Source: a virus (taxonomy: Duplodnaviria > Caudoviricetes). From it: 64,000 bases of DNA. The stretch spans positions 64,001-128,000 of IMG/VR virus record IMGVR_UViG_2706796476_000001; one strand, 5' to 3'. Shown piece after piece: positions 1-64,000 of this stretch. A program made the position numbers and the translations under genes. Numbering within the stretch: position 1 is the stretch's first letter; each line of letters opens with the position of its first letter. Under the pieces are notes generated by a model. That model worked only from the letters and a program-made list of their open reading frames with translations, was not told where the DNA came from and made no database searches.

Positions 1-1843
1 CAATACGTTTTCCAATACGTTCAGCTGATTGGCTGAAAATCTCCTTACTGTGAGTGAAGAATGCGATTCTTTCCCCTCGTTTCAGGTAAGGAAGGATTTG
101 CTGAATGACTCCTGAAGCAACCTCCGTATTGTGATTGATAATCCCATCCGCAACAAAGCTATGGGTTTTCGGCATAGCCACATCAAACGTAGGCTGTTTA
201 CCTAATGATTGAACTTCTGTAACTTGCTCGTAAACAAATCTAGGCGAAGTCAGCTTCAAAATTGTTTCATACATACCATCTTGTGTAGAGTTTGGATGTT
301 CCATAACAAAGTTTCTTAGTCTTTCTTTAGAAATTGAAGTAGGTACGGAAAATCTAGGTTTTTTACCTTCAAGTGTTTTGATATACGATTCGGTTAGCTC
401 CTTACCAAACGGAACAGTCTGTTTACTACTTACAGTTCCTCTCCCTTCAGTTGCTTTAAAAAACCCGTCTACCTGCTGGACTCTTTGAGAAGATATGAAG
501 TCTAGGCGTTTTAGTAGATGTTTAGAATCCTGAACGCCTAATGAAAGAACATAGTAGTTGTTTTGTTCGTATCCTTTTACTTTTTTCGATGTAACCGTTG
601 GAGTATATCCGAAGTTCCTTAACATCAGACTTACTTGCTGGATTAGGGTGTGAGATGCACTTGTTACATCTAGGTTTCCTTTACTCTTAGTTATGCTGCA
701 CTCTGACTCGAGGTATCCTGACAGGAATGCTAGTTGAACCTTGGAAGGGGCTTGTAAAATACAGCTCGGAACATGTTTATCCTTTGCTACTCCGTATTTT
801 ATTTTGAACTTGTCGTGCCACGCTTTGGTTGCTTTTTTGTTATGCATTCTAACCTGTTCTGCGCCCTGCTGCTTATTGTTCTCATATAGAGTAGGCTGTT
901 CTTTATCTTGAATCGCTAGTAAGTACTTCTTTACTCGCTCCATAACCTCCGGCTTATTTGAAGTAAAATCAATGCGTTCATTACTACCTAAGTATCCGTC
1001 GGCTATAATAGCTCCTATGGCGTAAGCTTCTTGGCAGTTTACAAGAGTGTTACTCCCAAAAACTTCGTCTCCGATGGACCCTACAAGGTAGTCTCCGATA
1101 CGGATGTCTTCTGCTTTTTTCCATTCAAAGTCACCGGAAGAAGATACAACTAGAAGAGGGTGATTACGAGTTACTCGGTTTACTGTACCCCTATGTCCTT
1201 TAATCTCTAGAAGGTCTCTGACACCGTTAAATGTTAAATGGCTCGGTGTCTCCAATTCTCCATGCCTATTTACTAAGGAGATGTCCCCAAAGTAATCTAC
1301 GACTCGTTCTTCTGCGCTTAACTGGTGACCTGCGGCATTGAAAAACTCTTCAACTGTCATTAGTCCTTCCGATGTCATCAGTATTGAACTTGGATGAAGA
1401 CATTTCCCACCGTTAGTCGCTATGTTGATTATTCCTACCTGCTCCTGAATGGCTTCTTTTACAGCCTTATGCTGGTATTCTCTTAGTGTAATAGGTTCAT
1501 CGTCACCATTACCTAGAACGATCTCCTCGTCAATAGCTTCAGCGTTTAACAGCGGGCTAGGTCGCTCGTCTACAATTTCATACTCTACTGAAAGGTCTTT
1601 CTCCTGAAGAGCTCTAAGACCTTCTAGGAACTGATCTATCAACCCTGTGTGGAACTTGTCCTCTTTAAAGTCATAGAAGTCTGTAATTCCGTCCCAGTGA
1701 CCGCTCATGTATGCTCTTGAGTAATGTGAGTTCTCTTCTTTTATTCCTAGTGTTGTATGAGCCATGTCTCTAATTTTATCTCTGAGTGAGACCTTGCCTT
1801 CAAAATCTATGTATGTATACATCGTGCCAATTTTAATCTTCAT
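1..1843 (-). CDS. SF2 (DEAD/DEAH-like) DNA helicase, intein-containing; 3' end runs off the window
   Basis: Not in the ORF track; translated by hand. ATG at 1843 with AGGAGG RBS: MKIKIGTMYTYIDFEG... It has a Q-motif (LREYQ), and Walker A NIATNGGK|T is split by an intein. The C-extein continues TEVASGVIQQILPYLKRGERIAFFTHSKEIFSQ. Confidence 0.9.
   Translation of the reverse strand, partial: MKIKIGTMYTYIDFEGKVSLRDKIRDMAHTTLGIKEENSHYSRAYMSGHWDGITDFYDFKEDKFHTGLIDQFLEGLRALQEKDLSVEYEIVDERPSPLLNAEAIDEEIVLGNGDDEPITLREYQHKAVKEAIQEQVGIINIATNGGKCLHPSSILMTSEGLMTVEEFFNAAGHQLSAEERVVDYFGDISLVNRHGELETPSHLTFNGVRDLLEIKGHRGTVNRVTRNHPLLVVSSSGDFEWKKAEDIRIGDYLVGSIGDEVFGSNTLVNCQEAYAIGAIIADGYLGSNERIDFTSNKPEVMERVKKYLLAIQDKEQPTLYENNKQQGAEQVRMHNKKATKAWHDKFKIKYGVAKDKHVPSCILQAPSKVQLAFLSGYLESECSITKSKGNLDVTSASHTLIQQVSLMLRNFGYTPTVTSKKVKGYEQNNYYVLSLGVQDSKHLLKRLDFISSQRVQQVDGFFKATEGRGTVSSKQTVPFGKELTESYIKTLEGKKPRFSVPTSISKERLRNFVMEHPNSTQDGMYETILKLTSPRFVYEQVTEVQSLGKQPTFDVAMPKTHSFVADGIINHNTEVASGVIQQILPYLKRGERIAFFTHSKEIFSQSAERIGKRI
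128..1402 (-). mobile_element. Intein (425 aa) with LAGLIDADG homing endonuclease, inserted in the helicase Walker A motif
   Basis: Begins CLHPSSILMTSEG and ends PTFDVAMPKTHSFVADGIINHN, followed by Thr+1. Two LAGLIDADG-like motifs (AYAIGAIIADG; LAFLSGYLESE). The 1275 nt are in frame. Confidence 0.92.
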
Positions 1844-1970
1844 GTAAACAAATTCCTCCTAGGATTTAGTCTGTAACTCCATTATAACATATAAGCTGCT
1901 CCAATTTCAAGGAACTATGGCATATTTTAAAACCTTATATCACAATAGTTTGAGACTTGTTTTTAACTAT

Positions 1971-2083
1971 CCTTGTCTAATTTTAATTTTAAGTGCTCTG
2001 TATTTATATATAATTATATTTAATACTATATAAAGATTTAAAATAAATAATACAGAGGGTGTAAAACAAAAATAGGACAAGAA
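1971..2083. repeat. AT-rich locus with divergent iteron-like motifs (candidate replication origin A)
   Basis: 1971-2010 (minus) and 2048-2083 (plus) both read AATACAGAG-N-AAAA..AT(A/G)GACAAG around an almost pure A/T core; a near-identical copy lies at 47991-48029. Confidence 0.5.
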
Positions 2084-2111
2084 AAAAAGATACCTAAGTG
2101 TCAGGTATCTT
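2082..2111 (-). terminator. Rho-independent terminator of the structural operon
   Basis: AGATACCT/AGGTATCT stem followed by a T7 run on the minus strand. Confidence 0.75.
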
Positions 2112-2274
2112 CATTGTCCATCTTTTCAATCAGCTTATTTAATTTTTTTTCTAACTTTTCGATCTCTTCCAGTTTAGCATCGAGAAGCCTTTGGGATTGA
2201 ACCAAAGACCTTTCTCGAGCGGTTGGTACAAACAACCTTGCTTTTGAAACGGGATCACGTTTTTCTAAAGGCAT
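2101..2274 (-). CDS. small coiled-coil hypothetical protein (57 aa)
   Basis: Below the ORF-track cutoff. MPLEKRDPVSKARLFVPTARERSL...; AGGAGGA RBS; directly downstream of the large baseplate gene. Confidence 0.75.
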   Translation of the reverse strand: MPLEKRDPVSKARLFVPTARERSLVQSQRLLDAKLEEIEKLEKKLNKLIEKMDNEDT

Positions 2275-2297
2275 ATAAGCTCCTCCTAAACTTATTC

Positions 2298-5200
2298 TTA
2301 TGCTTCGTCTTTAAATACCGCAGTCAGACGTCGAACTCTAGGTCTAACAAATCGGTTATCCGCTCGTAACTCCAGCTTCAGTTTCAACTGTTTATTCACT
2401 GCTGTAGTAGAAACTTGTTGCACATATTTATATCGGCTGAACTCTGCTGATTGGCGTGTAGATGTCGGACTGTTTGTAAAAGTCTTCCAAGTTTGTCCTC
2501 CATCAATCGAGTACTTCGGTGTTACCTTAGTGCCCGCTGGAAGTGCGGCATCGAACTCCACAGTTAGCTTGTTAAACGGTGCATCAGTTGAGTCAATGTT
2601 AAGAGAAACATAGTCCCCGGATGTTGCGGATACGAAACTTACAAATGACAAGTCATCAAGTGTCAGCATCGGAGAAATGTATCGGTTAGACTTAAATCGT
2701 GCTCGTAGTTTAACTAGTCCGATTACAGTTGCAGTTTCCTGCTCAATGTAGTTAGCTAGTGGCTGCCAAGGTACGCTGTCTATTGAAACTGATCCGACAT
2801 CTGCTTTTGCTACTGCTTTAATCTCCCACACGCAGCCTGTATTTGCAGGTGTAAGGTAAGTAGCCATTAGAAGTAACATGTCAGAATCTAGGTCTTCCAT
2901 AACGTTAAACTCGACAATCGCTTCTTCTTGGAACTGGGCTGTGTAGACGTTGAATTTCAAGTCAGACTCTTGGTGAACTGTCCAAGTACGAGCGTTGGAA
3001 GAACTGAATAGTACTCCGTTTACGTATGGTTGAGAGACGACTCGGTTTGCTGGATTGTTGATATGCGTCTGACCAAGTGTTGCGATCCATGCTGTGTAGT
3101 CGTTACTGTCTGTGATAAGTACTAAACAGAAACTTTGACCTGCTTTACACATTAACGGATCATCCAGTGCGACTTTAGTTGCTACGGTGCCGTTTGCAGA
3201 GACTTTAACATCCGCAGGAGTTAAGATTCTTTCAGCGTACACAGTTTGGTTAGGGAATCCGCCATCAGATAGTCCTCGGACTTGCACAATTAGGTTATCT
3301 GTGGTAGACTTAGAAGCCATAAAGATATCAAAACTTGTTACAACTCGGTCTTGTGGGAAGACGAAGGATTGTGCCAACGGATCGTATAAGTTGACTGTAA
3401 CCCGAGTCTTCGTGATAACTTCTTCAGTTGTCTTTAAAGTTCCTTGAGCTGTAAACGTAGAAATAGCCATGTTAGAGCTGTTCATTAGTGAAACTTCACG
3501 AACCCCGGTTCTGACGCCTGCTGGAATTTTGAACTTACCGCTAGCTCTACCATTAGCATCCGAACGAATTGTTCCTGCTTCCGATCCCGCTACTGTTGAA
3601 CCTGTTGGAGTGATAGGTACTCTTACACCATCGAAAGATAAGTATAGGTTGTTAGAGTTCTTCTGCAAGTTCTCAGCAGCGAAGGCTACTTCAATCTGTC
3701 TCATGTACTCGATAGCAGACGAACGAACTGTAGTGGCTACATCAGTCAATGTACCTGTACGACCATTTTTCTTGTCATAATCGAGACTTTGTCCCATGTC
3801 CCACTGCTGGTTTCCGTCTAGGTCGAGATTATTGACAATATCTCTAAGACTTTTGTCTTTAGTAGTGGTACGGTTATGTCTCCACCATCTATCCACACGG
3901 ATTGTCATAGCGTCTTCTTTGTTAACCGTGATTTTTTCTTTCTCAATCCAGTTATCCGCTGAAGGGGTTAGCTTAAGTACACCCAGTTTGTTGTAAACCG
4001 CATAAGGGTTGACGTTCATCGCTTCAGTTGCGAACGGCTGTGAAATCTCTTTTACTTCTGTGTATGGTGCTGTTACTAGACGTCCCCAGCTCTTAGCTAT
4101 AGATGAGCCAGCAGCGAACTCCGGAGCCCTTACTTGGTCATCAGGAGCGTCAACCATAAGTGTGATACTCGCATCGTCAAAACTTACTGCGACCGTAGAA
4201 GCATTCAAGTCCATTCGAGTAAAGTCTACGAAACCATCTGCGAATACCCCTCGAAGATTTAATGGGTCGTCTGTAATGATTGACTGATTTTCTAGTGCTT
4301 GTATAGCTTGGTTGTATTCTACGTTCTCTAAGCGGTCTTTCAAGTTTACGACCTGAGCCATAGTTAGACGAACGATACCGTCGTTCTGCGCTTCCCCTTT
4401 ATCTGCGTTCGGATACACAAATGCTGTTCCGATTTTCAAAGTTAATGGGTCTTCATGTACTGGAGGTACTGCGATCTCTCTTCGATCCGGCTGCCCTTCA
4501 ATAACAGTGAAATTACCTTTGCTATCTAGTGTGATAATATCTGCACGAGCTAGGTAGTAGTCATAACTCACTCGAATAATACCTTTGTCTTTCGGTTTAA
4601 GACCTGTCATTCCGTTGAAATCAATTTCTGTATTCCAACCAGCATCGTCTTCGATAGGTGTAGTTGTAACTTTGTAATCTACGCCCTGCTGCATAATACG
4701 GTCGTAATCGAACGTCATACGGTAGGATGTCCCTGTTGCAGGCTCCTTACCATTCAGACCTGTATTCCAGTTTACATATTGTACGCCACTGTCTTCAATG
4801 ATTGTAAAGTCTGTGCCGTACGTGAAGAACTGCTCCGGAGAAGTTGTCCATATTACAACCGTGTCAGAGATTAAACTTGTGTACTGTCCCGGAAGAGCGT
4901 CTCTGCCATCCTGAGCACCTTTAGAAACCTGAATGCCTCCTGCTGGAGACTGGGTTCTTGCTATAACTTGTTTTACTTCTTTTACAGAAGTGCTCCCGAT
5001 GCGGTTTTTACGAACTGCTGTATCGTAAGAGTGTGTCTCCTGTGCTACGTTTTTAAAGTCTGTAGACTTTCTCAATGGGATACGGGTTGACTGAGCTTTG
5101 TTAATACGGTATCCTAGTACATAACCAACGCCTCGGTCTACGATTAGATCAACTTGCGAGCTATCTTGACTCTTTTCTACCCACATCGAGAATCCTTCTA

Positions 5201-5783
5201 CTTGGTAAGAACCTTGTTCTTCATATGTACGCTGTGCGAGGACATCGTTAATTTTTGAGTACTCAGGTCGTTCAGGTTGAAGAAATAAAACGCCGTCGTT
5301 AAACTCGTAAATCGTCGGAGACTCATCGTCATTGTTAGTTAAAACTACAGTCTCTTCTAACCGGTCTGCACCCGGAGATAGGTAACTGTCGACTCCTTGC
5401 GTCTGATCTAGTAAGTTGGGGTCGAGCTGGTAGTCGATAACCTTTTGTTCGATCTTGACTCCAATTTTCTCGGTACCTTCTCCTGTAAACGGAATGGTTT
5501 GTTTATCGAAAGCTCTTACTTGTCCTGCTAAGTAAACAGTACCGTCCTCAACAGTAATCGTTCCTGCTTCCTCGTCAACCGAGAAAGACATACCTGTTTG
5601 CATATCGCCATCTGCGAAAATAGTATCTCCTAACTTACGGATGCTATGCGCTGCAATTGACTGTAACTCATTCAGTTCCGCTTGCTGTAACGGTCTGTCC
5701 GGTCTGAAAAGGACCTTGCTACGGTTGCTTTTTGGATCAAACCTGTCGTTATATGGTGATTGGTTTAAATTAATATCTGCCAA
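2298..5783 (-). CDS. large baseplate/adsorption-associated tail protein (DUF4815-like)
   Basis: 1161 aa; N-terminal PYNDRFDP...LFRPDRPLQQAELNELQS and DPLAQSF motifs; position at the end of the tail module. Confidence 0.8.
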   Translation of the reverse strand: MADINLNQSPYNDRFDPKSNRSKVLFRPDRPLQQAELNELQSIAAHSIRKLGDTIFADGDMQTGMSFSVDEEAGTITVEDGTVYLAGQVRAFDKQTIPFTGEGTEKIGVKIEQKVIDYQLDPNLLDQTQGVDSYLSPGADRLEETVVLTNNDDESPTIYEFNDGVLFLQPERPEYSKINDVLAQRTYEEQGSYQVEGFSMWVEKSQDSSQVDLIVDRGVGYVLGYRINKAQSTRIPLRKSTDFKNVAQETHSYDTAVRKNRIGSTSVKEVKQVIARTQSPAGGIQVSKGAQDGRDALPGQYTSLISDTVVIWTTSPEQFFTYGTDFTIIEDSGVQYVNWNTGLNGKEPATGTSYRMTFDYDRIMQQGVDYKVTTTPIEDDAGWNTEIDFNGMTGLKPKDKGIIRVSYDYYLARADIITLDSKGNFTVIEGQPDRREIAVPPVHEDPLTLKIGTAFVYPNADKGEAQNDGIVRLTMAQVVNLKDRLENVEYNQAIQALENQSIITDDPLNLRGVFADGFVDFTRMDLNASTVAVSFDDASITLMVDAPDDQVRAPEFAAGSSIAKSWGRLVTAPYTEVKEISQPFATEAMNVNPYAVYNKLGVLKLTPSADNWIEKEKITVNKEDAMTIRVDRWWRHNRTTTKDKSLRDIVNNLDLDGNQQWDMGQSLDYDKKNGRTGTLTDVATTVRSSAIEYMRQIEVAFAAENLQKNSNNLYLSFDGVRVPITPTGSTVAGSEAGTIRSDANGRASGKFKIPAGVRTGVREVSLMNSSNMAISTFTAQGTLKTTEEVITKTRVTVNLYDPLAQSFVFPQDRVVTSFDIFMASKSTTDNLIVQVRGLSDGGFPNQTVYAERILTPADVKVSANGTVATKVALDDPLMCKAGQSFCLVLITDSNDYTAWIATLGQTHINNPANRVVSQPYVNGVLFSSSNARTWTVHQESDLKFNVYTAQFQEEAIVEFNVMEDLDSDMLLLMATYLTPANTGCVWEIKAVAKADVGSVSIDSVPWQPLANYIEQETATVIGLVKLRARFKSNRYISPMLTLDDLSFVSFVSATSGDYVSLNIDSTDAPFNKLTVEFDAALPAGTKVTPKYSIDGGQTWKTFTNSPTSTRQSAEFSRYKYVQQVSTTAVNKQLKLKLELRADNRFVRPRVRRLTAVFKDEA

Positions 5784-5797
5784 GTTTACTCACTCCT

Positions 5798-6328
5798 TTA
5801 TAGTACAACTACGAACTGTTCTAGTGAATACAGATTGCTCGTCAAGTTGTACGCTTTTCTATTTTCGTAGAACCTAAGTGTACCTACGTCTGTTACTTCT
5901 GAAGGAAGCAGGTTTTGTTTTGTAAGTCCGTTCTTTGGTACTAAGTCTACATGAATACCAACTTGCCTGTATTCCCCGTTCGGGAACTCATCAGGCTGTA
6001 TTTCTGCTTCTATGTATACCCATCTAGCTTTCTCTTCGTATGCCTTACTTACAGGCACTAGAGCCCACTTCTGATCTCGGTAACTAACTACCGGGAACCC
6101 TACAGTTTCTTCATCTTCTCCAGTAGCTAAAGGACGAGCTAATGAAAAGTTCTTCACTTTTTTATATCCGATCACCTCTTGGACCGTTTCGACGTCCGCA
6201 ACTTCTTCAGGCGGATTCTCCTCATCTGTCCAAGCAGTAGATTTTCCGATTACAAGGTACGCACTTTCATATTTTGCTTGTAACTGAATTGCATCAGCTA
6301 TGTGCGATTTAGTAGTCGAGATAGCCAT
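5798..6328 (-). CDS. baseplate wedge subunit
   Basis: AYLVIGKSTAW...IGYKKV...YRQVGI motifs; synteny; start moved to ATG 6328 on RBS spacing. Confidence 0.7.
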   Translation of the reverse strand: MAISTTKSHIADAIQLQAKYESAYLVIGKSTAWTDEENPPEEVADVETVQEVIGYKKVKNFSLARPLATGEDEETVGFPVVSYRDQKWALVPVSKAYEEKARWVYIEAEIQPDEFPNGEYRQVGIHVDLVPKNGLTKQNLLPSEVTDVGTLRFYENRKAYNLTSNLYSLEQFVVVL

Positions 6329-6362
6329 TAATTTCACCCTCTCTATTCAACGTGTCTATAGA

Positions 6363-6372
6363 TAATATAGCA
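6363..6372 (-). promoter_or_regulatory. putative late promoter core TGCTATATTA
   Basis: Identical 10-mer upstream of structural genes at 6363, 27292, 37656 and 39483; resembles the TGTTATATTA late promoter of related myoviruses. Confidence 0.6.
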
Positions 6373-6430
6373 GTATCTTGTCTCATAAATTAATTATACC
6401 ACATAAGAAAAAAGAGCCACGTTTTGCGGC

Positions 6431-6543
6431 TCCTACTCTATTTCTTTAAGGGTTCCAAAGGGTGTCGGTTGAAACTACTCCCTTTTCGTCAACGTCTAGC
6501 TGTTGTCATTTATAGTTCCTATTCTATTTCTTTAAGGGTTCCA
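6431..6543. repeat. 27-bp direct repeat duplicating the 3' end of the baseplate gene
   Basis: 6431-6457 versus 6517-6543, 26/27 identical; both encode GTLKEIE*. Confidence 0.8.
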
Positions 6544-7907
6544 GTATTAGTGACCTCTTGAACGCCTGTTTTGATCGTCGGTCTAATTGCTACCTCTTTG
6601 TTGAAGCTTAACTCGAAGAAGTGCAGATGCGCTTCATAATCAGGCACAGCTTCATTAGGTTCGAATAGTATTCGAGAGAAAACAAAGTACTTCTCGGATA
6701 AGAAACTTGAAAAATCTGTTATTTTAACTTTGTTCCCTTTTTGTTTGAACACCGCTTGATTCTCGTCTACGGTCTCCCACTCACTTGTCTCAAGGTTAAA
6801 CAGTTGGATTTTGAAGTTTGTTGGCTCTGTTGGAGATACTGCTGCTTTTAAGTTGTACAAAATAGCAGTGTTATCCATTAGTGATAAATAAGTGTCTTTT
6901 GTATACTGCCCGTTCGGTACTACTTCACGTAAGTAGGAACTGTATTTAAGATCGAAGAAGGTTCCTACGTCTAGCGTGAAGTACATGTAGCTTTCTTGAT
7001 CTGCTGGAAGAAGCTGACTAGCATACTGATCTGAAGTGTCGCCGGTTTTAGCGTAGAAGTCAGGAGACATCTCGGTTGAACTGTTTTGAATATCAACTAA
7101 AGTAGTATCGTTCGTAACAGCTAAGCTATCTGTAGAGAACGTCGCTAAGTTAAAAGCTGGATTGGTTACTGACCTTGCTCCTGTAAGCTTGTCTAACGAG
7201 TTTAACTTAGACTTGTTTAGGATAAAAATTCCTTGGTCGTCTCCGTCTGCTCTTGAGCGAGTTGTTAAATTTAAGTGCCCTCGAATACGATCGTTCATGC
7301 CGTTCATTGTTCTTAACCGTGTAGAAGTCTCTACAAGGCTCACTCCTGCTTCGATAACAGGTGCATTAGGGTTATGGGAGCCGGAGCGATAAGTAAGCCT
7401 TACAGTGACTCCTGCGGGCTTAAATTCATTAATCAAGTCAATGATACCCGGAGGAAACGGTCTAGAGATACGGATATCAATGACCGCCACAGTATAATAG
7501 TGTCCTAGAAAATGGTCAGGACCATTCAGTTTAGACTTGTTGAGGATGAAAACGTTCTTGTATGGCTCATAAATCTCGATATGGGAGTCATAGTCGTTTA
7601 GAAACTCACGAATAGCTGCAATGATTGCAGGGATCGTTCCCCTACGCAATAACACGTAGTTAATGATACGCTGTCTGTAGGGATCGTCTTCTTCGTTATC
7701 TTTCCTTAAAACTCCAAACAGCTTTCCGTAGTAGTCTAACCATTCCCCGGTAGCAGTATCTAAAGCAAGTAGGAGCTTTCCTCTTATAGCTTCACTTTCC
7801 GTATCTTTCAGCTCCTGCTCAATTGCGCTTAAGATGGCTCCATTAGCTGTTGTTTTATTCTGTAAGCTAATTTTCCAAGCAGGCAGTAAGTGTTTTAAAA
7901 ACGACAT
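6519..7907 (-). CDS. baseplate protein (follows baseplate J)
   Basis: LDTATGEWLDYYGKLFGVLR...DDPYRQRI and KPAGV motifs typical of the P2 gpI/T4 gp7-like wedge protein. Confidence 0.75.
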   Translation of the reverse strand: MSFLKHLLPAWKISLQNKTTANGAILSAIEQELKDTESEAIRGKLLLALDTATGEWLDYYGKLFGVLRKDNEEDDPYRQRIINYVLLRRGTIPAIIAAIREFLNDYDSHIEIYEPYKNVFILNKSKLNGPDHFLGHYYTVAVIDIRISRPFPPGIIDLINEFKPAGVTVRLTYRSGSHNPNAPVIEAGVSLVETSTRLRTMNGMNDRIRGHLNLTTRSRADGDDQGIFILNKSKLNSLDKLTGARSVTNPAFNLATFSTDSLAVTNDTTLVDIQNSSTEMSPDFYAKTGDTSDQYASQLLPADQESYMYFTLDVGTFFDLKYSSYLREVVPNGQYTKDTYLSLMDNTAILYNLKAAVSPTEPTNFKIQLFNLETSEWETVDENQAVFKQKGNKVKITDFSSFLSEKYFVFSRILFEPNEAVPDYEAHLHFFELSFNKEVAIRPTIKTGVQEVTNTGTLKEIE

Positions 7908-7922
7908 CGGTTATCCTCCTTT

Positions 7923-8969
7923 CTATTTGAGTGTTACTTTTACCTCACCTGCTCGGATAATTTCCGATCCTTTTAGAACGACGTTACTCTTTAAGTTATC
8001 GAAGCTGACATCGTAAATTAGTTGTCTGTCTATGTATTTAATTACACTGGACAAATCCGACAGTACGAGACTTTGAGACGTTTGCATATTGTTAAGGTAT
8101 CTAGTAACCTCTGTTGTGATCTTTTGGTTGAATGCGCTTGTAATACCTGCTTTGTTATTTAACGTGACAGTTACGCTTACGTCTACGTTCTTCTTCTCTA
8201 CCGGAAGAACTCTTACTTGTATGCCCGCAGGTCTGTAGTCTTCGAGCGTGAGGAGAATTTTCTCTTTTACACTATCCGGAAGGTTCCCATTCCGATCATG
8301 AGCATAGATGTTAACTCTGCCTGTCTCCTCTTCGATCCAAACACCTGCAACTTCTGTTACTGTTCTAGTACCGTACTCTAAGGCAGGTACCGTAGCACGG
8401 CTAAGCGCTGTAATGAAAGCATTAAATCTTGACCGTTGCTCTTCTAGAGGCTCCTGATCTTGCCCTGTTTGGAATGCTGCTGGGTTGTTTACTTCCTTGA
8501 CGTTAGCTATAGGAGATTGCATAACGTCAATCACGTCTTCAGGAATGTTTCCTGTAGAGCCCGGAGATAAGCAGTATACTTCAAACTCAGCTAAAACTGA
8601 CCCTCTCGGAATAACATAGTCAACTCGTGTTTCGTATAGTTGTGTGTACTGCGGCATACTGGAACTGAATCTCGATCCCCTTGAAATAGTAATGTCAGTT
8701 TGTGTCGAATTGTGGAAGGACACCTGCACTACTCCGTACGCCCTTACAGCTTCTTTACGTTTGAAGCCAAAAGCGTTATAGACTCCTTGCTCTACAGCTT
8801 CTAGCATGTTTTCTCGGGTTAACACATAGAACTGTTCCAGTTCAATTGCTATAGACTCATAGATGGCACGCATAGCACTTCCTACAGAAAAATCGTTAAC
8901 ATCATGTGTATTTGTAATGGTGTTATCTACAAGCCTTGAGTATATCTCTGACATTCGTTTAAAACGCAT
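7923..8969 (-). CDS. baseplate J-like protein
   Basis: DFSVGS...GQDQEPLEEQRSRF...RPAGIQV motifs. Confidence 0.85.
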   Translation of the reverse strand: MRFKRMSEIYSRLVDNTITNTHDVNDFSVGSAMRAIYESIAIELEQFYVLTRENMLEAVEQGVYNAFGFKRKEAVRAYGVVQVSFHNSTQTDITISRGSRFSSSMPQYTQLYETRVDYVIPRGSVLAEFEVYCLSPGSTGNIPEDVIDVMQSPIANVKEVNNPAAFQTGQDQEPLEEQRSRFNAFITALSRATVPALEYGTRTVTEVAGVWIEEETGRVNIYAHDRNGNLPDSVKEKILLTLEDYRPAGIQVRVLPVEKKNVDVSVTVTLNNKAGITSAFNQKITTEVTRYLNNMQTSQSLVLSDLSSVIKYIDRQLIYDVSFDNLKSNVVLKGSEIIRAGEVKVTLK

Positions 8970-8982
8970 ATTAACCCTCCTC

Positions 8983-9720
8983 TCATGTTACTAAGTCATT
9001 AAAGTTGTTTAGTAGGACGACCGTCCCTTGATCTGCGGATACTACGAAGTCGAAGGCGTCCTCCAGTGTAATAGATGAAACCTTAAACTCTGCTGCATAA
9101 GTGTTACCTATAATGCGTCGTCTAACTAGCTTACAAGTTGTGACCCTTGTGTCTGTCCGAATTGCTCTCTCGATTTCAAGGTCAATCAAAGCAGCATTCT
9201 CCTCGGTGTTTTTTTTACCAAGGTAGAAGTGTAGTCTTGATCCGTACAAAGGATGTCCTATGTAGCTTCCTTGCGGTGTGATAAGTCTTACAAACAGTGA
9301 CTGTTTCAAGTTGTCTACCCCTCGTACAGTAGCTATGCCGCCCTTATTGTCTCCTTTAAGCTCAAGAATCTCTGCGTCCTGCCCGGGATCGGTCATACCT
9401 TTTGGCAGCGGTAGAATGTCTAGGTCTTTTCCTAGAGCCAATGCATACAGTTCGTCTTGACTATATTCCGAGCTCCGTTTTAGCTCCTGTATGAGAGTGG
9501 ATTGTACGTCATCATCTACTCTCATCAAGATTGTGTCCCCTACAGTTACTAGATGGTCCGGGTTTTCCATTTTCTCCTCTAGGGTGTCAACAATGTAAGG
9601 ATACCGTAGGTCGTTAAAAGACACTAGCTCTGTCCATAAAGACATATCACCTAGTTTCTCTTGGGCGATAGCCTGCATGGTGTCTCCGTCTCTTACAATA
9701 TGTTCAACGAATTTGGACAC
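8983..9720 (-). CDS. baseplate wedge protein, LysM + gp25-like domains
   Basis: N-terminal HIVRDGDTMQAIAQ (LysM); C-terminal RLITPQGSYIGHPLYGS...DTRV (gp25-like). Confidence 0.8.
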   Translation of the reverse strand: MSKFVEHIVRDGDTMQAIAQEKLGDMSLWTELVSFNDLRYPYIVDTLEEKMENPDHLVTVGDTILMRVDDDVQSTLIQELKRSSEYSQDELYALALGKDLDILPLPKGMTDPGQDAEILELKGDNKGGIATVRGVDNLKQSLFVRLITPQGSYIGHPLYGSRLHFYLGKKNTEENAALIDLEIERAIRTDTRVTTCKLVRRRIIGNTYAAEFKVSSITLEDAFDFVVSADQGTVVLLNNFNDLVT

Positions 9721-10223
9721 TACCTACGCCCCCTTTCGTTTAGTATTACGTCAATCTGATTCTCTAAGTACCCGAAAGAAATGTTCATATCCCGAAGAAC
9801 CTCAATTAAACCATAGTACTTCTCTTCAGTGCTCAGGTAATCTGTGATAAAGTTTAAGTTTGTTCGTGCCTTTCGGATATCAGAATGTGATACATACTGT
9901 AGGTTTCTGAACTCGTTGTCTATTGTGTAGAGTAGTGAAAAGGCTTCGAGGACAGTTGCTCGTAGCAGCATGTAAATATCCGGAGCATAAGAACCTAAGT
10001 CACTATTCAGCGCTTTGTAGACAACTGTCTCCGGTTCTAGCTCTTCAGCCTCTACTTCTATTTTACCACTTTTGAGCTCAGACTGGACAAGTCTTGCTAC
10101 AGTGGACAAAGAATATACAGATTCATATAACTCTGATTGAAAGTTAGGGGTTACTGGAATAGTTCCATCGGTCAGTATAGGTATGTTAGATATGAATCGA
10201 ATTAAGTCTTCAGCGTATGCCAT
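9720..10223 (-). CDS. virion/baseplate-region hypothetical protein
   Basis: Translationally coupled ORF within the baseplate module. Confidence 0.65.
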   Translation of the reverse strand: MAYAEDLIRFISNIPILTDGTIPVTPNFQSELYESVYSLSTVARLVQSELKSGKIEVEAEELEPETVVYKALNSDLGSYAPDIYMLLRATVLEAFSLLYTIDNEFRNLQYVSHSDIRKARTNLNFITDYLSTEEKYYGLIEVLRDMNISFGYLENQIDVILNERGRR

Positions 10224-10984
10224 TAATTCTTCCTCCTTAAGTAGTAACCGATGGAGTAACCTAGCCCACCCATTCCGTACGTGTACGACGTAGAAGAAGG
10301 CGCTTGTGGATTCACTGCATCGTTACTAGGCGATGTTGACATAGGGGAGTTTGATGACCCTTGCGATTGGTTAACAACTCCGCTGTTATAGATTTTATCG
10401 TTACCTGACGTCGGGTCATAAGGGTCTGCTTTGTTTACATCGTAAGGACTTTGTTTGCTTTCTTTTCCTTTTGGTAACGATGGAAACCTATTGCCAATCT
10501 CCGGAGAGAGCTTCTCTTCATCCGACGGTTCGTTAGCCTCTCGAAGAATTACAAACTTTATGTCGTACCGGTAGGTAAGTGGAGAACTGACATCTTGTGT
10601 GTAAGTAACCCCTTCAGGAGATAAATGGACTACATAGCTCTCGTCATTGGTGAAGTCGTGGAAGAAAAGATCACTAGCAGATTTATTTCCGTTTCCTCCT
10701 AGACGAGCATAGTAAATTAAATAGTCTTTCATCTCTTTTATTTTGTTAATACCTCGGTCTGATGTTCTTCCTGTTGGATTGAAACCTGTAGTTCCTCCAA
10801 TTGTCACAGTCGGGATGTCGTCTTGGAAATCTTCTACAACGATCCTGCTTTTTGTTTTAACTGCTGTCGCTCTGTGTGGTCTGCTGTAAACAATACTTTC
10901 AGGGTTCACAGCGAATCTATAAAATTTGTTCCCTAGCTGGAACGCTATCTTCCTTAGATTTGTTTTGCCATCTGACATGGTCAT
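10223..10984 (-). CDS. putative tail tube initiator/baseplate hub protein
   Basis: YRFAVNPESI...VTIGGTTG...YRYDIKF pattern; synteny. Confidence 0.6.
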   Translation of the reverse strand: MTMSDGKTNLRKIAFQLGNKFYRFAVNPESIVYSRPHRATAVKTKSRIVVEDFQDDIPTVTIGGTTGFNPTGRTSDRGINKIKEMKDYLIYYARLGGNGNKSASDLFFHDFTNDESYVVHLSPEGVTYTQDVSSPLTYRYDIKFVILREANEPSDEEKLSPEIGNRFPSLPKGKESKQSPYDVNKADPYDPTSGNDKIYNSGVVNQSQGSSNSPMSTSPSNDAVNPQAPSSTSYTYGMGGLGYSIGYYLRRKN

Positions 10985-11012
10985 CTGAATCACCTCATTC
11001 TTAATATAAGAA

Positions 11013-11034
11013 AAGACGGGAAGAATCCCGTCTT
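11013..11034. terminator. intrinsic terminator
   Basis: AAGACGGGA-AGAA-TCCCGTCTT hairpin with A/T flanks. Confidence 0.65.
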
Positions 11035-11045
11035 ATTAGTGTGTT

Positions 11046-11360
11046 TTATTCGTTTGTTTCTCCAGCATCGCCTTCGGCTTCTTTTTCCTTCTCAAGAGCT
11101 TCTCTTTCAGCTTTAGTAAGAGCAGCCTCCGGAAGACCAGCTTCAATCAGCATTTTCTTTGTCAATGGTCGTTGGTCTAAAGGTACTTTATCCATGTCCC
11201 ACTGACCTAGAATGATCAAACCAGCATTGATTCGTATAATTGGAGGGTATTTTGCACGGATAGCTTCATACTCGTCCATTGTTATAGGAAGTTTGTAACC
11301 TTTCCTAGCAGCAGTAGTCATTTGATCCTCGATTAGATTTGTGTTTAAAGTGTTGTCCAT
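11046..11360 (-). CDS. hypothetical protein (tail fibre module)
   Basis: ORF with RBS in the operon. Confidence 0.6.
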   Translation of the reverse strand: MDNTLNTNLIEDQMTTAARKGYKLPITMDEYEAIRAKYPPIIRINAGLIILGQWDMDKVPLDQRPLTKKMLIEAGLPEAALTKAEREALEKEKEAEGDAGETNE

Positions 11361-11407
11361 TATTAGTAATTACTCCCTTCAATTTCTGATCTTGGTTGGT
11401 GTAAGTC

Positions 11408-11872
11408 TTAAGCTTCTTCCTCTACTGGAACTTCTCCGCCATCGTCCTCGGCTGGAGGATCATCGAGAGGGTTCCTACCCAGTTCAGAAAGAAGTGTAGA
11501 AATCAAAACGATGTAATCTTCGTTCATTTGTGTAAGCATATCTACCTTGCCTTTTAACTCTTCAATTTCGTCATCCTTCTGTTTAAGGATGTTCTCAATG
11601 TTATTGAGTATCGTTTTTCGTTTGTCCTCTTCCTCTTGGCGCTTCTTCTCTTCTTCTCGTCGTTTTTCCCATATAGTAGGGTCGTATACTAATTTGTCGT
11701 TGATAAGTAGGTAGTTTCCGTAGTTCATGAAGAAATGGTGATCTTCTTCGAGCTCGTACTCAATTAGGTTTGGTGCACCTGAACTCGACCAACCATCTAC
11801 TAGGAGTACTCCTTCTTGCTCTGTTCTTACAACTGATAAATAAAACTTTCTCATTTTTGCCACTATAATCAT
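11408..11872 (-). CDS. putative tail fibre assembly/chaperone protein
   Basis: Follows the tail fibre gene; NYLLINDKLVYDP motif followed by a coiled coil. Confidence 0.55.
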   Translation of the reverse strand: MIIVAKMRKFYLSVVRTEQEGVLLVDGWSSSGAPNLIEYELEEDHHFFMNYGNYLLINDKLVYDPTIWEKRREEEKKRQEEEDKRKTILNNIENILKQKDDEIEELKGKVDMLTQMNEDYIVLISTLLSELGRNPLDDPPAEDDGGEVPVEEEA

Positions 11873-11887
11873 CCCTTCAAATTTAAC

Positions 11888-14290
11888 TTACCAAGTATAC
11901 ACGTACCTTAGAACGGTCGTGTTGTTGGAGGACACACCGTTTTGGGCGTGTCCCGATATTGTTGTATTCGTGATATAGATGTACTTAAACACCGGTTGCA
12001 TTCTCGATACTACGCCAGTTCCGGAGGTAGGGTCAGCTCCTAGAGAATGAACCATACCTCCCGCTGAAAGGGAACCGAACCTTTTAGGGACATAGACAAA
12101 GTTCCAAAAGGAGTTAAGAGGCGCTCCGCTGTCGTATCTGCTCCAAACCATTATCCACCCATTAGGGCAATCTGTGATTGCTCTTTTAGGAGTTACCGTC
12201 TGCGAGTCGTTTATGACCCAAGCTCCTGCCCATAGTTCTTCTAACCCCTGAACATCTCTAAATATTACATTATCATTCAGATAGCCAGTACCGTTAAGGA
12301 CTCGTTCTTGATCGTAGTCATCAAAATTTTTGCTGTTGTCAGGTGCCCCTGACTTGAGCCACATCAGACCTTCGCCTCGGTTGTTAGAAATGTCATTAAA
12401 GAACAGACCGTTCAATCCAGTTACATCGGAGTTATTTAGGAATAACGCTCCTGTTCCCTCGGTAGCTCCCGACCATATATTCGCTCCAAACTCTACAGTA
12501 CCGTTAATCTTAATTGAGTATTCTTTGGTAGGGAAATCAAAAAATCCAACAGCTTTTAAGTCCGGATCGAAAAATTGCATCGGTCGTCCAGCAGAGATAA
12601 CGTAGTCTTTCGTGACCGTCGAGAGTTGATCTACTGCTTCGATTTGTAGGTTGAAAGTCTGTAGTTCACTTAAAGTAATGGTTTGAGCTACGGTGTAAGT
12701 TACGGGACCTCCGGTCTTGAGTAAGTTCCACCACTGCCCCCATGTGGTTGCATTAGCTAACTTCCATCTAAACCTTAGTGACTTCAGCGAGTTCTTGTTC
12801 GTAGAGCCTACAGTTAATGGTTTAAGTACTACAGTTTTTGCTAAGTTTGTTGCTGCTTCGAATCCGTTGTTACGTGTAACCGACACTGCGATGTTAGGAT
12901 TCGCATACGGTATTACTGTAACCGCCTTTGTAACCGATGTTGAGAATCCTCGACTATCGGTTGCTTTAATCGTAATATTAGTGTTGGCTGATGCTGTGAC
13001 TGTCCCGAAAGATATTACTACGTCAGAAGTCGAATAATTTGCTGTTTTTGTTACTCCGTTGACAGTTACTGAGTACGTTTTCATGACTGCGCTATTCTGT
13101 GCTGTAGCGCCGGAGGCGGACGGTATTGTAACTTGCAGGTTTGACCTGTTTTGAATAATTAGTTGATCGTTGGCAGTAATGGCTGTTGTGGTCGCATTTA
13201 CGTCCTTGTAGGCTATGCCCGTTGCTGTGAACACTGGTTTATTTGTGCTTGGATTTGCTACATATGTAAAAGCCTTATTTGTCGGGATGCCTACTTGAGT
13301 ACTTCCATAATAGGTAGTTACCCGAATATTTGCACTATTCGACGAAGATTGACCTAACTGAGAATAGATAGAACTTTGCTCCGAGGCTGACGGTGTCCAT
13401 GAAGTGCTTGTGCTTACTCCTGTTATCGTCTTTCGATAGTTCCCTGTAGTAATCTCGACAGTGTGTGTAAAGCTGCTGTTAGACCTATTCAGACCGATCG
13501 TGAATGTCTGATCTACATACACGTTAGTAGCTGACCCACCTTGACCGTTCGTTGAACTTACAGAGGTTAAACTAGGTATTGTACAAGTTCCGGTGTAAGT
13601 TGTGGTTCCTACCTTAGTACTCCCACTATAGGTATTTACATTCCATCTGACATCGGCTGATGTTCTGCCATCCAGCTGTTTAAAAATGTTCTCGAACTCA
13701 GCGCTCGTAAAACTAGTAGACTTAGAAGTTTGCGATGTGGATAAATCAACTCTTGTGATGTTGACCCATGATCCGCTTCGATTCTTGATGTCTAAGTATA
13801 CAATGTGACTGAACGTTGATGATGCTCGAGAAATTGTCACTGTTCTGTTACTGCCTGCTGTTAAGGATGCACTTGAACTCATTGTTGAAGCTCTTGGAAT
13901 AGTCGGTAAGCTGAACGTTTTAGCAGATATAGTAATACGGTTGTAATCTTTGCCTTGAAGGTTAACATAGGGGCTAAACTCTCCACTAATTTTTACGCTC
14001 CCTGACCCGTCGCCGCTATGTTTGACTGTTTTAGACTTAGTAGCAAGAAGTTTCTTCTGATTTGCATTTAACGCTGGAGTAGCACTAAAACTATAGTCTG
14101 TTCCGTCGATAGTTACTTTTCCGCTACGAGTCTGAGTTGCACGTATTGCACCATAACCATTTAGAGCTTCCCAATAAATCTTCGCAGTAACTGTACTCGA
14201 GTTGTTAGATACGTTCTGTGTTGCAGTCCACGATACAGAAAGCCTCCAGTGCGATCCTACATTTGTATAAATTGTGCCTGAACCTGCCAT
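11888..14290 (-). CDS. tail fibre / receptor-binding protein (DUF859-like N-terminus)
   Basis: S/T-rich beta protein with QNVSNNSSTVT...TIPRAST motifs; C-terminal WAGAW...CPNGWIMVWSRY receptor-type domain; AAGGAGGA RBS before ATG 14290. Confidence 0.7.
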   Translation of the reverse strand: MAGSGTIYTNVGSHWRLSVSWTATQNVSNNSSTVTAKIYWEALNGYGAIRATQTRSGKVTIDGTDYSFSATPALNANQKKLLATKSKTVKHSGDGSGSVKISGEFSPYVNLQGKDYNRITISAKTFSLPTIPRASTMSSSASLTAGSNRTVTISRASSTFSHIVYLDIKNRSGSWVNITRVDLSTSQTSKSTSFTSAEFENIFKQLDGRTSADVRWNVNTYSGSTKVGTTTYTGTCTIPSLTSVSSTNGQGGSATNVYVDQTFTIGLNRSNSSFTHTVEITTGNYRKTITGVSTSTSWTPSASEQSSIYSQLGQSSSNSANIRVTTYYGSTQVGIPTNKAFTYVANPSTNKPVFTATGIAYKDVNATTTAITANDQLIIQNRSNLQVTIPSASGATAQNSAVMKTYSVTVNGVTKTANYSTSDVVISFGTVTASANTNITIKATDSRGFSTSVTKAVTVIPYANPNIAVSVTRNNGFEAATNLAKTVVLKPLTVGSTNKNSLKSLRFRWKLANATTWGQWWNLLKTGGPVTYTVAQTITLSELQTFNLQIEAVDQLSTVTKDYVISAGRPMQFFDPDLKAVGFFDFPTKEYSIKINGTVEFGANIWSGATEGTGALFLNNSDVTGLNGLFFNDISNNRGEGLMWLKSGAPDNSKNFDDYDQERVLNGTGYLNDNVIFRDVQGLEELWAGAWVINDSQTVTPKRAITDCPNGWIMVWSRYDSGAPLNSFWNFVYVPKRFGSLSAGGMVHSLGADPTSGTGVVSRMQPVFKYIYITNTTISGHAQNGVSSNNTTVLRYVYTW

Positions 14291-14369
14291 TTTCGTCCTC
14301 CTTGATGTAGCAGCCAGTCCTGTCGTCTCAACCATATTATATCAAAAATCGACAGGATAGGCTAATAAT

Positions 14370-17300
14370 TTATTCTATATTTGGTACAATTGCCCAGCCA
14401 TTTCTAATAGAAGAGGCAATATTCAAAATCTTTACTTTACCCATTGTTATTTCTTCTTTAGCTCTAAGCTTTTTGGTTACAGTTTCTTCTCCGTTAAGAT
14501 AAAAAATCTTCTCGAAGTTGCCCGTACTGTCAGGGTCATAGAATCCTGCAAACTCTGTAGGTGTGATAGCGGTGTACCCTATCTCATTTCTGTCAGCGTC
14601 GAGCTGTGAAACACGAATACCTTGTAAGTTCATTCTAACATAAGTGTTATAAACTTCCCCAGTTGAGAGTGACCACTTAAGAGGAACGTCTCCTATTGTT
14701 AGCATAATCCCTGTCAACGTAGCATCTACGCTACCGTATCCAATGAACCGGACTGTAATGTTATCCGACGTTGGAGTATACGTGAAGTATTGGGATTCGT
14801 ATCCTGTTGTTAACTGAGAGGAGTTGTCTCCTAAACTCATCTTCACGACATCATCCTCTAGTATTTGTACATAAAATCTAAATGCGGAAGTAGAACCTGC
14901 TGTACGCTTATTCAGGTACCATGACAACGTGTATGGTTGTCCTTCTATTACGGTCACAGTTTGATTTATCCCTTGGTTTAACCCATCAGGTTTAAACACA
15001 AAACCACTACCGAAACCTAGAGAGTCCAATTCCAGTGTACTAATGGTCCCGACTGTTGAGCTATTGTTATATGACAACGTCCAAAAATCTAGACCGGAGA
15101 ACCCAATACTGTTTTTAATAAGGTTCATACCACCTGCTGCATGGAACTTAGCTGTTATATCACTAGCGGTCTGATCCAGCTGCGATTGCGTGACATAAGG
15201 GGAGAAGTCGATACTATCGAAAGTATCTTTAATCTTTTTGTCTACATCGTTAGATAGGTCATCTAACTTATCATTTGTAGCATAGTTCCCGAGATCATCC
15301 GTGTTAGCTTTACTTGCAAGTGCTAACTGGTATGATACGGAACTAGTTACAGTGTTGACAATAGCATCGTCTGTTATTGACTGTTCAGCTTCAGAAATTC
15401 TTCTTTGCAGAATAGGAATTATGTATTTAAGATTATCTGTAACTGTGGCGAGGTTTAAGGCGTATCTTATGTGACCGCTCTGTATGGCTGGCGTACCTAG
15501 AGGGTACCTCAGTTCAACTTCGTTTATCCCAACCTTCAAACCTAAGACACCATCAAAAGGGATACTTACTTGAATCATTGTAGCTAAGCAGTATAATATT
15601 TGGTATGAATTAATTGAGAACTCTTCAACAGTAAAAGACTCTCCTGTAGGGACTGTTGTAACTGCTCGGGAGAGATCAGTGTCCTTAATCGGATGCCAAG
15701 TTTTAGTGCCCGTCCCGTCGTAGTTACTCCCGAATGCTCCATTACACATTTTCCATCCGAGGAAGTACGCTTTTATCTCCTCCGGGGCAGGGCTGTAAGT
15801 TTCTCCCCATCCAGTGTCGTTGTCAGATACAGAGATGTATAGATGCCCGTCACTGTTTAGCTGAACTTGGTCGATTGTAGTGACTTCGGTTGTCGTTGTC
15901 AGTAATTCTCCGGTGTGTTTAACTCCTACTACGGTGGCTCCGATCGCATCATCAGCGAAGAATCGAGAAACTAAACTTTTAAACCCTGTACTGTCTGTTG
16001 CGAGTTCCCATTCATACGAGTCGTCAATTGATACGTCTTCCCATCTTTTTTCCTTTGTTAAATCTCCGTTGTCATCCCATTTAAGATTATCGTAGTACTC
16101 ACCTTGACCGTAGAATTTTCCATATACCGTTAACACTCCTTGACTCGAGAACGAAGGATTCGTAATTGGCACTATTCTATTTCCATTTGACGCCCACTCG
16201 TCAGGAGGGTTAGCGGGATCAATTCCGTTAGCTACCCAACCATCGAAGTGCCTTCCATGAAACTCAGGAAGACCTACGCTTGCGATAGGGGAATCTACAA
16301 TTACAATGTTAGACGACGAAGTAATAGGTGCTCTTTCAAATTCTCCTGAGCTACTGACCGCTCGAATTGCGTCTCTTACTGCCCCTTCTCCTACTTGATC
16401 TGCGTACTGCTGCTGTCTTTTTTGAATCTCCGTATTTAGTAGATGGTATCGAAGTTTGTAGTTGTTCCACGCATCGTCCCACTGTGAGGAATCAATCGTA
16501 AGTGAGTCTGCGGAGGAAATGTCCCACGGTTTCGGTGTCAAGTCTCCTAGATACGTTCGAAGTGCAGAGTAAGCATTTCCAAAGTTTACAAAGAACTCGT
16601 TTACGCTAGACACTCCTATATCCCTAGCAGCCTTCCGAATAGCGTACGCCTGTCCTAGTTGACTCGCATCAATCTCATCTAAAGTCGGCATACTTTCGTT
16701 AGATTCTAAGAATCTACCAATGATGTTCGCTATTTCTGCCCTTACAACGCTTCTCTCGTACCGTGTGAGCTTGCTATCTGAATCTAGGTCTGTTATCCCG
16801 TTATACGCATCTTTGACCTGCTGATCGGCGTCAGGGTCCAGCTGCGCTAAATTCAAAGGTCCCGTTTGCTCCCACTCACCTGTTGCCTCTCGAAAAATGT
16901 AGAATTTGAATGGCTCTTGAGCAGTGTTAACCCATATCATTCCGTCTGTAGGGTTTTCCGGTGGAGTTGGTGAAGTAGCAATGTCATTTAAGTTTACAAG
17001 GGTCTTTTGTCCTGATGATACGATTCGTCCTTGAATTGATTTCTTGCTAACGTCTACAACTAAGTTACTCGTTCCTTTCACGTCAGCGGAAGGTACTGTT
17101 ATCTTATCTCCAGTGATAGTAGTATATTTTTTAATCAACTCGCCGTCCGATTTATATAGGGACCATGCGAAGTTAAACTCTGTAGTCGGGATAATTGTTC
17201 CGTTCTGTACAAGCTGTGCTGTAAACTCCGCAGAGCCTACTCCGTTCTTGTACACAGATGATCCTAGGATATCTGCCATAACGGGGTCTTGGAAGTCTCG

Positions 17301-18122
17301 TGCAATAACCACACCTGAATATTTTACACCTGTGACCGGTGCTGTAGCGATACAGCGGAATCCTTTTACTCCGTCAATTGCTCCGGCAGGTACAGATATT
17401 TTGAAAGTTGTGTACCCTGTTATTCCGTGATTATTGGAAGCAGTGAGTAGTTCCCATCCATCGCCTCCATCCGCATCCCCTAAATTGTCCGAAGTAGCGT
17501 CTGCATTTTGGATGTACCATTTAAAAGCAGAAGGCGTCACTTTATCGGAGCCTTTGTACATATCTGCCTGTATCTCTACTCGTCCGGTGCTGTTTCTTAT
17601 CGTGTCACCTTTAGGCGTCCAAAGGTTAATGAAGTATGCATCCGCACCGGAAATTCCACTATCTACTTTAATTACTTCAAAGCTTGCTTTCACGATAATG
17701 TCGAAGTTTGTCAAAGTTTCAGTGTACGTGACAACACAGGTGAAAATTTGATTTGTTTGGTTAGTGAGGTTTGATTTGATGACAAGCGTCTTAGCCGCAG
17801 TTGTTGCCGGATCAGAAGTTAATGAGTACGCTAGCCCGCTAGGTGTTGTTCCGGCACTTGTTTCAGCTAACGGCGTATCTGTTTGAGTTCCCTCGTACCA
17901 TTTGAGAGACTTAACACTGGCTGAAGGGAGAAGGTTTGTACCATCCCCTCCTGAAACGTAGAGCTCCGGTGTGATTCTTAAGTTGTTATTGGTAAAGTTA
18001 GGTGTGTAAGTCCCCTTGTTTGGATCGAATATTTGAGTACGCACATTACCATTTAAGTAAAGAACGTACTGCTTTGCATCATTCAGGTTAGTTAACGTTA
18101 TCTGTCCTGCGGTTAAAGCCAT
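14370..18122 (-). CDS. large tail fibre / host-specificity protein
   Basis: 1250 aa; Ig-like N-terminal repeats, PPENPTDGMIWVNT, and GGMNLIKNS plus a CBM-like C-terminus. Confidence 0.7.
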   Translation of the reverse strand: MALTAGQITLTNLNDAKQYVLYLNGNVRTQIFDPNKGTYTPNFTNNNLRITPELYVSGGDGTNLLPSASVKSLKWYEGTQTDTPLAETSAGTTPSGLAYSLTSDPATTAAKTLVIKSNLTNQTNQIFTCVVTYTETLTNFDIIVKASFEVIKVDSGISGADAYFINLWTPKGDTIRNSTGRVEIQADMYKGSDKVTPSAFKWYIQNADATSDNLGDADGGDGWELLTASNNHGITGYTTFKISVPAGAIDGVKGFRCIATAPVTGVKYSGVVIARDFQDPVMADILGSSVYKNGVGSAEFTAQLVQNGTIIPTTEFNFAWSLYKSDGELIKKYTTITGDKITVPSADVKGTSNLVVDVSKKSIQGRIVSSGQKTLVNLNDIATSPTPPENPTDGMIWVNTAQEPFKFYIFREATGEWEQTGPLNLAQLDPDADQQVKDAYNGITDLDSDSKLTRYERSVVRAEIANIIGRFLESNESMPTLDEIDASQLGQAYAIRKAARDIGVSSVNEFFVNFGNAYSALRTYLGDLTPKPWDISSADSLTIDSSQWDDAWNNYKLRYHLLNTEIQKRQQQYADQVGEGAVRDAIRAVSSSGEFERAPITSSSNIVIVDSPIASVGLPEFHGRHFDGWVANGIDPANPPDEWASNGNRIVPITNPSFSSQGVLTVYGKFYGQGEYYDNLKWDDNGDLTKEKRWEDVSIDDSYEWELATDSTGFKSLVSRFFADDAIGATVVGVKHTGELLTTTTEVTTIDQVQLNSDGHLYISVSDNDTGWGETYSPAPEEIKAYFLGWKMCNGAFGSNYDGTGTKTWHPIKDTDLSRAVTTVPTGESFTVEEFSINSYQILYCLATMIQVSIPFDGVLGLKVGINEVELRYPLGTPAIQSGHIRYALNLATVTDNLKYIIPILQRRISEAEQSITDDAIVNTVTSSVSYQLALASKANTDDLGNYATNDKLDDLSNDVDKKIKDTFDSIDFSPYVTQSQLDQTASDITAKFHAAGGMNLIKNSIGFSGLDFWTLSYNNSSTVGTISTLELDSLGFGSGFVFKPDGLNQGINQTVTVIEGQPYTLSWYLNKRTAGSTSAFRFYVQILEDDVVKMSLGDNSSQLTTGYESQYFTYTPTSDNITVRFIGYGSVDATLTGIMLTIGDVPLKWSLSTGEVYNTYVRMNLQGIRVSQLDADRNEIGYTAITPTEFAGFYDPDSTGNFEKIFYLNGEETVTKKLRAKEEITMGKVKILNIASSIRNGWAIVPNIE

Positions 18123-18135
18123 TTAAGTATCCTCC

Positions 18136-20166
18136 TTATTCGTCTTGGATTTCACAGTTGAAAGTTGCACGAGCCTTAACGTCCGCTGCGGTGATTACTA
18201 TGGATTTCTTCCCGGCAGCATTAGCACTGTTCCAAGCTGTGTCTCCGGCAGCATCGTCAGATACTCTTGTCCATTTAAAGCGGCTTGCAGCAATGGAGTC
18301 TGTAATCTCTTGGTCTCCTCTAAACACTTTGCAGAAGAGCGTTGTATTAATAAGTCCATCTCGGAACACAAGTCCGTTTGTACTAAATATTTCCGCTTTG
18401 TACGGTACCTTCTTCTCTACTTCGGTAACCCGATCGTTGGTGTTCTGTATTTCTTCTGTCGCTTTCTTTTCGACATCTGCTATTTTCGTATTGACATCTC
18501 CGACGACTTTAGTAAACTCCTCAGATTTAACTCGGCTTTTAATCTCATTGTCGAGAATAGTGAACTGCGCCTCTGTGTACCTTCTAGAGGCGTTCTCAGC
18601 TTCTTTAGCCATCGCTAGGGCTATCGCATCCGCTGCCTTTTGAAACGCCGCAGAGAGGTTAGCAACGGCTGTTCTGTAGTCCTGAAAGGCTCCGTTGACT
18701 GCTTGGCGATCTTCCTCTGTTATTTTTCCGTCTTGGATTGCTGCGTAAATGATATCTATCAGTTCAGCAAACTTACTATCGTACGCACCTTTGGCAACTT
18801 CTAAGAAGTCATGTTGCTCAGTAGGCAGGTACTCATTACTGACCATTTCCTCGTATCTTGCATCAAGGTCAAGTTTCTCAGTTCTAAGGCTGTTTATGTA
18901 TGACTCTATGACTTTGGCTTCAGCTTGGTCGATAATACCATCTTGGAAAGCCCCGTCTATGTACTCATCAAGGTTAGTTATAATCTCGCTAAGGTCATCA
19001 ATTTCTTTCTTGGCTCCGTCGAAAAGTTCTTTAGACTTCCTGTTTACTTCTTCGAGGTCTACATCAAGCTCTGTTCTACTTACCTTCATATCTATTTTAC
19101 CATTAACGACCGTTATTTCTGTTTTTATCTTCGTGAGATCATTAATGATGTCGTCTAATGGGTTCTCTCCGGGCTCTCCACCTCCGCCCCAAGAAGAGAT
19201 AGGTTTTCCGTTTATGTATACACCTTTGCTATTGACCGCAAGCTCATGTTCTCTTGATTTCATGATGACATCGCCGTCATCGTTTATTCCAATTTTAGAG
19301 AACTTCTCCGGCTCCCCTTCAGGATCGGTAGTCCCTTTATTTTGGACGATATGGAACGTACCGTCGGTAGTCATTTCCATAAAGGTTATTCCGGTTCCTT
19401 CCTTGTGCCTACTACCCATCCTCACTGTACCGTCCGCCTTAATGAAGAATGTTACCCTGTGACTCTCGTAGATGCCTTGATGGACATATAGCACAGTAGG
19501 AGAGGCTGCTGATTTTGGCTCTATCAGCTCACCGTTTGCGTATCGGGAACTAGGAAGGTCATCATAGTCAAACCCCCCGTCCTGAACATAGGAGTTGTCG
19601 GGGTCGGAATCAGTTATGTACAAGAAAGACTTGCCTGAGAAAGTTACTTCTTGGTTACCGTGACCATCTATGTTTCTATAAGTCATAGAAGGGTATAAAG
19701 TAAATAGTTGCCACAGCTCCTGCTGAATGGCTTCTTGAGACTCATCAGCGCTTGAGAATGTTGTTCGTGTTAGTTGTGACTGGTTATCTGTATCTCCATA
19801 GATGTTGAGGACAATAGGCTGATCTTTGCTTCCTTCAAGATAACCAATCAATACGAGTGATCCGACGGTTACTAATGTGTTGCTGCCATACACATTTCCG
19901 TCCGGTGTTGTTCCTCCGAATGCTACTGGGAGACGTGCTGAGAATTTTCCGTTATCGTTAGGGTTACCCCCTGTTGAGTTCTTGTATACTGTTGTTGTAA
20001 CCTCTACCGTGTTGTATTTATAGTTAACTTTTGTGACTCGGGCAAGGGAGAGCTTTACTACTTTATCCCCCTCTTTGTATCTACGTTCCCTCTCAGCCCC
20101 TAGTGTAGATTGAAACCTCATAGGGTCTAACGGGTTTAGAAACTTCTCAAATTCGAAGTCTGCCAT
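18136..20166 (-). CDS. baseplate central spike/hub-like tail protein
   Basis: N-terminal OB-fold-like ARVTKVN...VGSLVLIGYLEG followed by a coiled coil; synteny after the tail lysin. Confidence 0.65.
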   Translation of the reverse strand: MADFEFEKFLNPLDPMRFQSTLGAERERRYKEGDKVVKLSLARVTKVNYKYNTVEVTTTVYKNSTGGNPNDNGKFSARLPVAFGGTTPDGNVYGSNTLVTVGSLVLIGYLEGSKDQPIVLNIYGDTDNQSQLTRTTFSSADESQEAIQQELWQLFTLYPSMTYRNIDGHGNQEVTFSGKSFLYITDSDPDNSYVQDGGFDYDDLPSSRYANGELIEPKSAASPTVLYVHQGIYESHRVTFFIKADGTVRMGSRHKEGTGITFMEMTTDGTFHIVQNKGTTDPEGEPEKFSKIGINDDGDVIMKSREHELAVNSKGVYINGKPISSWGGGGEPGENPLDDIINDLTKIKTEITVVNGKIDMKVSRTELDVDLEEVNRKSKELFDGAKKEIDDLSEIITNLDEYIDGAFQDGIIDQAEAKVIESYINSLRTEKLDLDARYEEMVSNEYLPTEQHDFLEVAKGAYDSKFAELIDIIYAAIQDGKITEEDRQAVNGAFQDYRTAVANLSAAFQKAADAIALAMAKEAENASRRYTEAQFTILDNEIKSRVKSEEFTKVVGDVNTKIADVEKKATEEIQNTNDRVTEVEKKVPYKAEIFSTNGLVFRDGLINTTLFCKVFRGDQEITDSIAASRFKWTRVSDDAAGDTAWNSANAAGKKSIVITAADVKARATFNCEIQDE

Positions 20167-20180
20167 GATTCTCACCTACC

Positions 20181-22325
20181 TTATAGTCGTTTGACGTGTC
20201 CGTTAAATTTTTGCCACCAGTATCCACTAGTCATGTCCGCCTCTGCGATCCCGCTACTACTCTGTGCTCCGATAAATTTCCCGTTTCCATTGTATATTCC
20301 GATGTGACCGTCTCGTTTGTATGTATCAAAGTACACTAAGTCTCCCTTTTGCAGCTGTGCTTTTGCTGCTGTCTTAGATGAACCTCTCGAACTAATCGTT
20401 CGTAACTGAGGGTCGCTAGCGATAGTGTCTGTAGTCATTCCTGTTTTACCGCCTTTTAACGTAACCCCGTTAAGATAGAAGCACCACCATATGAATGAAG
20501 AGCAGTCAACCTGTACTGTCCCACTAAGGAACGGGTTTTTACCGTTTCGTCCTCCTCCGAAAACGTATTTTGACTTACGGGATGTAGCGGCTTGCGCTGT
20601 TTGAAGTGCGCCCATTGCTCCTCCGCTACCTGTTCCTCCGCCCCAGTCTCCGCTTCCATTCCCATCTCCGGGAGTGCTGCTTGCTTCCTGTTTTTTTCTC
20701 TGTAGCTCTGCTAGGGATAGCTCCCCAAGGTATCCTCCTAAGAACTCTTTAGATTTACCCCATAAGTTTCCAAAACGATTAGAACCCCCATTAGGTAACC
20801 CACGGGTAACCCCTGCTACTGTGGTGTAACCGTTAGCGAAACTGAACTCGTGCTGAATGGCTTCAACATAAAACTCCCATGTGGTATCTCTTTCAAAGTC
20901 CACGTAGTAAAGTTTTGATCCTACTCTATACGCAGGCGATCCAACAATGCGAATATCTCCGTTGTAGAAGTTGGCATTTTCGCAGTACCAGTTAAACAGC
21001 TTTTGTGTGAACGCCTCAAGCTTGTCAGTAGCTATAGAATTTTCCTTGTTTACACTCTGTTTTTGATCACTTGTACCTGTCTCAGATAGGATATCTCGAT
21101 ACCTCTCACTTGTAAGATCATTGTCTTTTAAAGCATCAATGATTTTGTTTATTGATCCTTTAGTTAGAGTTGGGAAGGTAGTAGCCATTTCCGAAAAAAT
21201 AACGTTCCTTTGTGTTCTTAAAACTTCAGGTTCGTCAAACTTGTTGTCAGAGATTAATCCAAGAACTTCCCCATACTTCGGTGCGTCTCCTGTAATATTC
21301 TGAACGTTTGGATTGGTGGAAGCAGTAATTGTCCCGGATAGCAGGTATCTATTTTGAGCATCCAGTCTCTTATATCCATACTTCTTAATCAAGTCAGGGT
21401 GGAATTTAGGAAAAACTCCTAAGTCGATATTATTAAACTCTGCGAGGTTAGGTGCCTGTACCACAAACAAGGAGTACATTTCCGCATCGGATTTACCGAA
21501 TGTCTCCTCTATGACTACGTCTGAGGTGATTCGATACACTGGTAGCTGCGCCCACTTATCCGGATCGAAAGGAGTTGGTCTCATTAATGCCGCACATTTA
21601 CCGTCCTTAGTAAACTCGAAAAATAACTCGTTAAACGGCTTTGCCGTGACATCATCGAGGAACTGGCGGATACTTCCTTCATAGTTTATAAAAGGCGTAC
21701 TATCTCCGAGTGATTCGAACTCCTCCCAACTAGAGAAGCTATGTTCTAGGAAGTCCGGTAAACTCTTACCTCCTGCAAACTCGTATGTAGCATACTGGTA
21801 AATAAACCGGTTCATTAGTTCATCTCCAATACCCGCTGCGGTGTTTCCTGAGAATTTTAAACCTTTATCTTCGCCATCCGGCAACCAACCTACTGTCGGA
21901 ACGTTGGCAGAAACTTCTTGAATTACTCCTACCTCGAAGTCTATCAGAGCCTTGGTCATAGCCCGTCCAGTAATTCGGTACAAGATGGTCCCATCAGAGT
22001 ATTCTCCATCTCTCCGAATGTCAGAGATCATGCCTACCATGATATACGGGTTATCCGGGTCAGGTTTAGTTCTATCCGGGTATACTTTAATACGTACAGC
22101 GTCACCTGAACTTAATAATGTATCCCATTTTTCCTTAGCTAGGAGAACTAGAGAGAATACAGGGCTATCGTCAGACATCGAGTTCTTTGTACTAAAGGAT
22201 ATTAGAGATTCCTCAAAATCTTTTGATGTTAGTGCCTTCTGTGTATCGTAAACTATGTTATACGAGTTTTCTTGTGTATAAAAATTTATTTTAAACGTCG
22301 GGTATCTCTTAACTGCGGTTGTCAC
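20181..22325 (-). CDS. baseplate hub/tail lysin with C-terminal NlpC/P60 peptidase
   Basis: YVFGG...DCSSF...GDLVYF...GHIGIY NlpC/P60 motifs. Confidence 0.85.
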   Translation of the reverse strand: MTTAVKRYPTFKINFYTQENSYNIVYDTQKALTSKDFEESLISFSTKNSMSDDSPVFSLVLLAKEKWDTLLSSGDAVRIKVYPDRTKPDPDNPYIMVGMISDIRRDGEYSDGTILYRITGRAMTKALIDFEVGVIQEVSANVPTVGWLPDGEDKGLKFSGNTAAGIGDELMNRFIYQYATYEFAGGKSLPDFLEHSFSSWEEFESLGDSTPFINYEGSIRQFLDDVTAKPFNELFFEFTKDGKCAALMRPTPFDPDKWAQLPVYRITSDVVIEETFGKSDAEMYSLFVVQAPNLAEFNNIDLGVFPKFHPDLIKKYGYKRLDAQNRYLLSGTITASTNPNVQNITGDAPKYGEVLGLISDNKFDEPEVLRTQRNVIFSEMATTFPTLTKGSINKIIDALKDNDLTSERYRDILSETGTSDQKQSVNKENSIATDKLEAFTQKLFNWYCENANFYNGDIRIVGSPAYRVGSKLYYVDFERDTTWEFYVEAIQHEFSFANGYTTVAGVTRGLPNGGSNRFGNLWGKSKEFLGGYLGELSLAELQRKKQEASSTPGDGNGSGDWGGGTGSGGAMGALQTAQAATSRKSKYVFGGGRNGKNPFLSGTVQVDCSSFIWWCFYLNGVTLKGGKTGMTTDTIASDPQLRTISSRGSSKTAAKAQLQKGDLVYFDTYKRDGHIGIYNGNGKFIGAQSSSGIAEADMTSGYWWQKFNGHVKRL

Positions 22326-22426
22326 TTACAATCACCCTTTATGTTTTTTATCATGTAAATAAACCCCCTCATATACTATTATAGCACGAGTATTCTGAGT
22401 TATCTGAAAACAAGAAAAGAGAGCTT

Positions 22427-25400
22427 TTACGCCCTCTTTGTCTCTTTGGAATAGAAATTTGCTGAGCTGTACACTCGTGATTGAATTGCTTGTCCGATTT
22501 TTCTAAGCTCACTGCTGTTCTTAACCTTTTCAGCTACAGACTCATTGCCACTAACAGAGACGTTAATGTTTGAACTTACCTCTAGCTTACTACTTGAAGC
22601 AGTAGCAGTGGCTGCTCTAGCTTTAGTGTTGTCTTTATACTGGGAGGAACCGAATTTGTCATAGAAGTCTTGAGCGTACTTTTGACGTTTTGACATTGCC
22701 GATCCGCCTGAACGTTCGAAAGCTTTCTCAAACAGTTCAGTAGCATTAGACACGTTAGCCCCTTTAAGAGCATCCATACCGCCATTACGATTTAGTATAG
22801 ACTTAAAGGTGCTCTCTCCTCCATTCATCTCTTTCCACATGAACTGTAGCTGAGTGTCTAGGGAGTTAACGTCCATTCCATTTTTCTTAGCGAAGTCATT
22901 GAGGTTTTTCTTACGTCCTCCGAGCCATTGCCCTACACCGAATGCTCCGCTAGAGCTATTCACTGCTGTAGGATCGAGACCGGACTCTTGCTGTAAGTTA
23001 CCCATTATCCCTGCGATAGCGGAAGGTTTAAATCCTTTGTCTGCAAAGAAGTTCCATATTTTTTCTGAGTTGCTGTTGCCTTCTAGGGGGCTAGCAGCAA
23101 CCGTCCCTGTTGCATCATTAGAAGTATTGGTCCCGAAGATGCCGTTCTGTAACCTAGCTTGGTTAAGCATAGCTTCCGCTCTCGCAAGAAGGTTTTCATA
23201 AATCTTAAGATTTTCCCTTTCTTGTGCGATATTATCGGTTCTTTTAGTCTCGGCTCGATCTTTGGTATTGGTGTTCTCTTTGTCTAACTGGTTTTTGACC
23301 GTAGACTCTTGGACCTTTGAAGTAGTTTCACTGGTTTGAGTGGCTGCTTCGGCAGTTTGAGTTTTACCTCCGTCGAACATTCCACCGATCCAACCTCCTA
23401 AACTACTGCCTGCGATACCTCCGACGATACCGCCACCAATACCTCCGATAATGTTACCAACTCCCGGGACGATACTACCTAGTGCTGCCCCGGCTGCTGC
23501 GCCTGCTCCGATTCCCCCGAGGATACCTCCAGCTGCGGAACCAGTTGCTTCCCCTTTTTTATCTTCAGGTGCCATAACGATTGATCCTACACCTGTTGCG
23601 ATACCGATAGGGAGTGCTGCTTTGCTTAAGAAAGAACCTGCTTTAGATAGCATACCGCCCGAAGCTCCTGTTGCTGCTCCTTCTACGGCTCCACTACCTC
23701 CGCCAAACCATCCTCCGACTTTTCCGAGGATACCTTTAGAACCTCCGGATGCCCCTTCAGCTGCTGCGGTTGCAGATGATATAGGTCTACCATCAGCCCC
23801 AACAATACCTCCAGCACCAGCGGTACCGGCTGCGGCACCTCCGCCTCCTCCACCGGGACGACCTCCAGTACCAGCAGCAAACGTTGTAGCTCCTCCTGCT
23901 CCTCCTGTAGCATGTTTACCCTTACCGAACCTACCTGATAGAGCTCCTATTCCTTTACGAAGAAGTGCTGATCCGCCTAGAGAAGCTGCGGAGGCTAGGG
24001 CTGCGGCAGTGAAGGCTCCCATAGCGAGAATACCTGCGTAGGTAGCAGCATTAAAGCCTGACATGCTGGAGTTAGCCTTACGGAGTATTTCACCGTAGTC
24101 ATATAACTGTGTGGCTTGCTTCTGTGTGGTTGCATCACTTTGATTGTCAGTAGCTTCATGTGACTTCTGATACTGGCTTAGTTTATCGTCTCCCGCTTCT
24201 GCGCCAGTAGACTTGTTTCCTTCGAGGATGCCTTGTAAGTTTTCTTGTGTTAGTGAGCCGTCTCTATATAGCCCCATTAGACCTTCTGTTTGGGACGCAG
24301 TTATATCTACCCCTAACTGGGATTGGACGATTCTTGCGAATGCTTCGTTCTGCCCGGACTCATCGGTTGTTACACTCTCCGCAGCTGCTGCAAGATCACG
24401 AATGTTATCAGGGTCACTTATCCCTTTCTCCATTCGCTGTCTAAGTTCCCAGCTACCACCAAGACCTTGATATTTTGTACCCTGTCCCATAAGAAGCCTT
24501 AACTGCGGGTTATTGACTCCTTGGCGTAGTCCTTCGTTCATATTCGTTAGAAGTTGTCCGCCTTGCTCGCCTTGTAATGATCTAACACCTGTACCAGCAA
24601 GCATAGACTGCATACCCATGACGTTCATGACATCTTGGTTGCTAAGAGCTCTTCCGTTAGAGACACTTCCTAACAGTCCTTGCAAAGCCTTCAGTTGATC
24701 TTTCTCTCGACCTTCCATTCCGCTCTGTTTAATAGCACCAATGAAACCATCTTGAATATCTTTGACTTGGTTACCGCTAACTGCGCCTGTCTTGAACATG
24801 GAGTTGAAGAAGTCTCCTGTAGTTTGAGCATCAATCCCGGCTGAACGTGAGAATCTTGCTTGGTTAGCCATTGCAGAGTTTAGATCATCCATGCTAGTAA
24901 ATCCATTAGCGGACATATAGCCACTTTGGAATTGCATCATTTCTTGACCCGTGAATCCTAGCTTATCTTGAAGTCCGCCATTAAGTGCAGCATCCCGAAT
25001 CTGACTTCTCCATTGGTCCCCATCGAGCCCTGCGTGGCTTCCTAGCCCAATTACATCGTCACGCATACTTTTATTCAAGGAAGCACCTTGCATGTACAGA
25101 CCGCCAGCTACAGCGCCTACAGCACCCGTCATCGCAAAACCTAAAGCAGGAGCACGCTCGTACGCCATACCGAGAGCAGTTCCTCGTTCCGGCTTAACTT
25201 CAACTCCGCCGTTTTTAGTTACTCGTTGGTTATACTGTTTCATGTTCTCGGTAGTTCTGTTAAGAACACGATCAAACTCCATACGTGCTTCTCGTTCTTT
25301 ATCTAGTGCGTCGATTGTTTGTTGAAGAGCAACCTTTTTGTCAATCTCTGCTTGAGTCGCTGCTGGGTTGTTTTCAATTTCTTTGATCTGTCCACTGATC

Positions 25401-26164
25401 TCTGTACGTTTCTGACCGATTTTCGTCATTTCATTGAGGTTTTGTTCTCGCTGTCTTGTGTAGTCTTGCGTAGCTGTAAAGTAGTCCTTCTTGAAATTAG
25501 ATGCTTGTTGGTAGGACATATAGTTAGAAGCTTCAGCTCGTCTTGACAAGCTCTCTGAACGACGATCTAGTTTAAGTACTTCTTGAATCTGTGACTTAAG
25601 GTCTTTTACTTTACTTGTAACCCCGTCTGTGTCCTGTGCCATCTGTTGCATAATTCGTTTAGACCTGTCGAAGTTTTCAGCTCCAGTAGGCAAGTTAAAT
25701 ACGTCGTTGGAGTTAAAAATGTGCTTAAAGTCTTTACTAGCCTTCTGCTGGAAGCTTGCAGTCTCTCTATGGCGAGCTAGAGTTTTCTCATACTCTTTCT
25801 GTAGCTGTCTTTGCTGCATGATTGCTGCACGAGACTGATCATCCATTGTTTGCTTAAGCTTGTTGATTTCTTGTCTCTGCTGCTCAGTAGCCCCTTTTGG
25901 AATCTGCAAACCGGAAGACATGTCTCGCATCTTTTCTCTAAGCTGGTTTAAATCGCTGCTCATGCTACGGTACATTCTAGTTAATTGTGACATAGATCGC
26001 ATACTCTTATCTATATCTTTTTGGGTAGTTGTTGAGTAGTTGTCTACGCCCTTGTTACGAATGTCTTCAATGTTTTGCATAAGTTTTTCTAGTTGCTGCA
26101 ACTTAGATACGGCTTGCCGGGTTTCAGCATCGACATTAAAGATATATTGTTCTACGTTAGCCAT
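22427..26164 (-). CDS. tape measure protein with C-terminal phage tail lysozyme domain
   Basis: Long helical and Gly/Ala-rich protein; AIAGIMGNLQQES...GVGQW...FEKAFER. Confidence 0.85.
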   Translation of the reverse strand: MANVEQYIFNVDAETRQAVSKLQQLEKLMQNIEDIRNKGVDNYSTTTQKDIDKSMRSMSQLTRMYRSMSSDLNQLREKMRDMSSGLQIPKGATEQQRQEINKLKQTMDDQSRAAIMQQRQLQKEYEKTLARHRETASFQQKASKDFKHIFNSNDVFNLPTGAENFDRSKRIMQQMAQDTDGVTSKVKDLKSQIQEVLKLDRRSESLSRRAEASNYMSYQQASNFKKDYFTATQDYTRQREQNLNEMTKIGQKRTEISGQIKEIENNPAATQAEIDKKVALQQTIDALDKEREARMEFDRVLNRTTENMKQYNQRVTKNGGVEVKPERGTALGMAYERAPALGFAMTGAVGAVAGGLYMQGASLNKSMRDDVIGLGSHAGLDGDQWRSQIRDAALNGGLQDKLGFTGQEMMQFQSGYMSANGFTSMDDLNSAMANQARFSRSAGIDAQTTGDFFNSMFKTGAVSGNQVKDIQDGFIGAIKQSGMEGREKDQLKALQGLLGSVSNGRALSNQDVMNVMGMQSMLAGTGVRSLQGEQGGQLLTNMNEGLRQGVNNPQLRLLMGQGTKYQGLGGSWELRQRMEKGISDPDNIRDLAAAAESVTTDESGQNEAFARIVQSQLGVDITASQTEGLMGLYRDGSLTQENLQGILEGNKSTGAEAGDDKLSQYQKSHEATDNQSDATTQKQATQLYDYGEILRKANSSMSGFNAATYAGILAMGAFTAAALASAASLGGSALLRKGIGALSGRFGKGKHATGGAGGATTFAAGTGGRPGGGGGGAAAGTAGAGGIVGADGRPISSATAAAEGASGGSKGILGKVGGWFGGGSGAVEGAATGASGGMLSKAGSFLSKAALPIGIATGVGSIVMAPEDKKGEATGSAAGGILGGIGAGAAAGAALGSIVPGVGNIIGGIGGGIVGGIAGSSLGGWIGGMFDGGKTQTAEAATQTSETTSKVQESTVKNQLDKENTNTKDRAETKRTDNIAQERENLKIYENLLARAEAMLNQARLQNGIFGTNTSNDATGTVAASPLEGNSNSEKIWNFFADKGFKPSAIAGIMGNLQQESGLDPTAVNSSSGAFGVGQWLGGRKKNLNDFAKKNGMDVNSLDTQLQFMWKEMNGGESTFKSILNRNGGMDALKGANVSNATELFEKAFERSGGSAMSKRQKYAQDFYDKFGSSQYKDNTKARAATATASSSKLEVSSNINVSVSGNESVAEKVKNSSELRKIGQAIQSRVYSSANFYSKETKRA

Positions 26165-26214
26165 AAGATCACGCTCCTTTCATAAAAATGGGGCAAGGGT
26201 GTATAACCCTTACC

Positions 26215-26805
26215 CTACAATGCAGTGAAGTCATCATCGTCGTCTTCATCGCCGTTAAACAGTGCAATAGACTTGTCCATTACTTCTTTGTTAAGTGCTG
26301 CTGCACTATCGTCTTGTTTGCCTTCAATGATTTTTCGGTCATCTACAAGCTTCCCTTTCCCTCCAGCAGCCTCTATATCTTTTGCCTTATCAAGAGCTTC
26401 TTGAAGGCGTTTATTCATATACTGTTCGACTTCGGTTTCCTTAACAGTTTGTCCGCCATCTTCCCTGTACTGATTGTACTCGTCAAGACCATCGAACTTG
26501 CTATCAAGATTTTTCATATCCTCTTGCTTAGTAAGTTTCTCAACTTGTTTAGCAATGTCATTGGCATCATGACCATCCTTAAGTACATCCCAGTCTCCAA
26601 CTTCTTTGTTCCATACTTCATCTTCGAAGTTTGTGTCGTAGTGTTCTGAATCGACAGTAAGACCTTTTCTAGCCAGTTCCATCTCACGAGCGTCCTCATT
26701 CATGGACATAATCATGAAATGAATTTGATGGTCTGTTAGGGCTAGGAAGTTAGGGTCGGTAGGAAGAACATTAAAGGTCTTCATGATTGCCCATAAGTTT
26801 CTCAT
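26215..26805 (-). CDS. tail assembly chaperone, downstream (frameshift) part
   Basis: Lies between the chaperone and tape measure genes; no properly spaced RBS; its frame is open upstream to the TCC TTT CGA site at 26858-26866. Confidence 0.7.
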   Translation of the reverse strand: MRNLWAIMKTFNVLPTDPNFLALTDHQIHFMIMSMNEDAREMELARKGLTVDSEHYDTNFEDEVWNKEVGDWDVLKDGHDANDIAKQVEKLTKQEDMKNLDSKFDGLDEYNQYREDGGQTVKETEVEQYMNKRLQEALDKAKDIEAAGGKGKLVDDRKIIEGKQDDSAAALNKEVMDKSIALFNGDEDDDDDFTAL

Positions 26806-26851
26806 GTAAGGGGTTCTAACTAAAGCCTTTGCCCCTCCTAAAGAATGTAAG

Positions 26852-27259
26852 TTAGCTTCGAAAGGAGTTTAACCACGCTTGATAATCCTTCCCGATGATG
26901 TATAGTGGGTCAAAATTGTAAATATCTTCGTCTTTCGCTAGTTCTTTAGGAACGTCGATACCTACGATTCTTATAGCAGATAACGTGTCAAACACAGTGA
27001 TAAAATATTCACTGGCGTAGTTATTCATACCGTTTAAATAAGCGGCTGTTCGAGAATGAATTTTCCCAGCGTCTACGGCATTCGGAACTCTTAGTTTGAT
27101 TTTAATTGTTCTATCAAACTCCTTAAAATCATAATCCTTTTCGAATACGTCATTCACACCTCGAATGACACGGTCAATAACCTTCTTCTGCTCGAACTGT
27201 TTTTCAACTTCCCGTTCTTCAGCAGTCTTTTCTAAGTTATTATCTAAATTTTCTGACAT
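26852..27259 (-). CDS. tail assembly chaperone
   Basis: 135 aa ending WLNSFRS*; upstream of the tape measure gene; late promoter motif at 27292. Confidence 0.75.
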   Translation of the reverse strand: MSENLDNNLEKTAEEREVEKQFEQKKVIDRVIRGVNDVFEKDYDFKEFDRTIKIKLRVPNAVDAGKIHSRTAAYLNGMNNYASEYFITVFDTLSAIRIVGIDVPKELAKDEDIYNFDPLYIIGKDYQAWLNSFRS

Positions 27260-27342
27260 GTTTGAATCCTCCTATGTAATGTCCTTACTAATAATATAGC
27301 AGTGAATAGTGTCCTATTTACATTATAACATACAAAAGGGGG

Positions 27343-27930
27343 TTACTCCCCTTTGTATCGGTAGTAACCCCAGTTTGCTTTTGCGATTCTTGGTTCGTAT
27401 TCTCTCACCTGCTGCAATAATGCGTATATTGAGTGTGTCGGAATTTTTCGTCCCTCTAATTCTAGTTTAATCTCATTGAGAGTGAGTGGTTCTCCAGCTT
27501 CTTTTAGAATGTTTACAATGAGTCTAGCAACTTTCTTAACATCTCGTCTTTCTGCTCCTGCCCTAGATGTTCTGTACTTGCCACGTCTTTTTCCTTTACT
27601 AGTGTTTGTAGCCTTAATTGGACTTTCGAATGGAGGAGGAACATCATCATCATTGTTGTCTACAACTGTGTTAGGATACATAACTTGTTGATTTTGGTTG
27701 TACATCCTTACAGTTGCTGCAATTTCATCCTCTTGGTCCGCAATGTTATTTTCTATTTTATTAGCATCAATCAGCGGAAGGCTAATTGAGTCTAGTTTTT
27801 CTATTTTTTCTACTACGCCTTTAAGTTCTTCTTGTACCATTTCAATCCTAGACTGGTGATATATCACCTGCTGCTTTAAGTATTCTGCATACATACGGTT
27901 TGCTTCTCTTTCTGTGTACATCTTTTCCAT
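27343..27930 (-). CDS. hypothetical protein, coiled coil plus putative C-terminal winged helix
   Basis: ILKEAGEPLTLNEIK...WGYYRY; has its own sigmaA promoter (TTGACA 28005-28000, 17 bp, TATTAT). Confidence 0.6.
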   Translation of the reverse strand: MEKMYTEREANRMYAEYLKQQVIYHQSRIEMVQEELKGVVEKIEKLDSISLPLIDANKIENNIADQEDEIAATVRMYNQNQQVMYPNTVVDNNDDDVPPPFESPIKATNTSKGKRRGKYRTSRAGAERRDVKKVARLIVNILKEAGEPLTLNEIKLELEGRKIPTHSIYALLQQVREYEPRIAKANWGYYRYKGE

Positions 27931-28038
27931 TATTCAGTCACGCTCCCTAGTAATTTATTTTTCTCTCTGTAAGGTAATAATACTACAGGTCTTGGCATAT
28001 GTCAATGAGGTAATAAAAAAACAGGAGAGAATCTCCTG

Positions 28039-28647
28039 TTAATTTTGGACTGTAACCTTTACTGTTTTACGACCAAACTGTAATGCGTCTGCTTGACTTG
28101 GCATGAAGATGTCAATGCGGTTTCCTTTAATTGCTCCGCCTGTGTCTGCTGCAATGGCTTGTCCATACCCTTCAACGTACACTGTAGAGCCAAGTGGAAT
28201 TACATTAGGGTCTACGGCAATAACTTTTTGATTAGGGTTAGATCGTAAATCGACTCCTGTAGCTGTGATCCCTGAGCATCCGTAGCAATAAGCTGTGTAT
28301 GCTGTAGCGACTACCTGTAAGCTTCTTCCGTTAGCAGCTGGTTTACTGTCTGCGACGGGCTTGCTTTCTACAGCAGGTGAAGATTTTTTAGCAGTCTTAT
28401 AGGAAACGGCACTAGATTCTCCTCGTAATTTGCTTAGCAAAGTAATATTTTGTTTTTCAGAACCTCGGTATTTAGATATACCGATTGCTCCTGCAAGCTT
28501 TGTTCTGTTCTCGAAGCTCGCATCTTTTCCTTGTGCGGCTAGATAGTCAACCACGCTGTTTCTGTCGTAAGCTGATGCAGCGCCTGCGCTCGAAAATAAC
28601 GCACCTGCTGTTACTGCACAAGTAATAAGTACCTTCTTCAAATTCAT
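28039..28647 (-). CDS. secreted 3D-domain (YocH-like) cell-wall protein with DUF3597-like domain
   Basis: Signal peptide ending ASA; ATAYT...ITATG...IAVDPNVIPLGS...AADTGGAIKGNRIDIF. Confidence 0.85.
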   Translation of the reverse strand: MNLKKVLITCAVTAGALFSSAGAASAYDRNSVVDYLAAQGKDASFENRTKLAGAIGISKYRGSEKQNITLLSKLRGESSAVSYKTAKKSSPAVESKPVADSKPAANGRSLQVVATAYTAYCYGCSGITATGVDLRSNPNQKVIAVDPNVIPLGSTVYVEGYGQAIAADTGGAIKGNRIDIFMPSQADALQFGRKTVKVTVQN

Positions 28648-28736
28648 TGTGTTGCCCCTCTCTAGGTTTTGTACACTATTATGTACTTACTCTAATGTAA
28701 CACATACGCTACCCTTAATCTACAAATTAGGACGAT

Positions 28737-28753
28737 TGTAACACAACTGTAAC
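28737..28753 (+). promoter_or_regulatory. WalR (YycF) box upstream of the 3D-domain gene
   Basis: TGTAAC-ACAAC-TGTAAC matches the TGTWAH-N5-TGTWAH consensus exactly. Confidence 0.65.
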
Positions 28754-28800
28754 ATAGAGAGTAGTAAAAAAGACCCGTTAGGGTCTTTAATTAGCTTAGT

Positions 28801-29202
28801 TTATTTATCTTTGCTAGTCTGTAGTTCAATATCCGGGATGATATTTTCAGGACGGAACAGAATCTTGTAACGGAACGGGTCCTCTTTGTTTGGCTCCAGC
28901 TGCTCTGCAAAGAAACTCACGTTGTCGCTTAGTCCGAGATAGTGTTTCTTGTATTCGTTCTTCCCTACTTTACAAGTAACCGTCATACGAAGGTCACTAT
29001 CGCTGTTACCAAGAGCACATAAACCCTCAACAGTCAAAAGGTACTTATCAGTAATCCCGTTAAAGAAAACGATCCTCCGCTGAACATCGAATGAGTCCGA
29101 AGACTTTGAGATGTTTTTAGATACTACGTCTGCCTCACTGTCACAGGCTGCTACAAAGATTGCCATTAATACAATCGTTAGTGCTAGTAACTTCTTTTTC
29201 AT
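28801..29202 (-). CDS. phage lipoprotein
   Basis: MKKK, hydrophobic stretch, VAAC lipobox; RRIVFFNGITDKYLL. Confidence 0.75.
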   Translation of the reverse strand: MKKKLLALTIVLMAIFVAACDSEADVVSKNISKSSDSFDVQRRIVFFNGITDKYLLTVEGLCALGNSDSDLRMTVTCKVGKNEYKKHYLGLSDNVSFFAEQLEPNKEDPFRYKILFRPENIIPDIELQTSKDK

Positions 29203-29215
29203 TTAACCTTTCCTC

Positions 29216-29563
29216 CTAGTATTCGTATTTGTTAATCTCTTTTTTCAACTGCCTTACAATTTCTTGAACTTCGGGATTAGTTATCTCGTTATCTTTAATA
29301 AACCGCTCAATAACGTCCTCTACCTTAGCCTCTGTATTATAATTCCCCGATGATGCTGCTGCGATTACATAGTTTAACGGTAATTCCCCTAAAGAACTAA
29401 ATTCGTGTAATGATTCTCCTTTATTCCATGTTTCCCATTCTTTCTCAACATAATCAGCCAAGGAAAAATAGCTGTCGTACATTCCCCTTAAGACATCTAA
29501 AGCTTTTTCTTGCTCTTTAGTAACAATAATTCCGTGGCGATCTTCCATAGGTTTTCTAACCAT
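29216..29563 (-). CDS. hypothetical protein (paralogue of 29585-29938)
   Basis: VTKEQEKAL and LGELPLNYVIAAASSGNY. Confidence 0.7.
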   Translation of the reverse strand: MVRKPMEDRHGIIVTKEQEKALDVLRGMYDSYFSLADYVEKEWETWNKGESLHEFSSLGELPLNYVIAAASSGNYNTEAKVEDVIERFIKDNEITNPEVQEIVRQLKKEINKYEY

Positions 29564-29584
29564 TATAACTCTCCTCCTAGTTTA

Positions 29585-29938
29585 TTATTTAGTGTCGTAG
29601 TTCCGTAAAATCTCGAGTAATCTCTTCATTACAACTACTTCTTGATCATCAGCCGTATCCATACAGAAATTAATAATAGTTTCCGTATCCATACATGTTG
29701 TGTAGTTACCCGATATTGCCGCTGCGATTACATCGTGCATATCTAATTCACCTAAAGGGTAGTATATACTATCTGCGGATGATTCTTTTTTGTTCCAAAA
29801 TTTCCATGCATTCTTAATAGTTGAAGCCAAGCTGTAAGGGTTTCTGCACTCTTGATCAAGCTTCTCGAGAGCCTCTTTTTGATCTTTGGTTACGAGCAAC
29901 CAACCGTCACTTGTAAGTATATCCGGGTTTTTAATCAT
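29585..29938 (-). CDS. hypothetical protein (paralogue of 29216-29563)
   Basis: VTKDQKEAL and LGELDMHDVIAAAISGNY. Confidence 0.7.
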   Translation of the reverse strand: MIKNPDILTSDGWLLVTKDQKEALEKLDQECRNPYSLASTIKNAWKFWNKKESSADSIYYPLGELDMHDVIAAAISGNYTTCMDTETIINFCMDTADDQEVVVMKRLLEILRNYDTK

Positions 29939-29972
29939 GTTAATTCCTCCTAATACTCGTTTGATACTCTGT

Positions 29973-30001
29973 ATGTTACAGTCTTTTCCTGCTTAAGTCA
30001 A
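29973..30001 (-). promoter_or_regulatory. sigmaA-type early promoter
   Basis: TTGACT-17-TAACAT with extended TG. Confidence 0.65.
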
Positions 30002-30033
30002 CTATATTTTTTATAAAACTTGTGAAAACAAAA

Positions 30034-30057
30034 AAAAGAGACTCGAAAGTCTCTTTT
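30034..30057 (-). terminator. terminator after the tail tube gene
   Basis: AAAGAGACT-CGAA-AGTCTCTTT hairpin (plus-strand reading) with a long T run on the minus strand. Confidence 0.75.
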
Positions 30058-30481
30058 AGCTTCGCACGTTTGCAGAAGTCAAGAAGTAGAATCTAGCAGA
30101 CTCACTCGTGATTTCTCCTACGCTTGTAGTTTCGTTGTATGTATCAATAGAGCATCCACGATATGCGATGATAACTTCTTGTGTATAGTTATCGTAAAGT
30201 ACGATGTCCATGATGTCCATTTGAAGTACTTCTTCTCCAAGAGCAGCTAAACCTAGTTTAGCTAAGTTTTCTTTCTTCATTCGGAAACGCTCTACTGTTA
30301 CAGAGCCCTCATAACGAAGATATACGTGCTCTTGCGGCATGATAGAACCGATTTGGTATACCCCAGTAGTTCCGAAAGAACGTTCAGCTGAGATAGATTG
30401 TGCCCGTGCGATCGGTACGTTTTTAATCATGAAGTATACCGTATTACCAGTATGTACGGATTGGTTAGTAACACTTGCCAC
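30056..30481 (-). CDS. tail tube protein
   Basis: MASVTNQSVHTGNTV...GVYQIGSIMPQEHV; follows the sheath gene. Confidence 0.9.
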   Translation of the reverse strand: MASVTNQSVHTGNTVYFMIKNVPIARAQSISAERSFGTTGVYQIGSIMPQEHVYLRYEGSVTVERFRMKKENLAKLGLAALGEEVLQMDIMDIVLYDNYTQEVIIAYRGCSIDTYNETTSVGEITSESARFYFLTSANVRS

Positions 30482-30533
30482 AGGTTTTCACTCCTATTCT
30501 ATAAGTTTAGGGGAGACTCGCTCCCCAGTTAAA

Positions 30534-32246
30534 TTAAGCAGTAAGCTCGTTATCCTCGTAAGTCATGTAGACGTTGATAAAGTCAAGACCTTGAGAAGGT
30601 TGAACTGTTAAGTTGATACGGGCTGTATTGCCGTTGATAACGACCTGAACATCGTCCGGGTTATAGTCAACGATTAGTCCGCCAACATTCTTTTGTTGGT
30701 CAAGGAATGATTCAACTCGGTTCTTGATGATAGAAGCAGAAGTCTGTCTGATACGGGTACCGACAAATTCATTATCAAGAACTTCACGGAGCTCAGTTGT
30801 CAAGAAGTCAGAAATCTCACCAAGAGATATACGGTTTTGAACTGGCTCAGTGCTTACGTTGTAAGTAGTTGGATCACTTACAATACGGAAGTGAGAAGAT
30901 GCACGAGTTCTTACAAACTCTAGCATGATGACTCCGGAGCTGTTAAGCTGGTCAAGTTGATCTCCTGTGAACTTGCGGTCAAGAGATTCAATATTCAATC
31001 GTTTGTATGTAAGTGGCTCTCCTACTTCAAGTCCACTAGCGATACCAGCGATCATAGCAGCCGTCATGTAGCCCGGAATGTTGTAGATACGACCGTCGGA
31101 CATTCTACGTGATCCTGAAGCTCCTACAAGCCCGATACGAGCGTTACGAAGGTTCATCTGACGACCTCTTAGTGACTCAAGAGATTCGTTAATTCCTGCC
31201 CCTACAAAGCCTCTGAAGTGAGCTCCGTTGTTGGACTCGTCACGTAGGAACTGAGAAAGCTCTCCGTGGATTGCTGCGTCTGAAGTCAATGGAACGATGT
31301 AGTAAGCACCCATGTCAGCTACTTTAGCAAATAGGCTAGCCCAAGATGCAGGAGCTGGTTCTGTCTTAGCACCTGAAAGGTTCTTAAGTGCGATAGTGTC
31401 AGGAACTGCTTGTAGACGGTTAACTTCTACTTCTACATATGTATCGTTCTCGATTTGGTTTTGAAGATCAGCACCAATGGCTTTAACTACTGCATCTTTA
31501 CCTTTGATGTCTGTTTCAGTAAGCGCATCTAGGTAGTCAGTGTAGATGTTTTTGTTTCCACCTAGAGAGTTCATGCTAGCTTTAAAGTCAGGAAGGTTGT
31601 TAATATCGTTTACAAGTACGTGAACGTCTTGGTAAACACCTTGTCCTAACTCATAAGTACGAACGGCAGTCAACGACTCAGCATCGTCTCCTACGCTAAG
31701 AATTAAGCGAGTAGCCATTTTAGAAGATGAGTCTACTTCTACCTTTACAGTTGCAGCAGCTTCTTCTCCTGTGTACTGAACGCTGAAGATGTTACCGATG
31801 TTGTCGTATACTTTCTCATAGCGCTCTTTTGTGAAGTAAATGCTTAAGCGTTTAGCATTCGTAAGCGTGTTATCTGCAAGCTCTAATTGAATAGAGTTCG
31901 CATCTACACCGTATAACTTAGACTTAAATGTAAGTCCACCTTGAGCTAAAGTAGCTTGTGTTGCTTCATCTGTACGAATAGCAACGATCTTACCTGCTCC
32001 TGCTACGTTTGGAGATGGATTCCAAGCTAACTCGATAGCGTCTAGTAACTCTCCGCCACGGAAGATGTCACGAGCTTGAGCGTAGTTTGTGATTGTTACC
32101 GGCGTGTGAGGTTTTCCACCATTAGCGGAACCTACTAAGATAAGTGATTTTTCAGATGTCGGGTTAGCAGCACCTAATGAACTTGAATCTAGGAAAATCT
32201 CAGTTCTTGGGCGGACTCTGCTGTGACCATATGATTGTTCTGCCAT
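30534..32246 (-). CDS. tail sheath protein
   Basis: 570 aa; IFRGGELLDAIELAW...RIVSDPTTYN; contractile-tail synteny. Confidence 0.9.
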   Translation of the reverse strand: MAEQSYGHSRVRPRTEIFLDSSSLGAANPTSEKSLILVGSANGGKPHTPVTITNYAQARDIFRGGELLDAIELAWNPSPNVAGAGKIVAIRTDEATQATLAQGGLTFKSKLYGVDANSIQLELADNTLTNAKRLSIYFTKERYEKVYDNIGNIFSVQYTGEEAAATVKVEVDSSSKMATRLILSVGDDAESLTAVRTYELGQGVYQDVHVLVNDINNLPDFKASMNSLGGNKNIYTDYLDALTETDIKGKDAVVKAIGADLQNQIENDTYVEVEVNRLQAVPDTIALKNLSGAKTEPAPASWASLFAKVADMGAYYIVPLTSDAAIHGELSQFLRDESNNGAHFRGFVGAGINESLESLRGRQMNLRNARIGLVGASGSRRMSDGRIYNIPGYMTAAMIAGIASGLEVGEPLTYKRLNIESLDRKFTGDQLDQLNSSGVIMLEFVRTRASSHFRIVSDPTTYNVSTEPVQNRISLGEISDFLTTELREVLDNEFVGTRIRQTSASIIKNRVESFLDQQKNVGGLIVDYNPDDVQVVINGNTARINLTVQPSQGLDFINVYMTYEDNELTA

Positions 32247-32273
32247 TATCTATATCTTCCTTTCTATCCTTTA

Positions 32274-32513
32274 TTAGTCTTCAATTTTGAAGTGTTCCTT
32301 TAATTCGTCCAAGAATACTTTCTCGTCGTGCTGGTAATGCCGACCCCTCATCTTAGCTTTAAACCCTGCTACCTCTACTGAGGAAAGGTCAAAGAGCTGT
32401 TGTGCGGTCTGTAAGAAAGTATCAATGTGGATATATGATCGAGGCTTTGGGTATATAGCCTTTTTCACTTCTTTAACTTCTTTCGTCTGTTTGGCATTTT
32501 TCTTTTCAGCCAT
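32274..32513 (-). CDS. hypothetical protein upstream of the sheath gene
   Basis: GAGGAGG RBS before ATG 32513; YIHIDTFL...AGFKA. Confidence 0.65.
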   Translation of the reverse strand: MAEKKNAKQTKEVKEVKKAIYPKPRSYIHIDTFLQTAQQLFDLSSVEVAGFKAKMRGRHYQHDEKVFLDELKEHFKIED

Positions 32514-33369
32514 TTTCGTGCTCCTCCTCTTCGTTATTGACATGGACTTTAACTTGAATATGTTCAAGTATTGCATCAGTAAGCGGAGCGTCTAAACTAT
32601 AAGAAGACGTGTAGGATACAATCGTCTCTCTACCGTATAAAAGTTCCGGCTTAGCATCTGTCTCTATCGGTATCTCCTCAGTTTGACCAAACTGTAGCTT
32701 TTGAAGCTGGAAGTTGTTACTCTCTTCTTTGTTGCTTCTCATGAGGATCATGATAGCTTTTATGATCAAGTCAAGGCACCTTACCGTGTCCATGTTTGTG
32801 GATATCGCAAGAATAGAGTACTGTTCTGTAGCGGTGAACCCTTGTTTGAAACCAACTTCTTCGTCTCTCTTAGCTTCGTAGTTGACAGTTACAGGCATAT
32901 TAACTAAGCTTTCATCATAAGCGAAGTAGATTCGTCTACCTTGCTTTGTCATGTTATCCGTAGTAGAGAAAATAATCTCTTGGACATTGACAAGCTCTCC
33001 TATAACTTGCTCCACCTCTATGTACAACCTTGTTTTGTCATCCGTCTCTTTAATTATAGCAGATTCAGTAATTAACCCGCCTTCACTAAACTGATAGGTG
33101 CCTTCAAGGTTACCCATACTTGTGAAAGACTCAGCGCCTTCTCGGAGTCCAATGTAGATAGCTCCACGCTGCGTGTGCTTGTCTTGAGGCATAGCGTATA
33201 CTATAGGTATCTCGTTGACTGTATCACCCGTATAAGCGTTTATAAAGTTGTTTGCAATATTGGGCTGTACGCCTTTTAATATTTCCTCTATAATATAACG
33301 GTTCTCGAGAATAATTTTTAGTTTCTCCTCGATTTGGTCATGTAAATAAGTGTCAACACTTACTATCAC
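32506..33369 (-). CDS. neck/tail terminator-type virion protein
   Basis: Synteny between head-completion genes and the sheath. Confidence 0.6.
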   Translation of the reverse strand: MIVSVDTYLHDQIEEKLKIILENRYIIEEILKGVQPNIANNFINAYTGDTVNEIPIVYAMPQDKHTQRGAIYIGLREGAESFTSMGNLEGTYQFSEGGLITESAIIKETDDKTRLYIEVEQVIGELVNVQEIIFSTTDNMTKQGRRIYFAYDESLVNMPVTVNYEAKRDEEVGFKQGFTATEQYSILAISTNMDTVRCLDLIIKAIMILMRSNKEESNNFQLQKLQFGQTEEIPIETDAKPELLYGRETIVSYTSSYSLDAPLTDAILEHIQVKVHVNNEEEEHENG

Positions 33370-33381
33370 GAGTACTACCTC

Positions 33382-34020
33382 CTACTTCCAACCGTTCTTC
33401 ATTTTCCACTTCATCAGTCTGTTGACGTTGCTGACAAACGTTTTAGAAGTGTCGTCAGAGTTAACCCGGTCTCTATTAATAATCCAGCTGCTTGCTGGGG
33501 ACTTGTCTGATACAGTTCGGAATGCAACATATGTGTGCCTGTTCGTTCTTGTCTTCATTTTAGTAATGTTGTTCGACTTTGGTTGGTAGTTTAACATACT
33601 TGCTCCGGATTGCTGTCTACGATCATATAAGTAGTTAGAGACAACTGTTTTTTGCTCACTAGGGGCGATGTCAAAGGCGTTTAACTGCCTATACATCCTA
33701 CTAGTCATGTCTCGTCTCTTGCGTCTTATAGGGACTCGTAGGTACCAACCTCCGCCTTTCTTCATGTGTTTATGAGAACTACGAGAGAAGTACTGCTTGA
33801 GGTCTATTACTCCCAGCTTATCTAAACGTTTCTCAGTCACTTGCAGATACTTAGGTTTCCGAGTAATCTCTACTTTGGTCCCTCTAGTATTCTGCTGGGA
33901 CAGTGCTGCTGCCTCTGCCCCGGCATCTATGGTTTTCTGAATGAGGGCATTTCCTAAGTTTTTCATTGCCGACTTCGGTGCTTGTTGGTTTTTGAACAGC
34001 TTAGGTCTACGACTCTTCAA
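33382..34020 (-). CDS. head-tail region virion protein (basic)
   Basis: GGGWYLRVPIR...YVAFRTVSDKSPASSWI; TTG start with GGAGG RBS. Confidence 0.6.
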   Translation of the reverse strand: MKSRRPKLFKNQQAPKSAMKNLGNALIQKTIDAGAEAAALSQQNTRGTKVEITRKPKYLQVTEKRLDKLGVIDLKQYFSRSSHKHMKKGGGWYLRVPIRRKRRDMTSRMYRQLNAFDIAPSEQKTVVSNYLYDRRQQSGASMLNYQPKSNNITKMKTRTNRHTYVAFRTVSDKSPASSWIINRDRVNSDDTSKTFVSNVNRLMKWKMKNGWK

Positions 34021-34849
34021 GACGATTACCTCCGTTTCTGAAGAAGCCGTTAAGCCCGTCAGTGGAAGGTTTACGTTTCGGATCAATCATTTCCTGTACT
34101 TCTTCGTTACTTGCTCCTAGCTCGAATGCCTCTTTATCAATAAATATGTCTTCTCTTTTTAGAAGAAGTTTCTGCTGCATCCGTTCAGCTTTTACTTGTT
34201 GAGTCGGTGCGTACCGGTGCTCTTTGAGTAGGTCCGCTACCATGTATCTTAAAGTTGTCATAATGTTTATGGAGATGACTTTACCTTTTAACTTTTCGTT
34301 AGGGAAAAACAAGTTGCTCTTAAAGTCCACGGTGTAGTCTTGTCCTTCAACCAGCTCGCCATTAATTGACATAGCTAAGGTAATTTCTTTAACATCGTAC
34401 ACCATAAAAAATCCATTCTTGATCCGTCTGTCTGAGACGTCGAAAATAAAGGACTGTGACACGCTAGTATGCGGTAACGTTATCCGATCTCGGAACGATA
34501 TTGTTAACGATCTGTCTTGCGGAGTGCCGATGGCTGTCCCGGAATCCATGAGTCCTAGGTCCCCGTTAAATAAACCTTTCTCCTGAGATTGCACCATAAG
34601 GTCAATACGGATAGGAGGGAGATAACCAATTCCCCTCCCTCTACAAATTTTGCAGGACTGATTTGGCTGTCTCGTACTACGGTCTCGGCAAGGGCAAAGA
34701 TAGGATCGTTCCCAAAGGGCGGGCATACTGACATTGAGTGTTGCAGCGTCAAGCATATCTGCCCTTATGTTAGCTTGGGACATAGACCCATTAATAGCAG
34801 GTCTCTCAGTAGCTGGTGTACTTCCCAGTATCGCTGGTCTCTCTGACAT
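34007..34849 (-). CDS. head-tail connector/neck protein
   Basis: WERSYLCPC...CKICRGRG zinc motif; synteny. Confidence 0.65.
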   Translation of the reverse strand: MSERPAILGSTPATERPAINGSMSQANIRADMLDAATLNVSMPALWERSYLCPCRDRSTRQPNQSCKICRGRGIGYLPPIRIDLMVQSQEKGLFNGDLGLMDSGTAIGTPQDRSLTISFRDRITLPHTSVSQSFIFDVSDRRIKNGFFMVYDVKEITLAMSINGELVEGQDYTVDFKSNLFFPNEKLKGKVISINIMTTLRYMVADLLKEHRYAPTQQVKAERMQQKLLLKREDIFIDKEAFELGASNEEVQEMIDPKRKPSTDGLNGFFRNGGNRLEES

Positions 34850-34862
34850 GATTTACCCTCCT

Positions 34863-35735
34863 TTAGATAAGTCCTAGATTGCTTCCGTAGTATGATTTTA
34901 AGCCTACACGGAGCTTCTCGATATCTTCGTTGAGCTGAACAATATCTGCCGATGCTCCACCATACATAGCACTTTGAGTGGTGTCGATACTTTGTGAAAT
35001 TCCATCAATGTCTATCGACATATTCGCAATACCCGCACCAATGATGAGTCTTCCCCACTGCTCGAACACTTCTTTAAGAGCTAGCTTAATGATCATATTC
35101 CATAAGTCAGGGTGCATTTCATTAGGTGCTGTAACTCCTCGTCTTGACGGTGGAAGCATTCCAGCCACATATTCCACATGGAACATTTGAGGAGCGTAGT
35201 GTCTTCCGCTTGTTTGTGGCAGCCCGGATATAGCAGGGTAACCAGTAAAAGCTTGAACTAGAGATAGTCCATCATTACCTCCGGAGAGCAGCGTATTCGG
35301 CATCATTTGTAGATGTCCCGGAAGATTATATACTCTCCACCATCGAGTAGGATATCTGTATAATGTTCCTTCTCCGTATTCAAGGGTAACTTTCTCTACC
35401 TGTAGAATAGGTTTGTGGAAAGTGTGTATAAACGTGTAGCTAGTGTAATCGTTACTGTGGAAGTCGTGGTGCTCGGTCAGAACTCTAGGGAGGATTACGA
35501 TGTCTAACATTTTCTCAGCTTGTGCAACAGCAGCCTCGATTTTAGATTCGTAGAACGCATCCGGTAGATATTCACCAGTCCTTGGATCAGTAACACTAAC
35601 CCCGAAGTGGTTCAACTTTACAGCATCTGTAGTAAGCCCGTAGTCTTTCAGCGTGTATTTGTTTACATCCTCGAGGTTGATATTCTTGGGGTTATTGTGC
35701 CCATACGGTTGTCCCGTTTCTTCGTTAGTAAACAC
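34863..35735 (-). CDS. head-tail adaptor/head completion protein
   Basis: APQMFHVEYVAG...IIGAGIA...IDGISQSI; synteny after the capsid gene. Confidence 0.7.
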   Translation of the reverse strand: MFTNEETGQPYGHNNPKNINLEDVNKYTLKDYGLTTDAVKLNHFGVSVTDPRTGEYLPDAFYESKIEAAVAQAEKMLDIVILPRVLTEHHDFHSNDYTSYTFIHTFHKPILQVEKVTLEYGEGTLYRYPTRWWRVYNLPGHLQMMPNTLLSGGNDGLSLVQAFTGYPAISGLPQTSGRHYAPQMFHVEYVAGMLPPSRRGVTAPNEMHPDLWNMIIKLALKEVFEQWGRLIIGAGIANMSIDIDGISQSIDTTQSAMYGGASADIVQLNEDIEKLRVGLKSYYGSNLGLI

Positions 35736-35758
35736 GATCGTAACCCTCCTTAATTTTC

Positions 35759-36037
35759 TTACTTCTTACCAGTTTCTTTTTTAGCTGCTGGCTTTTTTTG
35801 TTTCTTTGGCTCTTCTTTCTTTTCTTCCTTAGCTGCTTCTTTCTTCTCTTCTTTTGCTTTCTCTACCTTTGTCTCTTTCTTTTCTTCCTTGGTGACGACT
35901 GTGTAGCCTGCCAAACCTTCGAAAGCCTTCTCTTGATCTGCTTTGAGATCGTGGCATTCACCTTTTTCGTTGAATGAAAGTTCTCCGAAAGAAGAAGCTA
36001 CTTTAAGTCCTGCTAAATTCTCGTTAATTAATGTCAT
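35759..36037 (-). CDS. K/E-rich hypothetical virion protein
   Basis: ORF with RBS right after the capsid terminator. Confidence 0.65.
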   Translation of the reverse strand: MTLINENLAGLKVASSFGELSFNEKGECHDLKADQEKAFEGLAGYTVVTKEEKKETKVEKAKEEKKEAAKEEKKEEPKKQKKPAAKKETGKK

Positions 36038-36062
36038 GTTTTTTCCTCTCCTTTAAATAAAA

Positions 36063-36089
36063 AGGGAGCAGATTTTCTGTCTGCTCCCT
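36063..36089 (-). terminator. terminator after the major capsid gene
   Basis: AGGGAGCAGA/TCTGCTCCCT stem followed by a T run. Confidence 0.8.
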
Positions 36090-36118
36090 ATGAATTTTTC
36101 TATTTAGTTATGTTCTGC

Positions 36119-37540
36119 TTATTGCGTGATTGAAGTTTCAGCCGCTAGTGCAGGGATATAACGAACGTTCTTGATGCGAACCCATTTCTTAGGAGCATAA
36201 AGTGCAAGAGCTCCGTACCATAACACAGTGAACGTGTTTGTAGCGTTCATTTGTGCAAGAGGCATTTTCATCATAGGTAGCAATTGAAGCAAGCTAATAA
36301 CGTTAGGGCTCATCTCACCAACGAAGACATCAGTTGTTTCAGGGATGACATCGTTTGTATCAGTGAAGACGATTTGGCTGTTCTCGTTAGCTTTAGAAGC
36401 TGGTACACGAGCAATTTGGAAGTAGTGTCCAGTTGTTGCACCCTTACGGTAGATTGTAATGAACTGAGGAGTAGCTTGGTACATAGGCTGTAAAGATACT
36501 GTAAGTTCTACTGCATCAGTGTTGTTTGTGATTGTAGCTTCTACTGCTTCAGTAGAAACAGACTCAGCGCCTTCAGCGTGTACTACAACTTTGTAAGAAA
36601 GTACATTGTCTTCGTCTTTGTTGAACTGTCCTTTAGCGTTAGTCTTAACAGCTGCTTTAACTTCACGAGCTGGAAGTGGAGCGTTTTGCTCAGGCATACG
36701 GTTTTCGATAAGAACGTTGTCGTTCTCCATGATTGTAGAACCGTGTAACGTGATTTTACCTCGGCTTGAAAGGAACTCAGTTACTGCGAAACCAGTAGAC
36801 ATTCCGCCTTCAGCAGATGGCATAAGCGCTCTTTGACGGTTAAGTAAGCTGTTTGTAAAGTCAGCTTGTACACCGATAGGCATGAACGCATCAGTAGCGA
36901 TACCGTAACCTTTACCAACGATAACAGATGCTTTGTTAAGGATTTGTTCAGTAAGTCCTTCGCCTCGAATGTCAAGAACGTTAGTCTTCTGATCAATAAG
37001 TTTGTGTAAACCGTCAAACTCTAGTCCTGCTTGGTCGTCTAACTCGTTAGATAGAGCAGCGTCTCCGTAGAATGTAGCCCACTCAATAGTCTTAGCAAGA
37101 ACTGATACAGCGTCTTGCGTTAAGAAAGTCATTGGGTCGGCAACGTTACGAACCAAACCAGCTGCAAGAGATTGTTGTTTAGTGTCAGATAAGAACTTCA
37201 TGCGAACGGTCTTTTGACGTAAGTTCGGAGAGTTGATTGGTGCTACGCCAACCTCACGTACGAAACGGCTTGCACCAGTACGTCCGTGTTGCTGGAAGAT
37301 TGGGTACTGGAATACAGTACTTGTTACTTGAGACTTGTTCAACATTGGATAGATCGTGAAATCATCGTTACCCCAAGTTAGTACATGTACCTCATCATCA
37401 AGTAGTTCGTATCGTAAAGCTGCTGCGTCATGTTGATCGTCTGAGTTAATTGAATAACCAGTCGTGAAAGTCTTTTGAAGGAACTCAACAGCTTCATTTG
37501 GTAAGTCTGCTTGTCCTTTTTGGAATTTTGAATCGCTCAT
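36119..37540 (-). CDS. major capsid protein
   Basis: AAALRYELLDD...KTIEWATFYGD...LEFDGL...WYGALALYAPKKWVRIKNV. Confidence 0.92.
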   Translation of the reverse strand: MSDSKFQKGQADLPNEAVEFLQKTFTTGYSINSDDQHDAAALRYELLDDEVHVLTWGNDDFTIYPMLNKSQVTSTVFQYPIFQQHGRTGASRFVREVGVAPINSPNLRQKTVRMKFLSDTKQQSLAAGLVRNVADPMTFLTQDAVSVLAKTIEWATFYGDAALSNELDDQAGLEFDGLHKLIDQKTNVLDIRGEGLTEQILNKASVIVGKGYGIATDAFMPIGVQADFTNSLLNRQRALMPSAEGGMSTGFAVTEFLSSRGKITLHGSTIMENDNVLIENRMPEQNAPLPAREVKAAVKTNAKGQFNKDEDNVLSYKVVVHAEGAESVSTEAVEATITNNTDAVELTVSLQPMYQATPQFITIYRKGATTGHYFQIARVPASKANENSQIVFTDTNDVIPETTDVFVGEMSPNVISLLQLLPMMKMPLAQMNATNTFTVLWYGALALYAPKKWVRIKNVRYIPALAAETSITQ

Positions 37541-37669
37541 TTATGTATCTTCCCTTCTATCCTTATGTATAATTTTCGGAATATTCAGATAAAGGAGACT
37601 AGAAAGTTAGGAGGAAGGAACTCTCTAGTCAAAACCCTTTAAGGTGTTCTGCTAATAATATAGCACTTG

Positions 37670-38617
37670 TTACTGATTTTTTTGGTCTTTTACGATTTCT
37701 TTGAAAACATCAATGTCCTGTGGTGTAGGATATCCTCGCTTAACACGAGATACTGCTTGGAAAACAGTGTTTCTATCACCTGCACTGATAGTTTTAGCAT
37801 TTTTATCGCAGTAAGCAATAACGTCTTTAATATGTTGCCTTGGGTCAAAGACCTTTTCTTTAGGCTCTTCTGCCACTTCTTCTTGAGTTTCTGCTTCAGC
37901 AGACTCTTCAGTCGAAGCTTCAGGTACACCAGCTGCTCCATCAATAACTGACTTTGTAACATACTCAGCTGCTTTGCCTTCCGGAACTTCTTCTTCGGAC
38001 TTGACAACAACCTCTTCCCCTTCAGAGAAAGAATTATTGCTATCGTTAATGACAACAGAACCTTCGGGTTTACTAACAGCTTTAAGAACTGCTTCAAGAG
38101 TCTTTTTCATACTCTCGACTTCTTTAGCTAACTCAGCATGAGAGTTGTGAACTTTACCGTAAGACTTAACTACGGATTCAAAGACTTGAACAACATCCTC
38201 AGTTACTGCGAGCTCGTATGCGCTCTTCTTAACCGCTTCTTCGTCCTCTTCTTTCTCTTTTGCTTTGTCTTTCTTTTTACCTTTATCTGCTTTCTTGTCT
38301 TTCTTTGCAGGCTCGTCTTTCTCATCCTTGTCTTCTGCTTCTTCGTCTTTCGACTTTTCAACAGTTTCAGCTTCTTCGGATTCTTCGACAACCTCTTCAG
38401 CCGCTTCTTCCTCTTTAGCCTCTTCGACAACCTCGGATTTTTCTTCTTCTTTTACTTCTTCCGCTTTCTCTTGCTCTTTTGCTTCTTCTTTCTCTTCAGC
38501 GGCTTCAACTTTTTCAACGTCTTCTTTAACTTCGGCTTCGTCACTTTTTTCGATTGGCTGTTCCACAGCTTCATCTAACTCTTCAGCGATCTGCTTAAGT
38601 GATAATTCTTTACCCAT
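37670..38617 (-). CDS. putative capsid scaffolding protein (acidic)
   Basis: E/K-rich ORF between the protease and capsid genes. Confidence 0.65.
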   Translation of the reverse strand: MGKELSLKQIAEELDEAVEQPIEKSDEAEVKEDVEKVEAAEEKEEAKEQEKAEEVKEEEKSEVVEEAKEEEAAEEVVEESEEAETVEKSKDEEAEDKDEKDEPAKKDKKADKGKKKDKAKEKEEDEEAVKKSAYELAVTEDVVQVFESVVKSYGKVHNSHAELAKEVESMKKTLEAVLKAVSKPEGSVVINDSNNSFSEGEEVVVKSEEEVPEGKAAEYVTKSVIDGAAGVPEASTEESAEAETQEEVAEEPKEKVFDPRQHIKDVIAYCDKNAKTISAGDRNTVFQAVSRVKRGYPTPQDIDVFKEIVKDQKNQ

Positions 38618-38621
38618 TTGT

Positions 38622-39413
38622 CTACTCCTCTCTTGCTCTTAAAATTTGATCAACTTTTTTAATTGCTTCTGTTCTTGACATCCCTTTTGCGAGCTGTAAG
38701 AATACTACAGCACTCTCAGGAGAAGTCCGTCCCATTGCATCTAAGTAACTGCCTACGTCTTTCCACATTGTCTCAAAGTCTTTCTTGTTTTCGAAGTACT
38801 TGTAAGACTGAGCTAAGTTGTGTATACTACGCCCGAAAGATTCTACTCGAAGAGCAGCAGCATCTACTTGTTTATCAGGGCTAATTTCATACCCTGTTAT
38901 AAAGCTTTTTGCAAAAGCTTCCCATCCAGTCTGAGGATTAGCTGGATTTGTAGTTACAGCGACATTTGTAATCATACACTCTCTGATAATTCGTTTGTCC
39001 TGCGGGTCCCGTTTTTTAACGAAACCTTCAATAGAGAATCCTAACGGACGATGAATGCCGGACTTCTTAACTTCTTGAGCGTGATTCCACATTTCTACTG
39101 CGTAAGGGTTGCCTTTATAAAGCTTCCCTTCTATAAACAGACCAACATCATCTACATAACAGTTTTCAGTAGGAACCCCAATAATGAAGTCCTTACCTCT
39201 CTCGTGCTCGTAGTTGAGATATCCCTGTTCTATGAAGTAATTAATTGATAATCCTTTAGGGTCTACAATATCGTCCTGTAAATCGAGATCAGGAGTAGTA
39301 GCGTAGCCTTTAAGGTACCATGATTTTTCTTGAGGATCGGCAGAATTTTTCTTAACCGTTTCTTCTAGGTCAATAGGAACAAAAACCTCTACCTTTTTAC
39401 TAAGAGCTTCCAA
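38622..39413 (-). CDS. prohead protease
   Basis: GYATTPDLDLQDDIV...NYEH...GFSIEG...VAVTTNPANP. Confidence 0.88.
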   Translation of the reverse strand: MEALSKKVEVFVPIDLEETVKKNSADPQEKSWYLKGYATTPDLDLQDDIVDPKGLSINYFIEQGYLNYEHERGKDFIIGVPTENCYVDDVGLFIEGKLYKGNPYAVEMWNHAQEVKKSGIHRPLGFSIEGFVKKRDPQDKRIIRECMITNVAVTTNPANPQTGWEAFAKSFITGYEISPDKQVDAAALRVESFGRSIHNLAQSYKYFENKKDFETMWKDVGSYLDAMGRTSPESAVVFLQLAKGMSRTEAIKKVDQILRAREE

Positions 39414-39531
39414 GGGCTTTCCTCCCTTCTATCATAACATAGTTTGATGTTTTACCCTTCGTTACATAAATGTTACTGTCCATAATATAGCAGATACACT
39501 ACTTAGTTACGGAAAAGGGCATGACCGGGAA

Positions 39532-41187
39532 TTATGCTTCCCAGTCATTAACTACATTACCGTTGTCGTCTTTGCCGCCTTGCGGAGTGGCATTCGTGTT
39601 ATTGTGGTGTTTAGACTGTCCGTCTTTACCGACATCTTGATTGAACGAATCTTTACCATTTACATTGTCCATATTCCCGTTATAACCGGTTTGCTGGGCT
39701 ATAAACTGGTTAGCGTCCATCTGACGTTGGTATTCTAGTTGTTTCTCTTGAATGATTTGTCCAAGACGCTGTACGTGTACACCTGCAAGGGTTACATCTC
39801 CACCATCAACTTCAGGATAACCAAGTTCTTTACGAACATCGTTAATTGTAAGTCCGATTTTAGCCTTAGACTCAAGAATAGAAATAATTTCTGCTTCTGT
39901 TTTGGCATCTCCACCAACAAAGTTAAATACGTACTTCTCTCCAAACTGCGACACTATGTATTTGTTAACAGCATCCTCAATGAATTTCAATAGAGGTTCT
40001 AGTCCTTTGTCTTTAGAGTTACGGTACTTCTCAGCACTGCTGCCTTCATTCAGAGTATTACCGGAATGACCCGTTGCTCCTCCTCTGTTCGGGAAGTTTA
40101 TTTCTGATGGGTCGATAGAATAGATAGAACAGATAACGTTGATTAGATAGTTAAGCCATTTCTCAAACTCCATGTCTTTAGAAGACTGAGTCATGTTGAC
40201 GAATTTGACATCCTCAGCAGTAATAACAGGGATTTTCCATGCTCCGTTGATTCCACTAAACATTGACGTCCATTCTCTTCTGAAGGCGTTTAGAGCTTGG
40301 TTAGATTGTTCTTGTCCTGTTTTAATATGTAGTAGTCCTCGAGTTGTCCCGCCTTGAGCAAAGAACCGAGCATTAAACACTTCGGTGTTGTCATGGTACT
40401 GGAGGTGATTTAGAGCGATCTCTAGTTCCGGGTACCCATATTTACCGATTGTTAAATCTGTTCTAGGGTTACTTACTTCCCACGCCATTTCTTTTGCCTT
40501 GAACTCTGCGACTACCTTATCGTCTATAACTTGTACATAGCGTGTACCATCTTTAGCTTTTCGTTCCTTGCCATCTTCATCTACTGCTACGTATATAGTT
40601 GAGGCATCCACAGCCTTGAAGTTGTGCAACTTCTTGTCTTTAGAGTAGACTAGTTCAAAGTTAATCTTATCGTAGGTTAACCGATCTCGAACAAGCTTCT
40701 TTACAAATGAGCGGAAGTTATCTCGAGTGAAATCATTCTCGATCCATCCAGTATTTTCGATAAACTTCTCGATCTCTTTAATCTTCGTAATATTATGTTC
40801 GTTTGGCTCCTCTAGAGGGTCTTTAAGCCTAATCTCGTACCCTACACCTTTATCACTATTGCGAGCAGGTGTACAGAACATGGAAACTTGGTTCACCCGT
40901 GTTATAATAATCGCATTCAGGATAATGTTCTTTCTCGACCACATCTTCAGCAGCTGAAGGAGATTCTGCTTGCCATGAATGGAAGGGGCGTCCCTATACT
41001 CAGGGTTCATGGACAGACTACCAATGATGGGCTCTTCGTAAGCCTTGGGCTTATCCGACTTGGAAGTTTTCCCTTTTATAAGGATTGCCTCGTCTTCTAT
41101 CTGCTTGATTCGTATAGCCATGTCTTGATCAATATTAATGACTTCTTCTTCTTTTTTACTTTTGAATAAAGTATCAAACAATCCCAT
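39532..41187 (-). CDS. portal protein
   Basis: GYPELEIAL...FFAQGGTTRGLL...KDMEFEKW...GLEPLLKFIED. Confidence 0.92.
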   Translation of the reverse strand: MGLFDTLFKSKKEEEVINIDQDMAIRIKQIEDEAILIKGKTSKSDKPKAYEEPIIGSLSMNPEYRDAPSIHGKQNLLQLLKMWSRKNIILNAIIITRVNQVSMFCTPARNSDKGVGYEIRLKDPLEEPNEHNITKIKEIEKFIENTGWIENDFTRDNFRSFVKKLVRDRLTYDKINFELVYSKDKKLHNFKAVDASTIYVAVDEDGKERKAKDGTRYVQVIDDKVVAEFKAKEMAWEVSNPRTDLTIGKYGYPELEIALNHLQYHDNTEVFNARFFAQGGTTRGLLHIKTGQEQSNQALNAFRREWTSMFSGINGAWKIPVITAEDVKFVNMTQSSKDMEFEKWLNYLINVICSIYSIDPSEINFPNRGGATGHSGNTLNEGSSAEKYRNSKDKGLEPLLKFIEDAVNKYIVSQFGEKYVFNFVGGDAKTEAEIISILESKAKIGLTINDVRKELGYPEVDGGDVTLAGVHVQRLGQIIQEKQLEYQRQMDANQFIAQQTGYNGNMDNVNGKDSFNQDVGKDGQSKHHNNTNATPQGGKDDNGNVVNDWEA

Positions 41188-41217
41188 GTGTATATCACAT
41201 CCAATCTTTCTTTACTA

Positions 41218-41475
41218 CTAGCTGTATTTGAAAACTTTGCGGCTGCTTAGAACTGTATCGTAGTCTTTCTCAACTTCCGCACCTACTGAGTCTGTAAGTA
41301 ATACTGTGTCATTGTCAATAATTGCTTGTATTTTTAACATTTCACCGTTTATAACAGCGAAAACAGAAATATCCTTGCCCTGAATATCGTGGTAGTAGGA
41401 TACTACTTCAATCCAGTCAAGATGACCTACAGCTCGTTTAGCTTCCATCCATTTTTTATCTTGGCTAAATTTCAT
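41218..41475 (-). CDS. conserved hypothetical protein upstream of the portal gene
   Basis: AAGGAGGA RBS before ATG 41475; TATATTA late-type motif upstream. Confidence 0.65.
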   Translation of the reverse strand: MKFSQDKKWMEAKRAVGHLDWIEVVSYYHDIQGKDISVFAVINGEMLKIQAIIDNDTVLLTDSVGAEVEKDYDTVLSSRKVFKYS

Positions 41476-41608
41476 AACATCCTCCTTAATATAATATAAG
41501 ACTAAGGTGTCTCTATTTACAATTATATCATACACAGGGGCTTACACTCTCTTCTCATATAAGGATAACAGAAAAACCACACCTTATTGGCGTGGTTTGT
41601 AGTAGTTA

Positions 41609-41995
41609 TTAACTTCGTCTAGCTCTTGGAGTTTCTATATGCCCATAAACACTTAAGTCCCTACCTTGCAGTCGTTCATCCTGCGACCATTCGTATTTCG
41701 TTTTGCCTTCGGCGTACTTGGCATCGTTCCGTGTAAGAAAGAGAGCTGGGATACTAGGGAATCCTACCCATGTCGAGTGTTGAAAAAATCCTTCAGAGAA
41801 TCCGTAAGTTTTACAGCAATGATCAACAAATTCTTGAGTCTCAGCTAATTCTTTTTCGAGTTCTTTGACTCTTTTTTGGTCATCAGCAATCTTTTCCTTC
41901 ATCTGCTTAATCTGCTCTATGTGGCTTGGGATACGTCCTTCATACTCATCTTTAGCAATCTTAAACATCTTGTTTACGATTGTTGTGTCATTCAT
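41609..41995 (-). CDS. hypothetical coiled-coil protein (related to 41988-42359)
   Basis: Coiled coil followed by C..YGF..G...LF...DA. Confidence 0.6.
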   Translation of the reverse strand: MNDTTIVNKMFKIAKDEYEGRIPSHIEQIKQMKEKIADDQKRVKELEKELAETQEFVDHCCKTYGFSEGFFQHSTWVGFPSIPALFLTRNDAKYAEGKTKYEWSQDERLQGRDLSVYGHIETPRARRS

Positions 41996-42359
41996 TTGGA
42001 AGTCTCCCTTCCTCTACCAACAGTTTTGCTAGACTGTTTACCCCGGCAGACATAGATGCCTCCATCAGGAAGTCGTGTTTAGTCGTACGACTAGCTCGGT
42101 CTGCTGCCTCTTTGTCATAAAATAGCTCTCCATTTCCAGCTAGGTCGTCTTTATAACCTCCAATAACAAAACCAAACATTTCACAAGCTGCTTTAACTGC
42201 TTCTCTGTTATTTTCTTGTTCATTTTTAAGCTTTGCTAAACTTGCTGCTGTTTCTTCCAATTCCTTCTCTAGTCTAGCAATTTCACAGTCTAGCTGACTT
42301 TCTCTGACTTTGTGGGTGTACCGCATGGTCTTAAATACCGTTTCTTTCAAATAGTCCAT
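41988..42359 (-). CDS. hypothetical coiled-coil protein (related to 41609-41995)
   Basis: Coiled coil followed by C..FGF..G...LF...AA; AGGAGG RBS. Confidence 0.6.
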   Translation of the reverse strand: MDYLKETVFKTMRYTHKVRESQLDCEIARLEKELEETAASLAKLKNEQENNREAVKAACEMFGFVIGGYKDDLAGNGELFYDKEAADRASRTTKHDFLMEASMSAGVNSLAKLLVEEGRLPNE

Positions 42360-42441
42360 TTCGTCTTCCTCCTTATTTTAAAGCGAATTATCATCGTTAT
42401 TTAAAGTGCCCTAGAATCGAGATATGCTCCGTTTGTTGTTA

Positions 42442-42819
42442 TTAAGCATCCACGATTGGAAAGTGTATGCCATTTACAACAAATGATCCTACCGAGTAGT
42501 AGCACCCTCCATTACCCGAATCTGCATACATTTCAGCTAAAGCGATCGGATTTTGGTTGTGGTATAGTGTAACTTTAACTTCGTTTACATCCACGTCTTC
42601 ATGCGGAATACTGACTTTTTCTCCAATTTCAACATTGGTAATAACTGCATCAAGTTTTACGTTACTGAACGTTCCATGCGCAAGAGCGCAACAGTCGTTT
42701 TCACTCATTTCAAGGGTAATAACTGTACCATCGTCTAACACAAGTTTATTGTGATCCCATTCCACAATCCGTTTATACAGTAAATGTTTGTTTAAGTCTT
42801 TTAAATCACCATAGTCCAT
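42442..42819 (-). CDS. hypothetical phage protein
   Basis: ENDCCA...ADSGNGGCYYSV; strong RBS. Confidence 0.7.
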   Translation of the reverse strand: MDYGDLKDLNKHLLYKRIVEWDHNKLVLDDGTVITLEMSENDCCALAHGTFSNVKLDAVITNVEIGEKVSIPHEDVDVNEVKVTLYHNQNPIALAEMYADSGNGGCYYSVGSFVVNGIHFPIVDA

Positions 42820-42841
42820 TTCGTATTCCTCCTTTTTATGA

Positions 42842-42913
42842 TGGGTCCTAAGAGACTCGAACTCCTATCCTATCAGTTATGAGCTGATTGCTTTACCTTT
42901 AAGCTAAAGACCC
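42842..42913 (-). tRNA. tRNA with CAT anticodon (Ile2-like or Met)
   Basis: Full cloverleaf; anticodon arm ATCAG-CTCATAA-CTGAT; T-loop TTCGAGT; no encoded CCA. Confidence 0.85.
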
Positions 42914-43372
42914 GTAAGTTAACGTAGGGTCAAACCGGCAACCACCCTACCTGTATTCAGCACCGCCACTCGACACCCGAGGGTACCTCTCGGCAAGTAT
43001 TGGCATAGAGCCTTCTACGGTTTTAATTCGGGTTTTAAAAGTACTCTCCGTGGTCCGCATTGGCAAGAGGCGTGAGAGCATCTATGACGTAGAAGAGGAA
43101 GAAAAATTCATTATATCTTGTAGTTGCTACATTCCATAGCCTAACGTGCGGTGAGCCGGATTATTTGTACGTCGTAAGTCGTTAATCGTATACCCGTTTT
43201 ACATTCCCACACTTTTTGGATTGTCAGTAATGTCCCCTATTTTAGGGTTAAGCAGTTGAGATATGCTCTCAACCAAAGCAGATTTTCCTCTTCTATCGTC
43301 TACTGCTGGTTTGCACCAGCTATCAAGGTAGAACTTGTCTACCCTCATAGCTAAGGCAAAATGCCTAGCTGC
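42914..43372 (-). ncRNA. putative large structured ncRNA downstream of the DIP1984/DUF6847-like gene
   Basis: No ORF. At least 8 hairpins, a GCAA tetraloop, an 11+4 bp long-range helix (43285-43300 with 43086-43100) and four tandem 7-mers (43163-43190). Confidence 0.65.
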
Positions 43373-43894
43373 TTACATGTACTTATCAGCGTTTCCAAAA
43401 GAGATGAAGTGAGTATGGTTTGCTCTCTCAATAGCATTGGACAGTGAGTTAGCAAACTTCTCTATTTCTTCTCCTCGAGCCTTAAGCGACTTCGGGTCAA
43501 ACTGAGCGTACTTATACTCTACCTCTGAAGAGTTGTAGCTAGGTAAACGCTCAGTTTTTTTAGATTGACCGAAACGTTTCAGAAGCGAAGCCTCTGCTCT
43601 CAGTTGCTTAGCTAGTTCCAACGCTTCAACAATTGTGTAAACTGTGCCTGTTGAAGTTTCGACAGTCGCCTCTGAGTTAGTTGCTGCAATCCTTAGAGAG
43701 ATTTTTCGGTAGTCATCTCGAACGTCATTTAGCTCTTTAGTGACTTCTGCAAATGTTCTCTCAGGTTTTTCATACTCTTCATCTTTACGAGCCGTTACGT
43801 ATGCAATGTCGTCACGTTCACGTACCAGTTCGTGAAGTTTACGAGAGATAGCGTTCTTTAACGGTAAAGCTTCAAACAGATAAACTTTTGTCAT
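43373..43894 (-). CDS. DIP1984/DUF6847-like helical protein
   Basis: Pattern L.EAL...I..TN...TI.EAL...SYNSSEV.Y...FD...L...L...I..AN.T recognised by eye; has its own sigmaA promoter. Confidence 0.7.
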   Translation of the reverse strand: MTKVYLFEALPLKNAISRKLHELVRERDDIAYVTARKDEEYEKPERTFAEVTKELNDVRDDYRKISLRIAATNSEATVETSTGTVYTIVEALELAKQLRAEASLLKRFGQSKKTERLPSYNSSEVEYKYAQFDPKSLKARGEEIEKFANSLSNAIERANHTHFISFGNADKYM

Positions 43895-43964
43895 AGTTAT
43901 CGTCTCCTTTAATTTGTCTGTAACTAGACTATATCATATAACATTTTACACTGTCAACGGTTTT

Positions 43965-44258
43965 TTACAATCCACATATATCTTCACCTACAAAAGATTC
44001 ACCGTTCTTGAAACTTTTGTATAGTCGTTCAAGTTTATTAAGGTTTTGCTCAAGGTCCCTTATTTTATTGTGTAGTTCGTTATCTAGTCTAAACCTTATT
44101 AATCTTTTGCCGTACTCTGATAGGGTTGGGTTTTTCAAGTCACTTAGTAACTCAGCGTGCTCCTTCTTAGACTTATCCAAGTTATATCTATTTGAATTTA
44201 GTCTAGTTTTTATTTCTGTTTCAGATACTTCGGTATAAAGGTAATCATAGTGAGCCAT
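43965..44258 (-). CDS. hypothetical protein (paralogue of 44346-44639)
   Basis: 97 aa; LSEYGKRLI..LDNEL..KI...GE....DICGL. Confidence 0.7.
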   Translation of the reverse strand: MAHYDYLYTEVSETEIKTRLNSNRYNLDKSKKEHAELLSDLKNPTLSEYGKRLIRFRLDNELHNKIRDLEQNLNKLERLYKSFKNGESFVGEDICGL

Positions 44259-44345
44259 AGTTATTCATCTCCTACCGTTGTTATCAGTATGTTTACTGTA
44301 ACTACACTGTATCATACATCATTTTACCCTGTCAACATTTTTTTT

Positions 44346-44639
44346 CTATAACCTGCAAATATCTCTCCGTGTAACTTCTTCACCGCTGTTAACTCTTCTA
44401 ATAAGTTTTTCGTACTTTCTAACTTTCTCTTCATACATCTTTATCCTCTGTCTCAGCTCTCCGTCTAGGTATTCTATTAGTCTTTGTGCACCAATCTCAG
44501 AGATATCTCTCTTTGTCACGTCTCTTATAATCTCCGAGTCTTCCACCTTACACATTTCTAAATGGTACTGAGCTATTTCTAAAAGTTCCTGAATGGCTTC
44601 GAGAGACACAACTCTATCTAATAAATCGTAGTTTTCCAT
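44346..44639 (-). CDS. hypothetical protein (paralogue of 43965-44258)
   Basis: 97 aa; ISEIGAQRLI..LDGEL..RI...GE....DICRL. Confidence 0.7.
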   Translation of the reverse strand: MENYDLLDRVVSLEAIQELLEIAQYHLEMCKVEDSEIIRDVTKRDISEIGAQRLIEYLDGELRQRIKMYEEKVRKYEKLIRRVNSGEEVTRRDICRL

Positions 44640-44798
44640 AGTTAACCATCTCCTGCCGCTTTATCGGTATGTTTACTGTAACTCCACTATATCGTACAAC
44701 ATCTTACATTGTCAACATTATTTATGTAAAATAAAAAGGGTCAGACGCATCCAACCCTAGTAAGTATACGCCGAAGCAATATACCGCAATTAATTTCA

Positions 44799-45323
44799 TT
44801 ATAACATACTGAACCAGTTATCAATCTCGTACCAGTCGTTCATTCGTACGAATCGTTTTTCTTCTCGGTTGTGTGGAGCATCGAATAGGATTGCCGTACC
44901 TTTAAAAGTTTCAAGATTATGCACTCCGTCGTCAATCATAAAATCTGCTCTTATGATGCTCTTGTCTCCACATAGTACTACTTTGCTATGAGGTATGTAC
45001 GGGAAGTGCTCTGTAAGCCATTCTAGCTTAGCTGTGAGCGATCTAGGGTGAGTCGTAGCTGTAGTTACTATATAGACGTCATAGTTCTCTATGAGCTTTC
45101 TAACAGCTACTTGGCTGCCTTCTATAGGCTCTAGGTTTCTGAAGAAGTGATAATCAAGGTGCCTATACACGTCATTTTCTGTCTTAACAAACTCTTTGAT
45201 GTCCCATCCTAAGATGTCGTCTATTTTTAAATGGGGATCGTCATGAAGGTTAATGCAAGATACCCAAGCGCCAAGAAAATCAGCTAGTACACAATCCATG
45301 TCAATTGCAATAACTTTTTTCAT
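44799..45323 (-). CDS. 5'(3')-deoxyribonucleotidase (HAD, NT5C family)
   Basis: IAIDMDCVLADF...KLEWLTEHFP...MIDDG...FDAPHN. Confidence 0.88.
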   Translation of the reverse strand: MKKVIAIDMDCVLADFLGAWVSCINLHDDPHLKIDDILGWDIKEFVKTENDVYRHLDYHFFRNLEPIEGSQVAVRKLIENYDVYIVTTATTHPRSLTAKLEWLTEHFPYIPHSKVVLCGDKSIIRADFMIDDGVHNLETFKGTAILFDAPHNREEKRFVRMNDWYEIDNWFSML

Positions 45324-45351
45324 AAGACCTCCAGTTTGTTTGACTTAAATA

Positions 45352-45435
45352 TGGGACAGGTGGGATTCGAACCCACTCAGTGATCCGACACGAGATTTAC
45401 AGTCTCGCCTAACTCTCCAACGTTAGCGCTATCCC
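45352..45435 (-). tRNA. tRNA-Tyr(GTA)
   Basis: CGAGA-CTGTAAA-TCTCG arm, long variable arm, GTTCGAATC T-loop. Confidence 0.88.
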
Positions 45436-45548
45436 GGGTCACGACTAGTTGGCGCTCTAGTCGTTTAAAAAGGTAATCAAACGTATAACTATGTCACTAG
45501 TTTATTTGTTCTGAAATACGGAACACAAGATGAAATAAAGACTTACAT

Positions 45549-45620
45549 TGAGAATACCAAGACTCGAACTTGGATAACTGGAGTCACGTCCCAGCGCTTT
45601 ACCGTTAAGCTACATTCTCC
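45549..45620 (-). tRNA. tRNA-His(GTG), atypical
   Basis: Cloverleaf; anticodon loop ACGTGAC (A32, C33); discriminator A rather than C. Confidence 0.7.
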
Positions 45621-45629
45621 ATGATGATA

Positions 45630-45703
45630 TGGTATGGTCTAAGGGAGTCGAACCCTTACCCGCTGGTTGGAAGCCAGCAATTCTACCGTTAAACTAAGAC
45701 CAC
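45630..45703 (-). tRNA. tRNA-Gly(TCC)
   Basis: GCTGG-CTTCCAA-CCAGC arm; encoded CCA; atypical acceptor (G1-U72, A73). Confidence 0.8.
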
Positions 45704-45709
45704 ATGAGA

Positions 45710-45780
45710 ACTGCCTAGAGAGGAGTTGAACCTCTCTTGTGATGGTGTTTGAGCCACCACACTAATCGTAGATAGGCAGT
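45710..45780 (-). ncRNA. D-arm-less tRNA-like element
   Basis: 8-bp terminal stem ACTGCCTA/TAGGCAGT, T-arm GAGAGG-TTCAACT-CCTCTC and a hairpin with loop GCTCAAA. Confidence 0.55.
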
Positions 45781-45789
45781 ATTATTACA

Positions 45790-46258
45790 CTTAAAAACCT
45801 ATTCGCATGTCTTTGGTCAAACTGGTTCTAACTTTCACTAAAGCCTAGAATTGTATAAGCTTAAGTTATCCCTTCCGTCTCTTCTACGGGTAGTCACCCT
45901 CGTAGATTCTGTGCAGAGTACGGAACTTAAGATGATAATACTCTAAGTAGCAGAACCTGACAGGTGATCAGCCCGTTGCACGGATCAGGTGCTTAATAGC
46001 TCTGCTACCCATAGAGTAGGATTCCCAGTAAAGAAACCGAATAAGACCACTGGGAACGGGGTTGTCCTGCTTGGCAAAACCACTCGAACCCAAGCTAGAC
46101 TTCCCTGTCTTATTTTGTATACCTCTTTCTCACAGGTGGTTAAATATGTGGAGGCGGTACAAGTTGCCCCGTTTAAGCCGCAGGGGAAGGCAGCTGCAAT
46201 ATTGTTTAATGCCGTTGCATCGGGACGAACCACTTGCGCTAGCTCGTTAGTGTGCTAG
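45790..46258 (-). ncRNA. putative large structured ncRNA(s) within the tRNA cluster
   Basis: Many nested helices: 45860-45931, 45939-46018, 46022-46056, 46100-46189. GC-richer than its flanks; strand inferred from the surrounding transcription unit. Confidence 0.6.
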
Positions 46259-46582
46259 TTACCTGTTTAGAATACGCACATTCATTTCTTCTACTACCTC
46301 ATCTCCATCGTGCAGGTAGTAGTGTTCAACTAACGATCGTTGATAGTTATCCGGCAAGTCATATAGAATAACTGTCCTATTCTTGATAGCCCCTGAGTCA
46401 GGTAAGGTAGTTTCAAAAACCTTATGGTCTTCAGTTATCTGAATATCTCCTACGGTAGGGTTATGCGCCCAGTGGTTGGTAATCTCGCTAAGAGGGTTGT
46501 TAGCAGTACCTCTAAATCGGTAAAGAACTCCCGGATAGTTATACATCTCCACTCGTTCAGTTACGTTCCCAACATTGAACAC
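46259..46582 (-). CDS. hypothetical protein
   Basis: GTG start with GAGG RBS; 107 aa. Confidence 0.55.
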   Translation of the reverse strand: MFNVGNVTERVEMYNYPGVLYRFRGTANNPLSEITNHWAHNPTVGDIQITEDHKVFETTLPDSGAIKNRTVILYDLPDNYQRSLVEHYYLHDGDEVVEEMNVRILNR

Positions 46583-46831
46583 GTAAGCTACCTCTAGTGA
46601 GACACCCGTAGATGCTTGATTTTCTCCCTCACTGCCTTCTTCAATAATGTTGTCGTTAATGTTGTTTCACCTCCCTATATAAAACCTAACCTGTTAGGTG
46701 TGGGTGTAAGTCTAAGGTGAAAATAAAGTCAAAATCAAAGTCAAATATAGTCAGGTGTGAGATAATATACTAGAGGTAATCACACCAATTACCTCTGAGT
46801 AGGTTGCATTTAACGACTGTTTCCTAGTCTA

Positions 46832-46900
46832 TTGCTAAGGCAAGAGTTGAACTTGCTAAACAAGGCTTATGAGACCTCGTCGGGTACCGACCCCTCAGCA
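46832..46900 (-). tRNA. tRNA-Met(CAT)-like with reduced D-arm
   Basis: GAGGT-CTCATAA-GCCTT arm; T-loop TTCAACT; shortened GC-rich D region. Confidence 0.6.
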
Positions 46901-46979
46901 TCGTACCGAGACGAATCTCGGTATTAGGAGGTAAATAAGAGAAAAAAGTATTTAATCATGAAGGTAGTTTCCTACCTAA

Positions 46980-47052
46980 TGGACTGAGAAGGATTCGAAC
47001 CTCCGACACAGGGATTTTCAGCCCCCTGCTCTACCGACTGAGCTACCAGTCC
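46980..47052 (-). tRNA. tRNA-Phe(GAA)
   Basis: Canonical cloverleaf; anticodon loop CTGAAAA. Confidence 0.92.
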
Positions 47053-47174
47053 AAGGCGCCTCACCCCTCGTAAGGGATGTGAGACCGATCGGTGATAGAA
47101 TCACCTCCATACGACTATGGGAGCACTCAATGGAACCCCTCGCATACAGAGGTGACTAGCTAATCCTTGAAAGG

Positions 47175-47241
47175 ACGATCTGAGAGGAATCGAACCTCTT
47201 TACCTATCGCAGTAGTGCTTTTACCAATAAGCTACAGACCG
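47175..47241 (-). pseudogene. tRNA-like element with truncated anticodon arm
   Basis: Intact acceptor, D and T arms; anticodon arm is only CTA-CTGCGA-TAG. Confidence 0.55.
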
Positions 47242-47433
47242 GTATAAAAAAGTACACGAGCGTTTATACAAGGTGTATAAGTGGACTCGCATACAGAGTG
47301 GGGTCGGGGGTGGGTGACCCCTATCTACATCTTTCTCGCTTGAGATGCAGATGGTTGAAAAAAAAAGTAATTACACCAAAAGAGGTACTGTTAAATCAAT
47401 GAATAAGCCTACATGCAAGATTTAAGGTACCAA

Positions 47434-47505
47434 CTGTCGTAGTAGGACTCGAACCTACAACTTCTTGATTAACAGTCAAGCACTCTACCATTGAGTTATA
47501 CGACA
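47434..47505 (-). tRNA. tRNA-Asn(GTT)
   Basis: CTTGA-CTGTTAA-TCAAG arm; G73. Confidence 0.92.
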
Positions 47506-47841
47506 AGGTTCAAGGTCTGTAGGGGAGAAGTACGGTGGTGGTTGTAAACAACTCCCCGTTACCTTGGAGTTTAGAACATATGATTAATTTCGCATGGTTG
47601 AGTTAAATAAAGGAGGAATAACCAACGTATGCTCGAGACAAAGGATTCAGCGATTCACCGCCTCGTGCAATGACCAGTGAATCCCTGCCTGTATATACAT
47701 TATAACATACTCTGATGTTATAGGGAACCCTTTATTTTAAATTTATTTAAAAAAGTTTAGTAGAGAAGATTAAACTTCTATACTATAGAGAAAAAGGAGT
47801 AAACTGTGCGGATGTTTGTCCTTCGTCTTCAACCTGTAACT

Positions 47842-47870
47842 ACTATAACATATCTCTCTGAAGTCTGCAA
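47842..47870 (-). promoter_or_regulatory. sigmaA promoter pointing into the tRNA cluster
   Basis: TTGCAG-17-TATAGT with extended TG. Confidence 0.55.
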
Positions 47871-47939
47871 CATGTTTGGTGATTTTCGGCGGCGCTTTTC
47901 TTGTTTACTTTTTTTTTTGACGTCGACTATAAGATAAAC

Positions 47940-48165
47940 TTTAAAGATAATATGAATAATTAATGGTTATATAATATATAAAGTAATTAATATATAATAC
48001 AGAGCACTTAAAATAAAAATATGACAAGAATATCTCAACAAGAGTCAGAAACCCTTATGTATCAAGGGATTAAAATAGGACAAAAATTTTAAATACCCTC
48101 ATTCAGAACCTTCTCCCTAATCGTATCAGAAGGAATAACTCACATATTTTTTTGTCCTATTTTAT
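47940..48165. repeat. AT-rich locus with iteron-like repeats (candidate replication origin B)
   Basis: 47991-48029 matches the reverse complement of 1971-2010; inverted AAAATAGGACAAAAA pair at 48072-48086 and 48149-48163. Confidence 0.5.
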
Positions 48166-48307
48166 GGATAGAGTATAAACAGAAGGAACATAATAAGCAC
48201 ATCTCAGAATGAAATGCGCTTTTAAAACATTCTTGAAATTAGGTGTTGACTTTTAATCAACAATGGGTTAAGCTAGGTTTACAAGTAAACGATGGAGGTT
48301 GTTAAAC

Positions 48308-48628
48308 ATGACAACAACAGTAAACAAACCAACAAAGACAAATAAAACAGAAGAAGGTGTCAGAATGAAAACTGTAAAACGGCTCAAGAAGTTTCGAATG
48401 GATTCAGGATACTCGATTAATACGCTTGCAGCAAAGCTAGGAGTTGACTCTTCAACTATCTCTTACTGGGAAAGTGGTAAACGATTCCCTCGAAGAAACG
48501 TTTTAGAGCAACTTGAAGATTTGTTCAACGTTAGCTACCGTGAACTATTTGATGATCTAACTAAAGCAGAGATGAAAGAAATTGAGAGACGCATGAACAA
48601 CATGTACAAAACAAATGAATGGTATTGA
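48308..48628 (+). CDS. XRE-family HTH transcriptional regulator
   Basis: LKKFR...SINTLAAKLGVDSSTISYWESGKRFP; promoter TTGACT-17-TAAGCT at 48246 overlaps a GTTGA...TCAAC palindrome. Confidence 0.85.
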   Translation: MTTTVNKPTKTNKTEEGVRMKTVKRLKKFRMDSGYSINTLAAKLGVDSSTISYWESGKRFPRRNVLEQLEDLFNVSYRELFDDLTKAEMKEIERRMNNMYKTNEWY

Positions 48629-48630
48629 AA

Positions 48631-48655
48631 AAAGAGACCTTGTTAGGGTCTCTTT
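48631..48655. terminator. bidirectional terminator
   Basis: AAAGAGACC...GGTCTCTTT between convergent genes. Confidence 0.75.
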
Positions 48656-48890
48656 ATTCGTATCCTACTACAACTTCAACGATCATCTGAGGATTAATGT
48701 ACTTTACAGCCTCTGTCAGTTCGACAGTACCGTACACTTTTAACAATCCTGCTCTACTTCCGACAATACTGTTCCATACAAATGCTTCCGGACGTTCAGG
48801 AACGTTAAAAGAAGATACATAGGCTGGGTCTACATAATAAACTGCATCATTAAGTAACTTGATCTCGATTTTACTGACCTTTTTTGCCAC
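48654..48890 (-). CDS. hypothetical protein
   Basis: 78-aa ORF in a small operon. Confidence 0.6.
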   Translation of the reverse strand: MAKKVSKIEIKLLNDAVYYVDPAYVSSFNVPERPEAFVWNSIVGSRAGLLKVYGTVELTEAVKYINPQMIVEVVVGYE

Positions 48891-48910
48891 TAGCTAAACC
48901 GCCCTTCGTT

Positions 48911-49237
48911 TTATTTTCCGCTGATCATGCTGAACAGGTAAGTGATTAAACCCCCTAGAAAAGCCATAAGAGCTTTCTCGATCAGTTCACGTTGCTTATC
49001 ACTCTTACGGTCTCCCGCACTCTCAAGCAGCTCCAGCTCCTTTTGAAGCTGTTCCATTTTGTAGTAAAGGTGGGATTGTTTTTCCTGCTGGATTGCAATG
49101 TCTTTATCTAAGGAAAAGACGATGTTCTTGAGTTCATCAACAACCCCACGCAACTCGGTAGTGTCTGTTTCTTGGTCTTGGATTTTACCCTCGATACTTC
49201 TCAGTCTCTCGATAAGTTCACCATTTTGGTTCATCAT
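48911..49237 (-). CDS. coiled-coil protein with C-terminal TM helix (holin/XhlA-like architecture)
   Basis: Heptad pattern followed by ALMAFLGGLITYLF. Confidence 0.55.
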   Translation of the reverse strand: MMNQNGELIERLRSIEGKIQDQETDTTELRGVVDELKNIVFSLDKDIAIQQEKQSHLYYKMEQLQKELELLESAGDRKSDKQRELIEKALMAFLGGLITYLFSMISGK

Positions 49238-49263
49238 TCAAACCCCCACCTTTCTATAGTATA

Positions 49264-49614
49264 TCAAATGATGCCCTGTCTCTTTGTATCTCCTAGTTCA
49301 GTGTCATAAGACACATAAAAACTCTCTAAGACTTTTCTGCTTTCTTCGTCAGCGATGTTTCCGTAGTTTGAGTCAGTGTCTATTCTAAAGTAAGCAGAAC
49401 CAAACTCCTTCAGATCAAGCTTCACCTCTATAAACTTGTCGTCTGTCGTGTTCTTACAGTACTCGTATGTAAAGTCGACTAATACTCCTAAGTGAAGTAG
49501 TCGATGAATTGAGTACATGTGGAATATTGATCGGTCAGTATTTATGAACGTTCCGATTAGGTCTCTAAACTCAAGTTTCACTGTACTATGGTACTTATTC
49601 TCATTAATCTTCAT
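49264..49614 (-). CDS. hypothetical protein
   Basis: Coupled to the upstream membrane protein gene. Confidence 0.6.
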   Translation of the reverse strand: MKINENKYHSTVKLEFRDLIGTFINTDRSIFHMYSIHRLLHLGVLVDFTYEYCKNTTDDKFIEVKLDLKEFGSAYFRIDTDSNYGNIADEESRKVLESFYVSYDTELGDTKRQGII

Positions 49615-49894
49615 GTCGTCTCCTTTCTGCGGTAGCTATTACCCATACCGTAGGGAGAGCTAAGCTTAGTAGTACCGCATTTTTAATAATGATTGAACTA
49701 TGCAGAGCTGAGTCAAATAATATGACATCTGATATAATAGAGATATAAGCAACCCCGATAAAGGTGGCAGACTTGATGATCGGGTTGTAAAGGGCGTATT
49801 TAATGCCCTCAAATAGTATAGCCGCAGCGAAGAAGGTCAGATAGCAGATGCTAGCGTATAACAGGACTGATGCAATAGTTGCTAAAATTAACAT
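49604..49894 (-). CDS. membrane protein (3 TM)
   Basis: Three hydrophobic segments; GGAGAGG RBS. Confidence 0.65.
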   Translation of the reverse strand: MLILATIASVLLYASICYLTFFAAAILFEGIKYALYNPIIKSATFIGVAYISIISDVILFDSALHSSIIIKNAVLLSLALPTVWVIATAERRRHED

Positions 49895-50001
49895 TTTAAT
49901 CCTCTCCGACTCGTTTCTCTTACTAATATAATACTTCTCAGTGGGATTTTTCGTAATCCTCTATATTATGACTAAGAACTTAAAATACTGGAGGTGCTTG
50001 A

Positions 50002-50274
50002 ATGTTAAGTCGCAGGCAACTTGTAATTAAGATAGCGCTTGTAGTTGTTGCAGAAGCAGTCGCAATGGCGGTTACATTCGGATTTTCTCATTATGTTTAC
50101 CCAATTAAATACGCAATGCCGATTCACATCTTATTCGGTGCTGCACTTGCTGTTGTTATTGTAGGGGCTTACAATAGACGCCTCAAGAAACACAAGCAGC
50201 GAGTAGAGGAAGAAATTAAAGAATTGACTAGGGTAGTACTAAAGCAGCTTCCCGACGATATAGACGATAAGTAG
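50002..50274 (+). CDS. membrane protein (2 TM)
   Basis: Two hydrophobic segments; GGAGGTG RBS; TATATTA motif upstream. Confidence 0.65.
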   Translation: MLSRRQLVIKIALVVVAEAVAMAVTFGFSHYVYPIKYAMPIHILFGAALAVVIVGAYNRRLKKHKQRVEEEIKELTRVVLKQLPDDIDDK

Positions 50275-50276
50275 AG

Positions 50277-50792
50277 GTGAGACAAATGCTTAACCCGAAA
50301 CAGATTGGAAAGTTGTTTGCAGACGTAGAAGAACTTGTCTACGATGAAATGTTACATACAGTGATCCCGAAGGCTTTGTTCTTTGTTCCCGGAAAATACA
50401 TACAGGGTGAGTACAAAGCAAACGAGGCTTATCTAAACGAACTCATTGACGATATTTTGTTGGTTGTTGAAACCTACGGGCAGGAGATGGTTCTACATTA
50501 TTTTGAAATGAAGGACGAGGGGAAAGACGAAGAACAGATCGTCGAGGAACTTGAAGATGAGTATGTCGACAAAATGTACTCCCAGTTTGGGAGATTGGGT
50601 ATTGTTGCGACAGAAGAAGCTAGCAAGGTATTTGTCTACCGTCTCATGGTGGAAATGCCGTACATCTATCTAGAACACACCCAAGGGTCAGATTTTGACC
50701 AAGAGTACGAAGACTGTATGACCCACTACGAGCTGCTAGATGCCTACGTCCACAACTTCATCTATGAAGATGGAGAGGATGACTTTGAGTAG
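50277..50792 (+). CDS. hypothetical acidic protein
   Basis: Operon position upstream of the terminase genes. Confidence 0.65.
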   Translation: MRQMLNPKQIGKLFADVEELVYDEMLHTVIPKALFFVPGKYIQGEYKANEAYLNELIDDILLVVETYGQEMVLHYFEMKDEGKDEEQIVEELEDEYVDKMYSQFGRLGIVATEEASKVFVYRLMVEMPYIYLEHTQGSDFDQEYEDCMTHYELLDAYVHNFIYEDGEDDFE

Positions 50793-51057
50793 AAGAGAAA
50801 TTGTCGAAAAAAGAAGAAGTGTGTTTAGTAGTGCCGAAAAATACAACACCTTCAAAGTAGGTGACAGGAGAGTACACTCCCCTAGACTATGTGTAGTATG
50901 TGCGAGACCTCTGACTTCGCTTGTATTAGCTGAGCAGAGGTACGTCACTTCAGTTTCACACGTACACGCTCATTTTGCGGGGGGCATAACCGTTGACATT
51001 TGTTCAAATATAAACTCATGCGCTAACAGAATCGAAAAACTACGAGAGGAGAGCTGA
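50785..51057 (+). CDS. putative zinc-binding protein
   Basis: CVVCARPL...HVH...C....C; start adjusted to fit the RBS. Confidence 0.6.
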   Translation: MSRREIVEKRRSVFSSAEKYNTFKVGDRRVHSPRLCVVCARPLTSLVLAEQRYVTSVSHVHAHFAGGITVDICSNINSCANRIEKLREES

Positions 51058-51062
51058 TAAAC

Positions 51063-51479
51063 ATGTCAATGTCAGAAAATATAAAAAAACGACTAGCACA
51101 GAAAAAAGATGGGACTCATGAGAGCCAAGTACGAGACTTGTTAAACGTCGCCCTACTAAGCGGGTTAGAGCAGTTCGTACATCGTCTACATTCCGGCGAG
51201 ATTCCAATTGATAACATGGCAGACCTACAGAGGGTATTGCTGATGTATAAAGAAGTAAACGGAATAAACGACGCAATGGAAGGCGCAGGCGGTCAAGGAG
51301 CCTTACCTGAGATTAACATGAAGCAAGACAAGGTAATTAAAGACATCGCAGCAGAAGGAACTATATCTATCGACGAAGAAGGAACCCTAGACGTGAGTGA
51401 TCTCTCTGTAGAGGAGACAGCGGAGCTTATTAGACAAATGGATATCGCTCAGAATGCAGAAAACGAGGGGTCATTCTAA
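51063..51479 (+). CDS. terminase small subunit (putative)
   Basis: Coupled to the large subunit; GEIPIDNMADL...NAENEGSF. Confidence 0.7.
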   Translation: MSMSENIKKRLAQKKDGTHESQVRDLLNVALLSGLEQFVHRLHSGEIPIDNMADLQRVLLMYKEVNGINDAMEGAGGQGALPEINMKQDKVIKDIAAEGTISIDEEGTLDVSDLSVEETAELIRQMDIAQNAENEGSF

Positions 51480-53278
51480 TGAGTATTGTAAACCCGATTG
51501 ACGGAAAAATGATTCAGAATATTGCGAAACAAACATTCGGAACAACTAAAATAACCCAAGATCAGCTAGCCTACATCATAACTATGCTTAATCCGTCATC
51601 GTATCTTTTGAAGCACCACAAAGTAAAGAACCACCCTATCACTTTCCACGTAAGCGGTCACGACTCAACACGAGCGCAGGCGCATCGTCCGTGGCAGGTG
51701 CAGATGGTAAATGATATGCATAAGGACAAAGCAGTTATAAAGTCCCGCCAGTTAGGACTATCTGAGTTAGGTATAGGTGAAATGATTCACTTTGCGGATT
51801 TACATAGCTATGCAGGCGTTAAATGTCTTTACACATTCCCTACAAACCGGCAAATGAAAGACTTCGTTGCAACACGTCTTAACCCCTTGCTAGAGACAGG
51901 GTACTATGGAACAATAACAGACAAGCACACAGACTCACTTGAGAAGAAGAAGATAAGAAACAGTTTCCTTATGTTCCGTTCTTCTTCCAAAGGAGGAGCC
52001 GTAGAGGGTGTCGACATCGACTATTTGTCTCTTGATGAGTACGACCGTGTAACAGCTTCTGCCGAGATTTCAGCAATGGAGTCAATGACTTCTTCTGTGT
52101 TCAAATATTTACGAAGATGGTCAACTCCTACAGTACCTGACTATGGTATCCATGCACTATTCACCCAGTCAGATCAGCTAGCCTATGTACATAAATGTGA
52201 TAGTTGCGGTCACTATAACCACATGGACTATGAGAAAAATATCGAGTGCCTAGATGAAAACGGAGTGGACGTTCTAGCTAAAACCGTTAAGGACGGTTCC
52301 TTTAGATTTATTTGTTCGAAGTGCGGCACCTCGCTAGACCGATGGTACAACGGGTCATGGGTTGCAGCATACCCTTCCCGTACAGCAGATGGATACGGTA
52401 CAAGAGGATACTTAATCACTCAAATGAATGCAGTTTGGATTAGTGCTGACGAGCTTAAGCGAAAAGAACTTAAAGCAAAGTCAAAACAGCATTTTTATAA
52501 CTATGTTCTCGGACACCCTTACCAAGACGTTGCCCTAGCAGTTCAGGAGAACGACATTATGGACAACATTAGACCTTATCTCGATGGTCCTAAGTTTGAT
52601 AGAGGTCGGTACCGATTTATTTCTGTAGGAATAGACTGGGGTAACCACCACTGGATCACCGTTAGAGGTTTCCGAGATGATACAAAACAGATAGACCTAA
52701 TTAGAGCCTTTTCCGTAGAGAGGTCAAGAGGGGTAGCAAACATCGAGGCTGACTTAGAAAACATTATTAACCAGCTTGTACCTTATAATCCTGACATTAT
52801 TTGTGCGGACATCGGAGATAACGGAAACTACGTTGATAAACTTACAGATTTCTTTGGGGCTGGCAAGGTATACGGAGTTAAGGTTAACCCTAACCCAAGA
52901 TCGACCGGGCAAATTAAACCTGTATGGCAAGATAACAGGGGAATGGTTACTGTAGACAAACTAACGCAGAATAAACTACATATTGCGGATATGAAGATGG
53001 GCAGACTAGGATTCTACCGAAGAGATCGTGACCTTGATCTATACGCTCTTCACTGGCGGAACGTTGTTATTCGAGATGAGGAAGACGAGAAAACAGGACA
53101 AGTATATCAGATTATCACGAACAGAGGTGACGATCACTACGCTCAGTCTTCTGTGTATTCAATGGTCGGTATGGAACATGTCCTTGAACCATACATTGTA
53201 AACACGGAAGAAAATGCTTTCGGATACACCACAGTTATGTCCCCGCAAACAACAGATATTTATTCAAGAGGTTATTAG
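51479..53278 (+). CDS. terminase large subunit
   Basis: KSRQLGLSE, LDEYDR, STPT, GIDWG and GDDHYAQ motifs. Confidence 0.92.
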   Translation: MSIVNPIDGKMIQNIAKQTFGTTKITQDQLAYIITMLNPSSYLLKHHKVKNHPITFHVSGHDSTRAQAHRPWQVQMVNDMHKDKAVIKSRQLGLSELGIGEMIHFADLHSYAGVKCLYTFPTNRQMKDFVATRLNPLLETGYYGTITDKHTDSLEKKKIRNSFLMFRSSSKGGAVEGVDIDYLSLDEYDRVTASAEISAMESMTSSVFKYLRRWSTPTVPDYGIHALFTQSDQLAYVHKCDSCGHYNHMDYEKNIECLDENGVDVLAKTVKDGSFRFICSKCGTSLDRWYNGSWVAAYPSRTADGYGTRGYLITQMNAVWISADELKRKELKAKSKQHFYNYVLGHPYQDVALAVQENDIMDNIRPYLDGPKFDRGRYRFISVGIDWGNHHWITVRGFRDDTKQIDLIRAFSVERSRGVANIEADLENIINQLVPYNPDIICADIGDNGNYVDKLTDFFGAGKVYGVKVNPNPRSTGQIKPVWQDNRGMVTVDKLTQNKLHIADMKMGRLGFYRRDRDLDLYALHWRNVVIRDEEDEKTGQVYQIITNRGDDHYAQSSVYSMVGMEHVLEPYIVNTEENAFGYTTVMSPQTTDIYSRGY

Positions 53279-53343
53279 AGAGGCGCTTTGCCTCTCTATT
53301 TTTGTATGTATTATGTTACAATAAAGTTAGAGGAGGGTTACAG

Positions 53344-54204
53344 ATGAGTAAAAAGAAATACCATCTATCACCACAGAGCGTTCAAGAACTTACAGAGAGG
53401 CTGATGAAGGCAGCCCACGAGCCGGACACAGTTAATGAAAACATTACTGAAGATTTCATGAATAGAGTTGTAAAAATAACTAGCATATACGAAGCTATAG
53501 AACGAGAAGAACAATTAAACAAAACATACCAAGGCTTACTCAGCCTCCACGGGTTTGAGAGTATTTATGATATGTACCTGTATGCAATGTCTTGTTCGCA
53601 GCTAGAATCAATGGTTAAAAGAAAAGACTATAGTAAGCTGGTCCCTGTGAAGCGCAAGGTAATGAGAAACGGTAAGGAAACGGAAGTTACAGTGTACGAA
53701 GACCCTAATAAAGATAACAAAGAAGACACAGATAGTTCTGACAGCGGCAGTCAAGGCTCTCGAGGAGGACATGCCCGTGATCATAGCAAAAAAGTTCACG
53801 GAAAGGATAAAAAAGTTGATCCTCAGAAGGTTGCCAAACTTAAACAAATTAGTTTGGACATGCCTAATGGTAAAAATTTTAGAGACCAGTCAGACTACTT
53901 TCTCGAGGTAACAGATGAACAAGGAAATACAGTAGGGATTGTAGGGTACTCCTCAAAAGGTAACTATTTAGTTATGGATTTTTACGTCTCTGACGGTGAG
54001 GTGTCGGGCGTAGCAGCTGTCGGATTCTCTATTCTCATTCGTTTAGCAATTAGTGAGAAGAAGGGTGTTAAGGCAGAGAACAACCCGGAAGCAGCTGCAT
54101 TCTACGCTAGATGCGGACTGCAACAAAAGGGAGAATACTGGGAGGCAACTGCCCAAGAATTAAAAAATTTCTATGGAGATACAGATTTTCATGTGGATTT
54201 CTAG
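53344..54204 (+). CDS. virion-associated hypothetical protein (possible GNAT-like C-terminus)
   Basis: DYSKLVPVKRKVMRNGK motif; C-terminal NPEAAAFYARCG. Confidence 0.6.
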   Translation: MSKKKYHLSPQSVQELTERLMKAAHEPDTVNENITEDFMNRVVKITSIYEAIEREEQLNKTYQGLLSLHGFESIYDMYLYAMSCSQLESMVKRKDYSKLVPVKRKVMRNGKETEVTVYEDPNKDNKEDTDSSDSGSQGSRGGHARDHSKKVHGKDKKVDPQKVAKLKQISLDMPNGKNFRDQSDYFLEVTDEQGNTVGIVGYSSKGNYLVMDFYVSDGEVSGVAAVGFSILIRLAISEKKGVKAENNPEAAAFYARCGLQQKGEYWEATAQELKNFYGDTDFHVDF

Positions 54205-54862
54205 ATTGTATGTTATAATGATAGTAGTGACTACTTACACTGTAGTTGTTTTAGGCGGAATATACGCCGCTGCCCGTAAAGCAAAGCGTGCTTCGGCAGT
54301 CTACAAAGCGGTAATAATGCAGATGCTTAGTGAAATTAGAGAATATATCAAGGAGGAAGATAGAATGAACCCACTAGTACAAGAGAAAGAAGAGTTAACT
54401 TTAGCAACCCTAATCCATAAGAAAGCAGTAGATTCAGAATACGCAGAGGTTGTAGACCTGCTAGCGCACCTAGCAAAATCAACATTCCAAAACTACAATT
54501 TCCTTATTCAGAAATCTACGGATGAGACTAAAGACCCTCATTTTATGCAGCTGAGAAGTGCTTTCCACGAGTCTCCTCATGTACATAAGCAAATCTTCGA
54601 GAAATCAATTGACTACGGAATTGACTACGATGTCCTTGTACAAAAATTTAACGACAAGTTAAAAGCTGGTGAAATCATTACCTGTGGAGATGATGTCGTT
54701 ATTATTACTGAGGATGGAACTGGTCTTCCGGCATCCGGCGTATCTCAAATTAACAGCGGAATTGAAGGCGGAGAAATTGGATTCAACGTTTCGTTCGTTT
54801 CTGCAAAGAACTACGATGCGTGGGCTGCCAACAACCTGAAGCAGGAAGAAGACAATGAATAA
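54173..54862 (+). CDS. hypothetical protein (start uncertain; strong RBS before ATG 54365)
   Basis: Open frame with optional N-terminal TM segment. Confidence 0.6.
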   Translation: MEIQIFMWISRLYVIMIVVTTYTVVVLGGIYAAARKAKRASAVYKAVIMQMLSEIREYIKEEDRMNPLVQEKEELTLATLIHKKAVDSEYAEVVDLLAHLAKSTFQNYNFLIQKSTDETKDPHFMQLRSAFHESPHVHKQIFEKSIDYGIDYDVLVQKFNDKLKAGEIITCGDDVVIITEDGTGLPASGVSQINSGIEGGEIGFNVSFVSAKNYDAWAANNLKQEEDNE

Positions 54863-55190
54863 CGGGAAGATTCCTCTAACACGGAGTTTTAGGAAAACGA
54901 TTGAGAAGTTCAAAAACCATAACTCTGTAGGGTTGATTGATACAGAGCATGTTATATTCATTCCTGCTAGTCAACTACATACAGACTCTGAAGAGAGTGC
55001 CGACTCTCCTTCTTTTATGATGATGCTCGGGACAATAAACCGAAAGAAAGAATGGAATTGCCCAGTAGAAATCGGAAAAACGAAGATCGGCAATGTTGAA
55101 GGTTTAGAGATCGTTATAAAGTTTAACAAAAATACCGATTATCAAAAAATCGGAGAATACCTCGATGTCTTCATTAGTGAGAACAGCTGA
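54855..55190 (+). CDS. hypothetical protein
   Basis: Overlapping coupled ORF. Confidence 0.6.
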   Translation: MNNGKIPLTRSFRKTIEKFKNHNSVGLIDTEHVIFIPASQLHTDSEESADSPSFMMMLGTINRKKEWNCPVEIGKTKIGNVEGLEIVIKFNKNTDYQKIGEYLDVFISENS

Positions 55191-55254
55191 GGAGGGGTCT
55201 TGATCCTTCCTCTATATTAAAAGTGTACGAAAAATAATTAATGGAGGTATTAAC

Positions 55255-56193
55255 ATGGTAAAAATCAAAAAAGACCTTGTACCATCAAACTTCGCAGCGC
55301 AAGTTACATACAAAGATGGCGTTAACTCTTGTAAGTATATCGTAGTCCATGAAACGGCTAACACAAAAGCTGGAGCGGATGCTCAAGCTCACGCTAACTT
55401 ACAAAAGAACGGTAACTCTCGAGAAGCTTCATGGCATTATCAGGTTGATAAGAACGGCGTCATTCAGTCATTCGATGACCGTAAACAATGCTGGCACGCA
55501 GGCTCTAAGTTCTACAATCAGAATGCGATCGGAATTGAACTTTGTGTAGACAGCGGAGGAGACTTCAAAAAGACTGTTGAAAATGCCGCAGAGCTTATTA
55601 AGTCTCTGATGAAGAAGTACGGTATCCCTGTTAAGAACGTGCTTACCCACAAGGAAACTAGTGGATGGAAAGACTGTCCTCATTTCTTGCGTAGTGGCAG
55701 TAAAGGTGTAACTTGGGCACAGCTTGTAAGTATGATTAGCTCAACTTCTTCATCTAGCGGTAAAGCTCCATCTAAGCCAGTTAAGGCACCTAGTACACCA
55801 GCTAAGGCTCCAAGTGGCTCCGGTTCAATTAACTTTAGCACTAACAGCATTGTCGATTTCTTAACATCTGCTAAGCTTGACTCTAGCTTCGCAAACCGTA
55901 AGAAACTTGCTGACAAGTATGGTATCTCTAACTACTCAGGTACAGCAGCACAAAATGAGAGTTTACTAGCGAAGTTGAAGAAGGATTTCAAAGCTACTTC
56001 CAAGCCTGTATCTACTAAGCCTGCTGCAAAAGGCGATCAAAAAACGAATAGCATTGTTGACTACTTAAACTCTATCAAAGTAGACTCTAGTTTTGCTAAC
56101 CGTAAGAAGTTAGCCGCTAAGCACGGCATCTCCAACTACTCAGGTACAGCAGCTCAAAATAGTGCATTACTGAAAAAGGTTAGAGGAAAATAA
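55255..56193 (+). CDS. endolysin: N-acetylmuramoyl-L-alanine amidase (Amidase_2) + 2 DUF3597-like repeats
   Basis: IVVHETAN...ASWHYQVD...WHAG...IGIELC...HK..SGWKDCP; two SIVD.L...DSSFANRKKLA...YSGTAAQN repeats. Confidence 0.92.
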   Translation: MVKIKKDLVPSNFAAQVTYKDGVNSCKYIVVHETANTKAGADAQAHANLQKNGNSREASWHYQVDKNGVIQSFDDRKQCWHAGSKFYNQNAIGIELCVDSGGDFKKTVENAAELIKSLMKKYGIPVKNVLTHKETSGWKDCPHFLRSGSKGVTWAQLVSMISSTSSSSGKAPSKPVKAPSTPAKAPSGSGSINFSTNSIVDFLTSAKLDSSFANRKKLADKYGISNYSGTAAQNESLLAKLKKDFKATSKPVSTKPAAKGDQKTNSIVDYLNSIKVDSSFANRKKLAAKHGISNYSGTAAQNSALLKKVRGK

Positions 56194-56198
56194 ATATT

Positions 56199-56223
56199 AG
56201 ACACGCTTAGGCGTGTCTTTTTT
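56199..56223 (+). terminator. terminator after the endolysin gene
   Basis: AGACACGC-TTAG-GCGTGTCT followed by a T run. Confidence 0.8.
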
Positions 56224-56249
56224 ATAACCTAGAAAGATGGTGTTGGATA

Positions 56250-56399
56250 GTGAATATCAACGATATTAGAAGGCAGTCTGCTTCTGATTACAGAGAACAA
56301 CTGCTCAAAAGAAAAGCTCAGCAAGAGAAATGGAGCTCCTTCAGAAAGGGTCAAGTTGAGACGATTAAAAAAGACATCTTCAGCAAAATAAATAAATAA
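56250..56399 (+). CDS. small basic hypothetical protein (49 aa)
   Basis: Hand-translated GTG ORF MNINDIRRQSASDYREQLLKRK... filling the gap; weak RBS. Confidence 0.4.
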   Translation: MNINDIRRQSASDYREQLLKRKAQQEKWSSFRKGQVETIKKDIFSKINK

Positions 56400-56408
56400 A
56401 ACTTTATG

Positions 56409-56437
56409 TTGACAGGCTATATCATACAGTGTAAGAT
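56409..56437 (+). promoter_or_regulatory. sigmaA early promoter
   Basis: TTGACA-17-TAAGAT. Confidence 0.65.
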
Positions 56438-56521
56438 GAAACTATCAAATACAAGATGAAGGGAGTAATACAAGGCTTCATAGTAGGATTACAACCTATA
56501 TCTTGAGGAGGAGCTACATAC

Positions 56522-57241
56522 ATGACGAATAAAGTTCCGTTAGACCTAAGCAAACTGAGTGAGAAGGAGTTTCCTTTTATTAAGAAGCTCGACAGACAGC
56601 AAGAGGATATGGTTACAAAACTTTTTAGATCAAAACGTGTAGTAGTAGACGCAGTCGCAGGATCAGGTAAGACAACTGTCCTTACTCAAGCATTCAAAGC
56701 ATTACTGGACAAGGATCACATTAGTGCTATCTACTATGTGGTGTTTCCAGTCCAAGAAAAATCCCTAGGGTATCTACCGGGCGGCATCTCAGAAAAACTT
56801 CAAGAGTACGCAGTTCCTTTCTTTCAAGCTTTGATTGAAGCAGGTGTAAACCCTAGCGAGTTTGATTTAGAGGATGTGTTCAACGTCCTAACCTACGGTC
56901 AGTTCAAAGTAGTGCCTCACACGTTTCTGAGAGGTCGTAACTTAGATGGGGTAGGTATTCTAATCGACGAGTCTCAAAACGGCACAGTCGATGAAATACG
57001 CAAGATTTTAACCCGTGTAACAGACAGTTGTTATGTAGCGTTAGCTGGACATAGCGGTCAGATTGATATTAAGAAAGATAGCTCAGGTTTTTCCCGATAT
57101 AACCACCACTTTAAGTCGGGAGTCAAATCAGGAGAATTTCCGGATATTGAGTTTGCAGACCTGAGTGTAAACTATCGTGGTAAATTTAGTTCGTATTCCG
57201 ACAAAATCGGACAGTTAAAAACTGAGGAGGAAGAAAAATAA
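56522..57241 (+). CDS. phoH: PhoH-family ATPase
   Basis: AGSGKT, LGYLPG, FLRGRNL, IDESQN, LTRV. Confidence 0.88.
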   Translation: MTNKVPLDLSKLSEKEFPFIKKLDRQQEDMVTKLFRSKRVVVDAVAGSGKTTVLTQAFKALLDKDHISAIYYVVFPVQEKSLGYLPGGISEKLQEYAVPFFQALIEAGVNPSEFDLEDVFNVLTYGQFKVVPHTFLRGRNLDGVGILIDESQNGTVDEIRKILTRVTDSCYVALAGHSGQIDIKKDSSGFSRYNHHFKSGVKSGEFPDIEFADLSVNYRGKFSSYSDKIGQLKTEEEEK

Positions 57242-58248
57242 TGGCAGACAAGGATTTTAAAGCATTACTTAATGAACTGGTGGACTTTGACGGTATCGTT
57301 AAGAGAATCGTAAACGAACTTAAAGAGAGCTTAGAAGAAGAGGTACTTCGATCTGACGAAGGAGATAAAATCGCTGAAAAACTTGATCATGTCTTCGATG
57401 ACAAAGAGCATATCAACGAGTTTATCGACAGCACAGTAGAAGAAGCGCAGTACCTCGCACAACAGAAAGAAGGAGCTCGAAAGGATGCAGAAAAATTCGC
57501 TGCAATGCTAAAAGATCAGGCAAAACAAGCGACAGCTGCATTGAATGCAGAGGAGGACACGGAAGTTAAAAAAGCTATAGGACCTTTTGATCAGGTAGAG
57601 GAAGTAAAGCCAACTAACTTGGTTTCTGCTATAGACTTATTCTTTAGTTTAACGAACTCTGAAGAGAGCGCACAAAAATTTTCAGAAGAGGTACAAGGAA
57701 TACTTATCCGACACTCGTCAGGGCAATTTGGATTCAGTACAGAGACAGGCGTGGATTACGGAAAATTTAGTCTGCGTAACAACCGTATTCTGCTAGAGGC
57801 AGGGTCTAAACGAGTTGAATATGACTTACAGAAAGAGGATATAACTAATGAAGAACTGTTAAAGAAACTGTTTCCTCCTAGTGAAGAGTACGAGTCCGCA
57901 GGTCCTGATATGTGTTCCTGCGGAAACGAATATGGTGACGAGGTAGAATGTATTGACCACGAATACGATGAAGAACTTCCGTACGAACTAGAGTTCATTA
58001 TTGAGGAAATTGAAGAGGCTGAAGAAGAATTTTACGACAGCGTTGAGGTCATCCTGCAAGGTATTACTCGACATTACTCTAAGGACATGCCGACTGTTAA
58101 GTCTATGACTGATGACGATGAAGCTGCAATGAGATTTTTCTTAGCTCACTCTAGTACTTTGTATTCTCCGGCAGCTCTTACCGCCCTTAGCACAGACGAG
58201 TTGCTGCACGAGTTTACATCTAAGTTTAATTTTGCTGTACATTCTTGA
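57241..58248 (+). CDS. acidic hypothetical protein
   Basis: 335-aa ORF coupled to phoH. Confidence 0.65.
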   Translation: MADKDFKALLNELVDFDGIVKRIVNELKESLEEEVLRSDEGDKIAEKLDHVFDDKEHINEFIDSTVEEAQYLAQQKEGARKDAEKFAAMLKDQAKQATAALNAEEDTEVKKAIGPFDQVEEVKPTNLVSAIDLFFSLTNSEESAQKFSEEVQGILIRHSSGQFGFSTETGVDYGKFSLRNNRILLEAGSKRVEYDLQKEDITNEELLKKLFPPSEEYESAGPDMCSCGNEYGDEVECIDHEYDEELPYELEFIIEEIEEAEEEFYDSVEVILQGITRHYSKDMPTVKSMTDDDEAAMRFFLAHSSTLYSPAALTALSTDELLHEFTSKFNFAVHS

Positions 58249-58343
58249 TAAAAAAAAATTACTAGAAAAGGTAGTCTAACCATTGACTACCTTTTTTCTA
58301 TATGTTACACTCTGTTTATAGACTAATAGGGAGATGAAGTTGA

Positions 58344-59822
58344 ATGAATCAAATGCAGTTAGAAACTTTAGAGACAAATGAAAGAGACTACAAGGAAGTA
58401 TTGCAAGACATTGAGAACGGGGTACTAAAACCTGATCTGACTATAGGAAATATTCGTTATTTCATTATTGAAAAGACCCCGTACTCGTTCCATTTGTACG
58501 CAGCAGATCAGTTACCTACAAAAGTAAACTTATATGAAATGTTATACGACCTCCGGCATAGAAAATATTTTCTACATAAGAACGGAAGAGAAGTCAAGTT
58601 CTCTGTCTATAACTTAAATAACATCATCCCTCGTCCTAGTTGGTATGATGTAAGCCCTGACCCGATGAGGCAGACTGGGGCGGTTGACAGCTTCCTCGAA
58701 GCAGTGTCAGTCGATGAAAATAAGGGAATGTACAAAAAAATGCTGGACATGATGGGGGCTCAAGGAGAAGAGAAGATTGATATGCCATCAAGAGCATTAA
58801 TTAGACTTATCGAGGAATACTACAAGTTAGAGATACTCTACAAGTCAGGGGTACCTTTTCGATGCCTACCTGAGCATTTGCTATTATACGAAGCTGCTAA
58901 CAGTGAAGAGACAAAGCCTCATAAAATATTGGGAATATCCAAGCAAATCTTAAAGTTGGTAAAAGATATATCCGATATTAGAGGCGGAGGGGTACACGAG
59001 TATATAGCGCCCGACCGGAAGATGTTAAAACTCTTAAAATTGTTAACACAACAACAACTAGATACCTATAGATCGTATATCAATTTTATAGTAGAACTTG
59101 AAGAGGAGTACGATACAGGGTCAAACCCTTTAGACGAGTTCCTTTCAAACAACACGTTAAACCAGTTTAACAGAGTAGTTAACAATGACCAAGTAGGAGA
59201 GAGTGTTGGTAACTGGGGTATGAGTCATGACGTTGTATGGTTTATACATAAGTATGACGTTAAAGATGCTAAGAGGTTTATAAAATATATCTATTTTGAT
59301 TGCCTAACTCAACAAGGAATGAACAGTAGAACTGCTATAGACTATTATAGAGATTATTATAGAATGAATGTTCTTATGGAGAACCCTAATTTTGAAAAAT
59401 ACCCAAGGTATCTTAAAACTTTTCACGACATTACGTCTCGAAACTTTAAATTTGTAGAAGACGCTGTAGCGAAGAGACAGTTTGAGAAAAGAGTACACGA
59501 GATGAAAGTGTATGAATGGGAAGATAACAACTATAGAATCGTTGCCCCTGAAAGTACTCGTGATATCGTCGAAGAAGGGCAGAAGCTACATCATTGTGTT
59601 GCATCCTACGCTAAGTCGGTATGCGAAGGGAGAACGCAAATTGTATTCCTGAGAGCTAATGAAGCTCCTGAAATTCCTTTGGTTACGGTTGAAATAAAGA
59701 ACGGCGTTATCAGACAAGCTTACGGATTATCTAATAGAGTTGTAGATAACAAGGAGCATACGGCGCTTAAAAAGTTCGCAAAGAAATGTCACTTAACATG
59801 CAAATATTCAACACGTAGATAA
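58344..59822 (+). CDS. PcfJ-domain protein
   Basis: YRDYYRM...YPRYLKTFHD...EGQKLHHCVASY...FLR...TVEI...QAYG..N; promoter TTGACT-17-TACACT upstream. Confidence 0.8.
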   Translation: MNQMQLETLETNERDYKEVLQDIENGVLKPDLTIGNIRYFIIEKTPYSFHLYAADQLPTKVNLYEMLYDLRHRKYFLHKNGREVKFSVYNLNNIIPRPSWYDVSPDPMRQTGAVDSFLEAVSVDENKGMYKKMLDMMGAQGEEKIDMPSRALIRLIEEYYKLEILYKSGVPFRCLPEHLLLYEAANSEETKPHKILGISKQILKLVKDISDIRGGGVHEYIAPDRKMLKLLKLLTQQQLDTYRSYINFIVELEEEYDTGSNPLDEFLSNNTLNQFNRVVNNDQVGESVGNWGMSHDVVWFIHKYDVKDAKRFIKYIYFDCLTQQGMNSRTAIDYYRDYYRMNVLMENPNFEKYPRYLKTFHDITSRNFKFVEDAVAKRQFEKRVHEMKVYEWEDNNYRIVAPESTRDIVEEGQKLHHCVASYAKSVCEGRTQIVFLRANEAPEIPLVTVEIKNGVIRQAYGLSNRVVDNKEHTALKKFAKKCHLTCKYSTRR

Positions 59823-59907
59823 CACCTTTAGGGCGGTCAAACTAAGACCGTCCTCGTTTTATATGTTATAGTTAAGATATAGACAAAAATGTAAAGGAGT
59901 AATTAAG

Positions 59908-60459
59908 ATGAAATTATTTTTCGATTGTGAACTGACCGGACTTCACCAAAAAACAACCCTAATTAGTATCGGTATCGTCAGCAGCTCCTCGAAGGAGTTC
60001 TATGCGGAGTTTACTGACTACGACAGAGAATATGCGGAGGCTGATGACTGGCTCCAAGAAAACGTAATTGATCGTTTAAAGTTTAATTCTGTTGATCCGT
60101 TCTGCACTACAGTAGGTGCTGTAACTAATTGTAAAGGAGATACAGAGTTTGTAACTAAACATTTACAAAAGTGGCTTAGCCAATTCAAGACCGTCGAACT
60201 TTGGTCAGACTGCCATCATTATGACGTTACCCTCTTTTTCGAATTATTCGGAGGTGCCTTCACCGTACCCGATAATGTTTACTACATACCATTTGATATC
60301 TGCACGTTGTTCAAGGCTTTCGGAATCGACCCGGATATTAGCCGTGAAGCATTTATCGACCACCCAATTCCCGGAAGCAAGCACAATGCGATATATGATG
60401 CAAAAGTGATTAGAGCGTGCTACGACAAGTTAGAGAGGAACTACTTATCTAGGTTATGA
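59908..60459 (+). CDS. DEDDh 3'-5' exoribonuclease (RNase AS-like)
   Basis: FFDCELTGL...LISIGIV...EFYAE...YD...HNAIYDA. Confidence 0.8.
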   Translation: MKLFFDCELTGLHQKTTLISIGIVSSSSKEFYAEFTDYDREYAEADDWLQENVIDRLKFNSVDPFCTTVGAVTNCKGDTEFVTKHLQKWLSQFKTVELWSDCHHYDVTLFFELFGGAFTVPDNVYYIPFDICTLFKAFGIDPDISREAFIDHPIPGSKHNAIYDAKVIRACYDKLERNYLSRL

Positions 60460-60554
60460 GCCTATTTATGAAAATATACCTAGAATTTGTTGACGTTATA
60501 ACAAGACTGTAATATACTAAGACCATAGAGAAAGATACAGACCGCTACAGGGAG

Positions 60555-60797
60555 GTGAATAAGGTGGCATCAAATGCTAAGTCACAGGTAAACCTTACAT
60601 ATCTCGAATGCGAAGGCTGTAGCAATATTGTTACGATACCTCGCAAGAAGAACAAGGCTAGAAGCAAATATCATACAAAACATATGTACTGCTATAAGTG
60701 CAAGAAAAAGGTAGCACACATCGAAACAAAAGAAGACTGCTTCTTACCACAGTGGATAAAAGATCGAGATATTGCAGACGAAGAAAGTAATGATTAG
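60555..60797 (+). CDS. zinc-ribbon protein resembling ribosomal protein bL33
   Basis: LECEGC...KKNK...KHMYCYKCKKKVAHIETK; promoter TTGACG-17-TATACT at 60490-60518. Confidence 0.6.
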   Translation: MNKVASNAKSQVNLTYLECEGCSNIVTIPRKKNKARSKYHTKHMYCYKCKKKVAHIETKEDCFLPQWIKDRDIADEESND

Positions 60798-60811
60798 GAG
60801 GATGAAATTTT

Positions 60812-61729
60812 TTGAAACATGCAGATTTAGTATACGGTGATTTGTTGAAGAGAATTTTAGAAGAGGGTGAAGAGAAAGAAGACCGCACAGGAACTGGGAC
60901 TTTGTCACTATTCGGACCCCAAGTAGAATTTGATCTTGCTGAAGGATTTCCTCTCTTAACTAGGAAGAAAGTACCTTTTAGGCTAGTAGCTGAAGAGTTG
61001 TTTTGGTTCTTAAACGGAGATACAGACCTAAAGACTATGATTGACAAGAACGTGAACATTTGGACTGACGACGGGTACCGTTACTACTTGGAAAGAGCAA
61101 AAGCAGACGAACATCGACATATCCACACAAAAGAGGATTTTATTGAAAAGACAAAGATGCACGGATTTTCAATGGGTTCTATTTACGGCAAGAACTGGAG
61201 ATCGTGGAACCTGCCAGCTAGTTTAGCAAATAGCGAGAATGAAGGAGCAGTAGATCAGATCGCTAACGTAATCGACTCTATCAAAAACAATCCTCACAGC
61301 CGCCGACATATCGTCTCAGCTTGGAACGCAGGAGAAGTAGAACATGCTGCTTTACCCCCATGCCACACAATGTTCCAGTTTTACGTAGGTAAAGACAACA
61401 CGCTAAGCTGCAAGATGTATCAACGATCAGCAGACGTATTTTTAGGAGTACCATTCAATATCGCAAGCTACGCACTATTGACTCACCTTATCGCAAAGAT
61501 GACAGGGTTAAAACCCGGAAAATTCATTCATACCTTTGGTGACGCTCATATCTATAACAACCACATTGAAGCAGTAAAAACATTACTAGACCGAGAACCT
61601 AAACCGTTACCGCAGTTAAACGTTCTTACTGTGAAAGATAAGATTGAAGATTACACGATGGACGATCTTGAGTTACTTGACTATAACCCGCACCCGAGTA
61701 TTAAGGCAGACCTGAGCGTAGGTCTTTAA
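60812..61729 (+). CDS. thyA: thymidylate synthase
   Basis: DRTGTGT, SRRHIVSAWN, ALPPCH, YQRSADVFLGVPFNIASY, GDAHIY. Confidence 0.97.
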   Translation: MKHADLVYGDLLKRILEEGEEKEDRTGTGTLSLFGPQVEFDLAEGFPLLTRKKVPFRLVAEELFWFLNGDTDLKTMIDKNVNIWTDDGYRYYLERAKADEHRHIHTKEDFIEKTKMHGFSMGSIYGKNWRSWNLPASLANSENEGAVDQIANVIDSIKNNPHSRRHIVSAWNAGEVEHAALPPCHTMFQFYVGKDNTLSCKMYQRSADVFLGVPFNIASYALLTHLIAKMTGLKPGKFIHTFGDAHIYNNHIEAVKTLLDREPKPLPQLNVLTVKDKIEDYTMDDLELLDYNPHPSIKADLSVGL

Positions 61730-61750
61730 AACACCGAGGAGGAATTTTAA

Positions 61751-62386
61751 ATGAAAAACCATGAACCTTTAAAAATCGCAATTTGCGGAGAAGTCCGTTC
61801 CGGTAAAGACACTGTCGGTAAAATCCTAGAAGAAGAATTAGTGCTAATGCCCTTTGCTTTTGCAGACGAATTGAAAAAAGATTTCCATAGGGAGAACCCC
61901 CATATCAGGAAGGCTCCGAAGCCCCGTAAATGCTACCAACTTTTCGGAGAGCTTAAAAGAGCTACTCATGGTGAAGACTACTGGATAACTAAGCTATTCC
62001 ACAAAATCGAAGAATCTAAACATTTAGCTGAAAAATGGTTATCAACTTGTGTAGGAGTGTACTACAAACCCTTCAATGTACTTGTTACAGACACACACTA
62101 CGGAAACGAAGCTCGCAGTTTAAGAGAGAACGGTTTTACACTTATTCGTATAGTGGCTCCTTTAGACGTCCGTAAAGAACGCATGATTGCGGAAGGTGAC
62201 AATTTCAAAGAGGAAGACCTGCACCACGTCTCAGAAACAGAAGTAAATAGTTTCGAAGTTGACTATGAAATTGTTAACGACGGCACCTTAGAAGAACTAT
62301 ATGCAAAAGTTGAAGAGCTTATAACCAACATACGAGCAGATCATGAAATTAAAGAAGCTGTAGCTGAATTACGAGAAGAAAAGTGA
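61751..62386 (+). CDS. deoxynucleoside monophosphate kinase
   Basis: GEVRSGKDT, FADELK, YWI, HVSE motifs. Confidence 0.85.
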   Translation: MKNHEPLKIAICGEVRSGKDTVGKILEEELVLMPFAFADELKKDFHRENPHIRKAPKPRKCYQLFGELKRATHGEDYWITKLFHKIEESKHLAEKWLSTCVGVYYKPFNVLVTDTHYGNEARSLRENGFTLIRIVAPLDVRKERMIAEGDNFKEEDLHHVSETEVNSFEVDYEIVNDGTLEELYAKVEELITNIRADHEIKEAVAELREEK

Positions 62387-62400
62387 GAGGGACAGAAACA

Positions 62401-62886
62401 ATGCACATTTCCATGATAGCCGCCATTGGCAAAAACAACGAGATCGGTAAAAACAACGAGCTGCTTTGGGATATACCGGAAGACATGGCATGGTTTAAGA
62501 AACATACGACTGGAAAAATCGTAGTCATGGGTCGAAAGACATTCGAAAGTATCGGTAGAGCATTACCAAACCGAACAAACATCGTAATGACGAGAGACCC
62601 GGACTTTAATCATACAGACGTCTTAGTACGTCAATCTATCTTCCAAGTATTAGCTGAATGTAGAAATGAGTTAGAACTAGTCGTTATCGGAGGGGAGCAG
62701 ATTTACAACTACTTCCTCCCCTACACCGACAGAATTTATCTCACAGAGATTGATCACAGCTTCGATGCAGACGCTTTCTTCCCACAGCTCGATAAGAGCG
62801 AATGGGGTCAGTATTTCAGCCAACAAGGAGATCAAAGCAGCGAGTACAACTACCGTTTTAACGTCTATAAACGAAAACTAAAATGA
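62401..62886 (+). CDS. folA: dihydrofolate reductase
   Basis: IGKNNELLWDIPEDMAWFK...MGRKTFESIGRALPNRTNIV...IGGEQIY...DAFFP. Confidence 0.95.
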   Translation: MHISMIAAIGKNNEIGKNNELLWDIPEDMAWFKKHTTGKIVVMGRKTFESIGRALPNRTNIVMTRDPDFNHTDVLVRQSIFQVLAECRNELELVVIGGEQIYNYFLPYTDRIYLTEIDHSFDADAFFPQLDKSEWGQYFSQQGDQSSEYNYRFNVYKRKLK

Positions 62887-62902
62887 GAGGTAGAGGATTA
62901 AC

Positions 62903-63700
62903 ATGATCTTGTACAACAGAAGTAAGCAAGACTTCGATACTGAAATTGCTGTGATATACTTAGAAGCTCCTATTCATCGGAGGGATGTCCCGGAGTGGTT
63001 TGAAATGAGAGAGTGTGAAGCTAGCAACCTAGAACTATATTCAGAGATTCCTATTATCGAGGTAGATGAAGACCTTTTCGATCTGCTGCCTCTAATGACT
63101 GATACTGTCCCGCTAGCTATTACTGAAGTTGTAGATTACAAAGCCGTCGAGGAAGACTTTGGACACCGCTCCTCCGACTTTGTAGCAGTATGTGGAGATC
63201 AAGCGTTAGTATTTGCAGTTAAACAGAGTGAATACGCTCCTAACGTTATGGCAATTAGACGTGTAGGTCGAGTAGCTCCGGAACTAGAGGAGAAGTTCGT
63301 CGCCCTTTCAAAAAAGAAGAACAGCGAGGTACATTCAGTAGACACTTCCGGGTTCAGAGTAGCTGATTTTATTCCTCCAGTGGACATCGGACTAACTCGA
63401 AGAGAGAAAGAAATGAAAGAGATTCTTATGACAGCAATGACAACCCTAGCTCAGCCCGAGTATTCAAGAAGCGCAGTAGAATATTTCTTCCACGCTCTTT
63501 ACCCTAATATGCACAAGTACCAAGAAGAAGTAGACGCTACTACAAAAGAAAGTATGCTAGAGGACATGGTGTCATATCTTGTCGAAGGATGGGATAACCA
63601 GCACGAAGAGTTCGGAGACGAGTTAATCAAGTGTGTAGACTCCGATCTGTTTGAAGAGTGGGAAGAACTACGAAACATCAACAAAGATGTAGTAGTCTAA
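62903..63700 (+). CDS. YjbA/MdfA-like (DUF3603, UPF0736) protein
   Basis: GLTRREKEMKEILMTAMTTL and EGWDNQHEEFGDELIK resemble recalled B. subtilis YjbA segments GLTRKERQIKQLMFMALDQL and EGWSDKHLAFCENLIK; similar length. Confidence 0.7.
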   Translation: MILYNRSKQDFDTEIAVIYLEAPIHRRDVPEWFEMRECEASNLELYSEIPIIEVDEDLFDLLPLMTDTVPLAITEVVDYKAVEEDFGHRSSDFVAVCGDQALVFAVKQSEYAPNVMAIRRVGRVAPELEEKFVALSKKKNSEVHSVDTSGFRVADFIPPVDIGLTRREKEMKEILMTAMTTLAQPEYSRSAVEYFFHALYPNMHKYQEEVDATTKESMLEDMVSYLVEGWDNQHEEFGDELIKCVDSDLFEEWEELRNINKDVVV

Positions 63701-63716
63701 GAAAGGAGGTCAGCAA

Positions 63717-63929
63717 GTGCTTGATAAATCTTTTATATTCGCTATGCTGTACGAATCCGCATTAGGCAATCTAAAGTTTGAACGATGGTCATCGTCTAGT
63801 TGGAAAGATAGAGTGCTGGGATTGGTTTTCTACTTCCCGAGTCTATTACTCGTTGTTATTGGATGGATTTACTTATACGTATACCTTCCTTTAGGAATGT
63901 GGTTCTACTCTATATTTTCCAAGAAATAG
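63717..63929 (+). CDS. small membrane protein
   Basis: AAAGGAGG RBS; long hydrophobic C-terminal segment. Confidence 0.6.
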   Translation: MLDKSFIFAMLYESALGNLKFERWSSSSWKDRVLGLVFYFPSLLLVVIGWIYLYVYLPLGMWFYSIFSKK

Positions 63930-64000
63930 GTCATTACGTAAAGAACTATCCCAACGCCGAGGTGTTCTACAAATGAGTAAGCATCCCGGCGTTTACTAAA

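Follow-up and report, generated by a model that had tools for sequence, protein, structure and literature searches.

The 64,000-nt stretch of phage DNA that we analyzed (hereafter, the window) appears to encode a composite transcript, a reading to which we give a probability of roughly 0.6, consisting of the gene for a DIP1984-fold protein together with its partner RNA, an orphan hairpin that would be a decoy antitoxin, two further hairpins and a tRNA-Met. The window comes from a 151-kb virus record that is 98% complete, and its closest relatives are Bobb, phiAGATE and SDFMU_Pbc, which are phages of Bacillus pumilus/subtilis (Herelleviridae, Bastillevirinae, Agatevirus) with 87-89% DNA identity across the region. 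On the minus strand, the order is a promoter, a 173-aa ORF, a 459-nt gap without a conserved ORF (42914-43372), the tRNA-Met that bounds this gap, and a DUF7448 gene. RNA positions are counted from 43372 downward on the minus strand, so that positions 1-287 correspond to 43086-43372. The features are as follows, each with its coordinates, strand and basis.

43928-43957, minus: sigma-A-type promoter, TTGACA-18 nt-TG-n-TATAGT, with extended -10 (11 of 12 consensus matches)
43373-43894, minus: gene for the 173-aa DIP1984/DUF6847-fold protein (Pfam, NCBIfam, Foldseek; phrog_25222)
43086-43372, minus: partner RNA, module A, RNA positions 1-287 (homology behind Bacillus homologues; no Rfam match)
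43305-43370, minus: 5' hairpin block of the partner RNA (fold and comparison with bacterial versions)
43349-43370, minus: hairpin H1 (three-hairpin fold)
43325-43345, minus: hairpin H2 (three-hairpin fold)
43305-43320, minus: hairpin H3 with a GCAA loop (three-hairpin fold)
43285-43295, minus: 5' arm of the long-range helix, purine-rich, 11 nt (fold; compensatory changes relative to bacterial versions)
43255-43273, minus: hairpin H4 inside the closed domain (2 pairs changed on both sides)
43141-43197, minus: heptad array, AC(G) triplets at RNA positions 176, 184, 191, 198, (205) and 226 (invariant columns, periodicity)
43090-43100, minus: 3' arm of the long-range helix, pyrimidine-rich, 11 nt (fold; compensatory changes relative to bacterial versions)
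43040-43086, minus: orphan AbiF-antitoxin-type hairpin, 47 nt, with a 22-nt core at 43052-43073 (core pattern, covarying stem, covariance model R1)
42977-42993, minus: hairpin within a longer stem (one compensatory change among Agateviruses)
42924-42950, minus: invariant hairpin immediately 5' of the tRNA-Met
42842-42913, minus: tRNA-Met (CAU)

This layout agrees in outline with the original prediction, made from the sequence of the window, which placed a sigmaA promoter before the gene, no terminator between gene and RNA, and a tRNA after the gap. Minus-strand positions 43957-43928 contain the promoter, TTGACA-18-TATAGT extended by TG; the tRNA is the tRNA-Met at 42842-42913, and no terminator-like site was found between the 173-aa gene, the gap and the tRNA-Met. 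Since no terminator precedes the tRNA-Met, processing by RNase P probably releases the upstream RNAs, and cleavage at the 5' end of the tRNA-Met would set the 3' end of the RNA upstream of it.

The DIP1984-fold protein and the gap behind its gene

The 173-aa protein had been assigned by motif recognition to the DIP1984/DUF6847 family, and both sequence profiles and structure comparison bear this assignment out. It passes the Pfam model DUF6847 (PF20935) with 37 bits against a gathering score of 27 (E = 4e-9). Its score of 41.8 bits for the NCBIfam model DIP1984_fam (NF038048) is below the curated cut-off of 70, and therefore it represents a distant subfamily. The AlphaFold model, based on 11 sequences, is mostly helical with a pLDDT of 92, and the top Foldseek match, which is also the sole significant neighbor in the PDB (E = 1e-5, probability 1.00, TM 0.57-0.64), is 3KDQ, the DIP1984 protein of Corynebacterium diphtheriae, of unknown function. 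No nuclease-like or other toxin fold is found among the Foldseek matches, 3KDQ being the only one, and PADLOC returned no match for the 173-aa protein and its neighbors. For DIP1984 or DUF6847, we found no paper beyond annotation, and the papers searched describe neither a function nor an RNA partner. Two proteins, P0002 and P0003, are 85-91% identical homologues.

Sequence comparison indicates that the 459-nt gap is under selection and non-coding. Among the four Agateviruses its pairwise identity is 86-94%, as against 72-76% at the third codon positions of the adjacent gene, and its indels have lengths that are not multiples of three. We considered a coding gap and rejected it, since the ORFs of 49 aa and 44 aa have no family matches and are disrupted by indels in relatives; in phiAGATE, a 7-nt deletion disrupts the sole 49-aa ORF, in line with the earlier description of the gap as ORF-free. 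With Rfam 15, only tRNAs were found in the window at both gathering and permissive thresholds, and at 42700-44100 the covariance models gave, with E-values up to 10, no match besides the tRNA, which is the outcome of the Infernal search that the original prediction had proposed. RNAalifold applied to the four Agateviruses alone was set aside, for there is too little variation among them and the 3' fold that it returns contradicts the abiF hairpin described below.

The original prediction treated this gap as one structured RNA of about 460 nt, and this part of it does not stand. The parts of the gap are distributed separately: positions 1-290 occur with the protein, positions 287-333 occur in unrelated phages, and the remainder is confined to Agateviruses. 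This distribution indicates that the gap is a composite rather than a single RNA, in which the partner RNA of the protein takes up no more than the initial ~290 nt. An unrelated module of 47 nt comes next, an orphan AbiF-antitoxin RNA that is also present in many phages without this DIP1984-fold protein.

The partner RNA and its 7-nt repeat in phages and Bacilli

The partner RNA begins 2 nt past the stop codon of the DIP1984-fold gene, and for RNA 1-290 the folding z is -5.9 in the sense and -4.4 in the antisense direction. Every hairpin described earlier, as well as the long-range helix, is present in the minimum-free-energy fold of the single sequence. An 11-bp long-range helix encloses a domain of ~185 nt in the phage RNA; its 11-bp core is kept, but the outer GACG/CGUC extension that had been included in the helix is not conserved, and it is deleted in phiAGATE. 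The 5' block has an alternative fold, in which an extended H2 is nested inside an outer stem and which excludes the three-hairpin fold, and these competing 5' folds of the phage partner RNA may constitute a switch.

Relatives of the protein with 47-50% identity are found in Bacillus licheniformis, B. glycinifermentans and Bacillus sp. WMMC1349, and at four loci of the genus Bacillus with homologues in this range RNA 1-290 has a homologous counterpart in the DNA following the gene, with 74% identity to the phage RNA over positions 4-120 and alignable up to the closing helix. Across eight sequences, 95% of the cells of H1-H4 are paired, compared with 28-50% for slid controls, and 4 pairs of H1-H4 carry changes on both sides. 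In the long-range helix, the phage arms UAGAAGAGGAA/UUCCUCUUCUA correspond to CAGAGAA/UUCUCUG in the bacteria; RNAalifold retains this helix, with the pair 84-295 as UA four times and CG four times and the pair 93-287 as GC four times and AU three times, a covariation between phage and bacterial versions that represents few independent lineages. The bacterial RNAs of this kind, which we call type 2, have an intrinsic terminator ~45 nt past the helix and lack the abiF hairpin. When we searched 91 Bacillaceae genomes with R2, a covariance model that we built from the first 129 RNA positions, it matched only four loci, each directly behind a homologue gene, with 123-141 bits in the sense direction versus 35-39 bits on the opposite strand. 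The genes flanking the Bacillus pairs are unrelated housekeeping genes (alanine racemase, an RpiR regulator and a pseudouridine synthase), and thus the gene and its RNA form a self-contained unit of ~1 kb. The type-2 RNAs of the phage and B. licheniformis have in common with two further loci a hairpin flanked by UGAGGG and CCUUGA. This hairpin lies within an outer stem, for which covariation is seen in loci L222/L223. The conserved gene-RNA unit that had been predicted is thereby linked from Agatevirus phages to Bacillus chromosomes through helices with compensatory changes.

A wider family exists in Bacilli. The protein profile matches a single copy in each of 72 of the 401 sampled Bacilli species genomes (~18%); family members occur in Sporosarcina, Heyndrickxia, Lysinibacillus, Bhargavaea, Viridibacillus and Domibacillus, and some of them are annotated as 'DIP1984 family protein'. 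When the DNA downstream of homologues was compared, as the original prediction had suggested, hairpin-rich DNA was found immediately 3' of the stop codon at all 34 further Bacilli loci, and 27 of the 34 have one architecture, which we call type 1: an 11-bp covarying hairpin with the loop UGAGACU, mostly 0-2 nt past the stop codon, is followed by a covarying long-range helix of 8-14 bp that encloses roughly 100-220 nt, and then, at most of these loci, by an intrinsic terminator. In 21 distinct type-1 hairpin stems, nine of the 11 positions are paired in at least 95% and a position has up to five pair types, and the sequences of the type-1 long-range helices vary by lineage with their complementarity kept. 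Two RNAs of the family, whose proteins are 33% and 38% identical to that of the phage, have z = -5.5 and -5.2. The type-1 RNAs and the type-2 RNA of the phage share their architecture and have no alignable sequence, being linked by the protein and the architecture, and the pairing of gene and RNA spans phages to Bacillus chromosomes at 34-50% protein identity. No Rfam family matched the downstream region of 13 related loci. The partner RNA is thus uncatalogued, belonging to no Rfam 15 family, and we found no paper that covers the protein-RNA pair.

The closed domain of the phage RNA contains about eight heptads of the form AC(G/C)NNUN. Although Tandem Repeats Finder made no call on this array, the 7-nt periodicity noted in the original prediction is well founded: the columns inside the closed domain that are invariant between phage and bacteria are the AC(G) triplets, and the substitutions among the four Agateviruses lie between these triplets. 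By autocorrelation, lag 7 was the best in 27 of 36 partner RNAs, with a mean z of 2.5 versus -1.0 to 0.4 for the other lags from 2 to 12. In every one of 35 RNAs, three or more AC follow one another exactly 7 nt apart, and runs of at least four are present in 25 of the 35, as against 2 of 1750 shuffles; the pooled repeat unit is A-C-(C/G)-N-(A)-U-(U). The dominance of lag 7 and the AC runs across the partner RNAs argue that the periodic array is a family-wide feature. As the conserved gene-RNA unit, the long-range helix and the heptads are found in both phages and bacteria, the most economical reading of these sequences is that protein and RNA would form a particle in which the subunits are spaced on the repeats.

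The RNA might instead be a cis-acting 3' untranslated element, involved in messenger stability, transcription end or translation control, and not a partner bound by the protein. That the RNA is always on the transcript of the gene, that the bacterial versions end at an intrinsic terminator, that two mutually exclusive 5' hairpin folds look switch-like and that the purine-rich arm is similar to a ribosome-binding site would all agree with this account. However, a stabilizer would not require a closed domain of 100-190 nt and heptads that are kept at 34% protein identity, and the purine arm is not followed by a conserved small ORF; we consider the cis-acting element unlikely.

The orphan AbiF-antitoxin-type hairpin

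The second module, the hairpin at 43040-43086, is absent from the features listed in the original prediction. In a permissive BLAST search with the gap, many Nitunavirus phages were matched, but at RNA 299-325 only, and comparison of the whole RNA with the tRNA regions of other phages by BLAST showed only 299-325 to be common to them. The core pattern that we built from the Nitunavirus match, 22 nt long with two free positions, occurs in 37 viral IMG/VR contigs and at least 120 bacterial contigs. The flanking outer stem of 5-7 bp differs in sequence in almost every copy with its pairing kept, and it covaries across 27 distinct copies. Two viral copies lie inside matches to the Rfam abiF RNA (RF03085) with 37.8 and 38.7 bits, compared with a gathering score of 37. 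The hairpin in the window, in a search of 91 nt with RF03085, scores 15.6 bits (E = 1.2), below that gathering score, in the same register; it has the outer stem, the 3-bp inner stem, the conserved loop and the 3' bulge of RF03085, with GC in the loop where most copies carry AA. R1, a covariance model that we built for this hairpin, finds one copy in the whole phage, at 43040-43086 with 54.5 bits, and no second abiF-type hairpin was found in the window or the whole phage. We also compared the 173-aa protein with the 116-aa ORF located before the Nitunavirus abiF hairpin and found no homology, and therefore the hairpin is not tied to the DIP1984-fold protein.

AbiF is a HEPN RNase toxin that is neutralized by an upstream small RNA through direct binding, also in trans (PMC12373285), and AbiF/Abi_2 type III toxin-antitoxin systems have been reviewed (PMC12737573, PMC13064643). 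Among the matches listed, an Abi_2 gene is directly downstream of the hairpin in 71 of 123 bacterial instances versus 3 of 37 viral ones, and in three viral contigs the identical core lies 13-60 nt upstream of Abi_2 (PF07751) genes. The hairpin in the window is not upstream of an Abi_2 gene, and of an AbiF system the phage has only the RNA half; searches of this phage and of phiNIT1, P59, Lactobacillus phage P1 and Bobb gave no Abi_2 match at E-values up to 10. Many of the orphan viral copies lie within or adjoin a tRNA array and are encoded on its strand. In phage P59 the copy is flanked by tRNA-Asp and tRNA-Pro, in Lactobacillus phage P1 it precedes tRNA-Gly by 11 nt, in a 213-kb contig it follows a tRNA-Met by 12 nt and adjoins a ROOL RNA, and one array of 16 tRNAs contains two abiF-type hairpins in tandem. 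In the host genus, the motif is present in 3 of 49 Bacillus species representatives, with Abi_2 directly beside it in two; the third, weaker match has no ORF of at least 150 aa nearby. One of these Abi_2 proteins matches 8VZ6, the cryo-EM structure of the AbiF-RNA complex, over its full length (E = 5e-32). We found no paper that describes orphan abiF RNAs borne by phages.

The sequence pattern suggests that the hairpin at 43040-43086 is probably a decoy antitoxin. Its conservation could reflect another partner. It is also conceivable, but in our view doubtful, that it was left behind by an AbiF system since lost, or that it serves tRNA operons generally as a hairpin for processing or stability, as might be thought from its score under the Rfam threshold and from the ~40% of bacterial copies, among the matches listed, with no adjacent Abi_2 in the fetched DNA. 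Such an explanation is at odds with the invariant core and the covarying stem across Agatevirus, Nitunavirus, P59, Lactobacillus phage P1 and many uncultured phages, with the lack of any toxin gene or pseudogene in the phage genomes searched, and with the location of most bacterial copies, among the matches listed, 13-60 nt upstream of Abi_2.

Proposed mechanism, implications and comparison with known systems

In the mechanism that we propose for the composite transcript, a single promoter would drive the gene, the partner RNA, the orphan hairpin, the two hairpins and the tRNA-Met. Copies of the DIP1984-fold protein would bind the heptads, one per unit, loading with a preference for the RNA tail of the messenger that encodes them, probably in cis as the ribosome leaves; the fixed heptad bases would be contacted by the protein and the variable bases exposed, and protein and partner RNA would thereby form a ribonucleoprotein. 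RNase P would free the upstream RNAs, and the decoy hairpin, once released from the tRNA-linked transcript, would act in trans to keep a host AbiF silenced after infection shuts off host transcription.

If this reading is right, a family of unknown function that is present in roughly a fifth of the sampled Bacilli and in phages gains a dedicated RNA with a 7-nt period, and the partner RNA, an uncatalogued RNA class, offers a testable handle on the DIP1984 family. From the orphan AbiF-antitoxin hairpins of phage tRNA operons it may be supposed that phages widely use RNA decoys to get around AbiF, an abortive-infection system that has been proposed as the ancestor of Cas13, and they would explain part of the 'dark' non-coding DNA in the tRNA islands of large Firmicutes phages. 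Both the partner RNA and the orphan hairpins bear on phage host range and on small RNAs in the conflict between phage and host.

The 173-aa protein shares sequence and fold membership with the DIP1984/DUF6847 family (3KDQ), but here it has a folded RNA partner, whereas the literature that we searched describes neither a function nor an RNA partner for that family. The hairpin in the window shares the 22-nt core, the 3-bp inner stem and the covarying outer stem with the AbiF antitoxins (RF03085; AbiFr of 8VZ6; RCd22 of C. difficile); it differs from RF03085 in two loop bases and in scoring below the gathering score, and from the AbiF system in that the phage has no toxin gene and the hairpin is embedded in a tRNA-linked transcript. 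A precedent for such a decoy is phage PhiTE, whose pseudo-ToxI, according to the work of Blower et al. in 2012, reportedly mimics the ToxI RNA antitoxin, with decoy activity shown. Like pseudo-ToxI, the hairpin copies a host RNA antitoxin, is carried by a phage without the toxin and, as we propose here, would neutralize an abortive-infection RNase; however, pseudo-ToxI belongs to the ToxN family and has a tandem 36-nt repeat, while ours is a single hairpin of the HEPN AbiF type with an inferred decoy role. As such a decoy, the orphan hairpin would be a novel form of the antitoxin-mimic idea.

The likeness to a type III toxin-antitoxin unit that the original prediction drew for the gene-RNA pair fits the orphan hairpin as a decoy but not the pair itself, because in the ToxIN type tandem repeats of 34-36 nt lie upstream of the toxin, whereas here the RNA is downstream of the gene and has no tandem repeat. 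The broader possibility that the pair is a toxin-antitoxin or abortive-infection module, in which the RNA would hold a toxin that the phage uses as a weapon or for addiction, draws on its being a solitary ~1-kb unit between unrelated housekeeping genes, on its scattered presence in Bacillus species, one genome having two copies, and on its being common to phages and chromosomes. We judge it quite improbable, as the protein has no toxin fold (only 3KDQ, with function unknown) and no PADLOC match, the RNA is not upstream of the gene, and a single chromosomal copy in ~18% of the sampled Bacilli is more like a housekeeping accessory. The weakest alternative is that all 459 nt are one large ornate RNA of the ROOL/GOLLD kind acting as a single body; it is likewise structured and non-coding and adjoins a tRNA in a phage, as ROOL and GOLLD frequently do, and in one uncultured phage an abiF-type hairpin neighbors a ROOL RNA, but given that no Rfam model matches with E up to 10, that the modules are distributed separately (1-290 with the protein, 287-333 in unrelated phages, the rest in Agateviruses only), and that the RNA is here modular and tied to a protein gene, we regard it as very improbable.

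For the protein-RNA particle, the nearest known case is VIPR, in which protomers of the RAMP-fold protein Vipr are aligned on GGY/NN pentads of the vrRNA and the variable bases form a gapped guide (bioRxiv 10.64898/2026.04.26.720920 and 10.64898/2026.04.26.720927). In both systems a small gene lies beside a non-coding RNA built from short periodic units, in which some positions are fixed and others vary; most occurrences are in phages, with others in chromosomes, and the protomers line up on the repeats, as we infer for the present one. However, the fold is here the helical DIP1984 fold, with no RAMP or Cas chain among the listed Foldseek matches, the unit is the 7-nt AC(G/C)NNUN instead of the 5-nt GGY/NN (the mean z at lag 5 is -0.7), and there is neither an accessory vap gene nor a known target. 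Because the protein fold and the repeat unit differ, membership in VIPR is excluded. A more far-reaching and rather improbable extension is that the DIP1984-fold protein polymerizes on the heptads with the AC(G/C) of each unit held by one subunit, so that the four variable bases would make up a non-contiguous guide for a nucleic-acid target, used by the phage against competitors or host functions and kept by about one in five Bacilli. If true, this would be a second, unrelated invention of a 'gapped code' of the VIPR type, and the phage transcript would unite, besides the tRNA, an RNA-guided particle with a decoy RNA directed at AbiF. For the binding of the heptads, VIPR may serve as the closest working analogy.

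Small cassettes and the closing helix in the phage window

Two paralogous ORFs of 97 aa lie next to the DIP1984-like gene in the window, and one of them, the only one checked, matches phrog_13293:

43965-44258, minus strand, 97-aa ORF
44346-44639, minus strand, 97-aa ORF

Both ORFs have a TTGACA-18-TA(T/C)AGT promoter of their own upstream (at 44335 and 44715), matching in type the one at 43957 that serves the DIP1984-like gene, and the three genes form a series of small cassettes, each separately promoted. Elsewhere in the window, Rfam calls a tRNA on the minus strand (47175-47241, 44.9 bits) that is absent from the ARAGORN calls, and which may be an atypical tRNA-like RNA.

In the window (43285-43295) and in the loci with matching arms (L192, L194 and L204-L211), the closing helix, which is the long-range helix of the partner RNA, often has a near-perfect Shine-Dalgarno (SD) sequence, GAAGGAG, as its 5' arm, and its 3' arm is similar to the anti-SD sequence of 16S rRNA. 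The SD-like arm is not followed by a conserved start codon.

The tRNA region of phiNIT1, Grass and 035JT004

The tRNA regions of phages phiNIT1 (Nitunavirus), Grass and 035JT004 contain about 0.85-1.2 kb without an annotated gene. In phiNIT1 (L004:1829-3066) this gap looks like a series of small RNA modules:

L004:1990-2035, abiF-type hairpin
L004 ~2340-2390 and ~2545-2595, two direct repeats of about 50 nt, with a covarying hairpin in each
L004:2994-3064, skipping-rope RNA (RF02924), 46.8 bits

abiF-type hairpins in other phage contigs

Other contigs with an abiF-type hairpin carry further RNA elements:

L013:9183-9237, type-P5 twister ribozyme, uncultured phage contig
L008:1215-1292, c-di-GMP-I riboswitch, another uncultured phage contig

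In a 213-kb IMG/VR contig of an uncultured jumbo phage (L010:8371-9472), a tRNA-Met is followed on the same strand by an abiF-type hairpin, then a ROOL RNA scoring 231 bits, then four more tRNAs. On another contig (L035:383-628), an abiF-type hairpin immediately precedes a small-terminase-like gene, and about 150 nt upstream of the hairpin there is a suppressor-type tRNA with the anticodon UUA. A weaker candidate match to the abiF core, covering the inner part only (23.6 bits), was found in Staphylococcus phage Stau2 (L179:1501-1536) and recurs in about 30 related Silviavirus records; it lies immediately 3' of a nuclease gene, with no tRNA nearby. Finally, a 16-tRNA array contains a tandem pair of abiF-type hairpins (L039:4730-4825; 42 and 63 bits), reminiscent of the C. 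difficile RNA RCd22, which has two motifs.

Follow-up and report, generated by a model that had tools for sequence, protein, structure and literature searches.

Genomic setting of the structured stretch

The stretch described here lies in a tRNA operon of a 151-kb virus (IMG/VR record IMGVR_UViG_2706796476_000001). We analyzed positions 64,001 to 128,000 of this record, and this whole 64,000-nucleotide piece of DNA is referred to as the window; all coordinates are positions in it unless another record is named. By blastn, the nearest relatives of the record are the Bacillus phages Bobb, phiAGATE, and SDFMU_Pbc, which belong to Agatevirus (Bastillevirinae, Herelleviridae), and the window is that of an Agatevirus-like Bacillus phage. 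Read along the minus strand, the region begins with tRNA-Asn, a tRNA-like element, tRNA-Phe, tRNA-Met, an open reading frame at 46259-46582 (hereafter ORF107), and the structured stretch. It continues with another tRNA-like element (45710-45779), then tRNA-Gly, tRNA-His, and tRNA-Tyr (45352-45703; identified with ARAGORN and Rfam), and a deoxyribonucleotidase gene (NT5C). All of the tRNAs that ARAGORN places around 45860-46248 are on the minus strand, as is the RNA.

A preliminary description of this DNA had reported a gene-free span at 45790-46258 that adjoins a 107-aa ORF. The adjacency is correct, since the stop codon of ORF107 (46259-46261) abuts the stretch, and the span is free of genes. 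Its extent had to be revised, however: the conserved core occupies 45860-46248, and positions 45780-45859 are a variable spacer that differs in length and sequence from one relative to the next. The tRNA-like element beyond the spacer is kept in Bobb, phiAGATE, and two contigs from Logan (L009 and L013), and it is annotated as a tRNA-Glu pseudogene in phiAGATE; neither ARAGORN nor the Rfam tRNA model calls a tRNA at 45710-45779. In another Logan contig (L010:3870-4388), an HNH_3 endonuclease gene takes the place of the 3' half of tRNA-Gly. This insertion runs from inside the anticodon loop to tRNA-His, and the RNA upstream of it is unaltered.

A consensus scan of the minus strand returned one weak promoter-like match (9/12, at 45963-45935), which falls inside the RNA; from ORF107 to the tRNAs it returned nothing that resembles a terminator. 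Because of this, a single transcript is most likely, and it would comprise ORF107, the RNA, the tRNA-like element, and tRNA-Gly, tRNA-His, and tRNA-Tyr in that order.

Homologues found in close relatives

A blastn search of 50,697 phage records found the RNA only in Bobb, phiAGATE, and, in part, SDFMU_Pbc. Logan contigs were reached through the ORF107 protein, which has five cluster representatives among 5.8 billion proteins; they contributed additional copies on L009, L010, L012, and L013 and a fragment on L011. Exact and degenerate patterns drawn from the three most conserved segments recovered only phiAGATE and Bobb again in IMG/VR and had no match in JGI metagenome contigs. A pattern for the two heptaloops of P7 (described below) had 12 other matches in IMG/VR, none of which (0/12) had the hairpins.

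We also built two covariance models, R1 from elements P6-P7 and R2 from P2-P5, the latter trained without SDFMU_Pbc. Between them, the two models were run against Grass, P59, EfV12-phi1, phage K, Bastille, SPO1, and W.Ph., and they yielded nothing credible. One match to the sequence patterns in 185,579 species genomes, in a Doudnabacteria MAG, was attributed to chance, and R2 has no match there. In W.Ph. (L043:2188-2321; W.Ph. 8687-8820, minus strand), R1 matched at 19 bits a hairpin whose loop resembles that of P6 (GUCUGUAUCGGUU) and the long stem after it; this match was likewise judged to be chance, because it lies antisense within the coding gene gp011. ORF107 and the DUF6847 gene, tried as a route to further relatives, are both restricted to the same genus. 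Because the blastn, Logan, and pattern scans gave nothing else, the RNA is known from about eight closely related genomes and contigs. The homologue collection proposed in the preliminary description amounts to these copies from one small genus.

The stretch does not behave as a coding sequence

The original view that the stretch holds no credible gene is borne out by the relatives, in which its open frames are not conserved and no frame has a third-position bias or an excess of synonymous changes. Within a 232-nt indel-free block, variable columns are spread evenly over the codon positions in all six frames, non-synonymous changed codons outnumber synonymous ones two- to fourfold, and most frames contain stops in most relatives. 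The listed open frames (62-89 aa in length) are not kept on the RNA strand of the relatives, homologues of the stretch differ by single-base indels, and the candidate frames have no match in Pfam or PHROG. A tmRNA-like tag frame ending in ...P-A-A-stop was considered and rejected, as a 1-nt indel breaks it in Bobb and it is not conserved.

A small protein might nevertheless be encoded here, for example by the 89-aa frame of the plus strand or the 82-aa frame of the minus strand. Such frames (62-89 aa) do occur in the window, and open frames of 65-96 aa are present on the plus strand of every relative. The even spread of variation over codon positions, the preponderance of non-synonymous change, the stops and single-base indels among homologues, and the empty Pfam and PHROG searches all speak against this reading, and we regard it as extremely improbable.

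Predicted secondary structure

We folded alignments of three, seven, and six sequences with RNAalifold. Most helices agree among the three folds, and from them we curated eight elements, P1 to P8, all on the minus strand. P1 (46224-46248) begins 10 nt past the stop codon of ORF107 and is a 9-bp hairpin with a GCGCAAG loop; its pairs 13/33 and 14/32 each occur as three standard pair types. P2 (46186-46221) is an interrupted hairpin with one compensatory change, from C-G to U-A in phiAGATE. P3 (46163-46181) is a small hairpin in the CCCCUG...GGGGC segment. Its sequence is nearly invariant across seven copies, it has several mutually exclusive partners, and the RNAalifold runs disagree on its fold. 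P4 (46115-46162) is a long hairpin with the base CCUC/GAGG, and it is followed by J4/5 (46106-46114), an invariant single-stranded linker with the sequence AAUAAGACA.

P5 (46059-46105) is a hairpin with 13 bp, an A-A mismatch, and a conserved 15-nt loop, and P6 (46021-46057) has 11 bp and a conserved 15-nt loop of its own, UCUUAUUCGGUUUCU. P7 (45944-46011) is a three-way junction in which a 12-bp stem carries two small hairpins. These arms have stems of 4 and 5 bp, and each ends in a 7-nt loop of the form CUGAUCN (45982-45988 and 45965-45971), the GAUC core of which is self-complementary. A hypervariable linker (45932-45943) separates P7 from P8 (45860-45931), a 72-nt extended hairpin that is closed by CUUAAGU/ACUUAAG and is almost invariant.

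Every pairing listed in the preliminary description can be found in the sequence at the place given there. The pairing of CTTCCCTG (46100-46107) with CAGGGGAAG (46181-46189) is present with one bulged G, as are those of GCTTGG (46069-46074) with CCAAGC (46090-46095) and of TTCCCAGT (46022-46029) with ACTGGGAA (46049-46056). The long stem with a branched tip is found at 45944-46011, and the nested set CTTAAGTT/AACTTAAG at 45860-45931. Covariation does not support the proposed pseudoknot. That reading stems from the segment CCCCUG...GGGGC...CCUCC...GAGG...CAGGG, in which several mutually exclusive pairings can be drawn, and the segment is better described as a set of alternatives that the data do not resolve. 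A pseudoknot between J4/5 and the P6 loop was also tried and rejected: this best long-range complement, of 7-8 nt, is reached by 167 of 2000 shuffles (8%).

Pairing and covariation support an RNA fold on the minus strand

To score the fold, we examined its 109 pairs in the six full-length sequences. On the minus strand, 98.3% of the 654 cells hold standard pairs, compared with approximately 40% in controls in which the 3' partners were slid by 1-3 columns. Additional pair types number 26, versus 5-12 after sliding, and the fold has a covariation score of 0.098, versus at most 0.037 for these controls. G-U pairs occupy 80 of the 643 kept cells, and the mirror image of the structure on the plus strand pairs in just 86.9% of cells, so the minus strand, which is also that of the tRNAs, is the RNA strand. 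The minimum-free-energy z-scores are modest, at -2.9 for the minus strand and -2.2 for the plus strand, and the comparison of homologues argues more strongly against a chance fold than they do.

The strand data also bear on the idea that the inverted repeats act as DNA, serving as a protein-binding, replication, or packaging site. The repeats are dense, and a palindromic TGATCA/GATC motif occurs twice. However, each of the 80 G-U cells corresponds to an A-C mismatch on the other strand, which would be meaningless in duplex DNA, and RNA helices accommodate series like G-C to G-U to A-U. We find a role at the DNA level scarcely credible.

Covariation, a check suggested at the outset, gave a divided result. 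Among the six full-length copies it is weak because their divergence is low: three pairs only have changed on both sides, a number that 13 of 500 shuffles reach. Adding SDFMU_Pbc to the P6-P7 alignment brings the pairs altered on both sides to five, a number that none of the shuffles attained (0/500), and 99.5% of its cells hold pairs. For P7 the figure is 100%. Variation is slight in P8, P3, and most of P4, and these elements are neutral on their structure.

The SDFMU_Pbc copy, from which the comparison learns most, is about 90% identical in P1-P3 and P6-P7, and its P4-P5 sequence cannot be aligned. Folded alone, it has a minimum-free-energy structure with the same order of hairpins. Its P4 keeps CCUCC/GGAGG around a different 29-nt insert, and R2 scores it at 80 bits. 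In the R2 alignment, all four outer pairs of P5 persist, as do four of its six inner pairs, with replacements such as G-C to U-A and G-C to A-U. Compensatory changes are found in P5, P6, and P7; those in P7 comprise C-G to U-A and A-U to G-C in the stem and G-C to A-U in the second hairpin. Because of this last change, the two-hairpin form of the P7 junction is favored over a pairing of one GAUC with the other. A deletion in SDFMU_Pbc has taken out P8 together with the spacer, the tRNA-like element, and the acceptor part at the 5' end of tRNA-Gly, which indicates that P8 is dispensable in at least one lineage. A truncated remnant of tRNA-Gly follows directly after P7 in this phage (L004:2217-2290). 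The mosaic make-up of this copy implies the existence of versions that have diverged further.

Invariant and hypervariable segments alternate

The conserved core runs from 10 nt past the ORF107 stop codon to 45860, and the next 80 nt differ in every relative. Positions 46028-46226 are 84-90% identical to Bobb and phiAGATE, compared with 58-82% for ORF107. Approximately 20% of columns vary in the RNA core versus approximately 51% in the adjacent gene, and the RNA has evolved about 2.5 times more slowly than ORF107.

Loops are conserved to the same degree as stems: with the P7-P8 linker set aside, the share of variable columns is 17% among paired ones and 19% among unpaired ones. The 15-nt loops of P5 and P6 have one or two variable positions each and the 9-nt J4/5 has none, while the P7-P8 linker varies in 14 of its 18 alignment columns. 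Recent common descent alone can hardly account for such an alternation of invariant and hypervariable segments.

The upstream gene ORF107

ORF107 (46259-46582, minus strand), which ends with its stop codon immediately before the RNA, is a real and conserved gene; it is a member of phrog_26549 and falls in no Pfam family. It bears a coding signature, with 43, 32, and 71 variable columns at the first, second, and third codon positions and about as many synonymous as non-synonymous codon changes. Its product is probably a protein of 95 aa that starts at the ATG at 46546. The start is uncertain, as gene calls for homologues range from 95 to 110 aa. The frame also remains open upstream of the GTG at 46582, as far as a stop beside a strong ribosome-binding site, GGGAGGTGA, near 46667; between 46546 and 46672, no ATG, GTG, or TTG lies at the usual distance after the GGGAGGTGA site. 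The AlphaFold model of the protein has a pLDDT of 39 and is unusable, and a search of the protein atlas returned sub-threshold leads only.

Co-occurrence with ORF107, also raised in the preliminary description, holds throughout, as the RNA lies together with this gene in every locus found. The partnership between protein and RNA that had been proposed is unsupported. All that speaks for it is adjacency in one genus, and in phage Grass a distant homologue of ORF107 (phrog_18938, 30% identity) has a different ORF-free stretch behind it. This stretch is long and leads to a tRNA, and neither R1 nor R2 matches it.

Searches against described RNA families

No Rfam 15 model (4227 in total) matched the stretch at its gathering score when the whole window was searched, and none did at E up to 10 when the search was limited to 2.3 kb of the locus or to 426 nt alone. 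The earlier statement that the RNA belongs to no known family therefore holds for this database. The sole match in the 426-nt search (10.7 bits) is on the other strand and is due to chance. These negative results cover ROOL, GOLLD, group I and group II introns, RNase P RNA, tmRNA, 6S RNA, OLE, and raiA.

Several specific candidates were rejected. The group I intron model (RF00028) has no match, and the flanks are not a split tRNA or gene: the 5' flank is the end of a complete ORF and the 3' flank is the variable spacer. The tRNA model (RF00005) has no match in 45840-46265 at E up to 10 and ARAGORN finds no tRNA, so the stretch is not a string of decayed tRNAs. ARAGORN also finds no tmRNA, and the tmRNA model (RF00023) matches only the T-arms of neighboring tRNAs. 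RNase P RNA, 6S RNA, OLE, raiA, and the other large bacterial RNAs in Rfam have no model match.

The stretch could in principle be a diverged member of one of these families (ROOL, GOLLD, group I intron, RNase P RNA, tmRNA, 6S, or others) that the models have missed. Its context resembles that of ROOL and GOLLD, and large RNAs can drift beyond the reach of covariance models. Given that Rfam 15 is empty at E up to 10 apart from the one chance match, that the tmRNA searches found only tRNA T-arms, and that an intron would need split flanks, we consider this very unlikely. The likeliest product of the 400-base stretch is a folded non-coding RNA with no match among the described families. Because it is non-coding, conserved, and structured in a strand-specific manner and has no Rfam match, a new RNA family is the best reading; as far as can be told from sequence, the best explanation would be an uncatalogued family of structured RNAs, approximately 390-400 nt long and, as sampled, limited to Agatevirus-like Bacillus phages.

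Possible roles of the RNA

We think it somewhat probable that the product is a stable folded RNA that makes tertiary or intermolecular contacts and thereby serves as a scaffold or decoy, and is not a mere protective 3' structure. Its size, the number of its elements, and its invariant single-stranded loops argue for this reading. Cleavage by RNase P at the 5' end of the tRNA-like element would free the 3' side of the RNA from the common transcript. The freed RNA could then act in trans during infection as a stable scaffold or decoy, and its contact surfaces may be the large loops, which are conserved, and the identical pair of CUGAUCN heptaloops.

A cis-acting role is a reasonable though unlikely alternative. 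In this case the stretch would be a structured 3' UTR or intercistronic spacer that shields the ORF107 message from 3' exonucleases once the tRNAs have been removed, or that organizes the processing of the tRNAs, and it would do nothing in trans. Its position fits, as it starts 10 nt past the ORF107 stop codon and ends shortly before the tRNA-like element. A promoter or terminator of its own was not found, ORF107 lies alongside in every locus found, and the phage genome offers no long antisense target: none exceeds 12 nt, which matches chance expectation. On the other hand, one or two hairpins are enough to protect a 3' end, far less than the eight elements spread over 400 nt here, and the nearly invariant 15-nt loops and the invariant single-stranded linker would be superfluous. 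Moreover, the Grass homologue of ORF107 does not have the present RNA behind it.

A more elaborate possibility, which we consider improbable, is that the RNA represents a third, independent class of tRNA-island RNA that functions through its CUGAUCN heptaloops. The GAUC cores might form kissing contacts that build homo-oligomers, as in ROOL and GOLLD, or the heptaloops might be decoys of anticodon stem-loops. In the decoy variant, the two P7 hairpins would imitate anticodon stem-loops and divert a host enzyme that cuts or modifies anticodon loops, and the tRNA pool would thereby be protected.

It is also distinctly improbable, in our judgment, that the stretch is a functionless spacer, left by decayed tRNA genes or a lost gene, in which sequence is conserved by kinship and the hairpins are fortuitous. 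Every copy comes from one genus, the window and Bobb are also at least 90% identical in other non-coding parts of the module, the z-score of the fold is modest, and covariation among the six full-length copies is weak. Yet the RNA varies less than half as much as the adjacent gene, hypervariable linkers stand beside invariant loops, and substitutions in stems keep pairing in 98% of cells on one strand only. The architecture is kept in SDFMU_Pbc where the P4-P5 sequence has been replaced, and a tRNA-like match is absent from the stretch at E up to 10.

To our knowledge, large structured RNAs of unknown function are rare, and the phage examples ROOL and GOLLD proved to form cages of a kind without precedent. 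The cultivable phages phiAGATE and Bobb, together with a tractable host (Bacillus pumilus or B. subtilis), make this a small and genetically accessible case. Should the stretch prove to be merely a processing spacer, it would be a useful caution for similar calls of "ornate" RNAs in phage tRNA clusters.

Comparison with other RNAs of phage tRNA islands

Ordinary spacers in tRNA operons are short and unconserved. Like the spacers and leaders that RNase P and RNase Z process, the present stretch lies among tRNAs, has a tRNA-like boundary, and would be co-transcribed with them; it differs in its 400-nt length and its conserved loops and helices.

A closer parallel is found in the window itself. 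Another structured stretch, at 42914-43372, is in the same operon and on the same strand, is ORF-free, and is similar in size. It follows a small gene (DUF6847) and precedes tRNA-Met, so that the order is likewise gene and then tRNA. No homology between the two stretches is detectable. The stretch at 42914-43372 carries a 27-nt motif (CACGCCTCTTnnCAATGCGGACCACGG, 43048-43074, minus strand) that is near-identical in phages Grass and P59. Its Grass copy (L031:4913-4939) falls within the gap of 840 nt behind Grass_64, the homologue of ORF107, and its P59 copy (L032:6234-6267) within the spacer that separates tRNA-Asp from tRNA-Pro. From these occurrences, the motif may represent a small RNA element with a wide distribution among the tRNA islands of Bastillevirinae. 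Grass and P59 have this motif in common with the stretch at 42914-43372 but share nothing with the present RNA.

Phage K, another member of Herelleviridae, has two abundant lncRNAs that adjoin its tRNA genes (PMC9241854). One of them, lnc002 of this Kayvirus, lies between a small ORF and the tRNA cluster on the same strand, as the present RNA does (PMC9241854). The two lncRNAs, lnc001 and lnc002, are 635 and 1154 nt long and their transcription has been observed, whereas the present RNA is predicted from sequence. No similarity between them was found with nhmmer or blastn or by searching the whole phage K record with R1. That lnc001 and lnc002 are abundantly transcribed indicates that stretches of this kind can be real RNAs. 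We also observed that part of the lnc001 region (phage K 13632-13768, minus strand; L017:1133-1269) matches the DUF3800-I RNA (RF02969) at 43.4 bits, the gathering score of 44.2 being just above this, and that phage K has a TEG147-like match upstream of tRNA-Met.

ROOL (RF03087), which is about 580 nt long, is encoded in phages or prophages near tRNA islands, and the present RNA likewise lies within the tRNA cluster of a Herelleviridae phage; the ROOL covariance model has no match here at its gathering score or at E up to 10. GOLLD (RF01998) exceeds 800 nt and has a conserved 3' half; its model has no match either, and the conserved core here is approximately 390 nt. Bacillota phages and prophages encode both of these large RNAs, which fold intricately, often lie near tRNA islands, and form RNA-only cages that are held by kissing loops (PMC12286853). 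The likeness to GOLLD and ROOL drawn in the preliminary description stands as an analogy of context, and the many conserved loops of the present RNA add to it. It does not extend to size or range, since the present RNA, at approximately 400 nt, is smaller and its distribution, one phage genus only, is far narrower. If the stable-RNA reading is true, an unrelated family would occupy the niche of ROOL and GOLLD, and the tRNA islands of lytic Bacillota phages would repeatedly evolve large folded RNAs. With its narrow distribution and moderate covariation, the present RNA is a credible candidate for a new structured family within a known category, the phage tRNA-island RNAs that include ROOL, GOLLD, and the lncRNAs of phage K.
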